NCBI RefSeq assembly: GCF_050920415.1
Contig: NZ_CP169309.1
Length of the DNA: 64,000 nt
From: Escherichia coli
Lineage (GTDB): Bacteria; Pseudomonadota; Gammaproteobacteria; Enterobacterales; Enterobacteriaceae
Direction: 5' to 3' (one strand)
The translations under genes were made by a program, and so were the position numbers. Every line of letters starts with the position of its first letter. Position 1 is the first letter of the stretch. This document shows positions 1 to 64,000 of the stretch, in pieces. The notes under the pieces were generated by a model, which saw nothing but the letters and a program-made list of their open reading frames with translations, searched no databases and was not told the DNA's origin.

Positions 1-731
1 AAATCGCGGCGCATCTGTTGGTTTTTCTCCAGCGTGCTGGCGAGCTGGTTGAAGTCTTGCGCCAGTTTGCCCAATTCATCTTCGCTGGTGGGCGTCACGC
101 GAGTAGTGAAATCGCCCGCTGCCAGTTTGTGTGTACCGTCCACCAGTCGTTTGACCGGAGCCAGCAAACCGCGCGCCAGTGGGAATGTCGCCAGCGCCGC
201 TAACAAGGTAGATAAAGCGACAATCAGCCAACTGGTTTGCCTCTGTTGTCTGTCAAAATTGATGTCGGTATTGCGGGTCAGTCGTTCAACAGGGGAGGCG
301 ATCACCGCACCCACTTCCGCCCCATTGACCATAATGGGCCGCCGTGTGCCGTCTGGTGGAATCGGTGCTCGCGGGCCAACCAGCACTTTGTTGTTTTGAT
401 CAACCACCCAGAATTGCGTGCGCCAACCGTGTGGCGGCATACCGGGGCCGGGCTTATCTTCGTTGTTATCATGCTCCAGCGAACGTAGGATCTGAAATAC
501 AAAGCGATCGTTATTACGCAGGAAGCGCCAGTTCCCGTGCTGGGCGTACTGCTCACCAAGCGCATCGCCGAGCATTTGCAGCCGTTGTTCATTACCATGC
601 TTGATGTAATCGATAAAGCCGCGCTCAAAACTGATACGTACCGCCCAGTGCATCGTGATCAATAAGACAATGCAGGTGGCGAAAATCGCCAGAAACAGTT
701 TGCCGGTAATACCGGGTCGCCAGAACTTCAT
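1..731 (-). CDS. baeS: Envelope-stress sensor histidine kinase BaeS, N-terminal portion (gene continues beyond window start)
   Basis: Reverse complement of 661..731 translates [24 protein letters not shown]; ATG at complement(729..731) overlaps the mdtD stop (ATGA). Absent from ORF track because its stop lies outside the window. Confidence 0.85.
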
Positions 732-2143
732 TGCGCGCTCCTTTTTCGTCGCGAAATAGCGACATTTTGATGCGTATCGTTTGGCACTCTGGCAAAGACA
801 AACGCCGGAAGGGCGATGATAAACGCCATGCTAAGCCAGGTGTACATAAAGACGGTTTGTGTGGTGCTGCTGTCTACGCTGACATGCTGTGAACCAAAAA
901 GCCCCAGCAACAGCCCGGCGATGGTGACGCCGATACTCATCGATAATTGCATAATCATCGACAGCAGGCTGTTGCCGCTGCTCGCCAGATTGTCTGGTAG
1001 ATCTTTCAGCGTCAGGGTGTTCATGGAGGAGAAACGTGTCGAGTTGACCATTCCTTGTAAAAACAGGACGAACGGCAAAACGTAGTACCAGCCCAGCAGC
1101 GCGGTAGTCATAAACAGCAGGGTGACCAGCGACAGGCCCAGCGTGGTCGCCACCAGTACCCGACGATAACCAAAGCGATTCACCACCTGCACTACAATTC
1201 GCTTCATTCCCATGCTGCCGAGCACCATCGGGATCATCATCAATCCGGCATGAAACGGCGAGAAACCGAGGCCAATCTGTAAGAAAACCGGTGTCATAAA
1301 GGGCAACATGCCACTGCCGATACGTCCGGCAAAGCTCCCCGCCAGGCCCAGCGAAAAGGTACGAGTGCGGAACAGTTTCAGACTGAACAGGGCGCGGTTG
1401 TTGTTTCTGGCGTGCAGCAGATAAAGCACCAGTGCCACCACGCCAATCGCTGCCAGTCCGGCAATCGCCTGCGGTGAAAGTCCCGTGCCTTTACTGCCAT
1501 CCAGCGCCAGCGTTAATACCGCCATGCCGACCGCCAGCAACAAAAAACCGGAGAGATCGAAACGCCGCGTCTGCATGGTGTAGTTTGGCATTAACATCAG
1601 CGTGGCGATCGCACCGATAATCCCTACCGGAATGTTGATCAAAAAGATCCAGTGCCAGGACGCGTATTCCACCAGCAGGCCGCCGAGCGCCGGACCAAGC
1701 AGCGGACCGACTTGCCCGGGCAGCGTAACAAAGGTCATCGCCGCCATATATTGCTCGCGCGGTACAATTTTCATCACCGTCAACCTGCCAACCGGCACCA
1801 TCATCGCGCCGCCAACGCCCTGTAACGCGCGTGCCAGCAACAGTTCGTTTAGCGTGCCGGAAAGCGCGCAAAACAGTGAACCGAGAGTAAACAGTACGAT
1901 GGCGGTAAAGAAAATATTGCGCACGCCGACTTTGTCCGCCAGCCAGCCGCTGGCGGGCAGCATCACCGCCACGGTCAGTACATAAGAGACAATGACCATG
2001 TGCATATGCAACGGACTTTCCCCAAGGCTTTGCGCCATTGAGGGAAGGGCGGTGTTTACGATGGTGGTGTCCAGCGACTGCATAAAGAAGCCGAAAGCCA
2101 CAATCCACAATTGCCAGCGGGTGCTGTCGGGAAGATCTGTCAT
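728..2143 (-). CDS. mdtD: MFS-family putative multidrug transporter MdtD
   Basis: 471-aa ORF with many hydrophobic helices; last gene of the mdtABCD order, directly upstream of baeS. Confidence 0.9.
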
Positions 2144-5100
2144 TTACTCGGTTACCGTTTGTTTAGGTTTACGCGAAAAACGCAGCCGCAGACGGTCAAA
2201 AAAGAGATACACCACTGGCGTGGTATACAGCGTCAGAAGCTGGCTCATTACCAGACCTCCGACAATGGTGATCCCCAGGGGTTGGCGCAGCTCCGAGCCG
2301 TCACCGCCCGACAATACCAACGGCAGCGCACCAAACAGCGCCGCCAGGGTAGTCATCATAATCGGGCGAAAACGCAGCAGACAGGCCTGGAAAATAGCTT
2401 CCTGCGGCGTCAGGTTACCGTGCCGTTGGGCTTCGAGCGCAAAATCGACCATCATAATAGCGTTTTTCTTCACGATGCCGATTAATAGCATGATCCCTAT
2501 CAGGGCGATTAGGCTGAACGGGGCATTGAACAGCTCCAGCGCCAACAGCGCTCCAACGCCCGCCGAGGGCAGGGTGGAGAGAATCGTCAATGGATGTACG
2601 TAACTCTCGTAAAGGATACCCAGCACGATATACACCGTGGCGATGGCTGCGATAATCAGGATCACCTGCGAGTTCATCGTCTCCTGGAATACCTGCGCTG
2701 TTCCGGCAAAACTGCCGCGCACCGTCGAAGGCACACCTAGCTGGGTCATTGCGCGGTCAATCGCCGCACTGGCGTCCGAGAGCGATTTTCCGGTCGGCAA
2801 GTTGAACGAGATGGTCGAGGCCGCCGATAATCCCTGATGATTCACCGACAGCGGGGCATTCGCCGGTTGCCATTTAGCGAAATACGACAGCGGGATCGCT
2901 TTTCCTTCGTTATTAATGACGAACATTTTTTCCAGTGCACTGATGTCCTGGGTATAGCGTGGATCCACTTCCATCACCACTTTATACTGGTTCATGGGCT
3001 GGTAAATGGTCGAGATTTGCCGCTGCCCGAAGGCGTTATTCAACAGGCTGTTGGCGGCCTGCACGTCGATTCCCAGTCGTGCCATAGTGTCGCGGTCGTA
3101 AACCAGATTCATCTCCGCGCCGTTATCCTGCTGGTCGGAATTCACGTCCGCCAGTTCCGGTAACGTTGCCAGTTTTTTGCGGATTTTCGGCTCCCATTCG
3201 CGCAGCGCCGCCAGGTCGTCGGACAGCAACGTGTACTGATAACTGGCGTTCGACTGACGTCCGCCAACGCGAATATCTTGCACCGCCATCAGGAACAGAT
3301 TCGCTCCCGGTTCTTTCGCCAGCTTCACCCGTAGACGGTCGATAATTTGCTGCGCCGTTTCGCTGCGCTCGTCGCGTGGTTTGAGAGTGATAAACATCAT
3401 CCCACTGTTCACCCGCGAGCCACCGGTAAAGCCGGTGACATTATCCACTGCCGGATCGTCACGGATAATTTTCATGAAATCCTGCAACTTACCGCGCATC
3501 GCCTGAAACGAAATGCTCTGATCCGCCTGTATCCCGCCCATCAACACGCCGGTGTCCTGCTCCGGGAAGAAGGTTTTCGGGATCGAGATATACAGCCAGA
3601 TATTCAGCGCAATGGTGCCAAGCAGCACTACACCCACCAGACGGGTATGATTGAGCACCCATTTCAGCGACTTGCCGTAGCCTTGTTGCAGAGCAACCAA
3701 CATGCGACCAAAACCACGCAGACGCTTTTGCTCGCGCGGCTTGCTGGCTTTTAGCATCCAGCCGCACATCATCGGCGTTAACGTCAGGGAAACCAGCAAC
3801 GAAATACCAATGGCGACAGAAAGCGTCACGGCAAATTCGCGTAACAGTCGGCCCGGCAATCCGCCCATCAACAGCAGCGGCAGGAACACCGCCACCAGCG
3901 ACAGACTCATCGACAGCACCGTAAAGCCGACTTCGCGAGTACCTTGCAGCGCGGCTTGCAACGGTTTCATCCCCGCTTCCAGATGACGGGCAATGTTTTC
4001 CAGCACCACGATGGCATCATCCACCACAAAGCCAGTGGCGATGGTCAGCGCCATTAACGAAAGATTATTGAGACTGAAACCACACAGATACATCGCGGCA
4101 AACGTACCAATCAGCGAAACCGGCACCGCAACGGCGGGAATAGTAGTGGCGCGACCCGAGCGCAGGAATAAAAACACCACCAGAATCACCAGCGCCACCG
4201 AGATAATCAGCGTTTGCTCGACTTCCTCCAGTGAGGCGCGAATGGTGGGGGAGCGATCCTGGGCAATTTGCAGATCAATCGCCGCCGGAATGGTCTCCTG
4301 CAACTCCGGTAATTTTGCCCGGATGCTGTCAACCGTCTGGATAATATTGGCTTCCGGCAGCTTGCGGATCATCAGCAAAATAGCCGGTTTAGCGTTGGTC
4401 ATCCCGGCGTTGCGCACATCCTGCACCGAATCGGTCACCGTCGCCACATCGCCCAGACGAACCGCGCCGCCGTTGTTGTAATGAATAATCAGCGGTTGGT
4501 ATTCGGTAGCGGTTTTTAGCTCATCATTGGTCTGTATCTGCCAGCGGTGAGTGCCATCTTCCAGCGCCCCCTGCGGTTTACGCACGTTGGCATTGCTGAT
4601 GGCAGTGCGCACATCGTCCAGCGAGACGCCCTGATTAAACAGCGCCTGCGGGTTCAGCCCAACGCGCACGGCGGGCAACGAGCTGCCGCCGACATCGACA
4701 TCACCGACGCCGTCGATTTGCGAAATTGTCGGAGCCAGTTGCGTCGAGGCGAAATCGTACAGTTCACCTTGCGAATAAGTATCGGATGTCAGCGTGAGGA
4801 TCATAATTGGCGCATCCGAAGGATTCGCTTTGCGATAGGTCGGACGGCTTGGCATCCCACTGGGCAGCAAACTTTGCGCGGCGTTGATCGCCGCCTGCAC
4901 ATCGCGCGCCGCGCCGTTGATATCCCGGTCAAAATCAAACTGCAAAATAATACGCGTGCTGCCAAGCGAACTGCTGGAGGTCATTTCACTGACCCCGGCG
5001 ATGCGCCCAAGTGAGCGCTCCAGCGGCGTGGCGACGGAAGACGCCATTGTCTCCGGTGATGCACCGGGCAGCGAGGCGCTGACCATAATCACCGGAAAAT

Positions 5101-5221
5101 CGACCTGTGGCAGCGGGGCGACCGGCAGCATACGGAAACCCAGTATTCCGCACAGGGTAATGGCGACCGACAGTAAAATCGTCGCCACCGGGCGGTAAAT
5201 GAAGAGGGCAAAAAACTTCAC
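2144..5221 (-). CDS. mdtC: RND multidrug efflux pump subunit MdtC
   Basis: 1025-aa ORF with RND-type conserved segments (e.g. [30 protein letters not shown]); adjacent to mdtB. Confidence 0.95.
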
Positions 5222-8200
5222 TTACGCCTCCTCTTCATGACGGACAAAGCGACTTTTGGTCCACAATGCCAGGCGGTCGAACAGCAGATAAATCACCGGC
5301 GTGGTGAACAGCGTCAGCACCTGGCTAACAATCAGGCCGCCGACCATGCCGATGCCTAACGGACGACGTAGTTCCGCGCCGACTCCGGTGCTCAACATCA
5401 GCGGCAGCGCGCCAAGCAGTGCCGCCAGAGTGGTCATCAGGATCGGACGAAAACGCAGCAAACAGGCCTGGTAAATTGCATCGCGCGGCGACATGCCTTG
5501 CTCGCGCTCGGCAGCCAGCGCGAAGTCGATCATCATGATGGCGTTTTTCTTCACAATACCGATCAGCAAAATAATGCCGATGATGGCGATCACATCCAGC
5601 TCACTTCCGGCAATCATTAGCGCCAGCAGTGCGCCAACACCTGCCGTTGGCAACGTCGAGAGAATGGTGATCGGGTGGATAAAGCTCTCGTACAGAATGC
5701 CGAGCACGATATACATCGCCACCACCGCTGCGACAATCAGCCAGACAGTGCTGCCCAATGCCGACTGGAAGGCGAGGGTGCTGCCCTGGAATTGTGTGGT
5801 GATATCCACCGGCAGATTCAGTGTCTTTTCGGTATCCATAATTGCCTGCACCGCATCACCGAGAGAATAGTTATCCGGCACGTTAAAGGAGATGGTCGTT
5901 ACCGGGAACTGATCCAGATGGTTGATGGAGAGCGGCGCAAAACGCTGCTCAATTTTGGCAATTGAGCTTAACGGCACCACGCCACCGTCGCTGCTGGTCA
6001 GGCGAATGGTATCCAGCGCCGCAAGCCCTGGGGTATTTTCGGTATTGTGCTCCAGCACCACGCGATACTGGTTAGCCTGAGTATAAATAGTGGAAATCAG
6101 CCGCTGACCAAACGCGTTGTACAGGGCGTTATCGACGTCCGCCATGCTGATCCCCAGACGGCTGGCGCTGTCGCGATCAACATTGACATACGCCACCAGC
6201 CCTTTGTCCTGCCAATCGCTGGAGACATCAGAAAGCTGCGGCAGCTGCTGGAGTTTTTCCACGAGTTGCGGCACCCAGGTACTGAGCGCATCCAGCGATG
6301 TGGCCTGCAAGGTAAACTGGTACTGGGTGCGGCTGACCTGAGTATCGATAGTCAGATCCTGCGTTGGTTGCAGGAAGAGATCGACACCCGGCACTTTATC
6401 GACCGCCGATTGCAGACGGGAGATAACTTTTTGCACCCGGTCATCACGTTCATCCAACGGTTTGAGGTTGATCTGTAAACGCGCACTGTTCAGCGACGGG
6501 TTAGTGCCATCAACGCCAACAAACGAGGTCAGACTTTGCACTGCCGGATCCTGCAAAATCACATCCGCGACCTGGCGTTGCCGCTGGGCCATATTGGCAA
6601 AGGAGCTGGACTGCGGTGCCTGCAAAGTGCCCTGAATAATGCCGTTGTCCTGTACCGGGAAGAAACCTTTCGGAATGAACACCCACAATAGAACGCTCAG
6701 CAGCAGCGTGCTGAGCGCCACGCTTAAGGTCAGCCACGGATGATTCAGCACTTTCGCCAGTCCACGACCATAGGCGGCAATTATCCTGTCGAACATTTTT
6801 TCCGAGGCCCGGGAGAAGCGGTTCTGTTTACGCAGCGACTCCTGGCTGAGCATCCGCGCGCACATCATCGGTGTCAGGGTCAGCGACACCACGGCTGAGA
6901 TCAAAATCGCTACCGCCAGGGTAATGGCAAATTCGCGGAACAGTCGCCCGACGATATCGCCCATAAACAGCAGCGGGATCAGCACTGCAATCAGTGAGAA
7001 GGTCAGCGAGATTATGGTAAAGCCGATTTCACCCGCGCCCTTGAGCGCCGCCGCCAACGGTTTTTCGCCTTTTTCGATATAGCGGGAAATGTTTTCGATC
7101 ACCACGATGGCGTCATCGACCACGAATCCGGTGGCGATGGTTAACGCCATCAGCGTCAGGTTATTGATTGAAAAATCGAGAAACACCATAACCGCAAAGG
7201 TGCCAATTAACGACAGCGGCACCGCGACGCCAGGAATGATGGTCGCCGGAATATTGCGCAGAAACAGGTAGATAATCATGACTACCAGCGCGATAGCCAT
7301 CATCAGCTCAAACTGGGTATCGTCGACCGATGCGCGGATATTGGTAGTGCGATCGGAAAGTACCGTCACCTTCACCGATTTCGGCAGACTCTCGGTGAGC
7401 TGTGGCAGCATCTGCCGGATGCTGTCGGCGGTAGAGATAATGTTAGCACCGGGCTGGCGCTGAACATTCATCACAATGGCCTGTTCTTTGTTCGCCCATG
7501 CGCCAAGCCAACTGTTTTCTGCGCCTTGTTCAACGGTTGCGACATCACCAAGACGAATCGGCGCGCCGTTCTGGTAGGCGATAATCAACTGGCGATATTC
7601 ATCTGCAGATTGCATCTGGTCGTTCGCGGAAAGCGTGACCGCGCGGGAAGGGCCGTCGAGGCTACCTTTAGCCGAGTTAACGTTAGCGCCGGTAATGGCG
7701 GTGCGCACGGTTTCGCTGGTCAGGCCGAGGGCGGCAATCGCCTGGGCGTTAAGTTTGACGCGAACAGCCGGACGCTGACCGCCGGAAAGCGTCACCAGCC
7801 CGACGCCGGAAATCTGCGAGATCTTCTGCGCGACGCGGGTTTCCACCATGTCTTCCACTTGCGTCATCGGCATGGCGGTTGATGTGACGGCAAGCGTCAT
7901 GATCGGCGGATCTGCCGGGTTCACTTTGCTGTAAACCGGCGGGTTAGGCAGATCGCTCGGCAACAAGTTGGTCGCAGCGTTAATCGCGGCCTGCACTTCC
8001 TGCTCGGCGACATCCAGCGGTAATGTTAGCTGGAACTGCAAAGTGATAACTGACGCGCCGCCGGAACTTTGCGACGACATCTGTTTCAGGCCGGACATCT
8101 GCCCGAACTGGCGTTCGAGCGGTGCGGTAACGGCAGAGGTCATGACATCCGGGCTGGCACCTGGGTAGAGGGTGACCACCTGAATGGTTGGATAGTCCAC

Positions 8201-8344
8201 TTCCGGCAGCGCCGAAACGGGCAGGGCACGATAACCGATAATCCCGGCGAGTAAGATCGCCACCATCAGCAGCGTGGTGGCGACAGGACGCATAATAAAC
8301 AGGCGCGACGGGCCGCCTGTGCTGCTCGGGGGTAACACCTGCAT
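5222..8344 (-). CDS. mdtB: RND multidrug efflux pump subunit MdtB
   Basis: 1040-aa ORF paralogous to the mdtC product; stop/start overlap with mdtA. Confidence 0.95.
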
Positions 8345-9591
8345 CAGGAGCGTGCTCCTTTTTTCACGTATTCGCGGCTGGTGGCTTTCTCTTCCGAAGT
8401 GGTGGCGCTTTGAGCTTCAACCACTTCCACTTTCGCCCCTTCGGTCAGACGATCAATGCCATCCGTCACTACGCGGTCGCCTGCAGAAATACCTGCGCGG
8501 ATCACCACTTTCTGACTGTCCTGAATGCCCGGCGTCACCAGATGTTTGCTGACTTTGTTTTCGCTATTCAGCACCCAGACAAAATGGCCTTCGTTGCCCA
8601 TTTGCAGGGCGGCGGTGGGGATCACCACGGCGTTTTGTTCGGTGTCGACTAACATGCGAGCGTTAACAAACTGATTGGGAAACAGCGCATCATCCTGATT
8701 ATTAAAGCGTGCTTTCACTTTAATCGTACCGGTAGTGGCATCGATTTGGTTATCGAGACTTAACAGCGTGCCTTCACTTAATTTCTTCGAGTTGGTGCGA
8801 TCCCAGGCTTCAACAACCAGCGGTTTTCCGGCTTTTTGCGCCTGTACTACGGTAGTGATATCGCTTTCCGGCAGGGTAAAGAGCAAATCGATAGGATGCG
8901 TCTGGGTGATCACCACAATCCCGGTGGTATCACCACTGGAGATTTGGTTACCAACATCAACCTGCTTGAGACCAACGCGACCATCGACTGGTGCGGTGAT
9001 GCGGCTCCAGTCGAGTTGCAGCTGCGCACTGGCGACGCTCGCTTCATCAGCCTTAATGGTACCTTCGGTTTCACTGACCAGCGCCTGTTGGGCATCCAAT
9101 TCCTGACGGGAGACGAGATTGGTTTTTGCCAGTTGCTGATAACGCGCTAAATCACGGCGGGCGTTGGCTAGCGTGGCTTTATCTTTTGCCAGTTGCCCCT
9201 GAGCTTGTGCTAATGCAACTTTGAACTGGCTGGGGTCAATTTCTGCCAGTAAATCGCCTGCTTTGACCTGCTGACCCTCCTGGAAATGTAATGCCATCAG
9301 TTGACCATCTACGCGACTGCGCACCGTAACGGTGTTAGCAGCGGTAATCGTACCAAGCCCGGTGAGGTAACGCGGAACCGCCTGTTCCACGGCAGTTGCT
9401 GCCTGAACCGGGGCCAATGGGCCGGAACGCATACCACGGCGGCCACCGGCTGGCGACTGCTGTGCTTGCTTCGTCGCACCTGGCGCTGCGCTCTGGGATT
9501 CATTGCGGCCTTGCCAGAACCAGAAAGCGGCGATGGCGGCGATAACCACCACGATTACGATTACCCAACGGGATTTATAACTGCCTTTCAT
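8344..9591 (-). CDS. mdtA: Membrane fusion (periplasmic adaptor) protein MdtA
   Basis: ORF track gives a 464-aa frame; the likely start is the internal ATG at complement(9589..9591), giving [26 protein letters not shown]... (415 aa) with an N-terminal anchor helix. Confidence 0.88.
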
Positions 9592-9644
9592 CGTTAAGAG
9601 TTTCTCTTCCTGAAACGTTTCGCGGAATGATACTAGTGTAGCCA

Positions 9645-9662
9645 GCCAATAAGGGAGAAAAA
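9645..9662 (-). promoter_or_regulatory. Candidate BaeR response-regulator box in the mdtA promoter
   Basis: Minus strand reads TTTTTCTCCCTTATTGGC, a 17/18 match to my recalled BaeR consensus TTTTTCTCCATDATTGGC; ~55-70 nt upstream of the mdtA start. Confidence 0.45.
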
Positions 9663-9814
9663 TGGAGGAATTATGAAACACTGTCGGGAATCGTCTGAAT
9701 GACGGGCACTTTTGCGAGCACGCATCCAGTAATAACACAGGAAACTATTTTATCTACGCGTTAGCGATAGACTGCATTAAGGGCAAAAGGAGGTAGGCCG
9801 ACGATTTCAGCGGG

Positions 9815-9975
9815 ACGCTGAAACGGGAAAGCCCCTCCCGAGGAAGGGGCCTTAAATAAGGAAAGGGTCATGATGAAGTGGATCATCATCGTGGTGCTCT
9901 TAGTCGTTAGCTACCCAGCTTACTAAGACTACCAGGGCGGGGGAAACCCCGCTCTACCCTCACTCCTGAAAGTAT
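9815..9975 (-). ncRNA. Sib-family antisense sRNA (antitoxin), copy 1; boundaries approximate
   Basis: Inferred from the known Sib/Ibs geometry (sRNA fully overlaps the toxin ORF on the opposite strand); minus-strand hairpin GCCCCUUCC-UCG-GGAGGGGC followed by a U-containing tract near 9820-9845 could be its terminator. Confidence 0.4.
9870..9926 (+). CDS. Ibs-family type I toxin, copy 1 (18 aa: MMKWIIIVVLLVVSYPAY)
   Basis: ATG ATG AAG ... TAC TAA read directly; preceded by aaggaaagg Shine-Dalgarno; not in ORF track (below size cutoff). Resembles E. coli IbsA/IbsB peptides. Confidence 0.6.
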   Translation: MMKWIIIVVLLVVSYPAY

Positions 9976-10142
9976 GCCTTCACAATCAGATTGTCAATCC
10001 GCAGGCTTTGTAGTCTGCGATCCTGCCAGCAAATATTCTTTGCGAGACGTTACGCAATAATCACAGATGAAACTATTTTATCTACGCGTTAGCGATAGAC
10101 TGCATTCAGGGCAAAAGGAGGTAGGCCGCCGATTTCAGCGGG

Positions 10143-10303
10143 ACGCTGAAACGGGAAAGCCCCTCCCGAGGAAGGGGCCTTAAATAAGGAAAGGGTCATG
10201 ATGAAGATACTCATCATCGTGGTGCTCTTAGTCATTAGCTTACCGGCTTACTAAGACTACCAGGGCGGGGGAAACCCCGCTCTACCCTCACTCCTGAAAG
10301 TAT
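10143..10303 (-). ncRNA. Sib-family antisense sRNA, copy 2; boundaries approximate
   Basis: By position relative to Ibs copy 2, same repeat unit. Confidence 0.4.
10198..10254 (+). CDS. Ibs-family type I toxin, copy 2 (18 aa: MMKILIIVVLLVISLPAY)
   Basis: Same architecture as copy 1, 328 bp downstream. Confidence 0.6.
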   Translation: MMKILIIVVLLVISLPAY

Positions 10304-10470
10304 GCCTTCACAATCAGATTGTCAATCCGCAGGCTTTGTAGTCTGCGATCCTGCCAGCAAATATTCTTTGCGAGACGTTACGCAATAATCACATGTGAAA
10401 CTATTTTATCTGCAAGTTAGCGATAGACTGCTTGCATGGCGAAAGGAGGTAGGCCGCCGATTTCAGCGGG

Positions 10471-10631
10471 ACGCTGAAACGGGAAAGCCCCTCCCGAGGA
10501 AGGGGCCTTAAATAAGGAAAGGGTCATGATGAAGCTACTCATCATCGTGGTGCTCTTAGTTATTAGCTGGCCAGCTTACTAAGACTACCAGGGCGGGGGA
10601 AACCCCGCTCTACCCTCACTCCTGAAGTTAT
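10471..10631 (-). ncRNA. Sib-family antisense sRNA, copy 3; boundaries approximate
   Basis: By position relative to Ibs copy 3; the 5' flank of this unit is divergent so the sRNA may be altered. Confidence 0.3.
10526..10582 (+). CDS. Ibs-family type I toxin, copy 3 (18 aa: MMKLLIIVVLLVISWPAY)
   Basis: Same architecture; the distal part of this repeat unit diverges after the ORF. Confidence 0.55.
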   Translation: MMKLLIIVVLLVISWPAY

Positions 10632-10799
10632 GTTACTCCACCCTTATTGTCAATCTGTAAGTCCACGTTCTTGCGGGGCGAATAGCAAAACCCTCTGCGC
10701 TTATGGGCCGAATTCTGAAAGTTGCTTTGCCTGCTCTTATTTCATTATTGCAGTCGGTATGATACCGGACCTCAATAATTCTCTAAGAAAGGATTTCTT

Positions 10800-11459
10800 A
10801 TGAGCGAACAAATCACGTTTGCCACCAGCGATTTTGCCAGTAACCCGGAACCACGTTGCCCCTGCATTTTGCTGTTGGATGTTTCTGGTTCGATGAGTGG
10901 TAGACCTATTAATGAACTTAACGCCGGATTGGTTACCTTTCGCGATGAGCTGCTTGCCGATTCGCTGGCCTTAAAAAGAGTGGAACTCGGTATTGTGACG
11001 TTCGGCCCGGTGCATGTGGAACAACCATTTACCAGCGCCGCTAATTTTTTCCCGCCCATCCTGTTTGCCCAGGGCGATACACCAATGGGGGCCGCCATTA
11101 CCAAAGCCCTGAATATGGTTGAGGAGCGCAAACGTGAGTATCGCGCCAATGGTATTTCCTATTATCGTCCGTGGATTTTCCTGATTACCGATGGCGCACC
11201 AACCGATGAGTGGCAGGCTGCTGCCAACAAGGTGTTTCAGGGGGAAGAAGATAAGAAGTTTGCCTTCTTTTCCATCGGTGTTCAGGGGGCGGATATGAAG
11301 ACGCTGGCCCAAATCAGCGTTCGTCAGCCTTTGCCTCTTCAAGGATTACAATTCCGCGAACTGTTTAGCTGGTTATCCAGTTCGCTGCGTTCGGTTTCCC
11401 GCTCCACGCCGGGAATGGAAGTTGTACTGGAAGCGCCAAAAGGCTGGACGTCAGTGTGA
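10800..11459 (+). CDS. yegL: von Willebrand factor A (vWA) domain protein YegL
   Basis: 219 aa; MIDAS-like motif DVSGSMSG near the N-terminus and ITDGAPTD later. Confidence 0.85.
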
Positions 11460-12217
11460 GCTGGCGTCTGGTTTATGCATCAGCCGTTGGAACGTCGCAC
11501 ATCAGCGCTGACTTGTCTTGCCAGGATGCCTGCCAGATGCAGGTTGTCTGGCTAAATGACCAGCAGCCATTATTGACGGTATTTGTCGCTGATGGCGCAG
11601 GCAGCGTTTCGCAGGGTGGCGAAGGTGCGACGCTTGCCGTCAATGAAGCGATGGCTTATATGATGCAAAAAGTGCAGGGCGGGGAATTGGGGCTTAATGA
11701 TGTCCTCGCAACGGATATTGTGCTGACCGTTCGTCAGCGACTTTTTGCCGAGGCGGAAGCTAAAGAATTAGCAGTTCGTGATTTTGCCTGCACGTTTCTG
11801 GGACTGATTTCATCGCCTAACGGCACATTGATTATGCAGATTGGCGATGGCGGCGTGGTGGTAGATTTGGGTCACGATCTGCAATTGCCGCTCACGCCGA
11901 TGGTGGGTGAATATGCCAACATGACGCATTTCATTACCGATGAAGATGCCGTTTCCAGACTTGAAACTTTCACCAGCACTGAGCGTGCGCATAGAGTTGC
12001 AGCATTTACGGATGGTATTCAGAGACTGGCGTTAAATATGCTGGATAATTCTCCGCATGTGCCTTTCTTTACCCCGTTTTTCAATGGACTGGCGTCAGCA
12101 ACGCAGGAACAACTCGATTTATTACCTGAATTGTTAAAGCAGTTTTTGTCCAGCCCAGCGGTAAACGAGCGTACCGATGATGATAAAACGTTAGCACTGG
12201 CTATGTGGACAGAATGA
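11456..12217 (+). CDS. yegK: PP2C-family Ser/Thr protein phosphatase YegK (PphC)
   Basis: 253 aa; GTG start at 11456 overlaps the yegL stop (GTGA); metal-binding-like motifs FVADGAGS and IGDGGVVV. Confidence 0.8.
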
Positions 12218-12281
12218 ACATCGCATGGCGGTTGAAGACAACGGTTCAACCGCCAGTTTAAGCAATCAATATAATGGCTGG

Positions 12282-12743
12282 CTAGCGAACTAATTTTGCT
12301 CTTAGCTCGTCGGCTTCTTCTTTTGGATAGGTGACCAATAAAGGATCAATGGTATAACCACCGTAAATTTTATCCCCGCGCGTATACATCCAGTCTGAAA
12401 TATCTTCTTTCTTGATTTTCCACTCCTGGCCATATTCTACGTTTGTAACAATACCAGGGTCATTGCTTATTATACCAATAAACATGCCGTTAGAATAAGT
12501 GACATCCGTGAGCCAGAAATGCTCGGTTTCTCCGCGATCGGTTATCGGGGCTTTGACTGCGAAAGTATCAGCATCTTTTTTATTCATAACTTCGATGAAT
12601 TGATCGGTTTCTTTCCGCGCATGTTTAATCGCGTCAGACATCGCCTTTTTATCATAACCTCCTGTCACTAACGTATCCGAAATCTCACTAAAGCCCGCGG
12701 TAGTAAAAAATAGCAGACTCAACATAAGTAATATCTTTTTCAT
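12282..12743 (-). CDS. yegJ: Secreted small protein YegJ (DUF2314-like)
   Basis: 153 aa with N-terminal signal-peptide-like MKKILLMLSLLFFTTAGFS; divergent to yegI. Confidence 0.7.
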   Translation of the reverse strand: MKKILLMLSLLFFTTAGFSEISDTLVTGGYDKKAMSDAIKHARKETDQFIEVMNKKDADTFAVKAPITDRGETEHFWLTDVTYSNGMFIGIISNDPGIVTNVEYGQEWKIKKEDISDWMYTRGDKIYGGYTIDPLLVTYPKEEADELRAKLVR

Positions 12744-12943
12744 TTTTTCTCCAGAATCCCTGTGTAGTAAAAGTTAGCAAAAAACCTGTGGAAGTGAATC
12801 ATTATCAGGTTGGAATTGAATTGTATCCTGATGAAATTGCATTATCATTTTTATTCTTGAGTGGGACTCTTCCAATATAGAAATAATTATAATGGGCAGT
12901 GTTATTATTCATTGAAATATAATATGACTGCCCTTGAAACATT

Positions 12944-14890
12944 ATGAAGACAAATATAAAAGTATTTACATCGACAGGTGAATTGACCACTCTCGGGCGT
13001 GAACTGGGCAAAGGCGGCGAAGGCGCGGTTTATGATATCGAGGAGTTTGTCGATAGCGTTGCCAAGATTTATCACACACCTCCACCCGCCTTAAAACAGG
13101 ACAAACTTAGCTTTATGGCTGCGACAGCTGACGCGCAGTTGTTGAATTATGTCGCCTGGCCGCAGGCAACGCTTCATAGTGGACGAGGTGGGAAGGTTAT
13201 CGGTTTTATGATGCCAAAAGTTTCTGGTAAAGAACCGATTCATATGATCTATAGCCCGGCACATCGTCGTCAGAGTTACCCTCATTGCGCGTGGGATTTT
13301 CTCCTCTATGTTGCGCGCAATATTGCTTCATCTTTTGCTACGGTTCACGAGCACGGGCACGTCGTGGGTGACGTAAACCAGAACAGCTTTATGGTAGGCC
13401 GTGACAGCAAAGTGGTGTTGATTGATAGCGACTCCTTTCAGATTAACGCCACTGGAACGCTGCATTTATGCGAAGTCGGCGTGTCGCATTTTACGCCGCC
13501 AGAGCTGCAAACCTTGCCATCATTTGTCGGCTTTGAACGCACCGCGAATCACGATAATTTTGGCCTTGCGTTGCTGATTTTTCACGTATTGTTTGGTGGG
13601 CGGCATCCTTATTCTGGTGTGCCGCTTATCTCTGAGGCGGGTAATGCGCTGGAGACGGATATTGCCCATTTTCGTTATGCCTACGCGTCAGACAATCAGA
13701 GACGTGGCTTAAAACCGCCGCCACGATCGATTCCGCTATCGATGTTACCGGGTGATGTTGCAGCCATGTTTCAGCAGGCATTCACGGAAAGTGGCGTGGC
13801 AACCGGGCGTCCGACGGCAAAAGCGTGGGTTGCGGCACTTGATTTACTACGCCAACAATTAAAGAAATGTACCGTTTCAGCAATGCATGTTTACCCTTGT
13901 CATTTAACCGACTGCCCGTGGTGTGCGCTGGATAATCAAGGCGTTATCTATTTTATTGATCTCGGCGAAGAGGTCATTACCACCAGCGGTGATTTTGTGC
14001 TGGCGAAAGTCTGGGCGATGGTGATGGCGTCAGTAGCACCACCAGCATTGCAACTGCCATTACCCGATCATTTCCAACCAGCTGGCAGGCCGCTTCCTTT
14101 AGGCCTGTTACGGCGTGAATACATTATTCTGATTGAGATCACACTGTCAGCGTTATCGCTGTTGCTTTGCGGTCTTCAGGCAGAACCGCGTTATATTATT
14201 CTGGTGCCTGTGCTGGCGGCTATCTGGATTATTGGCAGTCTGACAAGCAAAGCTTACAAAGCAGAAGTCCAGCACCGTCGTGAGGTATTTAATCGTGCGA
14301 AAATGGACTATGACCATTTAGTCAGCCAGATCCAACAGTTGGGCGGGTTGGAAGGTTTTATCGCCAAACGGACGATGCTCGAAAAAATGAAGGACGAAAT
14401 TCTCGGTTTACCGGAAGAAGAAAAGCGCGCGGTGGCAGCACTTCACGACACCGCAAGGGAACGGCAGAAGCAGAAGTTTCTGGAGGGATTTTTTATTGAT
14501 GTTGCCTCTATTCCCGGCGTTGGCCCTGCGCGTAAAGCGGCGTTACGGTCTTTTGGTATTGAAACAGCAGCAGATGTTACCCGTCGTGGTGTTAAGCAAG
14601 TGAAAGGGTTTGGTGATCATCTGACACAGGCGGTTATCGACTGGAAAGCGAGTTGCGAACGCCGTTTTGTGTTCAGGCCGAATGAAGCGGTAACGCCAGC
14701 AGACAGACAAGCGGTAATGGCGAAAATGACCGCCAAACGACATCGGCTGGAATCGGCGCTGACTGTCGGCGCGACAGAGTTGCAGCGATTCCGCCTTCAT
14801 GCTCCTGCACGGACCATGCCGTTGATGGAACCATTACGTCAGGCAGCGGAGAAACTGGCTCAGGCGCAGGCTGATTTAAGCCGCTGCTGA
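12944..14890 (+). CDS. yegI: Eukaryotic-like Ser/Thr protein kinase-like membrane protein YegI
   Basis: 648 aa; Gly-rich loop GKGGEGAVY, VAKIY, catalytic-loop-like HGHVVGDVNQN, DSDSF; then CPWC, two hydrophobic helices, C-terminal HhH-like GVGPARKAALRSFGIETAADV. Confidence 0.85.
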   Translation: MKTNIKVFTSTGELTTLGRELGKGGEGAVYDIEEFVDSVAKIYHTPPPALKQDKLSFMAATADAQLLNYVAWPQATLHSGRGGKVIGFMMPKVSGKEPIHMIYSPAHRRQSYPHCAWDFLLYVARNIASSFATVHEHGHVVGDVNQNSFMVGRDSKVVLIDSDSFQINATGTLHLCEVGVSHFTPPELQTLPSFVGFERTANHDNFGLALLIFHVLFGGRHPYSGVPLISEAGNALETDIAHFRYAYASDNQRRGLKPPPRSIPLSMLPGDVAAMFQQAFTESGVATGRPTAKAWVAALDLLRQQLKKCTVSAMHVYPCHLTDCPWCALDNQGVIYFIDLGEEVITTSGDFVLAKVWAMVMASVAPPALQLPLPDHFQPAGRPLPLGLLRREYIILIEITLSALSLLLCGLQAEPRYIILVPVLAAIWIIGSLTSKAYKAEVQHRREVFNRAKMDYDHLVSQIQQLGGLEGFIAKRTMLEKMKDEILGLPEEEKRAVAALHDTARERQKQKFLEGFFIDVASIPGVGPARKAALRSFGIETAADVTRRGVKQVKGFGDHLTQAVIDWKASCERRFVFRPNEAVTPADRQAVMAKMTAKRHRLESALTVGATELQRFRLHAPARTMPLMEPLRQAAEKLAQAQADLSRC

Positions 14891-14902
14891 GCCATTTTTC
14901 AA

Positions 14903-16255
14903 TTAACGAAACACCACTTCTGCCCAACGTGCCAGCCCGGCGGTAACCGACCCAAAGTCATCGCCGCCTGCAATCGGAATGCCCGGCAACTGTTCTGCCA
15001 GCGCTTTTTTAATCAGCGGCGATCGGGCGCTACCACCAGTCAGATAGATGACATCCGGTTTTTCCTGGGCGTTATCCAGCGCCAGTTGCACCTGTTCCAG
15101 AATTCGCGCCAGCGGCTGACTGAGGGCGTTTTCCAGCCCTTGTTGGCTAATCAGTGTTGCCAGCTCATCGCTGATAAACGGCAGCGATGCGCGGGTTTCC
15201 GCTGCGCTGGAAAGGGCGATTTTGCTCTCTTCCGCGCTGCGTACCAGCCGATAACTTAAACGCTGACGCCAGACTTTCTGTAACAGGGCCACTTTCTCCG
15301 GTTCGCGGGCGTCGCGTACCAGATCGTTAAGCAGACGACCGTTAGCACTACTGTAGAAATCACTCTGCGCAGGTACATCGTTGATGGCAACTGCATTCCA
15401 CCACGGCAGGATCGGCAGGGCGATGCCTTTTTCAGTTTCGCCACCCATGCCCAGTAATGGCATCAGATTTTTAAACGCCAGTGCGATATCCAGATCGTTA
15501 CCGCCAATACGGCAACCACTGTGACCCAGCAGGCTGGCTTCACGATCGAGGCGCGAACGCCACTGTGGCCCCATTAGCAGTAAAGAACAGTCAGTCGTAC
15601 CACCGCCGATATCCACCACCAGTACGCGTTTTTCTTCCTGCAAGGTGGCTTCGTAATCCAGCCCAGCCGCCACCGGCTCGTACTGGAATACCACGTCCTT
15701 AAACCCGGCACGCTTCGCTGCACGCTCCAGAATCCCTTGTGCCTGGGCGTTTGCCTCATCGCCGCCCAGCCCCTGGAAGTTGATCGGGCGACCAATCACC
15801 GCCTGGGTAATCGCTTCTGGCAGCTGTGTCTGGGCCTGCTTGCGAATGTGCAACATCATTGCGCAGACCAGATCCTCAAACAGCGCCACCTGCTGCGGTT
15901 TTAAGCCGCTGGCACCGAGGAACGATTTTGGTGATTTAACAAACCACACTTCTTCCGGATCATCAATGTACTGCGCCAGTGAGGAAAGGCCGAACTGCAC
16001 GCTTTTCGCCGTGACATCGATATCTTCTTCGCGGTTATAACGAATCGCCCGACGTAATAGCGCCTGCGTTTCATTGTCGTCTGCCGGAACATCATGATGG
16101 CGGTACAGCCATTCGCTTACCGCTTCACGCGTTGGCGCGCAAAGCATTGAAGGCAGCAGCGTGCTGTCGTTTTCCATTTTCAGTAATTGCGGTTTACCGT
16201 CACGCATGACCGCCACTGAACAGTTTGCTGTACCGTAATCAAAACCAATAAACAC
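14903..16255 (-). CDS. yegD: Hsp70/actin-fold ATPase-like protein YegD
   Basis: ORF track frame is 471 aa; probable GTG start at complement(16253..16255) gives ~450 aa beginning (V/M)FIGFDYGTANCSVAV; motifs DYGTAN and DIGGGTTD. Confidence 0.8.
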   Translation of the reverse strand: MFIGFDYGTANCSVAVMRDGKPQLLKMENDSTLLPSMLCAPTREAVSEWLYRHHDVPADDNETQALLRRAIRYNREEDIDVTAKSVQFGLSSLAQYIDDPEEVWFVKSPKSFLGASGLKPQQVALFEDLVCAMMLHIRKQAQTQLPEAITQAVIGRPINFQGLGGDEANAQAQGILERAAKRAGFKDVVFQYEPVAAGLDYEATLQEEKRVLVVDIGGGTTDCSLLLMGPQWRSRLDREASLLGHSGCRIGGNDLDIALAFKNLMPLLGMGGETEKGIALPILPWWNAVAINDVPAQSDFYSSANGRLLNDLVRDAREPEKVALLQKVWRQRLSYRLVRSAEESKIALSSAAETRASLPFISDELATLISQQGLENALSQPLARILEQVQLALDNAQEKPDVIYLTGGSARSPLIKKALAEQLPGIPIAGGDDFGSVTAGLARWAEVVFR

Positions 16256-16388
16256 GAAATAATCCCCATGCCGGTGAAGAAGGGGCGTGACTTTAGCGAA
16301 ATGTTGCCGTCGCGACAACCGGAATATGAAAGCAAAGCGCAGCGTCTGAATAACGTTTATGCTGAAAGCGGATTAACAAGGAGATGCG

Positions 16389-17237
16389 ATGTATACCCTG
16401 AACTGGCAGCCGCCGTATGACTGGTCGTGGATGTTGGGTTTTCTCGCCGCCCGCGCGGTGAGCGGTGTGGAAACGGTCGCTGACGATTTTTATGCCCGTA
16501 GTCTGGCGGTGGGCGAATATCGCGGCGTGGTGACTGCTATTCCGGATATAGCCAGCCATACTCTGCACATAAATTTAAGTGCAGGTTTAGAACCTGTTGC
16601 CGCTGAGTGTCTGGCGAAAATGAGCCGCCTGTTTGATCTGCAATGTCACCCGCAGATTGTTAACGGTGCGTTGGGCAAGTTAGGCGCGGCGCGGCCCGGA
16701 TTGCGTTTACCTGGTTGTGTTGATGCTTTTGAGCAGGGCGTGCGGGCGATTTTAGGCCAACTGGTGAGCGTGGCGATGGCGGCAAAATTGACCGCCAGAG
16801 TGGCACAGCTTTATGGCGAACGGCTGGATGATTTTCCGGAGTATGTCTGCTTCCCCACGCCTCAGCGGCTGGCTGCAGCCGACCCGCAGGCATTAAAAGC
16901 GTTAGGTATGCCGTTGAAACGGGCAGAGGCGCTGATTCATCTGGCAAATGCGGCGCTGGAGGGCACCTTACCAATGATAATACCGGGCGACGTAGAACAA
17001 GCGATGAAAAAACTGCAAACTTTTCCGGGTATCGGGCGCTGGACGGCGAATTATTTCGCCTTGCGCGGCTGGCAGGCGAAAGATGTTTTCCTGCCGGATG
17101 ATTATCTGATTAAACAGCGATTTCCGGGAATGACACCGGCACAAATCCGCCGATATGCCGAGCGCTGGAAGCCTTGGCGTTCTTATGCGCTGTTGCATAT
17201 CTGGTATACGGAAGGCTGGCAACCAGACGAAGCATGA
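16389..17237 (+). CDS. alkA: 3-methyladenine DNA glycosylase II AlkA
   Basis: 282 aa; sequence matches AlkA as I recall it (MYTLNWQPPYDWSWMLGFLAARAV...). Confidence 0.9.
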   Translation: MYTLNWQPPYDWSWMLGFLAARAVSGVETVADDFYARSLAVGEYRGVVTAIPDIASHTLHINLSAGLEPVAAECLAKMSRLFDLQCHPQIVNGALGKLGAARPGLRLPGCVDAFEQGVRAILGQLVSVAMAAKLTARVAQLYGERLDDFPEYVCFPTPQRLAAADPQALKALGMPLKRAEALIHLANAALEGTLPMIIPGDVEQAMKKLQTFPGIGRWTANYFALRGWQAKDVFLPDDYLIKQRFPGMTPAQIRRYAERWKPWRSYALLHIWYTEGWQPDEA

Positions 17238-17244
17238 CGTTGGT

Positions 17245-17334
17245 CGCCGGATGCGGTGCGAGCGCCTTATCCGGCCTGGGGAATGAGCGATTTGTAGGCA
17301 TGATAAGACGCGTTAGCGTCGCATCAGGCAATGG
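17245..17334. repeat. REP/BIME palindromic elements between convergent alkA and dgcE
   Basis: gccggatgcggtgcgagcgccttatccggcc and aggcatgataagacgcgttagcgtcgcatcaggca are classic REP palindromes. Confidence 0.7.
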
Positions 17335-17346
17335 GCAAACGCTCCC

Positions 17347-20300
17347 TCAGTTAATCGCGAAATAACTGTTATTCACCAGCAAATCCAACGGTTGGGCATC
17401 GGCAATCACATCACCATAAATCAGATCAACGCCGATGCCAGAAAGCGTATCCATCACTAAGGGTAAAACAACTGGCCCGGCGATAGTCTTCACCCCGAGT
17501 CGCTGAGCGTGCCCCTGAATAATCGTAATCAGCATCTCATCCATCAAATTACCCTGCACGCTGGCGCATAGCTCACCGTCAAGTAGCAGGTAATCTGCCA
17601 TATTCGCTTTCAGCGTGTTGAAAATTTGCAGATCGCGACCCACCTGGCTGAGCACTATCCGACATCCCGCCAGCCGTAGTTTTTGCACGCTTTCTGCGTG
17701 ATCGAAAACCGCTTCTGCCGGAATAATCAGATGTAATAACCGTGGTGGTAGAGGGCTATTTTCCAGCTGCTCAATTAGTTCATTCACCAGCGAGGCGCTA
17801 CTCAAACCGGCAACAGAAAGGGGGAGGGCGATGCTTAAGCCTTTACTGGCAATCGCTTTTGCGGTCTGCTGGAAAAATTCATTGAGTACCCGGCGGTCAA
17901 GAGCATGGTTAAGCGCCGGATCACTGAAGCTACGACGAAATGTTTGTTCATCAAAAATCTCGCCTTCGCAACCCCAGAGTTTTAGTGATATCAACCACAA
18001 ATTACGCGCTTCCGGGATCCGTGGCGAAGCGACGCCGTGGGCGATCATCATCAACTGATTCTCTTTAATCATCCGCCACTGTTCATCAATCGACATCGCC
18101 GCCCGTTCGCTATGTGCGTCAGCATGCTGCGGTTCGTAAACTGTCACCCGGCCGCGGCCACCATTTTTGGAGGCATAACAGGCGATGTCAGCCTGCGACA
18201 TCACTTCAACCGCCTGATGATTGTTGTCATCAATCAAGGTAATCCCGGCACTGGCACCTACCCGATGTACACGTCCTTCCCATATAAAGTGATAGTCATT
18301 CACGGCACTGATAATGCGTGTAGCGATAAAACGCGCACTTTCGACATTACAATCTGGCAGCAGCAGACCAAATTCATCGCCACCGAGTCGCGCCAGCACG
18401 TCGCTGGAGCGCAGCATACTCAGCATCAATGACGCCAGTTCGCGCAACAAAGCGTCGCCAGCGGCGTGTCCGGCGCTGTCATTCACCGCTTTAAAGCGAT
18501 CAAGATCGATAAACACCAGTGCATGTCGCTGATGTGTACTGTTTACCGTTTGCAGCAGGATGCGTAGTTGCTTCTCAAAACTGGCGCGATTGGCGAGATG
18601 CGTCAGTGCATCATGGGAGGCGCTGTAGCTCAGCTGCCGTAACATTTTGCGTGATTCGGTGACGTCCTGAATCACCAGAACCGAACCAATATTGCTGCCA
18701 TCCAGAGTACTTAGCGGTGTAATACTGTAATGCACGTCGTAGCTGCCGCCGCTTCGACAGTGCAACACTACATCTTGTTCAATCGCGGAACGCGAGGTGT
18801 CGGCACTGTAAATGTTCTCCATTAATGGCCCGTTGTCGCCAAAAGTAATATGCAACACCGTCAGGAGCGGAACACCTAACGCTTCTTCCTGCGTCCAGCC
18901 GCTCATCTTCTCCGCCACTGGATTCATAAAGGTAATTTTCATCGCCATGTCAATACAGACCACGGCTTCGCCGATGGAGTCCAGCGTAATATGCAGGCGC
19001 TCTTTTTCCTGAAACAGTGCCTCGTTAAGCTGTTTCACTTCAGTCATATCCATATTGATGCCAAGCAGGCGTTCAACTTCGCCTTCTTTATTCAGTACCC
19101 GGTTGGCGAGGGCGCGGATATGGCGGATACCGTCTTTCACGGCAATGCGAAATTCCAGTTTAAAGGGAGAGCGCGATTGCAATGAATCGCGAATCACTTT
19201 TTCGGCGTGCTGGCGATCTTCCGGCAGCACGCATTCGTACCACACCTGCCAGTTCGGTTTGATATGCGGAGGAATTTCATACAGCTCGAACATCCGCTTA
19301 TCCCAGCTAAAAATATTCGGCTTTAGCTCCCACTCCCAGATGCCAATCCCGCCCGCTTCGTTAGCCAGCGTGATGCGCTCCATCAGTTGCTGGTTCACCT
19401 GTTCGGTGCGTTTTAGCTCGTTAATGTCTTCAATCTGAGCGATAAAATAGAGCGGCGTACCATCGGTGTGGCGCACCAGTGAGACGGCAAGCAACGCCCA
19501 GACAACATCGCCATTGCGGTTGTAGTAGCGTTTTTCCATTGAATAGGTGTTTATTTCACCGCTTATCAGCTTTTCAACCTGTTGCAGATCTTTATTGAGA
19601 TCCTCCGGCCAGGTCAGTTGCTGAAAGGTAAGTCCGCGCAGTTCTTCCTGACTGTAACCGAGAAACTGGCAGAGCGCTTTGTTGGATTGCAGCCATTGCC
19701 CCTCGGTGCCCACTAATGCCATGCCGATGGCGGAATATTCCATCGCGTTCCGAAAGCGGGTTTCGCTTTCGGAAATGTGTTTGCGTTCCGCACGAAAGGC
19801 ATACATCACCATCGTCATGATGTTGGCGGGCAGCAGGATCAGCAAAAACGGTAGCCACGGCATATGGCTCATCAGGTATGTACGCGGCGTAGCAAGCAGG
19901 GAGGGATCAGCGGCCATCATCAGTGACACCATCATCACCGTGGTAAGGAAGATCAAAAAGGCTTCCATTCGTGGCAGGCGCACGGCGCTCCACATCAACA
20001 GCACAATAATGAAAGTAAAAGGCCACGGCAGATACAGCATCGAAAGCCAGCTTAACGTCAGTGTGATGGCTAACGTGAGCAGCGACTCAAAAAGCAACCT
20101 TGGGTTGCGATGGCGCAGCAGATAGTGTGGTTTAAATAACAATCCCAGCGGCACCAGTGCCAGGGCGCCGATGGATTCTGACAGTACCCATATCAAAAAT
20201 GCCCTGAGAGGATCGTCTCCGGGCGTCAGCAGGATAACCAGAATACCCCCTAACAGAGGTGGAACAATGGCGCTGCCGAGTGCCAGACGCAGCCAGTCAG

Positions 20301-20664
20301 CCAGATTTTGCAAGGGGTTATACCACGGCAGCAATTTACGCAGTAGCACTGCCCCGACCACGGCTTCAACAATATTGATGGTCGTCCAGGTCATGTTCAG
20401 CGAGCTGGTGGAAAAAAGCAGGATGGATGCGGCGATATTTCCCAGCGAGCAGCTCAGCGCTATTCCCGGCCACATGCGCCCGGCATGGCGATAAAACGCC
20501 ACCATCATGATGGACGTCGGGAACCACAGTGGGGCGAGTTGGGTGCCAAACTGCGAAAGCTCAAGCGAGAAAAGGGTGAAGATAAACGAGACTAAACCTA
20601 AACTGACCAGGTGAAGCAGCGGGTGGGGCAGGGCAATTAATACATGCTGTGATTGTTTGCTCAT
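17347..20664 (-). CDS. dgcE: Multi-domain diguanylate cyclase DgcE (YegE): membrane MASE-like N-terminus, PAS domains, GGDEF, degenerate EAL-like C-terminus
   Basis: 1105 aa; intact RLGGDEFGLLL motif; N-terminal hydrophobic region; conserved position next to alkA. Confidence 0.88.
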   Translation of the reverse strand: MSKQSQHVLIALPHPLLHLVSLGLVSFIFTLFSLELSQFGTQLAPLWFPTSIMMVAFYRHAGRMWPGIALSCSLGNIAASILLFSTSSLNMTWTTINIVEAVVGAVLLRKLLPWYNPLQNLADWLRLALGSAIVPPLLGGILVILLTPGDDPLRAFLIWVLSESIGALALVPLGLLFKPHYLLRHRNPRLLFESLLTLAITLTLSWLSMLYLPWPFTFIIVLLMWSAVRLPRMEAFLIFLTTVMMVSLMMAADPSLLATPRTYLMSHMPWLPFLLILLPANIMTMVMYAFRAERKHISESETRFRNAMEYSAIGMALVGTEGQWLQSNKALCQFLGYSQEELRGLTFQQLTWPEDLNKDLQQVEKLISGEINTYSMEKRYYNRNGDVVWALLAVSLVRHTDGTPLYFIAQIEDINELKRTEQVNQQLMERITLANEAGGIGIWEWELKPNIFSWDKRMFELYEIPPHIKPNWQVWYECVLPEDRQHAEKVIRDSLQSRSPFKLEFRIAVKDGIRHIRALANRVLNKEGEVERLLGINMDMTEVKQLNEALFQEKERLHITLDSIGEAVVCIDMAMKITFMNPVAEKMSGWTQEEALGVPLLTVLHITFGDNGPLMENIYSADTSRSAIEQDVVLHCRSGGSYDVHYSITPLSTLDGSNIGSVLVIQDVTESRKMLRQLSYSASHDALTHLANRASFEKQLRILLQTVNSTHQRHALVFIDLDRFKAVNDSAGHAAGDALLRELASLMLSMLRSSDVLARLGGDEFGLLLPDCNVESARFIATRIISAVNDYHFIWEGRVHRVGASAGITLIDDNNHQAVEVMSQADIACYASKNGGRGRVTVYEPQHADAHSERAAMSIDEQWRMIKENQLMMIAHGVASPRIPEARNLWLISLKLWGCEGEIFDEQTFRRSFSDPALNHALDRRVLNEFFQQTAKAIASKGLSIALPLSVAGLSSASLVNELIEQLENSPLPPRLLHLIIPAEAVFDHAESVQKLRLAGCRIVLSQVGRDLQIFNTLKANMADYLLLDGELCASVQGNLMDEMLITIIQGHAQRLGVKTIAGPVVLPLVMDTLSGIGVDLIYGDVIADAQPLDLLVNNSYFAIN

Positions 20665-20982
20665 TACCGCTTTATCCGCAAGACCAGGTCGCCAGTATTC
20701 GTTTCTGTGTTTATGCTAGTACAAAAGTTTTACATTTTATATGCGAATTGCTCATAAAGTGACGTAAAGGCGGATAATTTGCGCAACGACGTATAACATT
20801 TTTTACCTTGCATTAAAACTGAACAACGTAATTTGCCACCGGGAATTCTTCGTCAACAATTAACTCTGAGCGCGCGGCAGCGCTATTCGACTGGTATCAG
20901 GCGGATGAAATCCCTATAATTGCCGCGTTTGGCGCTTCGTCGCCCCCTTCCTAACATCCAGGTTAATCAGGTCGCTAAATAT

Positions 20983-21624
20983 ATGACTGATCAGTCTCAT
21001 CAGTGCGTCATTATCGGTATCGCTGGCGCATCGGCTTCCGGCAAGAGTCTTATTGCCAGTACCCTTTATCGTGAATTACGTGAGCAAGTCGGTGATGAAC
21101 ACATCGGCGTAATTCCCGAAGACTGCTATTACAAAGATCAAAGCCATCTGTCGATGGAAGAACGCGTTAAGACCAACTACGACCATCCCAGCGCGATGGA
21201 TCACAGCCTGCTGCTTGAGCATTTACAAGCATTGAAACGCGGCTCGGCAATTGACCTGCCGGTTTACAGCTATGTTGAACATACGCGTATGAAAGAAACG
21301 GTAAAGGTTGAGCCGAAGAAGGTCATCATTCTCGAAGGCATTTTGCTGCTGACGGATGCGCGTTTGCGTGATGAACTTAACTTCTCAATTTTCGTTGATA
21401 CCCCGCTGGATATCTGCCTGATGCGCCGCATCAAGCGTGATGTTAACGAGCGTGGGCGTTCAATGGATTCCGTGATGGCGCAATATCAAAAAACTGTGCG
21501 CCCGATGTTCCTGCAATTCATTGAGCCATCTAAACAATATGCGGACATTATCGTGCCGCGCGGCGGGAAAAACCGCATCGCCATCGATATATTGAAAGCG
21601 AAAATAAGTCAGTTCTTTGAATAA
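20983..21624 (+). CDS. udk: Uridine/cytidine kinase
   Basis: ORF track frame starts at 20920; the likely start is ATG at 20983 giving [23 protein letters not shown] (P-loop), 213 aa. Confidence 0.9.
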
Positions 21625-21715
21625 GCTTGATAAATTGTGTACCGTTCAGTGATAACCTGGTATGCCCTTGACGTAATTGGCGTTAAGGGAGTGATGCGCG
21701 AAAGGAGAAAATGCC

Positions 21716-22297
21716 ATGCGTCTGTGTGACCGAGATATTGAAGCCTGGCTTGATGAAGGCCGTTTGTCGATCAACCCACGTCCGCCAGTGGAGCGTATTA
21801 ATGGCGCGACGGTGGATGTGCGCCTGGGCAATAAATTTCGTACCTTCCGTGGTCACACGGCAGCGTTTATCGATCTGAGCGGTCCCAAAGATGAAGTGAG
21901 CGCCGCGCTTGACCGCGTGATGAGCGATGAGATCGTACTCGATGAAAGCGAGGCGTTTTATCTTCACCCAGGAGAGCTGGCGCTGGCGGTGACGCTGGAG
22001 TCGGTGACGCTGCCAGCCGATCTGGTGGGATGGCTGGACGGTCGTTCCTCACTGGCGCGTCTGGGGCTTATGGTGCACGTCACCGCGCACCGTATCGATC
22101 CGGGCTGGTCTGGCTGCATTGTGCTGGAGTTCTACAACTCCGGTAAGCTGCCGCTGGCGTTGCGTCCGGGCATGTTAATTGGTGCGCTGAGCTTTGAGCC
22201 GCTTTCCGGCCCGGCGGCGCGACCTTACAACCGCCGTGAAGATGCGAAATATCGCAACCAGCAGGGCGCGGTAGCCAGCCGAATCGATAAAGACTAA
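21716..22297 (+). CDS. dcd: dCTP deaminase
   Basis: 193 aa, [23 protein letters not shown]...; conserved position downstream of udk. Confidence 0.9.
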
Positions 22298-22318
22298 TTC
22301 AGGCCCATTGAGGATACC

Positions 22319-24172
22319 ATGAGACGATTTCTGACGACGCTGATGATACTCCTGGTCGTGCTGGTGGCCGGGTTATCTGCGTTAGTGTTGCTGGTGAATC
22401 CGAATGATTTCCGCGACTATATGGTCAAGCAAGTTGCTGCACGTAGCGGTTATCAATTGCAGCTCGACGGGCCACTGCGTTGGCACGTCTGGCCGCAACT
22501 TAGTATCCTCTCCGGGCGAATGTCTCTCACTGCCCAGGGCGCGAGCCAGCCACTGGTTCGCGCAGACAACATGCGTCTGGACGTGGCGCTTTTACCACTG
22601 CTGAGTCATCAACTGAGCGTTAAGCAGGTGATGCTAAAAGGGGCAGTGATCCAACTGACGCCGCAGACGGAAGCGGTACGCAGCGAAGATGCCCCGGTTG
22701 CACCGCGCGACAATACCTTGCCGGATCTGTCAGACGATCGCGGATGGTCGTTTGATATATCCAGTCTTAAGGTGGCGGACAGCGTGCTGGTGTTCCAGCA
22801 TGAAGATGACGAGCAGGTGACAATCCGTAATATCCGCCTGCAAATGGAACAAGATCCCCAACATCGTGGTTCATTTGAGTTCTCCGGGCGGGTTAATCGC
22901 GATCAGCGCGATCTCACGATATCCCTTAACGGTACGGTAGATGCTTCTGATTATCCGCATGATTTAACGGCGGCTATTGAACAAATTAACTGGCAGTTGC
23001 AGGGTGCCGATTTACCAAAACAAGGTATTCAGGGGCAGGGGAGTTTCCAGGCCCAGTGGCAGGAGTCACATAAACGCCTTTCATTTAACCAAATTAGTTT
23101 GACCGCCAATGACAGTACGCTGAGCGGGCAAGCACAGGTCACGCTGACAGAGAAACCGGAATGGCAGCTGAGACTGCAATTCCCGCAACTGAATCTTGAC
23201 AACCTCATCCCGCTTAAAGAAACAGCGAACGGTGAAAACGGTGCCGCGCAGCAGGGGCAGAGCCAATCCACGTTGCCGCGCCCGGTCATTTCTTCGCGTA
23301 TTGATGAACCGGCCTATCAGGGATTGCAAGGCTTTACGGCTGATATTTTGTTGCAGGCCAGTAACGTGCGCTGGCGCGGAATGAATTTTACAGACGTTGC
23401 CACGCAAATGACCAACAAGTCGGGTTTGCTGGAAATTACTCAACTGCAGGGCAAGCTTAACGGTGGACAGGTTTCGCTGCCGGGCACGCTGGACGCGACA
23501 TCAATAAGTCCGCGGATAATCTTCCAGCCACGGCTGGAAAACGTTGAGATTGGCACCATTCTGAAGGCGTTTAACTATCCGATTTCGTTGACCGGAAAGA
23601 TGTCACTTGCGGGTGATTTCTCCGGTGCTGACATAGATGCCGACGCATTCCGCAACAACTGGCAAGGGCAGGCGCATGTTGAGATGACCGACACACGCAT
23701 GGAAGGGATGAACTTCCAGCAGATGATTCAGCAAGCGGTAGAGCGTAATGGTGGTGATGTGAAGGCCGCTGAAAACTTCGATAACGTGACGCGTCTTGAC
23801 CGCTTTACCACCGATTTGACGTTGAAGGATGGCGTCGTGACGTTAAACGACATGCAAGGTCAATCGCCTGTGCTGGCGCTGACAGGGGAAGGCATGTTGA
23901 ATTTGGCAGATCAAACCTGCGACACCCAGTTTGATATTCGGGTCGTGGGTGGCTGGAACGGGGAAAGCAAACTGATTGATTTCCTCAAAGAAACGCCAGT
24001 ACCGCTGCGGGTTTATGGCAACTGGCAGCAACTTAATTACAGCCTGCAAGTGGACCAGCTGCTACGCAAACATCTACAGGACGAAGCGAAACGTCGCCTG
24101 AATGACTGGGCCGAGCGGAATAAAGATTCCCGCAATGGCAAAGATGTGAAGAAGTTGCTGGAGAAGATGTAA
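22319..24172 (+). CDS. asmA: Outer-membrane assembly protein AsmA
   Basis: 617 aa with an N-terminal anchor helix (MRRFLTTLMILLVVLVAGLSALVLLV); conserved position. Confidence 0.85.
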   Translation: MRRFLTTLMILLVVLVAGLSALVLLVNPNDFRDYMVKQVAARSGYQLQLDGPLRWHVWPQLSILSGRMSLTAQGASQPLVRADNMRLDVALLPLLSHQLSVKQVMLKGAVIQLTPQTEAVRSEDAPVAPRDNTLPDLSDDRGWSFDISSLKVADSVLVFQHEDDEQVTIRNIRLQMEQDPQHRGSFEFSGRVNRDQRDLTISLNGTVDASDYPHDLTAAIEQINWQLQGADLPKQGIQGQGSFQAQWQESHKRLSFNQISLTANDSTLSGQAQVTLTEKPEWQLRLQFPQLNLDNLIPLKETANGENGAAQQGQSQSTLPRPVISSRIDEPAYQGLQGFTADILLQASNVRWRGMNFTDVATQMTNKSGLLEITQLQGKLNGGQVSLPGTLDATSISPRIIFQPRLENVEIGTILKAFNYPISLTGKMSLAGDFSGADIDADAFRNNWQGQAHVEMTDTRMEGMNFQQMIQQAVERNGGDVKAAENFDNVTRLDRFTTDLTLKDGVVTLNDMQGQSPVLALTGEGMLNLADQTCDTQFDIRVVGGWNGESKLIDFLKETPVPLRVYGNWQQLNYSLQVDQLLRKHLQDEAKRRLNDWAERNKDSRNGKDVKKLLEKM

Positions 24173-24193
24173 GTCATCCAGATGACATATGCT

Positions 24194-24231
24194 GTAGGCC
24201 TGATAAGACGCGTAAGCGTCGCATCAGGCAA
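24194..24231. repeat. REP element (left flank of asmA-yegH intergenic insert)
   Basis: aggcctgataagacgcgtaagcgtcgcatcaggca. Confidence 0.7.
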
Positions 24232-24588
24232 TCACGTAGATTACTTTCAGCAAAGATGAATCATCTGTATAAGTAAGATACTTCAGCGAGGGTGTTGGTC
24301 CGGCTGTAAATCGCCGAATCGTTTCCTGTAGGCCGGGGCAGCCCACATGGATGTGGGCTGAGGGCGCGTTTTACAGGGATGTTACCTCGCGCCCGTACCC
24401 GATAGCCGAAAGGAATAAGATGAGGGGACCGCGCTAGCGGCGATTTACCGCCGGGAGCCCGGGTTGCCAGGGTGGTGGCGATTGAGCCACCCTGGCACGT
24501 TCACCGGCTTGAGCGTTCCAAAGTAGCGAGGAACATAAAGTGAACGGAACAGCCTCTAATGTCACATACTCTCCCGGTTGAATGAAAC
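24232..24588. other. GC-rich structured intergenic segment of unknown nature, bounded by inverted REPs
   Basis: Perfect palindromes cccacatggatgtggg and ccagggtgg...ccaccctgg; no convincing ORF. Confidence 0.4.
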
Positions 24589-24625
24589 GCCTGATGCGAC
24601 GCTTACGCGTCTTATCAGGCCTACA
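24589..24625. repeat. REP element (right flank, inverted orientation)
   Basis: gcctgatgcgacgcttacgcgtcttatcaggcctaca, the inverse of the 24194 REP. Confidence 0.7.
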
Positions 24626-24630
24626 TGCCA

Positions 24631-26214
24631 TCACACCTCATACTCCATTTCGCCATCCTTATGCAGCGGAATAATCTGCACCTTCTGCACGCGATGGCTT
24701 TCCACCTGCAATGTTTTAAGCAAATAATCCCCCACCTGAACTTCTTCGCCAGGTTTTGGAATGCGCTGTAAATATTCCATCAGCAGCCCGGCAATGGTGT
24801 GATATTCACGTTTCTCATCCAGCGGCAGTGGTACATATTGCACCAGATCTTCCAGCGGCATATGACCATTCGCTGTCCAGGAACCGTCGGCATTTTTCTG
24901 AATATCATGACGGGCATCGATCTCTTCCACTTCGTTTGGCAAGTTACCAGCAATGGTTTCAGTGACGTCACTTAATGTCACAATCCCTTCCACCGAGCCA
25001 AACTCATCCACCACAAAAGCAAAGTGCGTGCGGGCATTACGGAACTGCTCCAGGGCAGGTAACAACGGTAAAGTTTCCGGGAACACCAGCGGCTGGCGAA
25101 TCAACACCCGCAGGTTGAGCGGTTCGCCACGCAGTGACTGTTGTAGCAGGTCGATAACGTGAACAACACCGAGCAAATCTTCTGCGTCATCGCCGTCGGT
25201 AACGACCAGACGCGTATGCTGATTTCGCTCCAGCAACTGGCGGATTTCTTCTTCCGGCGCGTTGAGATCGATATGCTCAATATCGTGGCGCGACGTCATA
25301 ATGCTGCTGACGGTACGCTGGTTAAGATTAAGTACCCGCTCAATCATCCGCCGTTCCTGCGGATTAAAGATCTGCTGGTTACCATAATCCACCAGCATGG
25401 ACGCGGTTTCGGCATCCAGTTCCGCATCTTCTTTTTGCCCGCTTAACAAGCGCATTACCGCTTCGGTAGTTCGCTGGCGCAGCGTCTGGTTAGCGGAGAG
25501 AAAACGTCGCCGGTTAAAGATGGCAAGTTGATTGAGCGCCTCGATCATTACCGAGAAACCAATGGCAGCATACAGATAGCCTTTCGGAATGACGAAGCCG
25601 AAACCTTCCGCCACCAGGCTAAAGCCAATCATCAACAGGAAACTTAGGCAGAGTATGACGATGGTCGGGTGACTGTTAACAAATTGCGTTAACGGCTTGC
25701 TGGCCATCAGCATCAGGCTGATCGCGATAACCACGGCGGCCATCATGACCAGTAAATGGTCGACCATCCCGACGGCAGTAATCACCGAGTCAAGTGAGAA
25801 GATGGCGTCCAGCACCACAATTTGCGTCACCACGCCCCAGAACTTCGCACCTTTGCGTTGCGTGGGGTTATTGCTGTCTTTCCCCTCCAGCCGTTCGTTC
25901 AACTCCATCGTGGCTTTGAACAGCAGGAAGAAACCACCAAACAGCATGATTAAGTCGCGGGCGCTAAAGGTAAACGAGCGGAAGCTGAACAGTGGTTGGG
26001 TCAGGGTGACCAGCCAGGAGATTGACGCCAGCAGTAACAGGCGCATTAACATTGCCAGCAGCAGCCCGGTAATCCGTGCGCGGTCGCGCTGCTTCGGCGG
26101 TAGTTTTTCGGCGAGGATGGCAATAAAGACCAGGTTATCAATGCCGAGGACCAGTTCGATCACAATCAGCGTGATTAACCCGGCCCAGATAGACGGATCG
26201 GCAATCCATTCCAT
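24631..26214 (-). CDS. yegH: TerC-family membrane protein with CBS and CorC/HlyC-type transporter-associated domains (YegH)
   Basis: ORF track frame is 549 aa; the likely start is complement(26212..26214) giving [18 protein letters not shown]... (~527 aa). Confidence 0.85.
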
Positions 26215-26420
26215 AGTAAGTACAAAACCTATTCGTTGTATGACAAATGTCACAATTCGATCATGGATAAATCGGGGCAAAAATGCAATGTTGCAGCACT
26301 ATTTATCTCATATAATTTGAGGGTTATAACCTCACATTATCCCTGAATTAAAAGTGGCAATAATAAAACATTATTTAAGAAATATCGCATATGGAGACAC
26401 TATATTAATTATTGTCAACC

Positions 26421-26434
26421 TAAAGAAATTCCTA
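26421..26434 (+). promoter_or_regulatory. Candidate RcsAB box upstream of the colanic acid operon
   Basis: taaagaaattccta is ~11/14 matches to my recalled RcsAB consensus TaAGaatatTCctA, ~450 bp upstream of wza. Confidence 0.35.
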
Positions 26435-26655
26435 AAAAACATATTGATTGACACTTAATATAATTCTTAAAAATAGCCAATTGCCGAATTGTTACCTTGC
26501 CTGCTATTCCGTTAGCTGTAACACTTCCTCCTGCATTATTGGAAGCCAATATTCAATTACCATAATGCCACCTTATATCTGGAAAATTAATTCACGGAAT
26601 AACGCTTTTTCATAATCAACTGCATGATGAAAGAGTTAGAAAATCTAAACTAAAT

Positions 26656-26694
26656 CAGTGTATTGGTAGCTAAAAAGCCAGGGGCGGTAGCGTG
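26656..26694 (+). promoter_or_regulatory. JUMPstart element with ops (GGCGGTAGCGTG) in the wza leader; RfaH recruitment site
   Basis: cagtgtattggtagctaaaaagccaggggcggtagcgtg; ops at 26683..26694. Confidence 0.75.
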
Positions 26695-26872
26695 TCTGGA
26701 CGCCTGAAAGACCAGTCTGAATTATTCTGTCAATAGCCTGCGGATGAAATCAATTTTTTTAGGACTGATGCCAGTTAAATTTTTATTCAATTAACTGCAA
26801 GGTAAATGTGCATGGCGACATTGCTATTAATAGTGCACAGGATAATTACTCTGCCAAAGTGATAAATAAACA

Positions 26873-28012
26873 ATGATGAAATCCAAAATGAAATTGATGC
26901 CATTATTGGTGTCAGTAACCTTGATAAGCGGTTGCACAGTACTTCCGGGCAGCAATATGTCGACGATGGGTAAAGACGTCATCAAACAGCAGGATGCTGA
27001 TTTCGATCTCGACAAAATGGTGAATGTTTATCCGCTGACCCCGCGCCTGATTGATCAATTACGCCCACGCCCGAACGTCGCGCGCCCCAATATGACGCTG
27101 GAAAGCGAGATTGCCAATTATCAATATCGTGTCGGGCCGGGCGACGTTCTTAATGTCACCGTCTGGGATCACCCGGAACTCACCACGCCAGCTGGTCAGT
27201 ACCGCAGCTCCAGCGACACCGGCAACTGGGTACAGCCTGACGGCACTATGTTCTACCCGTATATCGGCAAGGTTCACGTGGTGGGGAAAACGCTCGCTGA
27301 AATCCGCAGTGATATTACCGGGCGCTTAGCGACGTACATCGCTGACCCACAGGTGGACGTTAATATCGCCGCCTTCCGCTCGCAAAAGGCCTATATCTCC
27401 GGTCAGGTGAATAAATCCGGTCAACAGGCGATCACCAACGTACCATTGACCATTCTCGACGCCATTAACGCCGCAGGTGGCCTGACCGATACCGCTGACT
27501 GGCGCAACGTGGTGCTAACACACAATGGTCGTGAAGAACGCATTTCTTTGCAGGCGCTGATGCAAAACGGTGACCTCAATCAGAATCGACTGCTTTACCC
27601 CGGCGATATCCTCTACGTGCCGCGTAATGATGATCTGAAAGTGTTTGTGATGGGTGAAGTGAAGAAACAGAGCACCCTGAAAATGGACTTTAGCGGCATG
27701 ACCTTGACTGAAGCCCTGGGCAATGCCGAAGGTATCGACATGACCACCTCCAACGCCAGCGGCATCTTTGTCATTCGTCCGCTGAAAGGCGAGGGTGGGC
27801 GAAACGGCAAGATCGCCAATATCTACCAACTGGATATGTCCGATGCCACGTCGCTGGTGATGGCGACAGAATTCCGCCTGCAGCCTTATGACGTGGTGTA
27901 TGTCACCACCGCCCCGGTTTCCCGCTGGAACCGTCTGATCAATCAGTTGCTGCCAACTATTAGCGGTGTCCGTTACATGACGGATACAGCCAGCGACATT
28001 CATAACTGGTAA
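26873..28012 (+). CDS. wza: Outer-membrane polysaccharide export lipoprotein Wza
   Basis: 379 aa, lipobox-like LISGC near the N-terminus; first gene of the colanic acid cluster. Confidence 0.92.
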
Positions 28013-28017
28013 TCGTC

Positions 28018-28461
28018 ATGTTTAACAACATCTTAGTTGTCTGTGTCGGCAATATTTGCCGTTCCCCGACGGCGGAACGCTTACTGCAACGTTATCACCC
28101 TGAGCTGAAAGTAGAATCCGCTGGTCTCGGCGCACTGGTCGGTAAAGGGGCTGATCCTACTGCCATCAGTGTTGCTGCAGAACATCAACTGTCTCTGGAA
28201 GGTCACTGTGCCCGTCAAATCAGCCGCAGCCTGTGTCGCAACTACGACCTGATTTTGACCATGGAAAAGCGCCATATCGAACGCTTATGCGAGATGGCAC
28301 CTGAGATGCGCGGCAAAGTGATGCTGTTTGGTCACTGGGATAACGAATGTGAAATCCCCGATCCGTATCGCAAAAGCCGGGAAACGTTTGCAGCGGTGTA
28401 CACATTACTTGAACGGTCTGCCCGCCAGTGGGCGCAGGCATTGAACGCAGAGCAGGTATAA
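28018..28461 (+). CDS. wzb: Low-molecular-weight protein-tyrosine phosphatase Wzb
   Basis: 147 aa; N-terminal CVGNICRSP (CX5R P-loop). Confidence 0.92.
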   Translation: MFNNILVVCVGNICRSPTAERLLQRYHPELKVESAGLGALVGKGADPTAISVAAEHQLSLEGHCARQISRSLCRNYDLILTMEKRHIERLCEMAPEMRGKVMLFGHWDNECEIPDPYRKSRETFAAVYTLLERSARQWAQALNAEQV

Positions 28462-28463
28462 CA

Positions 28464-30626
28464 ATGACAGAAAAAGTAAAACAACATGCCGCTCCGGTAA
28501 CGGGCAGTGATGAAATCGATATTGGTCGCTTGGTCGGCACCGTCATTGAAGCGCGCTGGTGGGTAATTGGCATCACCGCCGTATTCGCCCTCTGTGCTGT
28601 GGTTTACACCTTCTTCGCTACGCCGATATACAGCGCCGACGCACTGGTACAAATCGAGCAAAGCAGCGGCAATTCGTTAGTGCAGGATATCGGCTCGGCA
28701 TTAGCCAACAAACCGCCAGCATCGGACGCCGAGATCCAGTTGATTCGCTCGCGTCTGGTGCTTGGTAAAACGGTGGACGATCTTGACCTCGATATTGCGG
28801 TGAGCAAAAACACGTTCCCCATTTTCGGTGCGGGCTGGGATCGCCTGATGGGACGTCAGAACGAGACAGTAAAAGTGACCACCTTTAACCGTCCAAAAGA
28901 GATGGTGGATCAGGTGTTTACGCTTAATGTGCTGGACAACAAAAATTACACTTTGAGCAGCGACGGTGGCTTTAGCGCTCGTGGGCAAGCGGGCCAGATG
29001 CTGAAAAAAGAAGGCGTCACACTGATGGTTGAAGCCATTCACGCCAGCCCGGGCAGTGAGTTTACCGTCACCAAATACTCCACGCTGGGGATGATCAACC
29101 AACTGCAAAACAGCCTGACGGTAACGGAGAACGGCAAAGACGCTGGCGTACTGAGCCTGACTTATACCGGTGAAGATCGCGAACAGATCCGCGACATTCT
29201 TAACAGTATCGCCCGTAACTATCAGGAACAAAATATTGAGCGCAAATCGGCGGAAGCGTCGAAAAGCCTCGCCTTCCTCGCGCAACAGTTACCAGAAGTA
29301 CGCAGCCGCCTTGATGTTGCTGAAAACAAACTGAATGCCTTCCGTCAGGATAAAGATTCTGTTGATCTGCCGCTGGAAGCGAAAGCGGTGCTCGATTCGA
29401 TGGTGAACATCGACGCGCAGTTGAACGAACTGACCTTTAAAGAGGCGGAAATCTCCAAGCTGTACACCAAAGTTCACCCGGCGTACCGCACGCTGCTGGA
29501 GAAACGTCAGGCGCTGGAAGAAGAGAAAGCCAAACTTAACGGTCGCGTAACGGCGATGCCGAAAACCCAGCAGGAAATTGTCCGTCTGACCCGCGATGTC
29601 GAGTCTGGTCAACAGGTCTATATGCAACTGCTGAATAAAGAGCAGGAGCTGAAAATCACCGAAGCCAGCACCGTCGGCGATGTGCGCATTGTTGACCCGG
29701 CAATCACCCAGCCTGGCGTGCTGAAACCGAAGAAAGGGCTGATTATCCTCGGCGCGATTATCCTTGGCCTGATGCTCTCTATCGTGGGTGTGCTGCTGCG
29801 CTCGTTGTTTAATCGCGGCATCGAAAGCCCGCAGGTGCTGGAAGAACACGGCATCAGCGTCTATGCCAGCATCCCGCTGTCGGAATGGCAAAAAGCGCGC
29901 GATAGCGTCAAAACCATCAAAGGGGTTAAACGCTATAAACAGAGCCAGCTACTGGCGGTGGGGAATCCAACCGATCTGGCGATTGAAGCCATCCGTAGTC
30001 TGCGTACCAGTTTGCACTTCGCGATGATGCAGGCACAGAACAATGTGTTGATGATGACCGGGGTTAGCCCGTCAATCGGTAAAACCTTTGTCTGCGCCAA
30101 CCTGGCGGCGGTCATTAGCCAGACCAATAAACGGGTGTTGTTGATCGACTGTGATATGCGCAAAGGCTACACCCACGAGCTGTTGGGCACCAATAACGTC
30201 AATGGCCTGTCGGAAATTCTGATTGGTCAGGGCGATATTACTACCGCTGCTAAACCGACCTCTATTGCCAAATTTGACCTGATCCCGCGCGGTGAGGTGC
30301 CGCCAAATCCTTCCGAACTGTTGATGAGCGAACGCTTTGCGGAACTGGTGAGCTGGGCGAGTAAAAACTATGACCTGGTGTTGATTGATACGCCGCCGAT
30401 TCTGGCAGTGACCGATGCCGCGATTGTCGGGCGGCATGTCGGAACCACGTTGATGGTGGCGCGTTATGCGGTCAACACCTTGAAAGAAGTGGAAACCAGT
30501 CTGAGCCGCTTTGAGCAAAACGGTATTCCGGTGAAAGGGGTGATTCTGAACTCTATCTTCCGCCGCGCCAGCGCGTATCAGGATTATGGCTATTACGAAT
30601 ACGAATATAAGTCGGACGCGAAATAA
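28464..30626 (+). CDS. wzc: Tyrosine autokinase / polysaccharide co-polymerase Wzc
   Basis: ORF track frame starts at 28428; the likely start is ATG at 28464 (MTEKVKQHAAP...), 720 aa; Walker A GVSPSIGKT; C-terminal tyrosine cluster YQDYGYYEYEY. Confidence 0.92.
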   Translation: MTEKVKQHAAPVTGSDEIDIGRLVGTVIEARWWVIGITAVFALCAVVYTFFATPIYSADALVQIEQSSGNSLVQDIGSALANKPPASDAEIQLIRSRLVLGKTVDDLDLDIAVSKNTFPIFGAGWDRLMGRQNETVKVTTFNRPKEMVDQVFTLNVLDNKNYTLSSDGGFSARGQAGQMLKKEGVTLMVEAIHASPGSEFTVTKYSTLGMINQLQNSLTVTENGKDAGVLSLTYTGEDREQIRDILNSIARNYQEQNIERKSAEASKSLAFLAQQLPEVRSRLDVAENKLNAFRQDKDSVDLPLEAKAVLDSMVNIDAQLNELTFKEAEISKLYTKVHPAYRTLLEKRQALEEEKAKLNGRVTAMPKTQQEIVRLTRDVESGQQVYMQLLNKEQELKITEASTVGDVRIVDPAITQPGVLKPKKGLIILGAIILGLMLSIVGVLLRSLFNRGIESPQVLEEHGISVYASIPLSEWQKARDSVKTIKGVKRYKQSQLLAVGNPTDLAIEAIRSLRTSLHFAMMQAQNNVLMMTGVSPSIGKTFVCANLAAVISQTNKRVLLIDCDMRKGYTHELLGTNNVNGLSEILIGQGDITTAAKPTSIAKFDLIPRGEVPPNPSELLMSERFAELVSWASKNYDLVLIDTPPILAVTDAAIVGRHVGTTLMVARYAVNTLKEVETSLSRFEQNGIPVKGVILNSIFRRASAYQDYGYYEYEYKSDAK

Positions 30627-30635
30627 CGAGATCCG

Positions 30636-30745
30636 CTGTCGGATGCGATGCTGACGCATCTTATCCGACCTACGTTCACGCCGCATCAGGCAAGCAAACC
30701 CGCTCCGTAGGCCGGATAAGGCGTTCACGCCGCATCCGGCAACAG
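30636..30745. repeat. BIME (several REP palindromes) between wzc and wcaA
   Basis: gtcggatgcgatgctgacgcatcttatccgacctacg ... cgtaggccggataaggcgttcacgccgcatccggc. Confidence 0.7.
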
Positions 30746-30803
30746 AACCTGTAAACCAGCTTATAAACCGGCAGAACATCTCGATACTCCGGGAGAACAA
30801 CCT

Positions 30804-31643
30804 ATGAAAGACAATCCGCTGATCTCAATCTATATGCCGACCTGGAACCGCCAACAACTGGCGATTCGGGCGATAAAATCGGTCCTGCGCCAGGACTACA
30901 GCAACTGGGAGATGATTATCGTGGATGATTGCTCCACCTCCTGGGAACAGTTGCAACAGTACGTCACCGCCCTCAACGACTCGCGCATTACGTACATTCA
31001 CAACGACATTAACAGCGGGGCGTGCGCGGTACGTAACCAGGCGATTATGCTGGCGCAAGGGGAATACATCACCGGGATCGATGACGATGATGAATGGACA
31101 CCCAACCGCCTGAGCGTCTTCCTCGCCCATAAACAGCAACTGGTCACACATGCGTTCTTGTACGCCAACGACTACGTTTGCCAGGGCGAAGTTTATTCCC
31201 AACCGGCAAGCTTGCCGCTGTATCCCAAATCGCCGTATTCACGCCGCCTGTTCTACAAACGCAATATCATTGGCAATCAGGTTTTTACCTGGGCGTGGCG
31301 TTTCAAAGAGTGTTTGTTCGATACCGAACTGAAAGCGGCACAGGATTACGACATCTTCCTGCGAATGGTGGTGGAGTACGGCGAACCGTGGAAAGTGGAA
31401 GAGGCGACGCAGATCCTGCATATCAATCACGGCGAAATGCAGATCACCTCGTCACCGAAAAAATTCTCCGGGTACTTCCACTTTTATCGTAAGCACAAAG
31501 ACAAATTCGACCGCGCCAGCAAGAAATATCAGTTGTTTACCCTCTACCAGATCCGCAATAAACGCATGACCTGGCGCACCTTGTTGACGCTGCTGTCGGT
31601 GCGTAACGGCAAACGTCTGGCTGATGGAATTCGGGGGCGCTAA
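30804..31643 (+). CDS. wcaA: Colanic acid glycosyltransferase WcaA (GT2)
   Basis: 279 aa; position and family motifs. Confidence 0.88.
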   Translation: MKDNPLISIYMPTWNRQQLAIRAIKSVLRQDYSNWEMIIVDDCSTSWEQLQQYVTALNDSRITYIHNDINSGACAVRNQAIMLAQGEYITGIDDDDEWTPNRLSVFLAHKQQLVTHAFLYANDYVCQGEVYSQPASLPLYPKSPYSRRLFYKRNIIGNQVFTWAWRFKECLFDTELKAAQDYDIFLRMVVEYGEPWKVEEATQILHINHGEMQITSSPKKFSGYFHFYRKHKDKFDRASKKYQLFTLYQIRNKRMTWRTLLTLLSVRNGKRLADGIRGR

Positions 31644-31645
31644 AG

Positions 31646-32134
31646 ATGCTGGAAGATCTGCGCGCCAACAGCTGGAGTTTACGCCCGTGCTGCATGGTTC
31701 TTGCCTATCGCGTTGCTCATTTTTGTTCAGTGTGGCGCAAAAAAAACGTCCTCAACAATCTGTGGGCGGCCCCGCTGCTGGTGCTGTATCGCATTATCAC
31801 CGAATGCTTTTTCGGTTATGAAATCCAGGCCGCCGCGACCATTGGCCGACGCTTTACTATCCATCACGGCTATGCCGTAGTGATCAATAAAAACGTGGTC
31901 GCGGGGGATGATTTCACCATTCGCCACGGCGTCACTATCGGCAATCGTGGTGCCGATAACATGGCATGTCCACACATTGGCAACGGCGTCGAACTTGGTG
32001 CCAACGTCATTATCCTTGGCGATATCACGATTGGTAACAACGTCACCGTGGGGGCGGGCAGCGTGGTGCTCGACGCAATCCCGGACAACGCGCTGGTGGT
32101 GGGAGAAAAAGCGCGAGTGAAGGTAATTAAATGA
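31646..32134 (+). CDS. wcaB: Colanic acid acetyltransferase WcaB (hexapeptide repeat)
   Basis: 162 aa; hexapeptide repeats (IGNRGADN..., IGNNVTVGAGSVV). Confidence 0.88.
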   Translation: MLEDLRANSWSLRPCCMVLAYRVAHFCSVWRKKNVLNNLWAAPLLVLYRIITECFFGYEIQAAATIGRRFTIHHGYAVVINKNVVAGDDFTIRHGVTIGNRGADNMACPHIGNGVELGANVIILGDITIGNNVTVGAGSVVLDAIPDNALVVGEKARVKVIK

Positions 32135-33348
32135 ATATTCTGCAATTTAATGTGCGACTGGCGGAAGGCGGGGCGGCAGGTGTGGCGTTAGATCTCCACC
32201 AGCGCGCGCTGCAACAGGGGCTGGCGTCACATTTTGTCTACGGCTACGGCAAAGGTGGCAAAGAGAGCGTCAGCCATCAGAACTATCCGCAGGTCATCAA
32301 ACATACGCCGCGGATGACCGCGATGGCGAACATTGCCCTGTTTCGTCTGTTTAATCGCGATCTGTTCGGCAATTTCAATGAGTTATATCGCACCATTACT
32401 CGCACACCGGGACCGGTAGTCCTGCATTTTCATGTGCTGCACAGCTACTGGTTGAATCTTAAGAGCGTGGTGCGCTTTTGCGAAAAGGTGAAAAACCACA
32501 AACCGGATGTCACTTTGGTCTGGACACTGCACGATCACTGGAGCGTTACCGGACGCTGTGCTTTTACCGACGGTTGCGAAGGCTGGAAAACGGGCTGCCA
32601 GAAATGCCCGACCTTAAATAACTATCCGCCGGTGAAGATTGATCGCGCGCACCAGCTGGTGGCGGGCAAACGGCAGTTATTTCGCGAGATGCTGGCGCTG
32701 GGCTGTCAGTTTATTTCCCCCAGCCAGCATGTGGCTGATGCTTTCAATAGTCTGTACGGTCCAGGGCGTTGCCGGATTATCAATAATGGCATTGATATGG
32801 CAACCGAAGCGATTCTGGCAGACTTGCCTCCGGTGCGCGAAACCCAGGGCAAGCCGAAAATCGCGGTGGTGGCGCATGACCTGCGTTACGACGGCAAAAC
32901 TAACCAGCAACTGGTGCGCGAGATGATGGCGCTGGGTGACAAAATCGAACTGCATACCTTTGGTAAGTTTTCGCCGTTCACCGCTGGTAACGTGGTTAAT
33001 CACGGCTTTGAAACTGACAAGCGCAAGTTGATGAGCGCGCTTAATCAGATGGATGCGCTGGTGTTCAGTTCTCGCGTCGATAACTACCCGCTGATTTTGT
33101 GTGAGGCGTTATCAATTGGTGTGCCGGTGATTGCCACCCATAGCGATGCGGCGCGGGAAGTGCTGCAAAAATCCGGCGGTAAAACCGTCAGCGAAGAAGA
33201 CGTGCTGAAACTGGTGCAGTTAAGCAAACCGGAAATCGCGCAGGCGATATTTGGTACCACGCTGGCTGAGTTCAGCCAACGCAGCCGCGCCGCCTACAGT
33301 GGACAACAGATGCTGGAGGAGTATGTCAACTTCTATCAGAATCTGTAG
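32131..33348 (+). CDS. wcaC: Colanic acid glycosyltransferase WcaC (GT1/GT4)
   Basis: 405 aa; position. Confidence 0.88.
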   Translation: MNILQFNVRLAEGGAAGVALDLHQRALQQGLASHFVYGYGKGGKESVSHQNYPQVIKHTPRMTAMANIALFRLFNRDLFGNFNELYRTITRTPGPVVLHFHVLHSYWLNLKSVVRFCEKVKNHKPDVTLVWTLHDHWSVTGRCAFTDGCEGWKTGCQKCPTLNNYPPVKIDRAHQLVAGKRQLFREMLALGCQFISPSQHVADAFNSLYGPGRCRIINNGIDMATEAILADLPPVRETQGKPKIAVVAHDLRYDGKTNQQLVREMMALGDKIELHTFGKFSPFTAGNVVNHGFETDKRKLMSALNQMDALVFSSRVDNYPLILCEALSIGVPVIATHSDAAREVLQKSGGKTVSEEDVLKLVQLSKPEIAQAIFGTTLAEFSQRSRAAYSGQQMLEEYVNFYQNL

Positions 33349-34543
33349 CTACCTGCTGCTGCCGCTGATTTACCTGCTGGTTAACGTCAAAATTGCCCAG
33401 CTTGGTGAAAGTTTCCCCATCACCATCGTCACTTTTTTACCTGTCTTGTTACTGCTGTTTTTAGAGCGCATCAGCGTTAAAAAATTGATGATTGCCTTAG
33501 GGATTGGTGCGGGACTCACGGCGTTTAACTACTTGTTTGGTCAGTCGTTGGATGCCAGTAAATACGTCACTTCAACCATGCTGTTTGTCTATATTGTGAT
33601 CATTATTGGCATGGTGTGGAGTATTCGCTTTAAAACGATTTCGCCACACAACCATCGCAAGATATTACGTTTCTTTTATCTGGTGGTGGGGCTGGTGGTG
33701 GCGCTGGCGGCGGTGGAGATGGCGCAAATTATCCTCACTGGCGGCAGCAGTATTATGGAGTCGATTTCGAAATATCTGATTTACAGCAACAGCTATGTGC
33801 TGAATTTCATTAAATTCGGCGGCAAGCGCACAACAGCACTTTATTTCGAACCGGCATTTTTCGCTCTGGCATTAATCTCAATTTGGCTCAGCATCAAACA
33901 GTTTGGTATCAAAACGCCTAAAACCGATGCTATGATTCTCGCAGGGATAATATTATCCGGATCGTTTTCAGGGGTTATGACCTTTATCCTGTTTTATTTG
34001 TTGGAGTGGGCGTTTCAATATCTGAACAAAGAGGCGATTAAGAAAAAGTTACCGTTAGCATTGATTTCTCTGGCTGTATTCCTGGTTGGTGTGGTAATCG
34101 CGTTTCCTTATATTTCCACCCGCTTGGGCGATTTAGGTACGGAAGGATCGTCATCGTATTATCGTATTGTCGGTCCACTGGTGATGGTCGGTTATTCTTT
34201 GAGCCATATTGACGGTGTAGTCAGATTTGGCTCACTTTATGAATATGTCGCATCATTCGGAATATTTAACGGTGCGGATGTCGGAAAAACCATAGACAAT
34301 GGTTTGTATCTGCTGATTATTTATTTTTCCTGGTTCGCAGTGCTTTTATCACTGTGGTACATGGGGAAAGTGATAAAAATGATGATCAACGCTTTTGGTG
34401 ATAATCGCAATTTTCGTGTGCAGCTCTATCTTTTTACTCCGGTGTCGCTGTTTTTTACCGGTTCGATATTTAGCCCGGAATATGCATTTTTAATCGTCTG
34501 TCCGTTTATTTTGCGAAAAGCGTTAAATATACACCCTAAATAA
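33323..34543 (+). CDS. wcaD: Colanic acid polymerase WcaD
   Basis: ORF track frame starts at 33251 inside wcaC; the likely start is ATG at 33323 (MSTSIRICSYLLLPLIYLL...); polytopic membrane protein. Confidence 0.85.
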   Translation: MSTSIRICSYLLLPLIYLLVNVKIAQLGESFPITIVTFLPVLLLLFLERISVKKLMIALGIGAGLTAFNYLFGQSLDASKYVTSTMLFVYIVIIIGMVWSIRFKTISPHNHRKILRFFYLVVGLVVALAAVEMAQIILTGGSSIMESISKYLIYSNSYVLNFIKFGGKRTTALYFEPAFFALALISIWLSIKQFGIKTPKTDAMILAGIILSGSFSGVMTFILFYLLEWAFQYLNKEAIKKKLPLALISLAVFLVGVVIAFPYISTRLGDLGTEGSSSYYRIVGPLVMVGYSLSHIDGVVRFGSLYEYVASFGIFNGADVGKTIDNGLYLLIIYFSWFAVLLSLWYMGKVIKMMINAFGDNRNFRVQLYLFTPVSLFFTGSIFSPEYAFLIVCPFILRKALNIHPK

Positions 34544-34547
34544 TTCG

Positions 34548-34665
<118 letters not shown>

Positions 34666-34669
34666 GAAC

Positions 34670-35416
34670 ATGTTGCTTAGCATAATCACCGTTGCGTTTC
34701 GTAACCTCGAAGGGATAGTCAAAACACACGCCTCGCTGGCGCATCTGGCGCAGGCTGACGATATCAGCTTCGAATGGATTGTTGTCGATGGCGGTTCCAA
34801 TGACGGCACCGGTGAGTATCTGGAAAATCTCAATGGTATCTATAACCTACGCTTTGTCAGTGAACCAGATAAGGGCATCTACGACGCCATGAACAAAGGC
34901 ATTGCGATGGCACAAGGCAAGTTTGCGCTGTTTCTCAACTCGGGCGATATTTTTCATCAGGATGCCGCAAATTTTGTCCGTAGGTTAAAAATGCAAAAAG
35001 ATAACGTGATGATCACCGGCGATGCGCTGCTGGATTTTGGCGACGGGCATAAAATTAAACGTCGCGCCAAACCTGGCTGGTATATTTATCACAGCCTGCC
35101 CGCCAGCCATCAGGCGATATTTTTCCCGGTATCCGGCTTGAAAAAATGGCGTTATGACCTGGAATATAAAGTTTCTTCCGATTATGCGCTGGCGGCCAAA
35201 ATGTATAAAGCCGGTTATGCATTTAAAAAACTCAATGGCCTGGTGTCTGAATTTTCTATGGGTGGGGTATCTACCACCAATAATATGGAATTGTGTGCTG
35301 ACGCGAAAAAAGTCCAACGACAAATATTACATGTGCCTGGCTTCTGGGCTGAATTATCCTGGCATTTACGCCAGCGCACGACGGGTAAGACCAAAGCCTT
35401 ATATAACAAAGTCTGA
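34670..35416 (+). CDS. wcaE: Colanic acid glycosyltransferase WcaE (GT2)
   Basis: 248 aa; position. Confidence 0.88.
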
Positions 35417-35431
35417 ATATAAGGAATACCA

Positions 35432-35980
35432 ATGCAAGATTTAAGCGGTTTCTCGGTGCCGAAAGGGTTCCGGGGCGGCAACTCTATTAAAGTGCAATTG
35501 TGGTGGGCAGTACAGGCAACATTATTTGCCTGGTCGCCACAAGTATTGTATCGCTGGCGGGCATTTTTATTACGTTTATTCGGCGCAAAAATAGGAAAAA
35601 ACGTAGTTATTCGTCCGTCAGTAAAAATTACCTATCCGTGGAAATTAACCTTAGGTGATTACGCGTGGGTCGGCGATGACGTCAATTTATATACCCTCGG
35701 TGAAATAACCATTGGCGCACATTCGGTGATATCGCAAAAAAGTTATTTATGCACCGGGAGCCACGACCATGCAAGTCGACATTTCACCATAAACGCCACG
35801 CCCATTGTGATTGGCGAGAAATGCTGGCTGGCAACCGATGTTTTTGTTGCTCCTGGCGTCACGATCGGCGACGGCACCGTCGTGGGTGCGCGAAGCAGTG
35901 TTTTTAAATCGCTTCCGGCAAATAGAGTTTGCCGGGGGAATCCCGCAGTGGTGATACGCGAACGCGTTGAAACTGAATAA
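35432..35980 (+). CDS. wcaF: Colanic acid acetyltransferase WcaF (hexapeptide repeat)
   Basis: 182 aa; position. Confidence 0.88.
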   Translation: MQDLSGFSVPKGFRGGNSIKVQLWWAVQATLFAWSPQVLYRWRAFLLRLFGAKIGKNVVIRPSVKITYPWKLTLGDYAWVGDDVNLYTLGEITIGAHSVISQKSYLCTGSHDHASRHFTINATPIVIGEKCWLATDVFVAPGVTIGDGTVVGARSSVFKSLPANRVCRGNPAVVIRERVETE

Positions 35981-36006
35981 ATTCAAAAAATACAGAGGAA
36001 TAAGAC

Positions 36007-37128
36007 ATGTCAAAAGTCGCTCTCATCACCGGTGTAACCGGACAAGACGGTTCTTACCTGGCAGAGTTTCTGCTGGAAAAAGGTTACGAGGTGCATGGTA
36101 TTAAGCGTCGTGCATCGTCATTCAACACCGAGCGCGTGGATCACATTTATCAGGATCCGCATACCTGTAACCCGAAATTCCATCTGCATTATGGCGACCT
36201 GAGTGATACCTCCAACCTGACGCGTATTTTGCGTGAAGTGCAGCCGGATGAAGTGTACAACCTGGGCGCAATGAGCCACGTTGCGGTTTCTTTTGAGTCA
36301 CCGGAATATACCGCAGACGTTGATGCGATGGGCACACTGCGTCTGCTGGAGGCGATCCGCTTCCTTGGTCTGGAAAAGAAAACCCGTTTCTATCAGGCTT
36401 CCACTTCTGAACTGTACGGTCTGGTGCAGGAAATTCCGCAGAAAGAAACCACGCCGTTCTATCCGCGATCTCCATATGCGGTCGCCAAACTGTATGCCTA
36501 CTGGATCACCGTTAACTACCGCGAATCCTACGGCATGTACGCTTGTAACGGCATTCTCTTTAACCATGAATCCCCACGCCGTGGCGAAACCTTCGTGACC
36601 CGCAAAATCACCCGCGCAATCGCCAATATCGCTCAAGGGCTGGAGTCGTGCCTGTACCTCGGCAATATGGATTCCCTGCGTGACTGGGGCCACGCCAAAG
36701 ACTACGTAAAAATGCAGTGGATGATGCTGCAACAGGAACAACCGGAAGATTTCGTTATTGCCACCGGCGTTCAGTACTCCGTGCGTCAGTTCGTGGAAAT
36801 GGCGGCGGCACAACTGGGCATCAAACTGCGCTTTGAAGGCACGGGTGTTGAAGAGAAGGGCATTGTGGTTTCCGTCACCGGGCATGACGCGCCGGGCGTT
36901 AAACCGGGTGATGTGATTATCGCCGTTGACCCGCGCTACTTCCGTCCGGCTGAAGTTGAAACGCTGCTCGGTGACCCGACCAAAGCGCACGAAAAACTGG
37001 GCTGGAAACCGGAAATCACCCTCAGAGAGATGGTGTCTGAAATGGTGGCTAATGACCTCGAAGCGGCGAAAAAACACTCTCTGCTGAAATCTCACGGCTA
37101 CGACGTGGCGATCGCGCTGGAGTCATAA
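36007..37128 (+). CDS. gmd: GDP-mannose 4,6-dehydratase
   Basis: 373 aa; N-terminal [27 protein letters not shown] (Rossmann motif). Confidence 0.93.
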
Positions 37129-37130
37129 GC

Positions 37131-38096
37131 ATGAGTAAACAACGTATTTTTATCGCTGGCCATCGCGGGATGGTCGGTTCTGCCATCAAGCGACAGCTCG
37201 AACAGCGCGGTGATGTGGAACTGGTATTACGCACCCGCGACGAACTGAACCTGCTGGACAGCCGCGCGGTGCATGATTTCTTTGCCAGCGAGCGCATTGA
37301 CCAGGTCTATCTGGCGGCGGCGAAAGTGGGCGGGATTGTCGCCAACAACACGTATCCGGCGGATTTCATCTACCAGAATATGATGATTGAGAGCAACATC
37401 ATTCACGCTGCGCATCAGAACGACGTGAACAAACTGCTGTTTCTCGGATCGTCCTGCATCTACCCAAAACTGGCAAAACAGCCGATGGCAGAAGGCGAGC
37501 TGTTACAGGGCACGCTGGAGCCGACCAACGAGCCATACGCCATTGCCAAAATCGCCGGGATCAAACTGTGCGAATCTTACAACCGCCAGTATGGACGCGA
37601 TTACCGCTCTGTCATGCCGACCAACCTGTACGGGCTGCACGACAACTTCCATCCGAATAATTCGCATGTGATCCCCGCATTGCTGCGCCGCTTCCACGAG
37701 GCGACGGCACAGAATGCACCGGACGTGGTGGTATGGGGCAGCGGTACGCCGATGCGCGAATTTCTGCATGTCGATGATATGGCGGCGGCAAGCATTCATG
37801 TCATGGAGCTGGCGCACGAAGTCTGGCTGGAGAACACCCAGCCGATGCTGTCGCACATTAACGTCGGCACGGGTGTTGACTGCACTATCCGCGAGCTGGC
37901 GCAAACCATCGCCAAAGTGGTGGGTTACAAAGGCCGGGTGGTTTTTGATGCCAGTAAACCGGATGGCACACCGCGCAAACTGCTGGATGTGACGCGCCTG
38001 CATCAGCTTGGCTGGTATCACGAAATCTCACTGGAAGCGGGGCTTGCCAGCACTTACCAGTGGTTCCTTGAGAATCAAGACCGCTTTCGGGGGTAA
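37131..38096 (+). CDS. fcl: GDP-L-fucose synthase (GDP-4-keto-6-deoxymannose 3,5-epimerase/4-reductase)
   Basis: 321 aa; [14 protein letters not shown]... Confidence 0.93.
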
Positions 38097-38578
38097 TGAT
38101 GTTTTTACGTCAGGAAGACTTTGCCACGGTAGTGCGCTCCACTCCGCTTGTCTCTCTCGACTTTATTGTCGAGAACAGCCGCGGCGAGTTTCTGCTTGGC
38201 AAAAGAACCAACCGCCCGGCACAGGGTTACTGGTTTGTGCCGGGAGGGCGCGTGCAGAAGGACGAAACGCTGGAAGCCGCATTTGAGCGGTTGACGATGG
38301 CGGAACTGGGGCTGCGTCTGCCGATAACAGCAGGCCAGTTTTACGGTGTCTGGCAGCACTTTTATGACGATAACTTCTCCGGCACGGATTTCACCACGCA
38401 CTATGTGGTGCTCGGTTTTCGCTTCAGAGTAGCGGAAGAAGAACTGTTACTGCCGGATGAGCAGCATGACGATTACCGCTGGCTGACGCCGGACGCACTG
38501 CTCGCCAGTGACAATGTTCACCCTAACAGCCGCGCCTATTTTCTCGCTGAGAAGCGTGCCGGAGTACCCGGATTATGA
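38096..38578 (+). CDS. gmm: GDP-mannose mannosyl hydrolase (Nudix)
   Basis: 160 aa; position between fcl and wcaI. Confidence 0.88.
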
Positions 38579-39798
38579 AAATACTGGTCTACGGCATTAA
38601 CTACTCGCCGGAGTTAACCGGCATCGGCAAATACACCGGCGAGATGGTGGAATGGCTTGCGGCACAAGGTCATGAGGTGCGGGTCATTACCGCACCGCCT
38701 TACTACCCGCAGTGGCAGGTGGGCGAGAACTATTCCGCCTGGCGGTACAAACGAGAAGAGGGGGCCGCCACGGTGTGGCGCTGCCCGCTGTACGTGCCAA
38801 AACAGCCGAGCACCCTGAAACGCCTGTTGCATCTCGGCAGTTTTGCCGTCAGCAGTTTTTTCCCGTTGATGGCGCAACGTCGCTGGAAGCCGGATCGCAT
38901 TATCGGCGTAGTGCCAACGCTGTTTTGCACGCCGGGAATGCGCCTGCTGGCGAAACTCTCTGGTGCGCGTACCGTGCTGCATATTCAGGATTACGAAGTA
39001 GATGCCATGCTGGGGCTGGGGCTTGCCGGAAAAGGCAAAGGCGGCAAAGTGGCACAGCTGGCGACAGCCTTCGAACGTAGCGGACTGCATAACGTCGATA
39101 ACGTCTCCACGATTTCGCGTTCGATGATGAATAAAGCCATCGAAAAAGGCGTGGCGGCAGAAAACGTCATCTTCTTCCCCAACTGGTCGGAAATCGCCCG
39201 TTTTCAATATGTTGCAGACGCCGATGTTGATGCCCTTCGTAACCAGCTTGGCCTGCCGGATAACAAAAAAATCATTCTTTACTCCGGCAATATTGGTGAA
39301 AAGCAGGGGCTGGAAAACGTTATTGAAGCTGCCGAACGCCTGCGCGATGAACCGCTGATTTTTGCCATTGTCGGGCAGGGCGGCGGCAAAGCGCGGCTGG
39401 AAAAAATGGCGCAGCAGCGCGGACTGCGCAATATGCAATTTTTCCCGCTGCAATCTTATGACGCCTTGCCTGCACTGCTGAAGATGGGCGACTGCCATCT
39501 GGTGGTGCAAAAACGCGGCGCGGCAGATGCCGTATTGCCGTCGAAACTGACCAATATTCTGGCGGTAGGCGGTAACGCGGTAATTACCGCAGAAGCTCAC
39601 ACAGAACTGGGGCAGCTTTGCGAAACCTTCCCAGGAATTGCGGTTTGCGTAGAACCGGAATCGGTCGAGGCGCTGGTGGCGGGGATTCGTCAGGCGCTCC
39701 TGCTACCCAAACACAACACGGTGGCACGTGAATATGCCGAACGCACGCTCGATAAAGAGAACGTGTTACGTCAATTTATACATGATATTCGGGGATAA
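38575..39798 (+). CDS. wcaI: Colanic acid glycosyltransferase WcaI
   Basis: 407 aa; position. Confidence 0.88.
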
Positions 39799-39800
39799 TT

Positions 39801-41237
39801 ATGTCGCAGTCGAAACTCTATCCAGTTGTGATGGCAGGTGGCTCCGGTAGCCGCTTATGGCCGCTTTCCCGCGTACTTTATCCCAAGCAGTTTTTATGCC
39901 TGAAAGGCGATCTTACCATGCTGCAAACCACCATCTGCCGCCTGAACGGCGTGGAGTGCGAAAGCCCGGTGGTGATTTGCAATGAGCAGCACCGCTTTAT
40001 TGTCGCGGAACAGCTGCGTCAACTGAACAAACTCACCGAGAACATTATTCTCGAACCGGCAGGGCGTAACACTGCACCTGCCATTGCGTTGGCGGCGCTG
40101 GCGGCAAAACGTCATAGTCCGGACAGCGATCCGTTAATGTTGGTCCTGGCGGCAGATCATGTGATTGCCGACGAAGACGCGTTCCGCGCCGCCGTGCGTA
40201 ATGCCATGCCGTATGCCGAAGCGGGCAAGCTGGTGACCTTCGGCATTGTGCCGGATCTACCTGAAACCGGATATGGCTATATTCGTCGCGGTGAAGTGTC
40301 GGCGGGTGAGCAGGATACGGTGGCCTTTGAAGTGGCGCAGTTTGTCGAAAAACCGAATCTGGAAACCGCTCAGGCCTATGTGGCAAGCGGCGAATATTAC
40401 TGGAACAGCGGTATGTTCCTGTTCCGTGCCGGACGTTATCTCGAAGAACTGAAAAAATATCGCCCGGATATTCTCGACGCCTGCGAAAAAGCGATGAGCG
40501 CCGTCGATCCGGATCTCGATTTTATTCGTGTGGATGAAGAGGCGTTTCTTGCCTGCCCGGAAGAGTCGGTGGATTACGCGGTTATGGAACGTACGGCAGA
40601 TGCCGTTGTGGTACCGATGGATGCGGGGTGGAGCGATGTCGGTTCCTGGTCCTCTTTATGGGAGATCAGCGCCCACACCGCGGAAGGCAACGTTTGCCAC
40701 GGCGATGTGATTAATCACAAAACCGAAAACAGCTACGTGTATGCCGAATCTGGCCTGGTCACCACCGTCGGGGTGAAAGATCTGGTAGTGGTGCAGACCA
40801 AAGACGCGGTGCTGATTGCCGACCGTAACGCGGTGCAGGATGTGAAAAAAGTGGTCGAGCAGATCAAAGCCGATGGTCGCCATGAGCATCGGGTGCATCG
40901 CGAAGTGTATCGCCCGTGGGGCAAATATGACTCTATCGACGCGGGCGACCGCTACCAGGTGAAACGTATCACCGTGAAACCGGGCGAGGGCTTGTCGGTA
41001 CAAATGCACCATCACCGCGCGGAACACTGGGTAGTGGTCGCGGGAACGGCAAAAGTCACCATTGACGGTGATATCAAACTGCTTGGTGAAAACGAGTCCA
41101 TTTATATTCCGCTGGGGGCAAAACACTGCCTGGAAAACCCGGGGAAAATTCCCCTCGATTTAATTGAAGTGCGCTCCGGCTCTTATCTCGAAGAGGATGA
41201 TGTGGTGCGCTTCGCGGATCGCTACGGACGGGTGTAG
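39801..41237 (+). CDS. cpsB: Mannose-1-phosphate guanylyltransferase (ManC/CpsB)
   Basis: 478 aa; [14 protein letters not shown] nucleotidyltransferase motif; C-terminal cupin. Confidence 0.92.
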
Positions 41238-41338
41238 TAGTTGAATAATCAACCGGAATAAATCTCCGGTAAATAATGACAAAAACAAAATTGGCCGTTT
41301 CGGTCAGGGCCAACTATTGCCTGAAAAAGGGTAACGAT

Positions 41339-42709
41339 ATGAAAAAATTAACCTGCTTTAAAGCCTATGATATTCGCGGAAAATTAGGCGAAGAACTGAA
41401 TGAAGATATCGCCTGGCGTATTGGGCGTGCCTATGGCGAATTTCTCAAACCGAAAACCATTGTTTTAGGCGGTGATGTCCGTCTCACCAGCGAAACCTTA
41501 AAACTGGCGCTGGCAAAAGGGTTACAGGATGCGGGCGTTGACGTGCTGGATATCGGCATGTCCGGCACCGAAGAGATCTATTTCGCCACGTTCCATCTCG
41601 GCGTGGATGGCGGCATCGAAGTTACCGCCAGCCATAATCCGATGGATTACAACGGCATGAAACTGGTGCGCGAAGGGGCTCGCCCGATCAGCGGTGATAC
41701 TGGACTGCGCGACGTCCAGCGTCTGGCAGAAGCCAACGATTTTCCTCCCGTCGATGAAACCAAACGCGGTCGCTATCAGCAAATCAACCTGCGCGACGCT
41801 TACGTTGATCATCTGTTCGGTTATATCAATGTCAAAAACCTTACGCCGCTCAAGCTGGTGATCAACTCCGGGAACGGCGCGGCGGGTCCGGTGGTGGACG
41901 CCATCGAAGCCCGCTTTAAAGCCCTCGGCGCACCCGTGGAATTGATCAAAGTACACAACACGCCGGACGGCAATTTCCCCAACGGTATTCCTAATCCATT
42001 GCTGCCGGAATGCCGCGACGATACCCGCAATGCGGTCATTAAACACGGCGCGGATATGGGTATTGCTTTTGATGGCGATTTTGACCGCTGTTTCCTGTTT
42101 GACGAAAAAGGACAGTTTATCGAGGGCTACTACATTGTCGGCCTGCTGGCAGAAGCGTTCCTCGAAAAAAATCCCGGCGCGAAGATCATCCACGATCCGC
42201 GTCTTTCCTGGAACACCGTTGATGTAGTGACTGCCGCAGGCGGCACCCCGGTGATGTCAAAAACCGGACACGCCTTTATTAAAGAACGTATGCGCAAGGA
42301 AGACGCCATCTACGGTGGCGAAATGAGCGCCCACCATTACTTCCGTGATTTCGCTTACTGCGACAGCGGCATGATCCCGTGGCTGCTGGTCGCCGAACTG
42401 GTGTGCATGAAAGGGAAAACGCTGGGCGAACTGGTGCGCGACCGCATGGCGGCATTCCCGGCAAGCGGTGAGATCAACAGCAAACTGGCGCAACCCGTTG
42501 AGGCGATTAATCGCGTCGAACAGCATTTTAGCCGCGAGGCGCTGGCGGTGGATCGCACCGATGGCATCAGCATGACCTTTGCCGACTGGCGCTTTAATCT
42601 GCGCTCCTCCAACACCGAACCGGTGGTGCGCCTGAATGTGGAATCGCGCGGTGATGTGCCGCTGATGGAAGCGCGAACGCGAACTCTGCTGACGTTGCTG
42701 AACGAGTAA
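41339..42709 (+). CDS. cpsG: Phosphomannomutase (ManB/CpsG)
   Basis: ORF track frame starts at 41276; the likely start is ATG at 41339 ([14 protein letters not shown]...), 456 aa; active-site TASHNP. Confidence 0.92.
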
Positions 42710-42763
42710 TGTCGGATCTTCCCTTACCCCATTGCGGGTAAGGGGCTAATAACAGGAACAACG

Positions 42764-44158
42764 ATGACAAATCTAAAAAAGCGCGAGCGAGCGAAAACCA
42801 ATGCATCGTTAATCTCTATGGTGCAACGCTTTTCAGATATCACCATCATGTTTGCCGGGCTATGGCTGGTTTGCGAAGTCAGCGGACTGTCATTCCTCTA
42901 CATGCACCTGTTGGTGGCGCTGATTACGCTGGTGGTGTTCCAGATGTTGGGCGGCATCACCGATTTTTATCGCTCATGGCGAGGTGTTCGGGCAACGACA
43001 GAATTTGCCCTGCTGCTGCAAAACTGGACCTTAAGCGTGATTTTTAGCGCCGGACTGGTGGCGTTCAACAATGATTTCGACACGCAACTGAAAATCTGGC
43101 TGGCGTGGTATGGGCTGACCAGCATCGGGTTGGTGGCGTGTCGTTCGTGTATTCGCATTGGTGCGGGCTGGTTGCGTAATCATGGCTATAACAAGCGTAT
43201 GGTTGCCGTAGCGGGGGATTTAGCTGCCGGGCAAATGCTGATGGAGAGCTTCCGTAATCAGCCGTGGTTAGGGTTTGAAGTGGTGGGCGTTTACCACGAC
43301 CCAAAACCGGGCGGCGTTTCTAACGACTGGGCGGGCAATCTGCAACAGCTGGTCGAGGATGCGAAAGCGGGCAAGATTCATAACGTCTATATCGCGATGC
43401 AAATGTGCGACGGCGCACGAGTGAAAAAACTGGTCCATCAACTGGCGGACACCACCTGTTCGGTGCTGCTGATCCCCGACGTCTTTACCTTCAACATTCT
43501 CCATTCACGCCTCGAAGAGATGAACGGCGTTCCGGTGGTGCCGCTGTACGACACGCCGCTTTCCGGGGTTAACCGCCTGATAAAACGTGCGGAAGACATT
43601 GTGCTGGCAACGCTGATCTTGCTGCTGATCTCCCCGGTGCTGTGCTGTATTGCGCTGGCGGTGAAACTCAGTTCACCAGGGCCGGTTATTTTCCGCCAGA
43701 CACGCTACGGCATGGATGGCAAGCCGATCAAAGTGTGGAAGTTCCGTTCCATGAAAGTGATGGAGAACGACAAAGTGGTGACCCAGGCGACGCAGAACGA
43801 TCCGCGCGTCACCAAAGTGGGGAACTTTCTGCGCCGCACCTCGCTGGATGAATTGCCGCAGTTTATCAATGTGCTGACTGGCGGGATGTCGATTGTGGGG
43901 CCACGTCCGCACGCCGTGGCGCATAACGAACAATATCGCCAGCTCATTGAAGGCTACATGCTGCGCCATAAGGTGAAACCGGGCATTACCGGCTGGGCGC
44001 AGATTAACGGCTGGCGCGGCGAAACCGACACGCTGGAGAAAATGGAAAAACGCGTCGAGTTCGACCTTGAGTACATCCGCGAATGGAGCGTCTGGTTCGA
44101 TATCAAAATCGTTTTCCTGACGGTATTCAAAGGCTTCGTTAACAAAGCGGCATATTGA
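42764..44158 (+). CDS. wcaJ: Undecaprenyl-phosphate glucose-1-phosphate transferase WcaJ (initiating transferase)
   Basis: 464 aa; N-terminal TM helices and C-terminal sugar-transferase domain (SIVGPRPHAV). Confidence 0.9.
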   Translation: MTNLKKRERAKTNASLISMVQRFSDITIMFAGLWLVCEVSGLSFLYMHLLVALITLVVFQMLGGITDFYRSWRGVRATTEFALLLQNWTLSVIFSAGLVAFNNDFDTQLKIWLAWYGLTSIGLVACRSCIRIGAGWLRNHGYNKRMVAVAGDLAAGQMLMESFRNQPWLGFEVVGVYHDPKPGGVSNDWAGNLQQLVEDAKAGKIHNVYIAMQMCDGARVKKLVHQLADTTCSVLLIPDVFTFNILHSRLEEMNGVPVVPLYDTPLSGVNRLIKRAEDIVLATLILLLISPVLCCIALAVKLSSPGPVIFRQTRYGMDGKPIKVWKFRSMKVMENDKVVTQATQNDPRVTKVGNFLRRTSLDELPQFINVLTGGMSIVGPRPHAVAHNEQYRQLIEGYMLRHKVKPGITGWAQINGWRGETDTLEKMEKRVEFDLEYIREWSVWFDIKIVFLTVFKGFVNKAAY

Positions 44159-44159
44159 T

Positions 44160-45638
44160 ATGAGCTTACGTGAAAAAACCATCAGCGGCGCGAAATGGTC
44201 GGCGATTGCCACAGTAATCATCATCGGCCTCGGGCTGGTGCAGATGACCGTGCTGGCGCGGATTATCGACAACCACCAGTTCGGTTTGCTTACCGTGTCG
44301 CTGGTGATTATCGCGCTGGCAGACACGCTTTCTGACTTCGGCATCGCTAACTCGATTATTCAGCGAAAAGAAATCAGCCATCTTGAACTCACCACGCTTT
44401 ACTGGCTGAACGTCGGGCTGGGGATCGTGGTGTGCGTGGCGGTGTTTTTGTTGAGTGATGCCATTGGTGACGTGCTGAATAACCCGGATCTGGCACCGTT
44501 GATTAAAACATTGTCGCTGGCGTTTGTGGTGATCCCCCACGGGCAACAGTTTCGCGCGTTGATGCAAAAGGAGCTGGAGTTCAACAAAATCGGCATGATC
44601 GAAACCAGCGCGGTGCTGGCGGGCTTTACTTTTACGGTGGTTAGCGCCCATTTCTGGCCGCTGGCGATGACCGCGATCCTCGGTTATCTGGTCAATAGTG
44701 CGGTAAGAACGCTGCTGTTTGGCTACTATGGTCGAAAAATTTATCGCCCCGGTCTGCATTTCTCGCTGGCGTCTGTTGCGCCGAACTTACGCTTTGGTGC
44801 CTGGCTGACGGCGGACAGCATCATCAACTATCTCAACACCAACCTTTCAACGCTGGTGCTGGCGCGTATTCTCGGCGCGGGCGTGGCAGGGGGGTACAAC
44901 CTGGCGTACAACGTGGCCGTTGTGCCGCCGATGAAACTGAACCCGATCATCACCCGCGTGTTGTTTCCGGCGTTTGCCAAAATTCAGGACGACACCGAAA
45001 AGCTGCGCGTTAACTTCTACAAGCTGCTATCGGTGGTGGGGATTATCAATTTTCCGGCGCTGCTGGGGCTGATGGTGGTGTCGAATAACTTTGTACCGCT
45101 GGTCTTTGGTGAGAAGTGGAACAGCATTATTCCGGTGCTGCAATTGCTGTGTATTGTGGGGCTACTGCGCTCAGTGGGTAACCCGATTGGCTCGCTGCTG
45201 ATGGCGAAAGCGCGGGTGGATATCAGCTTTAAATTCAATGTATTCAAAACCTTTCTGTTTATTCCGGCGATTGTTATTGGCGGGCAGATGGCGGGCGCAA
45301 TCGGCGTCACGCTTGGTTTCCTGCTGGTGCAGATTATCAACACCATTCTGAGTTATTTCGTGATGATTAAACCGGTGCTCGGTTCCAGTTATCGCCAGTA
45401 CATCCTGAGTTTATGGCTGCCGTTTTATCTCTCGCTACCGACGCTGGTGTTCAGTTATGCGCTGGGCATTGTGCTGAAAGGACAACTGACGCTGGGGACG
45501 CTGCTGGCGGTGCAAATAGTCGCGGGCGTGCTGGCATTTGTGGTGATGATTGTGCTGTCGCGCCATCCGCTGGTGGTGGAAGTGAAGCGTCAGTTTTGTC
45601 GCAGCGAAAAAATGAAAATGCTTTTGCGGGCCGGGTGA
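44160..45638 (+). CDS. wzxC: Colanic acid repeat-unit flippase WzxC
   Basis: 492 aa polytopic membrane protein; position. Confidence 0.88.
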   Translation: MSLREKTISGAKWSAIATVIIIGLGLVQMTVLARIIDNHQFGLLTVSLVIIALADTLSDFGIANSIIQRKEISHLELTTLYWLNVGLGIVVCVAVFLLSDAIGDVLNNPDLAPLIKTLSLAFVVIPHGQQFRALMQKELEFNKIGMIETSAVLAGFTFTVVSAHFWPLAMTAILGYLVNSAVRTLLFGYYGRKIYRPGLHFSLASVAPNLRFGAWLTADSIINYLNTNLSTLVLARILGAGVAGGYNLAYNVAVVPPMKLNPIITRVLFPAFAKIQDDTEKLRVNFYKLLSVVGIINFPALLGLMVVSNNFVPLVFGEKWNSIIPVLQLLCIVGLLRSVGNPIGSLLMAKARVDISFKFNVFKTFLFIPAIVIGGQMAGAIGVTLGFLLVQIINTILSYFVMIKPVLGSSYRQYILSLWLPFYLSLPTLVFSYALGIVLKGQLTLGTLLAVQIVAGVLAFVVMIVLSRHPLVVEVKRQFCRSEKMKMLLRAG

Positions 45639-45710
45639 ATGGTTGTTTTCGGTTCCGACAACGAACACAACAAACACAGCCTCACCTGGCATCAAATTTA
45701 TGAGGAAAAA

Positions 45711-46991
45711 ATGAAATTACTGATTCTGGGCAACCACACTTGCGGCAATCGCGGCGACAGCGCCATCTTGCGCGGCCTACTTGATGCCATCAACATCCTC
45801 AACCCTCACGCCGAAGTGGACGTAATGAGCCGCTATCCGGTCAGTTCTTCCTGGCTGCTCAACCGCCCGGTAATGGGTGATCCGCTGTTCCTGCAAATGA
45901 AACAACACAACAGCGCGGCGGGCGTTGTCGGGCGCGTAAAAAAAGTCCTCCGTCGCCGCTACCAGCACCAGGTATTGCTCTCACGCGTCACCGACACCGG
46001 CAAGTTGCGTAATATCGCCATTGCCCAGGGATTCACTGACTTTGTGCGCCTGCTGTCAGGTTACGACGCCATTATTCAGGTCGGCGGATCGTTTTTTGTC
46101 GATCTCTACGGCGTGCCGCAGTTTGAACACGCGCTTTGCACGTTTATGGCGAAAAAGCCGCTGTTTATGATTGGTCACAGCGTCGGCCCGTTCCAGGATG
46201 AGCAATTTAACCAACTGGCAAACTACGTATTCGGGCACTGCGACGCGCTGATCCTGCGCGAATCGGTCAGCCTGGATCTAATGAAACGCAGCAATATCAC
46301 TACCGCAAAAGTTGAACATGGCGTCGATACCGCGTGGCTGGTCGATCACCACACCGAAGACTTCACCGCCAGCTATGCTGTTCAACACTGGCTGGATGTA
46401 GCCGCACAGCAGAAAACGGTGGCCATTACCCTGCGCGAACTGGCACCGTTCGACAAACGTCTCGGCACCACTCAACAAGCGTATGAAAAAGCCTTTGCCG
46501 GGGTGGTCAATCGCATTCTCGACGAAGGCTATCAGGTCATTGCGCTCTCCACCTGTACGGGCATCGACAGTTATAACAAAGACGACCGCATGGTGGCGCT
46601 CAACCTGCGTCAGCACATCAGCGATCCTGCCCGTTATCACGTGGTGATGGATGAGCTCAACGATCTGGAAATGGGCAAAATCCTCGGTGCCTGTGAACTC
46701 ACCGTCGGTACGCGCCTGCACTCTGCCATTATCTCGATGAATTTCTCCACTCCGGCAATTGCCATCAACTACGAACACAAATCCGCCGGGATTATGCAGC
46801 AGCTTGGGCTACCTGAGATGGCGATTGATATCCGTCATTTATTAGACGGCAGCCTGCAAGCGATGGTTGCGGATACCTTAGGCCAGCTTCCGGAGCTGAA
46901 TACACGACTTAACGAAGCCGTCAGTCGCGAACGCCAGGCAGGAATGCAGATGGTGCAATCTGTGCTCGAGCGCATCGGGGAGGCGAAATGA
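45711..46991 (+). CDS. wcaK: Colanic acid pyruvyl transferase WcaK
   Basis: ORF track frame starts at 45639; the likely start is ATG at 45711 (MKLLILGNHTCGNRGD...), 426 aa. Confidence 0.88.
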   Translation: MKLLILGNHTCGNRGDSAILRGLLDAINILNPHAEVDVMSRYPVSSSWLLNRPVMGDPLFLQMKQHNSAAGVVGRVKKVLRRRYQHQVLLSRVTDTGKLRNIAIAQGFTDFVRLLSGYDAIIQVGGSFFVDLYGVPQFEHALCTFMAKKPLFMIGHSVGPFQDEQFNQLANYVFGHCDALILRESVSLDLMKRSNITTAKVEHGVDTAWLVDHHTEDFTASYAVQHWLDVAAQQKTVAITLRELAPFDKRLGTTQQAYEKAFAGVVNRILDEGYQVIALSTCTGIDSYNKDDRMVALNLRQHISDPARYHVVMDELNDLEMGKILGACELTVGTRLHSAIISMNFSTPAIAINYEHKSAGIMQQLGLPEMAIDIRHLLDGSLQAMVADTLGQLPELNTRLNEAVSRERQAGMQMVQSVLERIGEAK

Positions 46992-48208
46992 AGGTCGGCT
47001 TCTTCTTATTGAAATTTCCGCTGTCGTCGGAAACCTTCGTTCTCAACCAAATCACTGCGTTTATTGATATGGGCTTTGAGGTGGAGATTGTCGCACTGCA
47101 AAAAGGCGATACGCAAAACACCCACGCGGCATGGACGAAATATAACCTTGCCGCCAGAACTAGCTGGTTACAGGACGAACCACAAGGCAAAGTGGCGAAA
47201 CTGCGCCACCGCGCCAGCCAGACCTTACGCGGCATTCATCGTAAAAATACCTGGCAGGCGCTCAACCTCAAACGCTATAGTGCTGAGTCGCGGAACCTGA
47301 TTTTGTCTGCCATTTGTGGTCAGGTCGCAACACCGTTTCATGCTGATGTGTTTATCGCACATTTTGGCCCTGCGGGGGTAACCGCAGCAAAACTACGGGA
47401 ACTGGGTGTCATTCGCGGCAAAATTGCCACTATCTTCCACGGCATTGATATCTCCAGTCGGGAAGTGCTCAACCATTACACTCCCGAATATCAACAACTG
47501 TTTCGCCGTGGCGATTTGATGCTACCGATTAGCGATCTGTGGGCCGCAAGGCTGCAAAAAATGGGCTGCCCGAGGGAAAAAATTGCCGTATCGCGCATGG
47601 GTGTAGACATGACGCGCTTTAGCCCGCGTCCGGTAAAAGCGCCTGCAACGCCGCTGGAAATCATTTCCGTCGCACGCTTAACCGAGAAAAAAGGCCTGCA
47701 TGTGGCGATCGAAGCCTGCCGTCAGTTGAAAGAGCAGGGCGTGGCATTTCGCTATCGCATCCTCGGCATTGGCCCGTGGGAACGACGCCTGCGCACCCTC
47801 ATCGAACAATATCAACTGGAAGATGTGGTAGAGATGCCGGGCTTTAAACCAAGCCACGAAGTGAAGGCGATGCTCGACGACGCGGATGTCTTCCTGTTGC
47901 CTTCGGTAACGGGTGCTGACGGTGATATGGAAGGTATTCCGGTGGCGCTAATGGAAGCGATGGCAGTCGGTATTCCGGTTGTTTCTACTCTGCATAGCGG
48001 AATTCCGGAACTGGTGGAGGCCGATAAATCCGGCTGGCTGGTGCCTGAGAACGATGCTCGTGCACTGGCGCAACGTCTGGCGGCGTTTAGCCAGCTGGAC
48101 ACCGACGAACTTACTACGGTTGTCAAACGTGCGCGCGAAAAAGTCGAACACGATTTTAACCAGCAGGTGATTAACCGAGAACTCGCCAGCTTGTTGCAGG
48201 CTTTATAG
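46988..48208 (+). CDS. wcaL: Colanic acid glycosyltransferase WcaL
   Basis: 406 aa; GT1/GT4-like; position. Confidence 0.88.
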
Positions 48209-48218
48209 AGGAGAACGC

Positions 48219-49613
48219 ATGCCATTTAAAAAACTCTCCCGACGCACCTTCCTGACGGCAAGCTCGGTGCTTGCCTTCCTCCATACCCCTTTCGCTCGCG
48301 CACTTCCTGCCCGACAAAGCGTCAATATCAACGACTACAATCCACACGACTGGATCGCCTCATTTAAACAAGCCTTCAGCGAAGGGCAAACGGTCGTCGT
48401 GCCTGCCGGATTGGTTTGCGACAATATCAACACTGGCATCTTCATCCCCCCTGGCAAAACGTTACACATCCTGGGAAGCCTGCGCGGCAACGGCAGAGGG
48501 CGATTTGTCTTACAGGACGGCAGCCAGGTGACAGGGGAGAAGGGCGGCAGTATGCATAACATCACCCTGGATGTGCGCGGTTCTGACTGCACCATCAAAG
48601 GGCTGGCGATGAGCGGCTTTGGCCCGGTAACGCAGATTTATATCGGTGGCAAAAACAAACGGGTCATGCGCAACCTGACCATCAATAACCTCACCGTTAG
48701 CCACGCTAACTACGCTATCTTACGCCAGGGATTTCATAACCAGATTATCGGTGCCAACATCACCAACTGTAAGTTCAGCGACTTACAGGGCGACGCCATT
48801 GAATGGAACGTGGCAATTAACGACAGTGATATTTTGATCTCCGACCATGTCATCGAGCGCATCAACTGTACTAACGGCAAAATCAACTGGGGCATTGGCA
48901 TAGGCCTTGCGGGAAGCACTTACGATAATAATTACCCGGAAGATCAGGCAGTGAAAAACTTTGTCGTGGCGAATATCACGGGATCGGATTGTCGGCAGTT
49001 GATACATGTTGAAAATGGTAAACATTTTGTTATTCGTAATATCAAAGCCCGCAATATCACGCCGGATTTCAGTAAGAAAGCAGGCATTGATAACGCCACA
49101 GTCGCTATTTACGGTTGTGACAATTTCGTGATTGATAATATTGAAATGATTAATAGCGCCGGGATGTTAATCGGCTATGGGGTAATTAAAGGCAAATATC
49201 TCTCGATACCGCAAAATTTCCGAGTGAATAATATTCAGCTGGATAACACCTACCTTGCTTACAAATTGCGCGGCATCCAAATCTCTGCCGGGAATGCCGT
49301 CTCCTTTGTGGCACTGACTAACATTGAGATGAAGCGTGCGTCGCTTGAGCTACACAATAAACCGCAACACCTTTTTATGCGAAATATCAATGTGATGCAG
49401 GAATCCTCTGTTGGACCTGCATTGAGCATGAACTTCGACATGCGCAAAGACATTCGTGGCGTCTTTATGGCGAAAAAAGAAACACTGCTGTCTCTTGCAA
49501 ATGTTCATGCGGTGAATGAAAGAGGGCAAAGCTCCGTCGATATCGACAGGATAAATCACCATATTGTTAATGTGGAAAAGATTAACTTTAGATTGCCGGA
49601 ACGGAGGGAGTAG
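48219..49613 (+). CDS. wcaM: Colanic acid biosynthesis protein WcaM (secreted, beta-helix-like)
   Basis: 464 aa; signal-like N-terminus; position. Confidence 0.85.
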
Positions 49614-49787
49614 ATTTGCGACCATTCCTGGAAAAATGGAGCCATACTTAGGAACAATGCTACTGCAATCCACAACGAAGCGGCGTAACATCACAAGTAA
49701 TTCAGTAATCAATTCAGGGTAATTGATGCTGGCGAAAAAAATCGAACAAGCTATAATTCAGCAACCATTTTACAGGTGGATGAAATA

Positions 49788-50681
49788 ATGACGAATTTAA
49801 AAGCAGTTATTCCTGTAGCGGGTCTTGGGATGCATATGTTGCCTGCCACTAAGGCGATTCCCAAAGAGATGCTACCGATCGTCGACAAGCCAATGATTCA
49901 GTACATTGTTGACGAGATTGTGGCTGCAGGGATCAAAGAAATCCTCCTGGTAACTCACGCGTCCAAGAACGCGGTCGAAAACCACTTCGACACCTCGTAT
50001 GAATTAGAATCTCTCCTTGAGCAGCGCGTGAAGCGTCAACTGCTGGCGGAAGTTCAGTCCATCTGCCCGCCGGGCGTGACCATTATGAACGTGCGTCAGG
50101 GCGAACCTTTAGGTTTAGGCCACTCCATTTTATGTGCACGACCCGCCATTGGTGACAATCCATTTGTCGTGGTACTGCCAGACGTTGTGATCGACGACGC
50201 GAGTGCCGATCCGCTGCGTTACAACCTTGCTGCCATGATTGCGCGCTTCAATGAAACAGGCCGTAGCCAGGTGCTGGCAAAACGTATGCCGGGTGACCTC
50301 TCTGAATACTCGGTCATCCAGACCAAAGAACCGCTGGATCGCGAAGGTAAAGTCAGCCGCATTGTTGAATTCATCGAAAAACCGGATCAGCCGCAAACAC
50401 TGGACTCAGACATCATGGCCGTTGGTCGCTATGTGCTTTCTGCCGATATTTGGCCGGAACTTGAACGCACTCAGCCTGGTGCATGGGGACGTATTCAACT
50501 GACTGATGCCATCGCTGAACTGGCGAAAAAACAGTCCGTTGATGCCATGCTGATGACAGGTGACAGCTACGACTGCGGTAAAAAAATGGGTTATATGCAG
50601 GCATTTGTGAAGTATGGACTACGCAACCTCAAAGAAGGGGCGAAGTTCCGTAAAGGGATTGAGAAGCTGTTAAGCGAATAA
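49788..50681 (+). CDS. galF: UTP-glucose-1-phosphate uridylyltransferase paralog GalF
   Basis: ORF track frame starts at 49776; the likely start is ATG at 49788 ([30 protein letters not shown]), 297 aa. Confidence 0.92.
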
Positions 50682-50939
50682 TGAAAATCTGACCGGATGT
50701 AACGGTTGATAAGAAAATTATAACGGCAGTGAAGATTCGTGGCGAAAGTAATTTGTTGCGAATATTCCTGCCGTTGTTTTATATAAACAATCAGAATAAC
50801 AACGAGTTAGCAATAGGATTTTAGTCAAAGTTTTCCAGGATTTTCCTTGTTTCCAGAGCGGATTGGTAAGACAATTAGCGTTTGAATTTTTCGGGTTTAG
50901 CGCGAGTGGGTAACGCTCGTCACATCGTAGGCATGCATG

Positions 50940-50978
50940 CAGTACTCTGGTAGCTGTAAAGCCAGGGGCGGTAGCGTG
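50940..50978 (+). promoter_or_regulatory. JUMPstart element with ops (GGCGGTAGCGTG) upstream of the O-antigen operon
   Basis: cagtactctggtagctgtaaagccaggggcggtagcgtg; ops at 50967..50978; ~75 bp upstream of rmlB. Confidence 0.75.
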
Positions 50979-51052
50979 CATTAATACCTCTATTAATCAA
51001 ATCTGGAGCAGTCTATTTCACAGCATGCTCTCTGGCTATATGGAATAAAAAA

Positions 51053-52138
51053 GTGAAGATACTTGTTACTGGTGGCGCAGGATTTATTGGTTCTGCTGTT
51101 GTTCGTCACATAATAAATAATACGCAAGATAGTGTTGTTAATGTCGATAAATTAACCTACGCCGGAAATCTGGAATCGCTCGCTGAAATTTCTGATTCTG
51201 AACGTTATTCATTTGAGCATGCAGATATCTGTGATGCCGCAGCGATGGCTCGTATTTTTTCACAACACCAGCCAGATGCGGTAATGCACCTGGCGGCTGA
51301 GAGCCACGTTGACCGCTCAATAACTGGTCCGGCGGCATTCATTGAAACTAATATTGTAGGTACTTACGTACTTTTAGAAGCAGCGCGCAATTATTGGTCT
51401 GGTCTGGATGATGAAAAGAAAAAAAACTTTCGCTTTCATCATATTTCTACTGATGAAGTGTATGGTGACTTACCCCATCCGGATGAAGTAAATAGCAATG
51501 AAACATTGCCGTTATTTACGGAAACGACAGCATACGCGCCAAGTAGTCCATATTCTGCTTCTAAAGCGTCAAGCGATCATTTGGTTCGCGCATGGAAACG
51601 TACTTATGGTTTACCGACAATCGTGACTAATTGCTCGAACAACTATGGCCCTTATCATTTCCCGGAAAAGCTTATTCCACTGGTTATTCTTAATGCACTG
51701 GAAGGTAAGGCATTACCTATTTATGGCAAAGGAGATCAAATTCGCGACTGGTTGTATGTAGAGGATCATGCTCGTGCGCTATATACCGTAGTTACTGAAG
51801 GTAAAGCGGGTGAAACCTATAACATTGGCGGACACAACGAAAAGAAAAACATCGATGTTGTGCTGACTATTTGTGATTTGTTGGATGAGATAGTCCCGAA
51901 AGAGAAATCTTATCGTGAGCAAATTACTTATGTTGCTGATCGCCCAGGACACGATCGCCGTTATGCGATTGATGCTGAGAAGATTAGTCGCGAATTGGGT
52001 TGGAAACCACAGGAAACGTTTGAGAGCGGGATTCGGAAGACAGTAGAATGGTACCTGTCCAATACAAAATGGGTTGATAATGTGAAAAGTGGCGCCTATC
52101 AATCGTGGATTGAACAAAACTATGAGGGACGCCAGTAA
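51053..52138 (+). CDS. rmlB: dTDP-glucose 4,6-dehydratase
   Basis: 361 aa; [35 protein letters not shown]. Confidence 0.93.
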
Positions 52139-53037
52139 TGAATATCCTCCTATTCGGCAAAACAGGGCAGGTAGGTTGGGAACTACAGCGTGCTCTGGCA
52201 CCTCTGGGTAATTTGATTGCTCTTGATGTTCACTCCACTGATTATTGTGGTGATTTTAGTAATCCTGAAGGTGTAGCTGAAACCGTAAGAAGCATTCGGC
52301 CTGATATTATTGTCAACGCAGCCGCTCACACCGCAGTTGACAAAGCAGAATCAGAACCGGAGTTTGCACAATTACTTAACGCGACAAGTGTCGAAGCGAT
52401 TGCGAAAGCAGCCAATGAAGTCGGCTCCTGGGTTATTCACTACTCTACTGACTACGTATTTCCGGGAACCGGTGAAATACCATGGCAGGAGGCGGATGCA
52501 ACCGCACCGCTAAATGTTTACGGTGAAACCAAGTTAGCCGGAGAAAAAGCATTACAAGAGCATTGTGTGAAGCACCTTATTTTCCGGACCAGCTGGGTCT
52601 ATGCAGGTAAAGGAAATAACTTCGCCAAAACGATGTTACGTCTGGCAAAAGAGCGTGAAGAATTGGCCGTTATTAACGATCAGTTTGGTGCGCCAACAGG
52701 TGCTGAGCTGCTGGCTGATTGTACAGCACATGCCATTCGTGTCGCACTGAATAAACCAGAAGTCGCAGGCTTGTACCATTTGGTAGCCAGTGGTACCACA
52801 ACCTGGCACGATTATGCTGCGCTGGTTTTTGAAGAGGCGCGCAAAGCAGGCATTCCCCTCGCACTCAACAAACTCAATGCGGTACCAACAACAGCCTATC
52901 CTACACCAGCTCGTCGTCCACATAACTCTCGCCTTAATACAGAAAAATTTCAGCAGAACTTTGCGCTTGTCTTGCCTGACTGGCAGGTTGGCGTGAAACG
53001 CATGCTCAACGAATTATTTACGACTACAGCAATTTAA
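52138..53037 (+). CDS. rmlD: dTDP-4-dehydrorhamnose reductase
   Basis: 299 aa; [20 protein letters not shown]. Confidence 0.92.
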   Translation: MNILLFGKTGQVGWELQRALAPLGNLIALDVHSTDYCGDFSNPEGVAETVRSIRPDIIVNAAAHTAVDKAESEPEFAQLLNATSVEAIAKAANEVGSWVIHYSTDYVFPGTGEIPWQEADATAPLNVYGETKLAGEKALQEHCVKHLIFRTSWVYAGKGNNFAKTMLRLAKEREELAVINDQFGAPTGAELLADCTAHAIRVALNKPEVAGLYHLVASGTTTWHDYAALVFEEARKAGIPLALNKLNAVPTTAYPTPARRPHNSRLNTEKFQQNFALVLPDWQVGVKRMLNELFTTTAI

Positions 53038-53094
53038 TAGTTTTTGCATCTTGTTCGTGATGGTGGAACAAGATGAATTAAAAGGAATGATGAA

Positions 53095-53970
53095 ATGAAA
53101 ACGCGTAAAGGTATTATTTTAGCAGGTGGTTCTGGTACTCGTCTTTATCCTGTGACTATGGCAGTCAGTAAACAGCTGTTACCTATTTATGATAAACCGA
53201 TGATCTATTACCCGCTCTCTACACTGATGTTGGCGGGTATTCGCGATATTCTAATTATAAGTACGCCACAGGATACTCCTCGTTTTCAACAACTGCTGGG
53301 TGACGGGAGTCAGTGGGGCCTTAATCTTCAGTACAAAGTGCAACCGAGCCCAGATGGTCTTGCGCAGGCATTTATCATCGGTAAAGAGTTTATCGGTAGT
53401 GATGATTGTGCTCTGGTTCTCGGTGATAATATCTTCTACGGTCACGATCTGCCGAAGTTAATGGATGCCGCTGTTAACAAAGAAAGTGGTGCAACGGTAT
53501 TTGCCTATCACGTTAATGATCCTGAACGCTATGGTGTCGTTGAGTTTGACAAAAACGGTACGGCAATTAGCCTGGAAGAAAAACCGCTACAGCCAAAAAG
53601 TAATTATGCGGTAACTGGGCTTTATTTCTATGATAACGACGTTGTAGAAATGGCAAAAAATCTTAAGCCATCTGCCCGAGGTGAACTGGAAATTACCGAT
53701 ATTAATCGTATCTATATGGAACAGGGGCGTTTGTCTGTCGCTATGATGGGGCGTGGTTATGCATGGCTGGATACAGGGACGCATCAAAGCCTTATTGAAG
53801 CAAGTAACTTCATTGCCACCATTGAAGAGCGTCAGGGATTAAAAGTATCTTGCCCGGAAGAGATTGCTTATCGTAAAGGGTTTATTGATGCTGAGCAGGT
53901 AAAAGTATTAGCCGAACCGCTTATCAAGAATCAATATGGTCAATATTTGCTGAAAATGATCAGCGAATAG
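53095..53970 (+). CDS. rmlA: Glucose-1-phosphate thymidylyltransferase
   Basis: 291 aa; [16 protein letters not shown]. Confidence 0.93.
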
Positions 53971-53984
53971 TATGTGGGAACTCA

Positions 53985-54398
53985 ATGATGGATATTAAAT
54001 TAATCTCTTTGCAAAAACATGGGGATGAGCGTGGTGCATTAATTGCTCTTGAAGAGCAACGAAATATACCTTTCGAAGTCAAAAGAATATATTACATACT
54101 CGAGACTCTTAAGGGAGTAAGACGCGGATTTCATGCGCACAAGGTTACTCGTCAGTTAGCTATTGTAGTCAAGGGAGCTTGTAAATTTCATCTGGATAAT
54201 GGTAAAGAAACAAAGCAGGTGGAACTTAATGATCCAACAATTGCGTTGCTGATAGAACCCTATATATGGCATGAAATGTATGATTTTAGTGATGATTGTG
54301 TGCTGCTTGTAATTGCGGATGATTTCTATAAAGAGTCTGATTATATACGCAATTATGATGATTTTATTAGAAGAGTAAATTCAATTGAGAATTCATAA
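53985..54398 (+). CDS. fdtA: dTDP-4-keto-6-deoxyglucose 3,4-isomerase (FdtA/QdtA-type, WxcM-like cupin)
   Basis: 137 aa; [13 protein letters not shown]...[11 protein letters not shown]...RGFHAHK is typical of FdtA-type isomerases. FdtA versus QdtA cannot be separated by eye. Confidence 0.7.
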
Positions 54399-54852
54399 GC
54401 TAAGTGACGTCCAGACAACATCAATTGGTGATGGAACAACTATCTGGCAGTTTGTTGTAATACTAAAAGGTGCTGTAATTGGTAATAATTGCAACATCTG
54501 TGCAAATACCTTGATTGAAAATAACGTTGTAATTGGTAACAATGTCACAGTCAAAAGCGGTGTGTATATTTGGGATGGCGTTAAAATAGAGGATAATGTT
54601 TTTATTGGTCCTTGTGTAGCATTTACAAATGATAAGTATCCTCGCTCTAAAGTCTATCCTGATGAATTTTTGCACACAATAATACGCAAAGGAGCATCAA
54701 TAGGTGCTAATGCAACCATCCTGCCAGGAATTGAAATTGGTGAAAAAGCAATCGTTGGTGCGGGGAGTGTCGTAACCAAAAATGTACCGCCATGCGCAAT
54801 AGTAGTAGGTAATCCAGCTCGATTTATTAAATGGGTAGAGGATAATGAATAA
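54385..54852 (+). CDS. fdtC: dTDP-3-amino-3,6-dideoxyhexose N-acetyltransferase (hexapeptide repeat, FdtC-like)
   Basis: 155 aa; hexapeptide repeats (IGNNCNI..., IGNNVTV..., IGANATI...); lies between the isomerase and the aminotransferase. Confidence 0.65.
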
Positions 54853-55951
54853 AATTGATTTTTTAGATCTTTTTGCAATTAACCAGCGACAGCACAAAGA
54901 ATTAGTCTCTGCGTTTAGTAGGGTGCTAGATTCTGGTTGGTATATCATGGGCGAAGAACTTGAGCAGTTCGAGAAAGAGTTCGCAGAATACTGTGGAGTT
55001 AAGTATTGCATTGGTGTAGCAAATGGCCTTGATGCGTTGATACTAGTATTGAGGGCATGGAAAGAACTCGGCTATCTAGAAGACGGTGACGAGGTATTAG
55101 TACCGGCAAATACATATATTGCTTCTATTCTTGCTATAACAGAGAACAAACTTGTTCCTGTTCTTGTTGAACCAGATATAGAAACTTATAATATTAATCC
55201 TGCTTTAATTGAAAATTACATTACGGAAAAAACTAAAGCAATATTACCGGTTCACTTATATGGTCTATTGTGCAATATGCCAGAAATTAGTGCAATCGCA
55301 AGAAAATATAATCTGTTGATTCTTGAAGATTGTGCACAAGCACATGGTGCAATACGTGATGGTCGCAAAGCTGGAGCTTGGGGGGATGCTGCAGGATTTA
55401 GTTTTTATCCAGGAAAAAACCTTGGAGCTTTGGGGGATGCGGGAGCTGTTACTACAAATAATGCAGAATTATCCTCAACTATAAAAGCTTTGCGAAATTA
55501 TGGGTCACATAAGAAATATGAAAATATTTATCAGGGATTGAATAGTCGATTGGATGAACTGCAAGCAGCCTTATTGCGTGTAAAAATCCATACATTACCG
55601 GAAGATACTGCGATTCGGCAAAGGATTGCTGAAAAATATATTCGTGAAATAAAAAACCCTGCGATTACGTTACCAGTGTACGAAGGCCAAGGTGCGCACG
55701 TTTGGCATTTATTTGTAGTAAGAATCGCTAATCGTGAAAAATTCCAGTCATACTTATCAGAGAAGGGTATCCAAACCTTAATTCACTATCCATTACCACC
55801 CCATAAGCAGCAAGCATATCAAAATATGTCTAGTCTTAGCCTTCCAATTACTGAGCAAATTCATGATGAAGTCATTTCTTTACCTATAAGTCCGGTAATG
55901 AGTGAAGATGATGTCAATTATGTAATCAAAGTGGTCAATGATTACAAGTAA
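54845..55951 (+). CDS. fdtB: dTDP-3-keto-6-deoxyhexose 3-aminotransferase (DegT/DnrJ/EryC1 family, FdtB-like)
   Basis: 368 aa; PLP-aminotransferase family features; gene context. Confidence 0.7.
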
Positions 55952-57213
55952 TGAAAAAATTTCTTCAGGTAACTATATTATCCGCTATCTATACATTCAT
56001 TAAAATGATTGCGGGTTTTATCATCGGTAAGGTAGTAGCAATTTATACAGGGCCATCAGGGGTAGCAATGCTTGGCCAAGTGCAAAGTTTAATCACAATA
56101 GTTGCAGGTACTACTTCTGCACCTGTAAGCACCGGTCTTGTTCGATATACTGCGGAAAATTGGCAAGAAGGACAGGAAGCATGCGCGCCATGGTGGCGCG
56201 CATGCTTAAGGGTTACTCTGTTTTTATTCTTGCTTATTATTCCCGTTGTTATTTTATTGTCGAAAAATATTAGCGAGTTACTTTTTAGCGATGGACAATA
56301 CACATGGTTAATCATTTTCGCATGTTGTATATTGCCATTCTCCATTTTAAATACATTGATCGCTTCAGTTTTAAATGGTCAACAATTCTATAAGCAATAT
56401 ATATTGGTTGGGATGTTTTCTGTATTCATTTCTACTATGTTTATGATTTTGTTGATTGTAGCTTATAATCTTAAAGGTGCATTGATTGCCACGGCTATAA
56501 ATAGTGCTATTGCTGGTCTTGTATTAGTTTTATTTTGTCTCAATAAATCTTGGTTTAGATTTAAATATTGGTGGGGTAAAACGGATAAAGACAAAATTAT
56601 AAAAATTATTCATTATACTCTGATGGCTTTGGTTTCTGTTATCTCCATGCCTACAGCATTGATGTGTATTAGAAAAATATTGATTGCTAAAACTGGTTGG
56701 GAGGATGCAGGGCAATGGCAGGCCGTATGGAAGATATCTGAGGTCTATCTTGGTGTTGTGACAATTGCTTTGTCAACATATTTCTTACCAAGATTGACAA
56801 TTATAAAAACAAGTTTCCTTATAAAAAAAGAGGTAAATAGTACTATATTATACATAGTATCTATTACTTCATTCATGGCGTTGAGTATCTATTTATTCCG
56901 CGATTTGGTAATAACAGTTTTATTTACTGAACAGTTTCGCTCAGCTCGTGAATTATTTTTGTTACAACTCGTAGGGGATGTAATAAAAATTGCTGGTTTT
57001 CTTTATGCATACCCTCTTCAAAGTCAGGGGCATACTAAACTATTCATCAGTTCAGAAGTGATTTTTTCTATGCTCTTTATCGTTACCACCTATATTTTTG
57101 TTGTAAATTATGGAGTACATGGTGCTAACATAAGTTATGTCATTACATATAGTTTATATTTTGTGTTTGCATTTGTGTTTACTAATTTTATTAATGTCAG
57201 AAGAATTAATTAA
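55951..57213 (+). CDS. wzx: O-antigen flippase Wzx
   Basis: 420 aa with ~12 predicted TM segments; AT-rich codon usage; position in the O-antigen cluster. Confidence 0.8.
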   Translation: MKKFLQVTILSAIYTFIKMIAGFIIGKVVAIYTGPSGVAMLGQVQSLITIVAGTTSAPVSTGLVRYTAENWQEGQEACAPWWRACLRVTLFLFLLIIPVVILLSKNISELLFSDGQYTWLIIFACCILPFSILNTLIASVLNGQQFYKQYILVGMFSVFISTMFMILLIVAYNLKGALIATAINSAIAGLVLVLFCLNKSWFRFKYWWGKTDKDKIIKIIHYTLMALVSVISMPTALMCIRKILIAKTGWEDAGQWQAVWKISEVYLGVVTIALSTYFLPRLTIIKTSFLIKKEVNSTILYIVSITSFMALSIYLFRDLVITVLFTEQFRSARELFLLQLVGDVIKIAGFLYAYPLQSQGHTKLFISSEVIFSMLFIVTTYIFVVNYGVHGANISYVITYSLYFVFAFVFTNFINVRRIN

Positions 57214-57222
57214 AAACAGAGG

Positions 57223-58278
57223 TTGAAATTGAAAATAATTATACCTGTCTTAGGATTTGGCAGGGCTGGTGGTGAAAGAGTTCTTTCTAAGCTGGCAACT
57301 GAATTGATGAATTATGGACATGATGTAAGTTTTGTTGTTCCAGATAATAGAACTAATCCATATTATGCTACCACAGCAAAAATCGTCACGAGTAAATCTA
57401 GTCAAAACCGTGTAAAAATATTGAGAATCATTAAAAATTACTATAATCTGTGGCGTAAATGCATAGAATTAAATCCTGATGCTGTAGTTGCTAGTTTTCA
57501 TTTGACTGCCTATCTTGTCGCATTATTACCAATCACCCGTCGTAAGAAATATTATTATATTCAGGCGTATGAAGTTAATTTTTTTGATAATATAATATGG
57601 AAATTAATAGCGGGTTTAACATATTATTTACCGCTTAAAAAAATACTAAATAGTCCTAATTTGCTTCCTCATAAACATGATGATTTTATAGGAGTAGTTC
57701 CTGCAGGAGTAGATTTAAACGTTTTCTATCCGAAACCATCAAATAGGTTATTAAATGGTCACACATCAATAGGGATTATTGGTAGAAAAGAGAAGCACAA
57801 AGGAACTAGCGAAATTATTTCAGTATTGTGTTCACTGGAAAATAAAGTTGGAATTATAATTAATATTGCGATCTATCTTGAAGAAGTTGATAAGGAGCGT
57901 TTAATTGCTGCCGGGTTTCAGGTTAATTTTTTTCCGATTACTTCTGATTTAGAATTGGCATCTTTTTATCGAAGCAATGACATCATGATTGCAGCTGGGT
58001 TAATTGAAGATGGCGCTTTCCATTATCCTTGTGCTGAATCAATGGCTTGTGGTTGTCTTGTTATTTCAAATTATGCGCCACTTACTGAAACTAACAGTGT
58101 ACTTAAATTAGTCAAGTTTGATGCTTGCAAACTTGGTAAAGCAATTAATCTTTGTCTCAATCTTGACCTAGAAGAAAAAAGCAAAGAAATCCAATCTAAT
58201 ATTTCTGTGTTGAATAAATATGACTGGAAAATTGTTGGTGAAACTTTCAATAGTTTATTGTTAGATGCAAATAAATAG
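57223..58278 (+). CDS. O-antigen glycosyltransferase (GT4-like)
   Basis: 351 aa; E-x7-E-like region EDGAFHYPCAESMACGCLVI. The track start is TTG at 57223; a second TTG at 57229 has better spacing from the agagg Shine-Dalgarno. Confidence 0.7.
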   Translation: MKLKIIIPVLGFGRAGGERVLSKLATELMNYGHDVSFVVPDNRTNPYYATTAKIVTSKSSQNRVKILRIIKNYYNLWRKCIELNPDAVVASFHLTAYLVALLPITRRKKYYYIQAYEVNFFDNIIWKLIAGLTYYLPLKKILNSPNLLPHKHDDFIGVVPAGVDLNVFYPKPSNRLLNGHTSIGIIGRKEKHKGTSEIISVLCSLENKVGIIINIAIYLEEVDKERLIAAGFQVNFFPITSDLELASFYRSNDIMIAAGLIEDGAFHYPCAESMACGCLVISNYAPLTETNSVLKLVKFDACKLGKAINLCLNLDLEEKSKEIQSNISVLNKYDWKIVGETFNSLLLDANK

Positions 58279-58298
58279 TATACGTTGATGGGGAAAAT

Positions 58299-58856
58299 AT
58301 GAATATTGTTAAAACTGATATTCCAGATCTGATCGTTCTTGAACCAAAAGTGTTTAGTGATGAACGCGGCTTTTTTATGGAGAGTTATAATCAGATTGAA
58401 TTTGAGAAGACAATAGGAAGGCACGTAAATTTTGTTCAGGATAATCATTCAAAATCTAGTAAAGGCGTACTACGTGGGTTACATTATCAATTAGCACCGT
58501 ATGCACAGGCTAAATTAGTTCGATGTGTTGTAGGTCAGGTATTTGATGTTGCTGTTGATCTTAGAAAAAATTCACCAACGTTCAAAAAATGGTTTGGAAT
58601 AACCCTTTCCGCAGAAAATAAACGACAATTATGGATACCTGAAGGATTTGCTCATGGTTTCTTGGTGACCAGTGATGAAGCTGAGTTCATTTATAAAACA
58701 ACGAACTACTATGCTCCTGGTCATCAGCAAGCAATTATTTACAATGATCCTATTTTAAACATCGATTGGCCTTTCTGCAGTAGTGCTCTGTCATTATCGC
58801 AAAAAGATCAAGAAGCAAAATTATTTTCAGAATTATTGGACAGTGAACTGTTCTAA
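58299..58856 (+). CDS. rmlC: dTDP-4-dehydrorhamnose 3,5-epimerase
   Basis: 185 aa; FSDERGFFMESY...LRGLHYQ...IPEGFAHGF; separated from rmlBDA by other genes. Confidence 0.9.
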   Translation: MNIVKTDIPDLIVLEPKVFSDERGFFMESYNQIEFEKTIGRHVNFVQDNHSKSSKGVLRGLHYQLAPYAQAKLVRCVVGQVFDVAVDLRKNSPTFKKWFGITLSAENKRQLWIPEGFAHGFLVTSDEAEFIYKTTNYYAPGHQQAIIYNDPILNIDWPFCSSALSLSQKDQEAKLFSELLDSELF

Positions 58857-58923
58857 TAAAGTGTGCCACCTTATCCGTCTGAAGGATAGGTGGTTGCTTA
58901 TATTTTTTGAGTATGTTTGTATA

Positions 58924-59886
58924 ATGACAGAAAATAGTCCGAAATATAAACACGATAAAAGCTTAATAAGTTTTATCTACTTATTTTTTATATTTACACT
59001 TATTGTAGGCTTCATTATCGCAAATACCCAGTTTTTGGGGCGAAGTAGAGACTATGATAATTATATACAGATCTTTTCTGGTGAAGAAGGGGAGGGGGTT
59101 CTTGAATTATTTTATCGCGGATTGATGTTAATAACGACCAGCTATGAAATTATCATTTTTATAATTTTAACATGTTCTTTTTTTATAAAGGCAAGGTTTC
59201 TTGCTAACTATTCGCGTAATTTTTCAGGCTTGACCTTATTCTTTGTTTATTATGCAAGCGTTGCACTTTGGGTTTTAGATTATACTCAATTCAGAAATGG
59301 TCTATGTATTTCCATTTTAATGTTTTCCGTATACTATTTATTTATAAATAAACCGACTTATTTTTATTTCTCGCTATTATGTGCAATTGCAACTCATTGG
59401 TCTGCTTTGCCTTTTTTGCTTTTATATCCTTTTGTCTATTCAAAAAAAATAAGACACCTTGGTTATTTTTGTTTCAGTATTCTTGTTTTGATTGCGATCT
59501 CAGGAGAAGGAAAAGAGATCATTTCTTTTATAAGAAATTTTGGAGTGGGACAAAAAATAGGAAACGAAGCTGGTGTAAATTTAATAAATTCATTATCCCT
59601 TACCGCTATTTTCTGGTTTGTTATTAGTTACATATCAAGCATTGGAAATGAAAGGAGAAATTTAAGACTTTTCTTTTGTTATGGTGTCATGCAATACGTG
59701 ACTTTTAGCCTTTTCTCTCTACCTGTTATGGCTTTCCGTATTTTGGAAATGTATTTTTTCCTTATGTTAACCATTGGGGTGTTTATTAAGCAAAAAAAGA
59801 ATTATTATTTTGTTTTTTGCAAAGTGTTAATTTTATTGTATCTAACATACTATTATCATATGGTTTTTGGAGTGATTAATGTGTAA
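58924..59886 (+). CDS. wzy: O-antigen polymerase Wzy (candidate)
   Basis: Polytopic membrane protein. The ORF track frame (58783) overlaps rmlC; the internal ATG at 58924 (MTENSPKYKHD...) avoids the overlap. Very AT-rich. Confidence 0.6.
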   Translation: MTENSPKYKHDKSLISFIYLFFIFTLIVGFIIANTQFLGRSRDYDNYIQIFSGEEGEGVLELFYRGLMLITTSYEIIIFIILTCSFFIKARFLANYSRNFSGLTLFFVYYASVALWVLDYTQFRNGLCISILMFSVYYLFINKPTYFYFSLLCAIATHWSALPFLLLYPFVYSKKIRHLGYFCFSILVLIAISGEGKEIISFIRNFGVGQKIGNEAGVNLINSLSLTAIFWFVISYISSIGNERRNLRLFFCYGVMQYVTFSLFSLPVMAFRILEMYFFLMLTIGVFIKQKKNYYFVFCKVLILLYLTYYYHMVFGVINV

Positions 59887-60766
59887 GGCTAAGGTGTTGG
59901 CTATAATTGTTACTTACAACCCGGAAATTATTCGTTTGACGGAATGTATTAACTCTTTAGCCCCACAAGTTGAGAGAATAATTCTTGTAGATAATGGCTC
60001 AAATAATAGTCATTTGATAAAAAATATCATTATTAATAACCTTGAAATTATTTTGCTTTCGGAAAACAAAGGCATTGCATTTGCTCAGAACCATTGTGTT
60101 AAGAAGGGTCTGGAAGCAAAAGAGTTTGACTATTTATTTTTCTCAGATCAGGATACTTGCTTTCCTAGCGATGTTATTGAAAAACTTAAGAGTACATTTA
60201 CGAAAAATAATAAAAAAGGTAAAAATGTTGCTTGTGCTTCTCCTTTTTTTAAAGACCATCGTTCAAATTATATGCATCCGTCAGTCAGCCTAAATATTTT
60301 TACGAGTACAAAAGTTATATGTAGTGAAGTAGACGATGATCTTTATCCCTCGCATGTTATTGCTTCTGGGATGTTAATGTCTCGCGAGGCATGGCGCGTC
60401 GTCGGACCATTTTGTGAAAAACTCTTTATAGACTGGGTTGATACAGAATGGTGTTGGCGTGCATTAGCTAATAGTATGATTATTGTTCAGACACCATCAG
60501 TCATCATTTCTCATGAACTTGGGTATGGGCAGAAAATTTTTGCTGGTCGATCTGTTACAATACATAATTCTTTCAGAAATTTTTATAAAATACGTAATGC
60601 AATATACTTAATGCTGCATTCAAATTATAGCTTCAAGTATCGTTATCATGCTTTTTTTCATGCGACAAAGAATATTGTATTTGAAATTTTATATTCGAAA
60701 GAAAAATTAAATTCACTGAAGGTTTGTTTTAAAGCTGTACGTGATGGTATGTTCAATAATTTTTAA
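59879..60766 (+). CDS. O-antigen glycosyltransferase (GT2; rhamnosyltransferase-like)
   Basis: 295 aa; IIVTYNPE...VDNGSNNS...FSDQDTCF (GT2 DxD-type motifs). Confidence 0.7.
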   Translation: MCKAKVLAIIVTYNPEIIRLTECINSLAPQVERIILVDNGSNNSHLIKNIIINNLEIILLSENKGIAFAQNHCVKKGLEAKEFDYLFFSDQDTCFPSDVIEKLKSTFTKNNKKGKNVACASPFFKDHRSNYMHPSVSLNIFTSTKVICSEVDDDLYPSHVIASGMLMSREAWRVVGPFCEKLFIDWVDTEWCWRALANSMIIVQTPSVIISHELGYGQKIFAGRSVTIHNSFRNFYKIRNAIYLMLHSNYSFKYRYHAFFHATKNIVFEILYSKEKLNSLKVCFKAVRDGMFNNF

Positions 60767-60796
60767 TACAAAAATAGTTAGGCTCAAGGTGTTTAA

Positions 60797-61873
60797 ATGG
60801 AAGAAAATAATATGAAGACGGTCGCTGTAGTTGGCACAGTGGGTGTTCCTGCTTGTTATGGTGGGTTTGAATCACTTGTTCAGAATCTAATTGATTATCA
60901 ATCTGATGGTATACAATATCAGATATTTTGCTCTTCAAAAAAATATAATAAAAAATTAAAAAATTATAAAAATGCAGAATTAATCTATTTGCCGATAAAT
61001 GCCAATGGCGTCTCTAGCATAATTTATGACATTATGTGTTTAATTATTTGTTTATTCAAAAGGCCAGATGTTGTTTTAATATTGGGGGTATCTGGTTGTT
61101 TATTTCTACCAATTTATAAACTATTTTCAAAATCAAAGATCATTGTCAACATCGATGGGCTTGAATGGCGTAGAAATAAATGGGGAACGTTTGCTAAGAA
61201 ATTTCTCAAAATATCTGAGGCGATATCTATTAGAATAGCTGATATTATCATTTCAGATAATCAAGCAATAGCTGATTATGTGGAAAATAAGTACAATAAA
61301 AAAAGCGTAGTTATAGCTTATGGGGGAGATCATGCTACTAATCTTAGTACACCGATAGACGATGATCAAAAAAAAGATGGTTATTATTTGGGGCTTTGTA
61401 GGATAGAGCCTGAGAATAATATAGAAATGATTTTGAATGCCTTCATTAATACAGATAAAAAAATTAAATTTATGGGTAATTGGGATAATAGCGAGTATGG
61501 GCGCCAGCTAAAAAAATATTATTCAAACTATCCAAATATCACACTACTAGAACCTAACTATAATATCGAAGAACTTTATAAACTAAGAAAAAATTGCCTT
61601 GCATACATTCATGGACACTCGGCTGGTGGAACAAACCCTTCTTTAGTTGAAGCGATGCATTTTAATATTCCTATTTTTGCTTTCGATTGTGACTTTAATC
61701 GTTACACAACTAATAATTTAGCTCATTACTTTAATGATTCTGAACAACTGACCTCATTAGCAGACAGTTTGTCTTTTGGAAATCTTAAATGTCAAGTATT
61801 AGATTTAAAAAAATATGCTGAAGATATGTATAACTGGAGGCATATAGCTGCTATGTATGAATCTATTTATTAA
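60797..61873 (+). CDS. O-antigen glycosyltransferase (GT4-like with N-terminal DUF1972-like region)
   Basis: 358 aa; E-x7-E-like NPSLVEAMHFNIPIFA. Confidence 0.7.
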   Translation: MEENNMKTVAVVGTVGVPACYGGFESLVQNLIDYQSDGIQYQIFCSSKKYNKKLKNYKNAELIYLPINANGVSSIIYDIMCLIICLFKRPDVVLILGVSGCLFLPIYKLFSKSKIIVNIDGLEWRRNKWGTFAKKFLKISEAISIRIADIIISDNQAIADYVENKYNKKSVVIAYGGDHATNLSTPIDDDQKKDGYYLGLCRIEPENNIEMILNAFINTDKKIKFMGNWDNSEYGRQLKKYYSNYPNITLLEPNYNIEELYKLRKNCLAYIHGHSAGGTNPSLVEAMHFNIPIFAFDCDFNRYTTNNLAHYFNDSEQLTSLADSLSFGNLKCQVLDLKKYAEDMYNWRHIAAMYESIY

Positions 61874-62054
61874 ACGCATTAACAATAATATAATTGACCT
61901 TATATAGCTATCAGAGTAAAAATGTAACGCTGATTTTTTTGTTAAATGATGCGCATTATATATTTAATGATTAAAATACTCTTGATCAAATAAAACTATT
62001 TAATTAATAATGTAAAATTTCATTATGCTATTTAAGATGTGAAAAATAACTTAA

Positions 62055-62125
62055 ATAAATGATGGGATATATTTATATTATCCCGGTTATAGACAAGCCC
62101 AGGGAAAGATCATCAGAAGTACACT
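62055..62125 (+). mobile_element. Fossil fragment homologous to the 5' end of the ISAs1/H-repeat transposase gene
   Basis: tgatgggatatatttatattatcccggttatagacaagcccagggaaag is ~83% identical to 62258..62306 of the downstream transposase gene. Confidence 0.55.
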
Positions 62126-62244
62126 TTTTGTACTAAATAATTCGCATTTTATGTTTAAAAATATGAGATATTCCTCATTACCTGAAGCTGTTTTTTATTG
62201 CTTATACATGATCAAATACTCCTTACATAATTAAGGAGAACAAA

Positions 62245-63381
62245 ATGGAACTTAAAAAATTGATGGAACATATTTCTATTATCCCCGATTACAGACAAGC
62301 CTGGAAAGTGGAACATAAATTATCGGATATTCTACTGTTGACTATTTGTGCCGTCATTTCTGGTGCAGAAGGCTGGGAAGATATAGAGGATTTTGGAGAA
62401 ACACATCTCGATTTTTTGAAGCAATATGGTGATTTTGAAAATGGTATTCCTGTTCACGATACCATTGCCAGAGTTGTATCCTGTATCAGTCCTGCAAAAT
62501 TTCACGAGTGCTTTATTAACTGGATGCGAGATTGCCATACTTCAGATGATAAAGACGTCATCGCAATTGATGGAAAAACACTCCGGCATTCTTATGACAA
62601 GAGTCGCCGTAAGGGAGCGATTCATGTCATTAGTGCGTTCTCAACAATGCACAGTCTGGTCATCGGACAGATCAAGACGGATGAGAAATCCAATGAGATT
62701 ACAGCCATCCCTGAACTTCTTAACATGTTGGATATTAAAGGGAAAATTATCACAACTGATGCGATGGGTTGCCAGAAAGATATTGCAGAGAAGATACAAA
62801 AACAGGGAGGTGATTATTTATTCGCTGTAAAAGGAAATCAGCGTCGGCTTAATAAAGCCTTTGAAGAAAAATTCCCACTGAAAGAATTAAATAATCCAGA
62901 GCATGACAGTTATGCAATTAGTGAAAAGAGTCACGGCAGAGAAGATATCCGTCTTCATATTGTTTGCGATGACCCTGATGAACTTATTGATTTCACGTTT
63001 GAATGGAAAGGACTGAAAAAATTATGCGTGGCAGTCTCCTTTCGCTCAATAATAGCAGAGCAAAAGAAAGAGCCCGAAATGATGGTCAGATATTATATCA
63101 GTTCTGCTGATTTAACCGCTGAGAAGTTTGCGACAGCGATTTGAAATCACTGGCACGTGGAGAATAAGCTGCACTGGCGTCTGGACGTGGTAATGAATGA
63201 AGACGATTGTAAAATAAGAAGAGGAAATGCAGCAGAATTATTTTCTGGGATACGGCACATTGCTATTAATATTTTGACGAATGATAAGGTATTCAAGACA
63301 GGATTAAGACGTAAGATGCGAAAAGCAGCCATGGACAGAAACTATCTCGCGTCAGTCCTTGCGGGGAGCGGGCTTTACTAG
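62245..63381 (+). pseudogene. ISAs1-family (H-repeat-associated) transposase gene interrupted by a single in-frame TGA at 63142..63144
   Basis: ORF track shows 62245..63144 and 63157..63381 in the same frame. Read through the stop they give ~378 codons, typical of H-repeat/ISAs1 transposases (...[29 protein letters not shown]...). Confidence 0.8.
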
Positions 63382-63453
63382 TCCTTCCTCGCTCAGTGAC
63401 AGAATATTGAATGAATAGCATTAAAATTATTAAATAATATGGTTTAATTCGAC

Positions 63454-64000
63454 ATGAACTTTAAGAATATAATTAGAATAATACTACCTTTTTTTATTTT
63501 CTTGAGTATTTTACTTTACTCAGGAAGGGCGGATAGTGTTTTGTTATTTACTATCGAATACACACTTGCAAGTATGGCAATCTTTCTGATAAAAAGAAAG
63601 TTTATAAGCAATATCTTGTGGGGGATTTATCTCTCAATTTTAGGTGTACAGGCAGCATCGCTATTTAGTTCAGGACAATATTTGATGCCTCTTGCCTTGT
63701 CGAATGCTGCAGAAGTTGAATCGCTAGGCATTGGCGAGGTAATCAAGGTTTTTTCTATTTTTATTTTATTTGTTATAGTTTCATTCGTTACGATGCCTTC
63801 TGGTGCTCTAGTCGGCCGTATTAAATATTATAAATTTAATTTTTTCTGTATAGTATTATTGCTTGTGTGTTCTTTCATAAGCACGGGACCGGTATATGCT
63901 TTTTATGAAACAGCAAAATTGTACTATTTACAGCAAACCTTTAAGCCTAGTGAGAAGATCGGTGATGCCGGGAAATCTTTTTTAAAAACAAGTGTTTTTA
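63454..64000 (+). CDS. 3'-truncated ORF encoding a polytopic membrane protein of unknown function
   Basis: ATG at 63454, open to the window end (182 codons, no stop), so absent from the ORF track. MNFKNIIRIILPFFIFLSILLYSG... with >=4 hydrophobic helices; AT-rich. Confidence 0.55.
   Translation, partial: MNFKNIIRIILPFFIFLSILLYSGRADSVLLFTIEYTLASMAIFLIKRKFISNILWGIYLSILGVQAASLFSSGQYLMPLALSNAAEVESLGIGEVIKVFSIFILFVIVSFVTMPSGALVGRIKYYKFNFFCIVLLLVCSFISTGPVYAFYETAKLYYLQQTFKPSEKIGDAGKSFLKTSVF

Follow-up and report, generated by a model that had tools for sequence, protein, structure and literature searches.

The open frame at the right-hand edge of the analysed Escherichia coli DNA (a stretch of 64,000 nucleotides, referred to here as the window) is, virtually without doubt on sequence grounds, the start of wekS, which closes the O-antigen cluster of E. 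coli O2/O50 on the gnd side. Its intact product is predicted from sequence and structural models to be a five-TM LtaS-type enzyme of the alkaline-phosphatase superfamily, with the LtaS-type phosphoglycerol transferases as nearest relatives, and the copy in the source genome is very probably a pseudogene. This reading as a whole (start of wekS, predicted LtaS-type enzyme and presumed inactivated copy) is held with good confidence. The gene itself is already known, being annotated in RefSeq and named in GenBank.

The frame starts at the ATG at positions 63454-63456 (+ strand) and is still open at position 64000, comprising 182 codons plus one base. An in-frame TAA is located just 5' of this ATG (63445-63447), which is therefore the earliest possible start. 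At the composition of the frame, stop codons would represent ~7.5% of random codons, and the probability of 182 stop-free codons by chance was calculated as ~7e-7. The first-pass annotation had described this frame as running to the window end and absent from the ORF track, and both statements were confirmed on the sequence; the last + strand ORF of the list ends at 63381, and the wekS frame is missing from it because ORFs extending past the end of the source are left out by the lister. The low GC content pointed out there was also reproduced (33.1% for 63454-64000 versus 49.1% for the whole window), and it is like that of the rest of the cluster.

The NCBIfam search with the 182-aa fragment alone returned zero matches. 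Since the membrane anchor cannot be classified by itself, a full-length allele was needed for classification. The gene had been considered unresolvable from the partial sequence, but near-identical genomes supply the DNA downstream. Over 601 nt, identity was 100% to two complete genomes and 99.5% to ~60 others, and in all of them the gene was found in the O2/O50 cluster, with ISAs1 on one side and gnd on the other. RefSeq names the product of this near-identical DNA "LTA synthase family protein" or sulfatase-like hydrolase/transferase. As read in these genomes, intact wekS has 1629 nt and encodes 542 aa, and positions 63454..64000 (+) contain its 5' part (codons 1-182 of 542), as indicated by the open frame, the near-identical annotated DNA and the position of the Pfam domain. 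The designation wekS goes back to GU299792, which PMC5293828 cites.

The gene order of the cluster is galF, rfbBDA, fdtA/C/B, the O2/O50 wzx and wzy, glycosyltransferases, ISAs1, wekS and gnd. The position first assigned to the frame, between an IS remnant and gnd, was correct: a 72-nt spacer (63382..63453, +, delimited by sequence scan) separates the stop codon of the ISAs1 transposase from the wekS ATG, and gnd begins 135 nt past the end of wekS in the near-identical genomes. An O50 type was ruled out for the window; its FdtB lacks the His->Arg change relative to NC101, and by the published criterion the window is therefore O2-type.

The part of WekS encoded in the window is the N-terminal membrane anchor only, which has five helices. 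Four of them are strong by Kyte-Doolittle hydropathy: TM helix 1 (residues 6-24; 63469..63525, +; hydropathy 2.17), TM helix 2 (residues 28-46; 63535..63591, +; 1.91), which is followed by a cytoplasmic KRK loop, TM helix 4 (residues 96-114; 63739..63795, +; 2.62) and TM helix 5 (residues 129-147; 63838..63894, +; 2.15), which leads into the linker to the periplasmic domain. The corresponding helices of the AlphaFold (AF2) model span residues 3-22, 26-44, 93-112 and 126-142, respectively. TM helix 3 (residues ~49-73; 63598..63672, +) is moderately hydrophobic and falls under the Kyte-Doolittle threshold; it was provided by the AF2 model (helix 49-73, pLDDT ~90). Hence, the hydrophobic product with several TM helices that had been anticipated was recovered, with four helices from hydropathy and the fifth from the model. 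In an alignment of 34 family sequences, Q66 and S69 (both in TM helix 3), G74, L80, N84 and G92 are the sole invariant residues within the window, and they form a conserved motif that covers the end of this helix and the periplasmic loop (63649..63729, +). The K/R-rich loops at residues 47-49 and 122-127 are consistent with an N-in, C-out topology. WekS thus combines the five-helix anchor and the extracytoplasmic C-terminal domain by which LtaS-type proteins are recognised.

Analysis of the full-length protein with Pfam revealed a Sulfatase domain (PF00884) at residues 195-479 (E 3e-26), beyond the window edge. Two further matches were weak and corresponded to related families of the alkaline-phosphatase superfamily, Sulfatase being the only significant one (E below 0.001). 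When the profile was searched against PDB sequences, the best matches were VP1736 (4e-22), Bacillus subtilis LtaS2 (7e-16), LtaP (4e-12) and LtaS (1.5e-11). Foldseek ranked the AF2 model of WekS (pLDDT 81, pTM 0.79) against these proteins in the same order, followed by the five-TM protein PbgA/YejM and, lower, by EptA and MCR-1. The catalytic set of intact WekS comprises E203, the H240-T241-A-A-T244 motif, H370 and the D421-H422 pair. These residues are invariant across the 34 homologues and align to the SLES, HQT, SNH and GDH motifs of LtaS, which suggests that E203, D421 and H422 are metal ligands, H370 the catalytic His and T241 or T244 the candidate nucleophile.

An additional O-antigen polymerase or transferase had been proposed for this frame, and such an identity would suit a multi-helix membrane protein within an O-antigen cluster; moreover, wekS is labelled as a glycosyltransferase gene in PMC4013041. 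However, no glycosyltransferase, Wzy/EpsG or GT-A/GT-B domain was found by Pfam, Sulfatase being the only significant match, and both the fold and the catalytic residues are those of the LtaS-type phosphotransferases. The cluster, in addition, already encodes wzy and three glycosyltransferases apart from wekS. Sequence and fold thus refute a polymerase or glycosyltransferase identity, the probability of which is negligible. A genuine sulfatase, or a hydrolase of another kind, is also a highly improbable identity for WekS, in spite of the name of the Pfam family and the 'arylsulfatase' labels of some database entries. The C/S-x-P-x-R formylglycine motif is absent from all 542 aa (the equivalent site reads HTAATFRG), sulfatases appeared far below the LtaS-type proteins in the profile search against the PDB, and membrane anchors of five helices are a typical trait of the lipid-head-group transferases.

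Comparison with known systems is in agreement with an LtaS-type assignment. Among the sequence and fold matches of WekS, LtaS and LtaP (PDB 2w5q, 2w8d, 4uoo and 4uop) are, after VP1736, the best characterised, and they share with WekS five N-terminal helices, the extracytoplasmic sulfatase-fold domain, the Glu that binds metal, the nucleophile motif with its Thr, the His and the Asp-His pair. Identity is only 16-19%, however, and these are Gram-positive proteins, whereas the host of WekS is Gram-negative, lacks lipoteichoic acid and carries wekS in an O-antigen cluster; a polymerising activity of the LtaS kind is not expected of WekS. The nearest solved structure is that of VP1736 from Vibrio parahaemolyticus (PDB 3lxq; Foldseek E 2e-17, 20% identity), a Gram-negative protein with an LtaS-like periplasmic domain, which gives no clue to the function of WekS because it is uncharacterised. 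PbgA/YejM (LapC) shows the same layout of five TM helices plus periplasmic sulfatase fold and was aligned over its full length by Foldseek (ranks 5-7), but WekS scored 18 bits with the YejM model of NCBIfam, against a cut-off of 825. YejM is an essential regulator of LPS and lacks part of the catalytic set; WekS, by contrast, is dispensable and has retained all of it.

The two top NCBIfam matches of WekS are models of OpgB (MdoB), the phosphoglycerol transferase I of E. coli (E 5e-9 and 1e-7). OpgB is anchored in the inner membrane, has a periplasmic domain and decorates periplasmic glucans, with phosphatidylglycerol as donor. As with every NCBIfam match of WekS, the scores were far under the curated cut-offs (35.5 versus 572 bits for NF009027 and 29.9 versus 574 bits for NF003000), and OpgB is longer (703-763 aa versus 542 aa); the two proteins are not orthologues.

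By analogy with LtaS, OpgB and GacH, intact WekS would act in two steps. The phospho-alcohol head group would first be moved from a phospholipid of the inner membrane to a Thr, with formation of a covalent intermediate; phosphatidylglycerol is the most likely donor and would yield sn-glycerol-1-phosphate. A hydroxyl of a glycan in the periplasm would then receive the group, the flipped O2 O-antigen being the most likely such glycan. Glycerol phosphate from phosphatidylglycerol may be the group transferred, although this choice is tentative and homology does not settle the donor. Phosphoethanolamine taken from phosphatidylethanolamine, as in EptA, MCR-1, CptA and the phosphoethanolamine transferase acting on the O-antigen of Shigella flexneri, is an unlikely alternative that shares with WekS the superfamily, the layout of anchor plus periplasmic domain and the general mechanism (Thr nucleophile, lipid head-group donor). 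MCR-1 and EptA were among the Foldseek matches (ranks 22 and 45), CptA gave a weak match (E 0.0018; 16.9 versus 404 bits), and phosphoethanolamine is a known modification of the S. flexneri O-antigen. Nevertheless, these proteins occupied lower ranks in every search: LtaS, LtaP and VP1736 clearly outranked EptA and MCR-1 in the sequence-profile search and in the fold search alike, the best NCBIfam matches were the OpgB models, and Pfam did not find the EptA-type N-terminal domain in WekS.

Phosphoglycerol transfer, tentatively preferred for the donor step, leaves the acceptor to be considered. The O2 O-antigen is a possible acceptor, an assignment held a little more cautiously than that of the donor. 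What had been proposed, an accessory membrane enzyme of the O-antigen locus, stands in its first part; we infer the O-antigen-modifying role, for which no matching O2 or O50 substituent has been published, the published repeat units of O2 and O50 containing neither glycerol phosphate nor phosphoethanolamine. No experimental or functional study of WekS was found in the literature. The missing phospho-substituent would agree with action on another periplasmic acceptor (osmoregulated periplasmic glucans, LPS core/lipid A or ECA), the position in rfb being historical. Relatives with 37-42% identity, located outside polysaccharide loci (beside cpxP/fieF in Serratia, beside dksA/cobW in Methylobacillus and, with 41% identity, on a small Acinetobacter plasmid rather than in a K locus), point in the same direction, as does the comparable pgt1 gene of A. 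baumannii, which leaves the capsule structure unchanged. Against this rather doubtful reading, orthologues with 45-55% identity share the slot of last gene before gnd: with E. coli and four other enterobacterial clusters, one of them IS-free and O2-like, five rml-containing O-antigen clusters have it (the genomes with such orthologues include Salmonella, Enterobacter and Rahnella). The link to the O-antigen is favoured because this conserved slot is otherwise hard to explain.

For an enzyme without a reported product, the best functional precedent is, by analogy, GacH/SccH, which by description parallels wekS as an LtaS-family enzyme encoded within a rhamnose-polysaccharide cluster. Its product, sn-Gro-1-P on the streptococcal rhamnose polymer, was overlooked by decades of structural work. 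Unlike WekS, GacH has eleven membrane helices, belongs to a clade separate from LtaS and is Gram-positive. Another likeness by description is Pgt1 of the A. baumannii K loci, whose phosphoglycerol-transferase gene is located, like wekS, at the distal end of the locus. The pgt1 gene is present or absent between otherwise identical K loci, has 'no defined role' and has no matching substituent in the solved structures.

The intact wekS alleles, present on at least 1000 contigs each, are under purifying selection, as judged from their sequences. Between the two O2 allele groups dN/dS was 0.128 overall and 0.025-0.04 in codons 241-420.

The copy in the window belongs to a different, rare haplotype. 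Three diagnostic SNPs were used in the haplotype comparison (all on the + strand), i.e. T at 63494 (gene nt 41, C14F), G at 63531 (gene nt 78) and A at 63839 (gene nt 386, S129N), and at all three the window agrees with the frameshifted haplotype represented by loci L001 and L004 rather than with NC101, an O2 strain whose wekS is intact. Five differences in 14,601 positions separate the window from L001. All seven loci of this haplotype have lost one A from the tract at gene nt 917-923 (A7->A6), a site equivalent to ~64370, ~370 nt beyond the window end. The first-pass annotation had named an early frameshift or stop in the full-length sequence among the observations that would speak against its reading, and a frameshift was indeed found, at codon ~306, in the seven loci. 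The frameshifted product has 314 aa and retains the membrane anchor, E203 and T241/T244, but it lacks H370, D421 and H422 and should for this reason be catalytically dead. Because the frameshift site lies outside the window, the pseudogene status of its copy is deduced from its relatives. It is very probable because all seven haplotype loci are A6 and because the repaired protein is absent: the 542-aa protein of this haplotype, repaired in silico, had zero matches among ~15 billion sequences. In addition, A243V was found in this haplotype at a column that is invariant in the family alignment, and the ratio of non-synonymous to synonymous changes relative to NC101 was 7:5; both fit a relaxed constraint.

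It is quite improbable that wekS is intact (A7) in the genome of the window and encodes a working 542-aa enzyme, the A6 form of its relatives being a later event or an artefact. The frameshift site is beyond the window, and a private SNP at 61306 separates the window from the seven A6 loci. None of the complete genomes in the collection is identical to the window, the closest two being at 3-5 differences. Bases lost from homopolymers are a well-known error of 454 and nanopore reads, and some of the A6 calls could therefore be wrong; within wekS itself, the broken alleles of TUM13773 and ETEC1717 resemble homopolymer sequencing errors. However, the A6 form was present in 7 of 7 haplotype loci, and the 314-aa product was found on 36 contigs from several sources (NCBI, ENA and Logan) and sequencing eras, accessions from 2011-12 included. 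Over 6 kb, the haplotype occurs in 2 of 5426 complete genomes, both A6. The missing repaired protein, the A243V change in an invariant motif and the 7:5 ratio likewise argue against an intact gene.

Inactivation of the copy is also preferred to the reading of the A-tract as an on/off (phase-variation-like) switch, or to a slippage bypass that would give some full-length enzyme. Either is very improbable, even though the same A7->A6 loss was seen on five or more haplotype backgrounds. The tract consists of plain codons (GAA-AAA-AAT, E-K-N), and the E. asburiae orthologue does not have it; on the allele-B background A6 was seen in a single accession versus at least 1000 intact contigs, and neither A8 nor reverted forms were found in the lineage of the window. 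Seven A's make, moreover, a short run for slippage at a high rate in this species.

For this window the result carries little weight, since it concerns the start of an already annotated gene, most likely in a dead copy. The gene itself is of wider interest: wekS is LtaS-like, evolves under purifying selection and occurs in O2-type and several other rhamnose-containing clusters, yet published O-antigen structures do not account for it. The O2 serogroup is clinically important in ExPEC and APEC, and O2 is also a component of ExPEC glycoconjugate vaccines. If WekS decorates the O-antigen, the surface charge of O2 strains would vary with a single A-tract, and recognition by antibodies, phages or antimicrobial peptides might vary as well. 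In the fullest form of this proposal, intact WekS would decorate the O2 O-antigen in the periplasm with phosphoglycerol (or phosphoethanolamine), a modification so far undetected and probably labile or sub-stoichiometric, and its repeated natural loss through slippage at A7 would create WekS-on and WekS-off forms of O2, with the lineage of the window fixed 'off'. This scenario is speculative and, in all its parts together, rather unlikely.

Some observations were also made on the surroundings of wekS. The ISAs1-family (H-repeat) transposase gene upstream (62245..63381, +) is a pseudogene, with a CGA->TGA nonsense change at codon 300 (63142-63144). It is intact in NC101, and the nonsense codon is common to the window and the lineage with the frameshifted wekS. 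A general decay of the cluster, as the PGAP label of fdtC as a pseudogene could indicate, was ruled out: the fdtC ORF is uninterrupted and identical to that of NC101, which bears the same PGAP label. The DUF1972 glycosyltransferase gene (60797..61873, +) is located directly upstream of wekS in IS-free relatives, with a gap of 36 nt in one such locus (L021). The possibility that wekS was carried as cargo by the IS was discarded, since in IS-free orthologous clusters wekS comes straight after the glycosyltransferase gene. The 72-nt spacer contained neither a clear Shine-Dalgarno sequence nor enriched promoter-like sites, and nothing was enriched over shuffled sequences when positions 61800-64000 were scanned for promoters and terminators. 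An inverted-repeat search for the IS ends gave no convincing terminal repeats. The 5' end of the IS transposase gene is found a second time, incompletely, at 62048..62101 (+), with 86-89% identity to 62249-62303; this copy is the remnant of an older IS.

The frame on the + strand that runs from 63454 to 64000 opens at its first possible start, the ATG at 63454-63456, with an in-frame TAA upstream at 63445-63447, and contains 182 codons without a stop up to the final base of the window. With ~7.5% stop codons expected at this base composition, such a run would occur by chance with a probability of ~7e-7. Its GC content is 33.1%; the neighbouring O-antigen genes have 33.5% and the window as a whole 49.1%. 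The open frame and hydrophobic product described in the first-pass annotation were thus confirmed. The frame had been called unlisted because the ORF lister drops frames that run off the source; the last + strand entry of the ORF track ends at 63381.

Two complete E. coli chromosomes match the final 601 bases of the window at 100% identity and ~60 more do so at 99.5%; a second allele group was found at ~88%. The 147 matching genomes all carry the gene in single copy on the chromosome. It is wekS, which in every genome examined closes the O2/O50 O-antigen cluster (galF, rfbBDA, fdtA/C/B, O2/O50 wzx, GT4, rfbC, O2/O50 wzy, GT2, DUF1972 glycosyltransferase, ISAs1 (H-repeat) transposase, wekS, gnd). 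RefSeq labels the intact gene 'LTA synthase family protein' (1629 nt, 542 aa; WP_019842891.1 in NC101) and the split gene 'sulfatase-like hydrolase/transferase'. The name wekS is used in the O2 reference cluster GU299792, and an O1-variant cluster ends with a copy that is 91% identical (PMC5293828). Since it is already annotated and named, the feature is not novel.

The encoded part of the protein is very hydrophobic, with four strong helices by hydropathy at residues 6-24, 28-46, 96-114 and 129-147, to which the structure model adds a fifth (residues 49-73). Loops rich in K/R (KRK at 47-49; R122, K124 and K127) alternate with acidic or neutral ones, which fits a predicted arrangement of five helices with the N-terminus inside and the C-terminal domain in the periplasm. 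In the intact protein, residues 195-479 match the Pfam Sulfatase domain (PF00884, E 3e-26). The window ends at residue 182 and therefore encodes nothing beyond the membrane anchor and the first part of the linker. Six residues of this part (Q66, S69, G74, L80, N84 and G92) are invariant in a family alignment of 34 sequences that includes homologues down to 35% identity. They lie at 63649-63729, where helix 3 ends and the next periplasmic loop follows, and may form part of a lipid-binding, possibly lipid-donor, site.

The family was assigned by searching a WekS profile against all PDB sequences. The best matches were VP1736 (E 4e-22), B. subtilis LtaS2 (E 7e-16), Listeria LtaP (E 4e-12) and Listeria LtaS (E 1.5e-11), followed by true sulfatases at E 1e-8 and weaker. 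Foldseek with the AlphaFold model (pLDDT 81, pTM 0.79) returned the same order, with VP1736, LtaP, the 5-TM PbgA/YejM and LtaS on top, MCR-1 in 22nd and EptA in 45th place. In NCBIfam, the two models for OpgB, phosphoglycerol transferase I, matched best, but their scores (35.5 and 29.9 bits) fall far short of the equivalog cut-offs of 572 and 574. In the profile alignments E203 corresponds to the Glu of the LtaS motif 'SLES', N239-H240-T241 to 'HQT', H370 to 'SNH' and D421-H422 to 'GDH'; all of these are family-invariant, as are T244, R246 and R249. The C/S-x-P-x-R formylglycine motif is absent from WekS, which is therefore not a true sulfatase. The gene seen in the first-pass annotation is real, the last of the cluster before gnd, and its placement there as a membrane enzyme accessory to the O-antigen locus was correct. 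The polymerase or glycosyltransferase offered as another possibility is wrong, given the LtaS-like family, fold and catalytic residues. The same results contradict the listing of wekS among glycosyltransferase genes (PMC4013041).

The most fitting description of WekS is that of an orphan LtaS-like transferase. Its chemistry is most likely head-group transfer by the LtaS/GacH mechanism, as summarised in the GacH paper. By this analogy, a threonine would attack an inner-membrane phospholipid at its head group and form a covalent phospho-enzyme intermediate, from which the group would pass to a periplasmic sugar hydroxyl. Phosphatidylglycerol is the most likely donor. Transfer of phosphoglycerol is our tentative assignment, held at a little under even chances, and a PEtN donor is considered improbable. 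The O-antigen is a possible acceptor, proposed with slightly more reserve than the transferred group; some other acceptor is unlikely, although less so than the PEtN donor. In the published structures the O2 and O50 repeat units have a common Rha/GlcNAc main chain, with a Fuc3NAc branch in O2, and no phospho-substituent is described in either (PMC7685785). Two precedents show that this is not decisive. The LtaS-family protein GacH, from a streptococcal rhamnose-polysaccharide cluster, adds sn-Gro-1-P, which was missed through decades of structural work (GacH paper). In A. baumannii, the 'phosphoglycerol transferase' gene pgt1 lies at the edge of ~100 of 237 K loci with 'no defined role', and KL2 and KL81 differ solely in its presence, yet have an identical capsule structure (PMC9676051). 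No experimental work on WekS was found in the literature; its function in intact O2 strains would be a reasonable small project, to which the window contributes nothing.

Comparison of the O2 allele groups (NC101 versus HM670, ~88% nucleotide identity) gave a dN/dS of 0.128 overall and 0.025-0.04 over codons 241-420, and each intact allele was present in at least 1000 contigs. Homologues with 46%, 46% and 45% identity to WekS occupy the last position before gnd in rml-containing clusters of Salmonella enterica (L010), Enterobacter asburiae (L014) and Rahnella aquatilis (L022), respectively. Selection, contig counts and orthologues in the same slot are evidence that intact wekS is probably a working, O-antigen-linked gene. 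The enterobacterial genome GCA_040775625.1 (L021:1-9647) carries an O2-like cluster (fdtA/C/B, wzx, GT4, rmlC, wzy, GT2, DUF1972-GT) without any IS, in which a WekS homologue (55% identity) lies 36 nt after the glycosyltransferase gene. From this arrangement and the other orthologues it follows that wekS has long belonged to clusters of this type, that the IS of E. coli was inserted later, and that wekS is not its cargo. The FdtB of that genome is 82% identical to that of the window. More distant relatives (37-42% identity) were found by cpxP in Serratia and by dksA in Methylobacillus, and an Acinetobacter relative is carried by a small Rep3 plasmid, so an O-antigen locus is not the general setting of the family. 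The plasmid-borne relative (Acinetobacter baumannii, L012:1957-3528, 41% identity) adjoins TraG-like and integrase genes, which shows that this enzyme family has mobile members.

Over the final 14.6 kb of the window, strain MFDS1022581 (L001) differs at 5 positions; over its final 6.6 kb there are 3 differences from strain N96 (L004), compared with 65 mismatches plus gaps for NC101. In both relatives wekS is 1628 nt long and is annotated as two CDSs (314 and 217 aa), a split caused by deletion of a single A in the A7 run that spans gene nt 917-923 (codons GAA-AAA-AAT, E-K-N). The run is equivalent to ~64370-64376, ~370 nt past the window end (L001:14971-14976, A6; L002:6971-6977). The three in-window positions that separate the frameshift haplotype from NC101 (gene nt 41, 78 and 386; window 63494, 63531 and 63839) all carry the frameshift-haplotype base. 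Five further assemblies with the exact 314-aa product were A6 without exception; three of them differ from the last 3.5 kb of the window by 1-2 mismatches, and two have indels upstream of wekS. Over 58000-64000 the window haplotype was found in only 2 of 5426 complete genomes, both A6. That wekS is nevertheless intact here is a small remaining doubt: the site lies outside the window, a SNP at 61306 is private to the window, and homopolymer deletions may be sequencing artefacts. The 314-aa product of the window-like haplotype occurs in 36 contigs (NCBI, ENA and Logan), 2011-12 accessions included, and the 542-aa protein repaired in silico (A6 to A7) was absent among ~15 billion sequences in which both intact reference alleles were present. 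Versus NC101, the haplotype has 7 non-synonymous and 5 synonymous changes; it also carries A243V within the invariant H-T-A-A-T nucleophile motif (codon 243, L001:14781-14783, beyond the window); the ratio is as would be expected after inactivation, and A243V is consistent with relaxed constraint following the frameshift. The truncated product retains the anchor, E203 and T241/T244 and loses H370, D421 and H422; it should therefore be inactive. Read from its relatives, wekS is with high probability a pseudogene in the source genome. A frameshift in the full-length sequence, which the first-pass annotation had named as evidence against its reading, is thus very probably present.

At least five haplotype backgrounds carry this deletion: one identical to NC101 (226 contigs with the truncated 314-aa protein, which is the same on the A357G background), NC101 with A357G (two strains), NC101 with C6T/G519A (one strain), the window-like background with 12 substitutions, and allele B (a single nr accession). 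Of the ~63 complete genomes that carry the A-type allele, ~9 have a disrupted copy, two of these (TUM13773 and ETEC1717) with different homopolymer deletions that are possibly assembly errors. Allele B and the Salmonella orthologue share the A-tract, which is missing in E. asburiae. The recurrence points to repeated natural loss of wekS, and we read the tract as a probable warm spot for mutation within a dispensable gene, not a dedicated switch.

The neighbouring ISAs1 transposase gene (62245-63381), intact in NC101 (378 aa), has a CGA to TGA nonsense change at codon 300 (63142-63144). This copy is dead, and the nonsense codon, shared with the wekS frameshift haplotype, is a marker of that lineage. 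A second, partial copy of the transposase 5' end lies at 62048-62101, upstream of the IS, with 86-89% identity to 62249-62303; it is the remnant of an earlier ISAs1 insertion. Three ISAs1 fragments are present at this site in HM670. The FdtB of the window (54845-55951) differs from that of NC101 only by V294I and L305S; a His to Arg change reported to separate O50 from O2 (PMC7685785) was absent in this comparison, and the cluster is therefore O2-type by that criterion. The fdtC acetyltransferase gene (54385-54852) is called by PGAP as two 'incomplete' pseudogene fragments in MFDS1022581 and NC101. Its ORF is uninterrupted (TTG start, 155 aa), with the same product in the window and NC101, and the label seems to be a quirk of annotation rather than a sign of decay. 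The longest wzy ORF (58783-59886) starts at the GTG at 58783 (367 aa), and the RefSeq O2/O50 polymerase start is equivalent to 58924 (320 aa).
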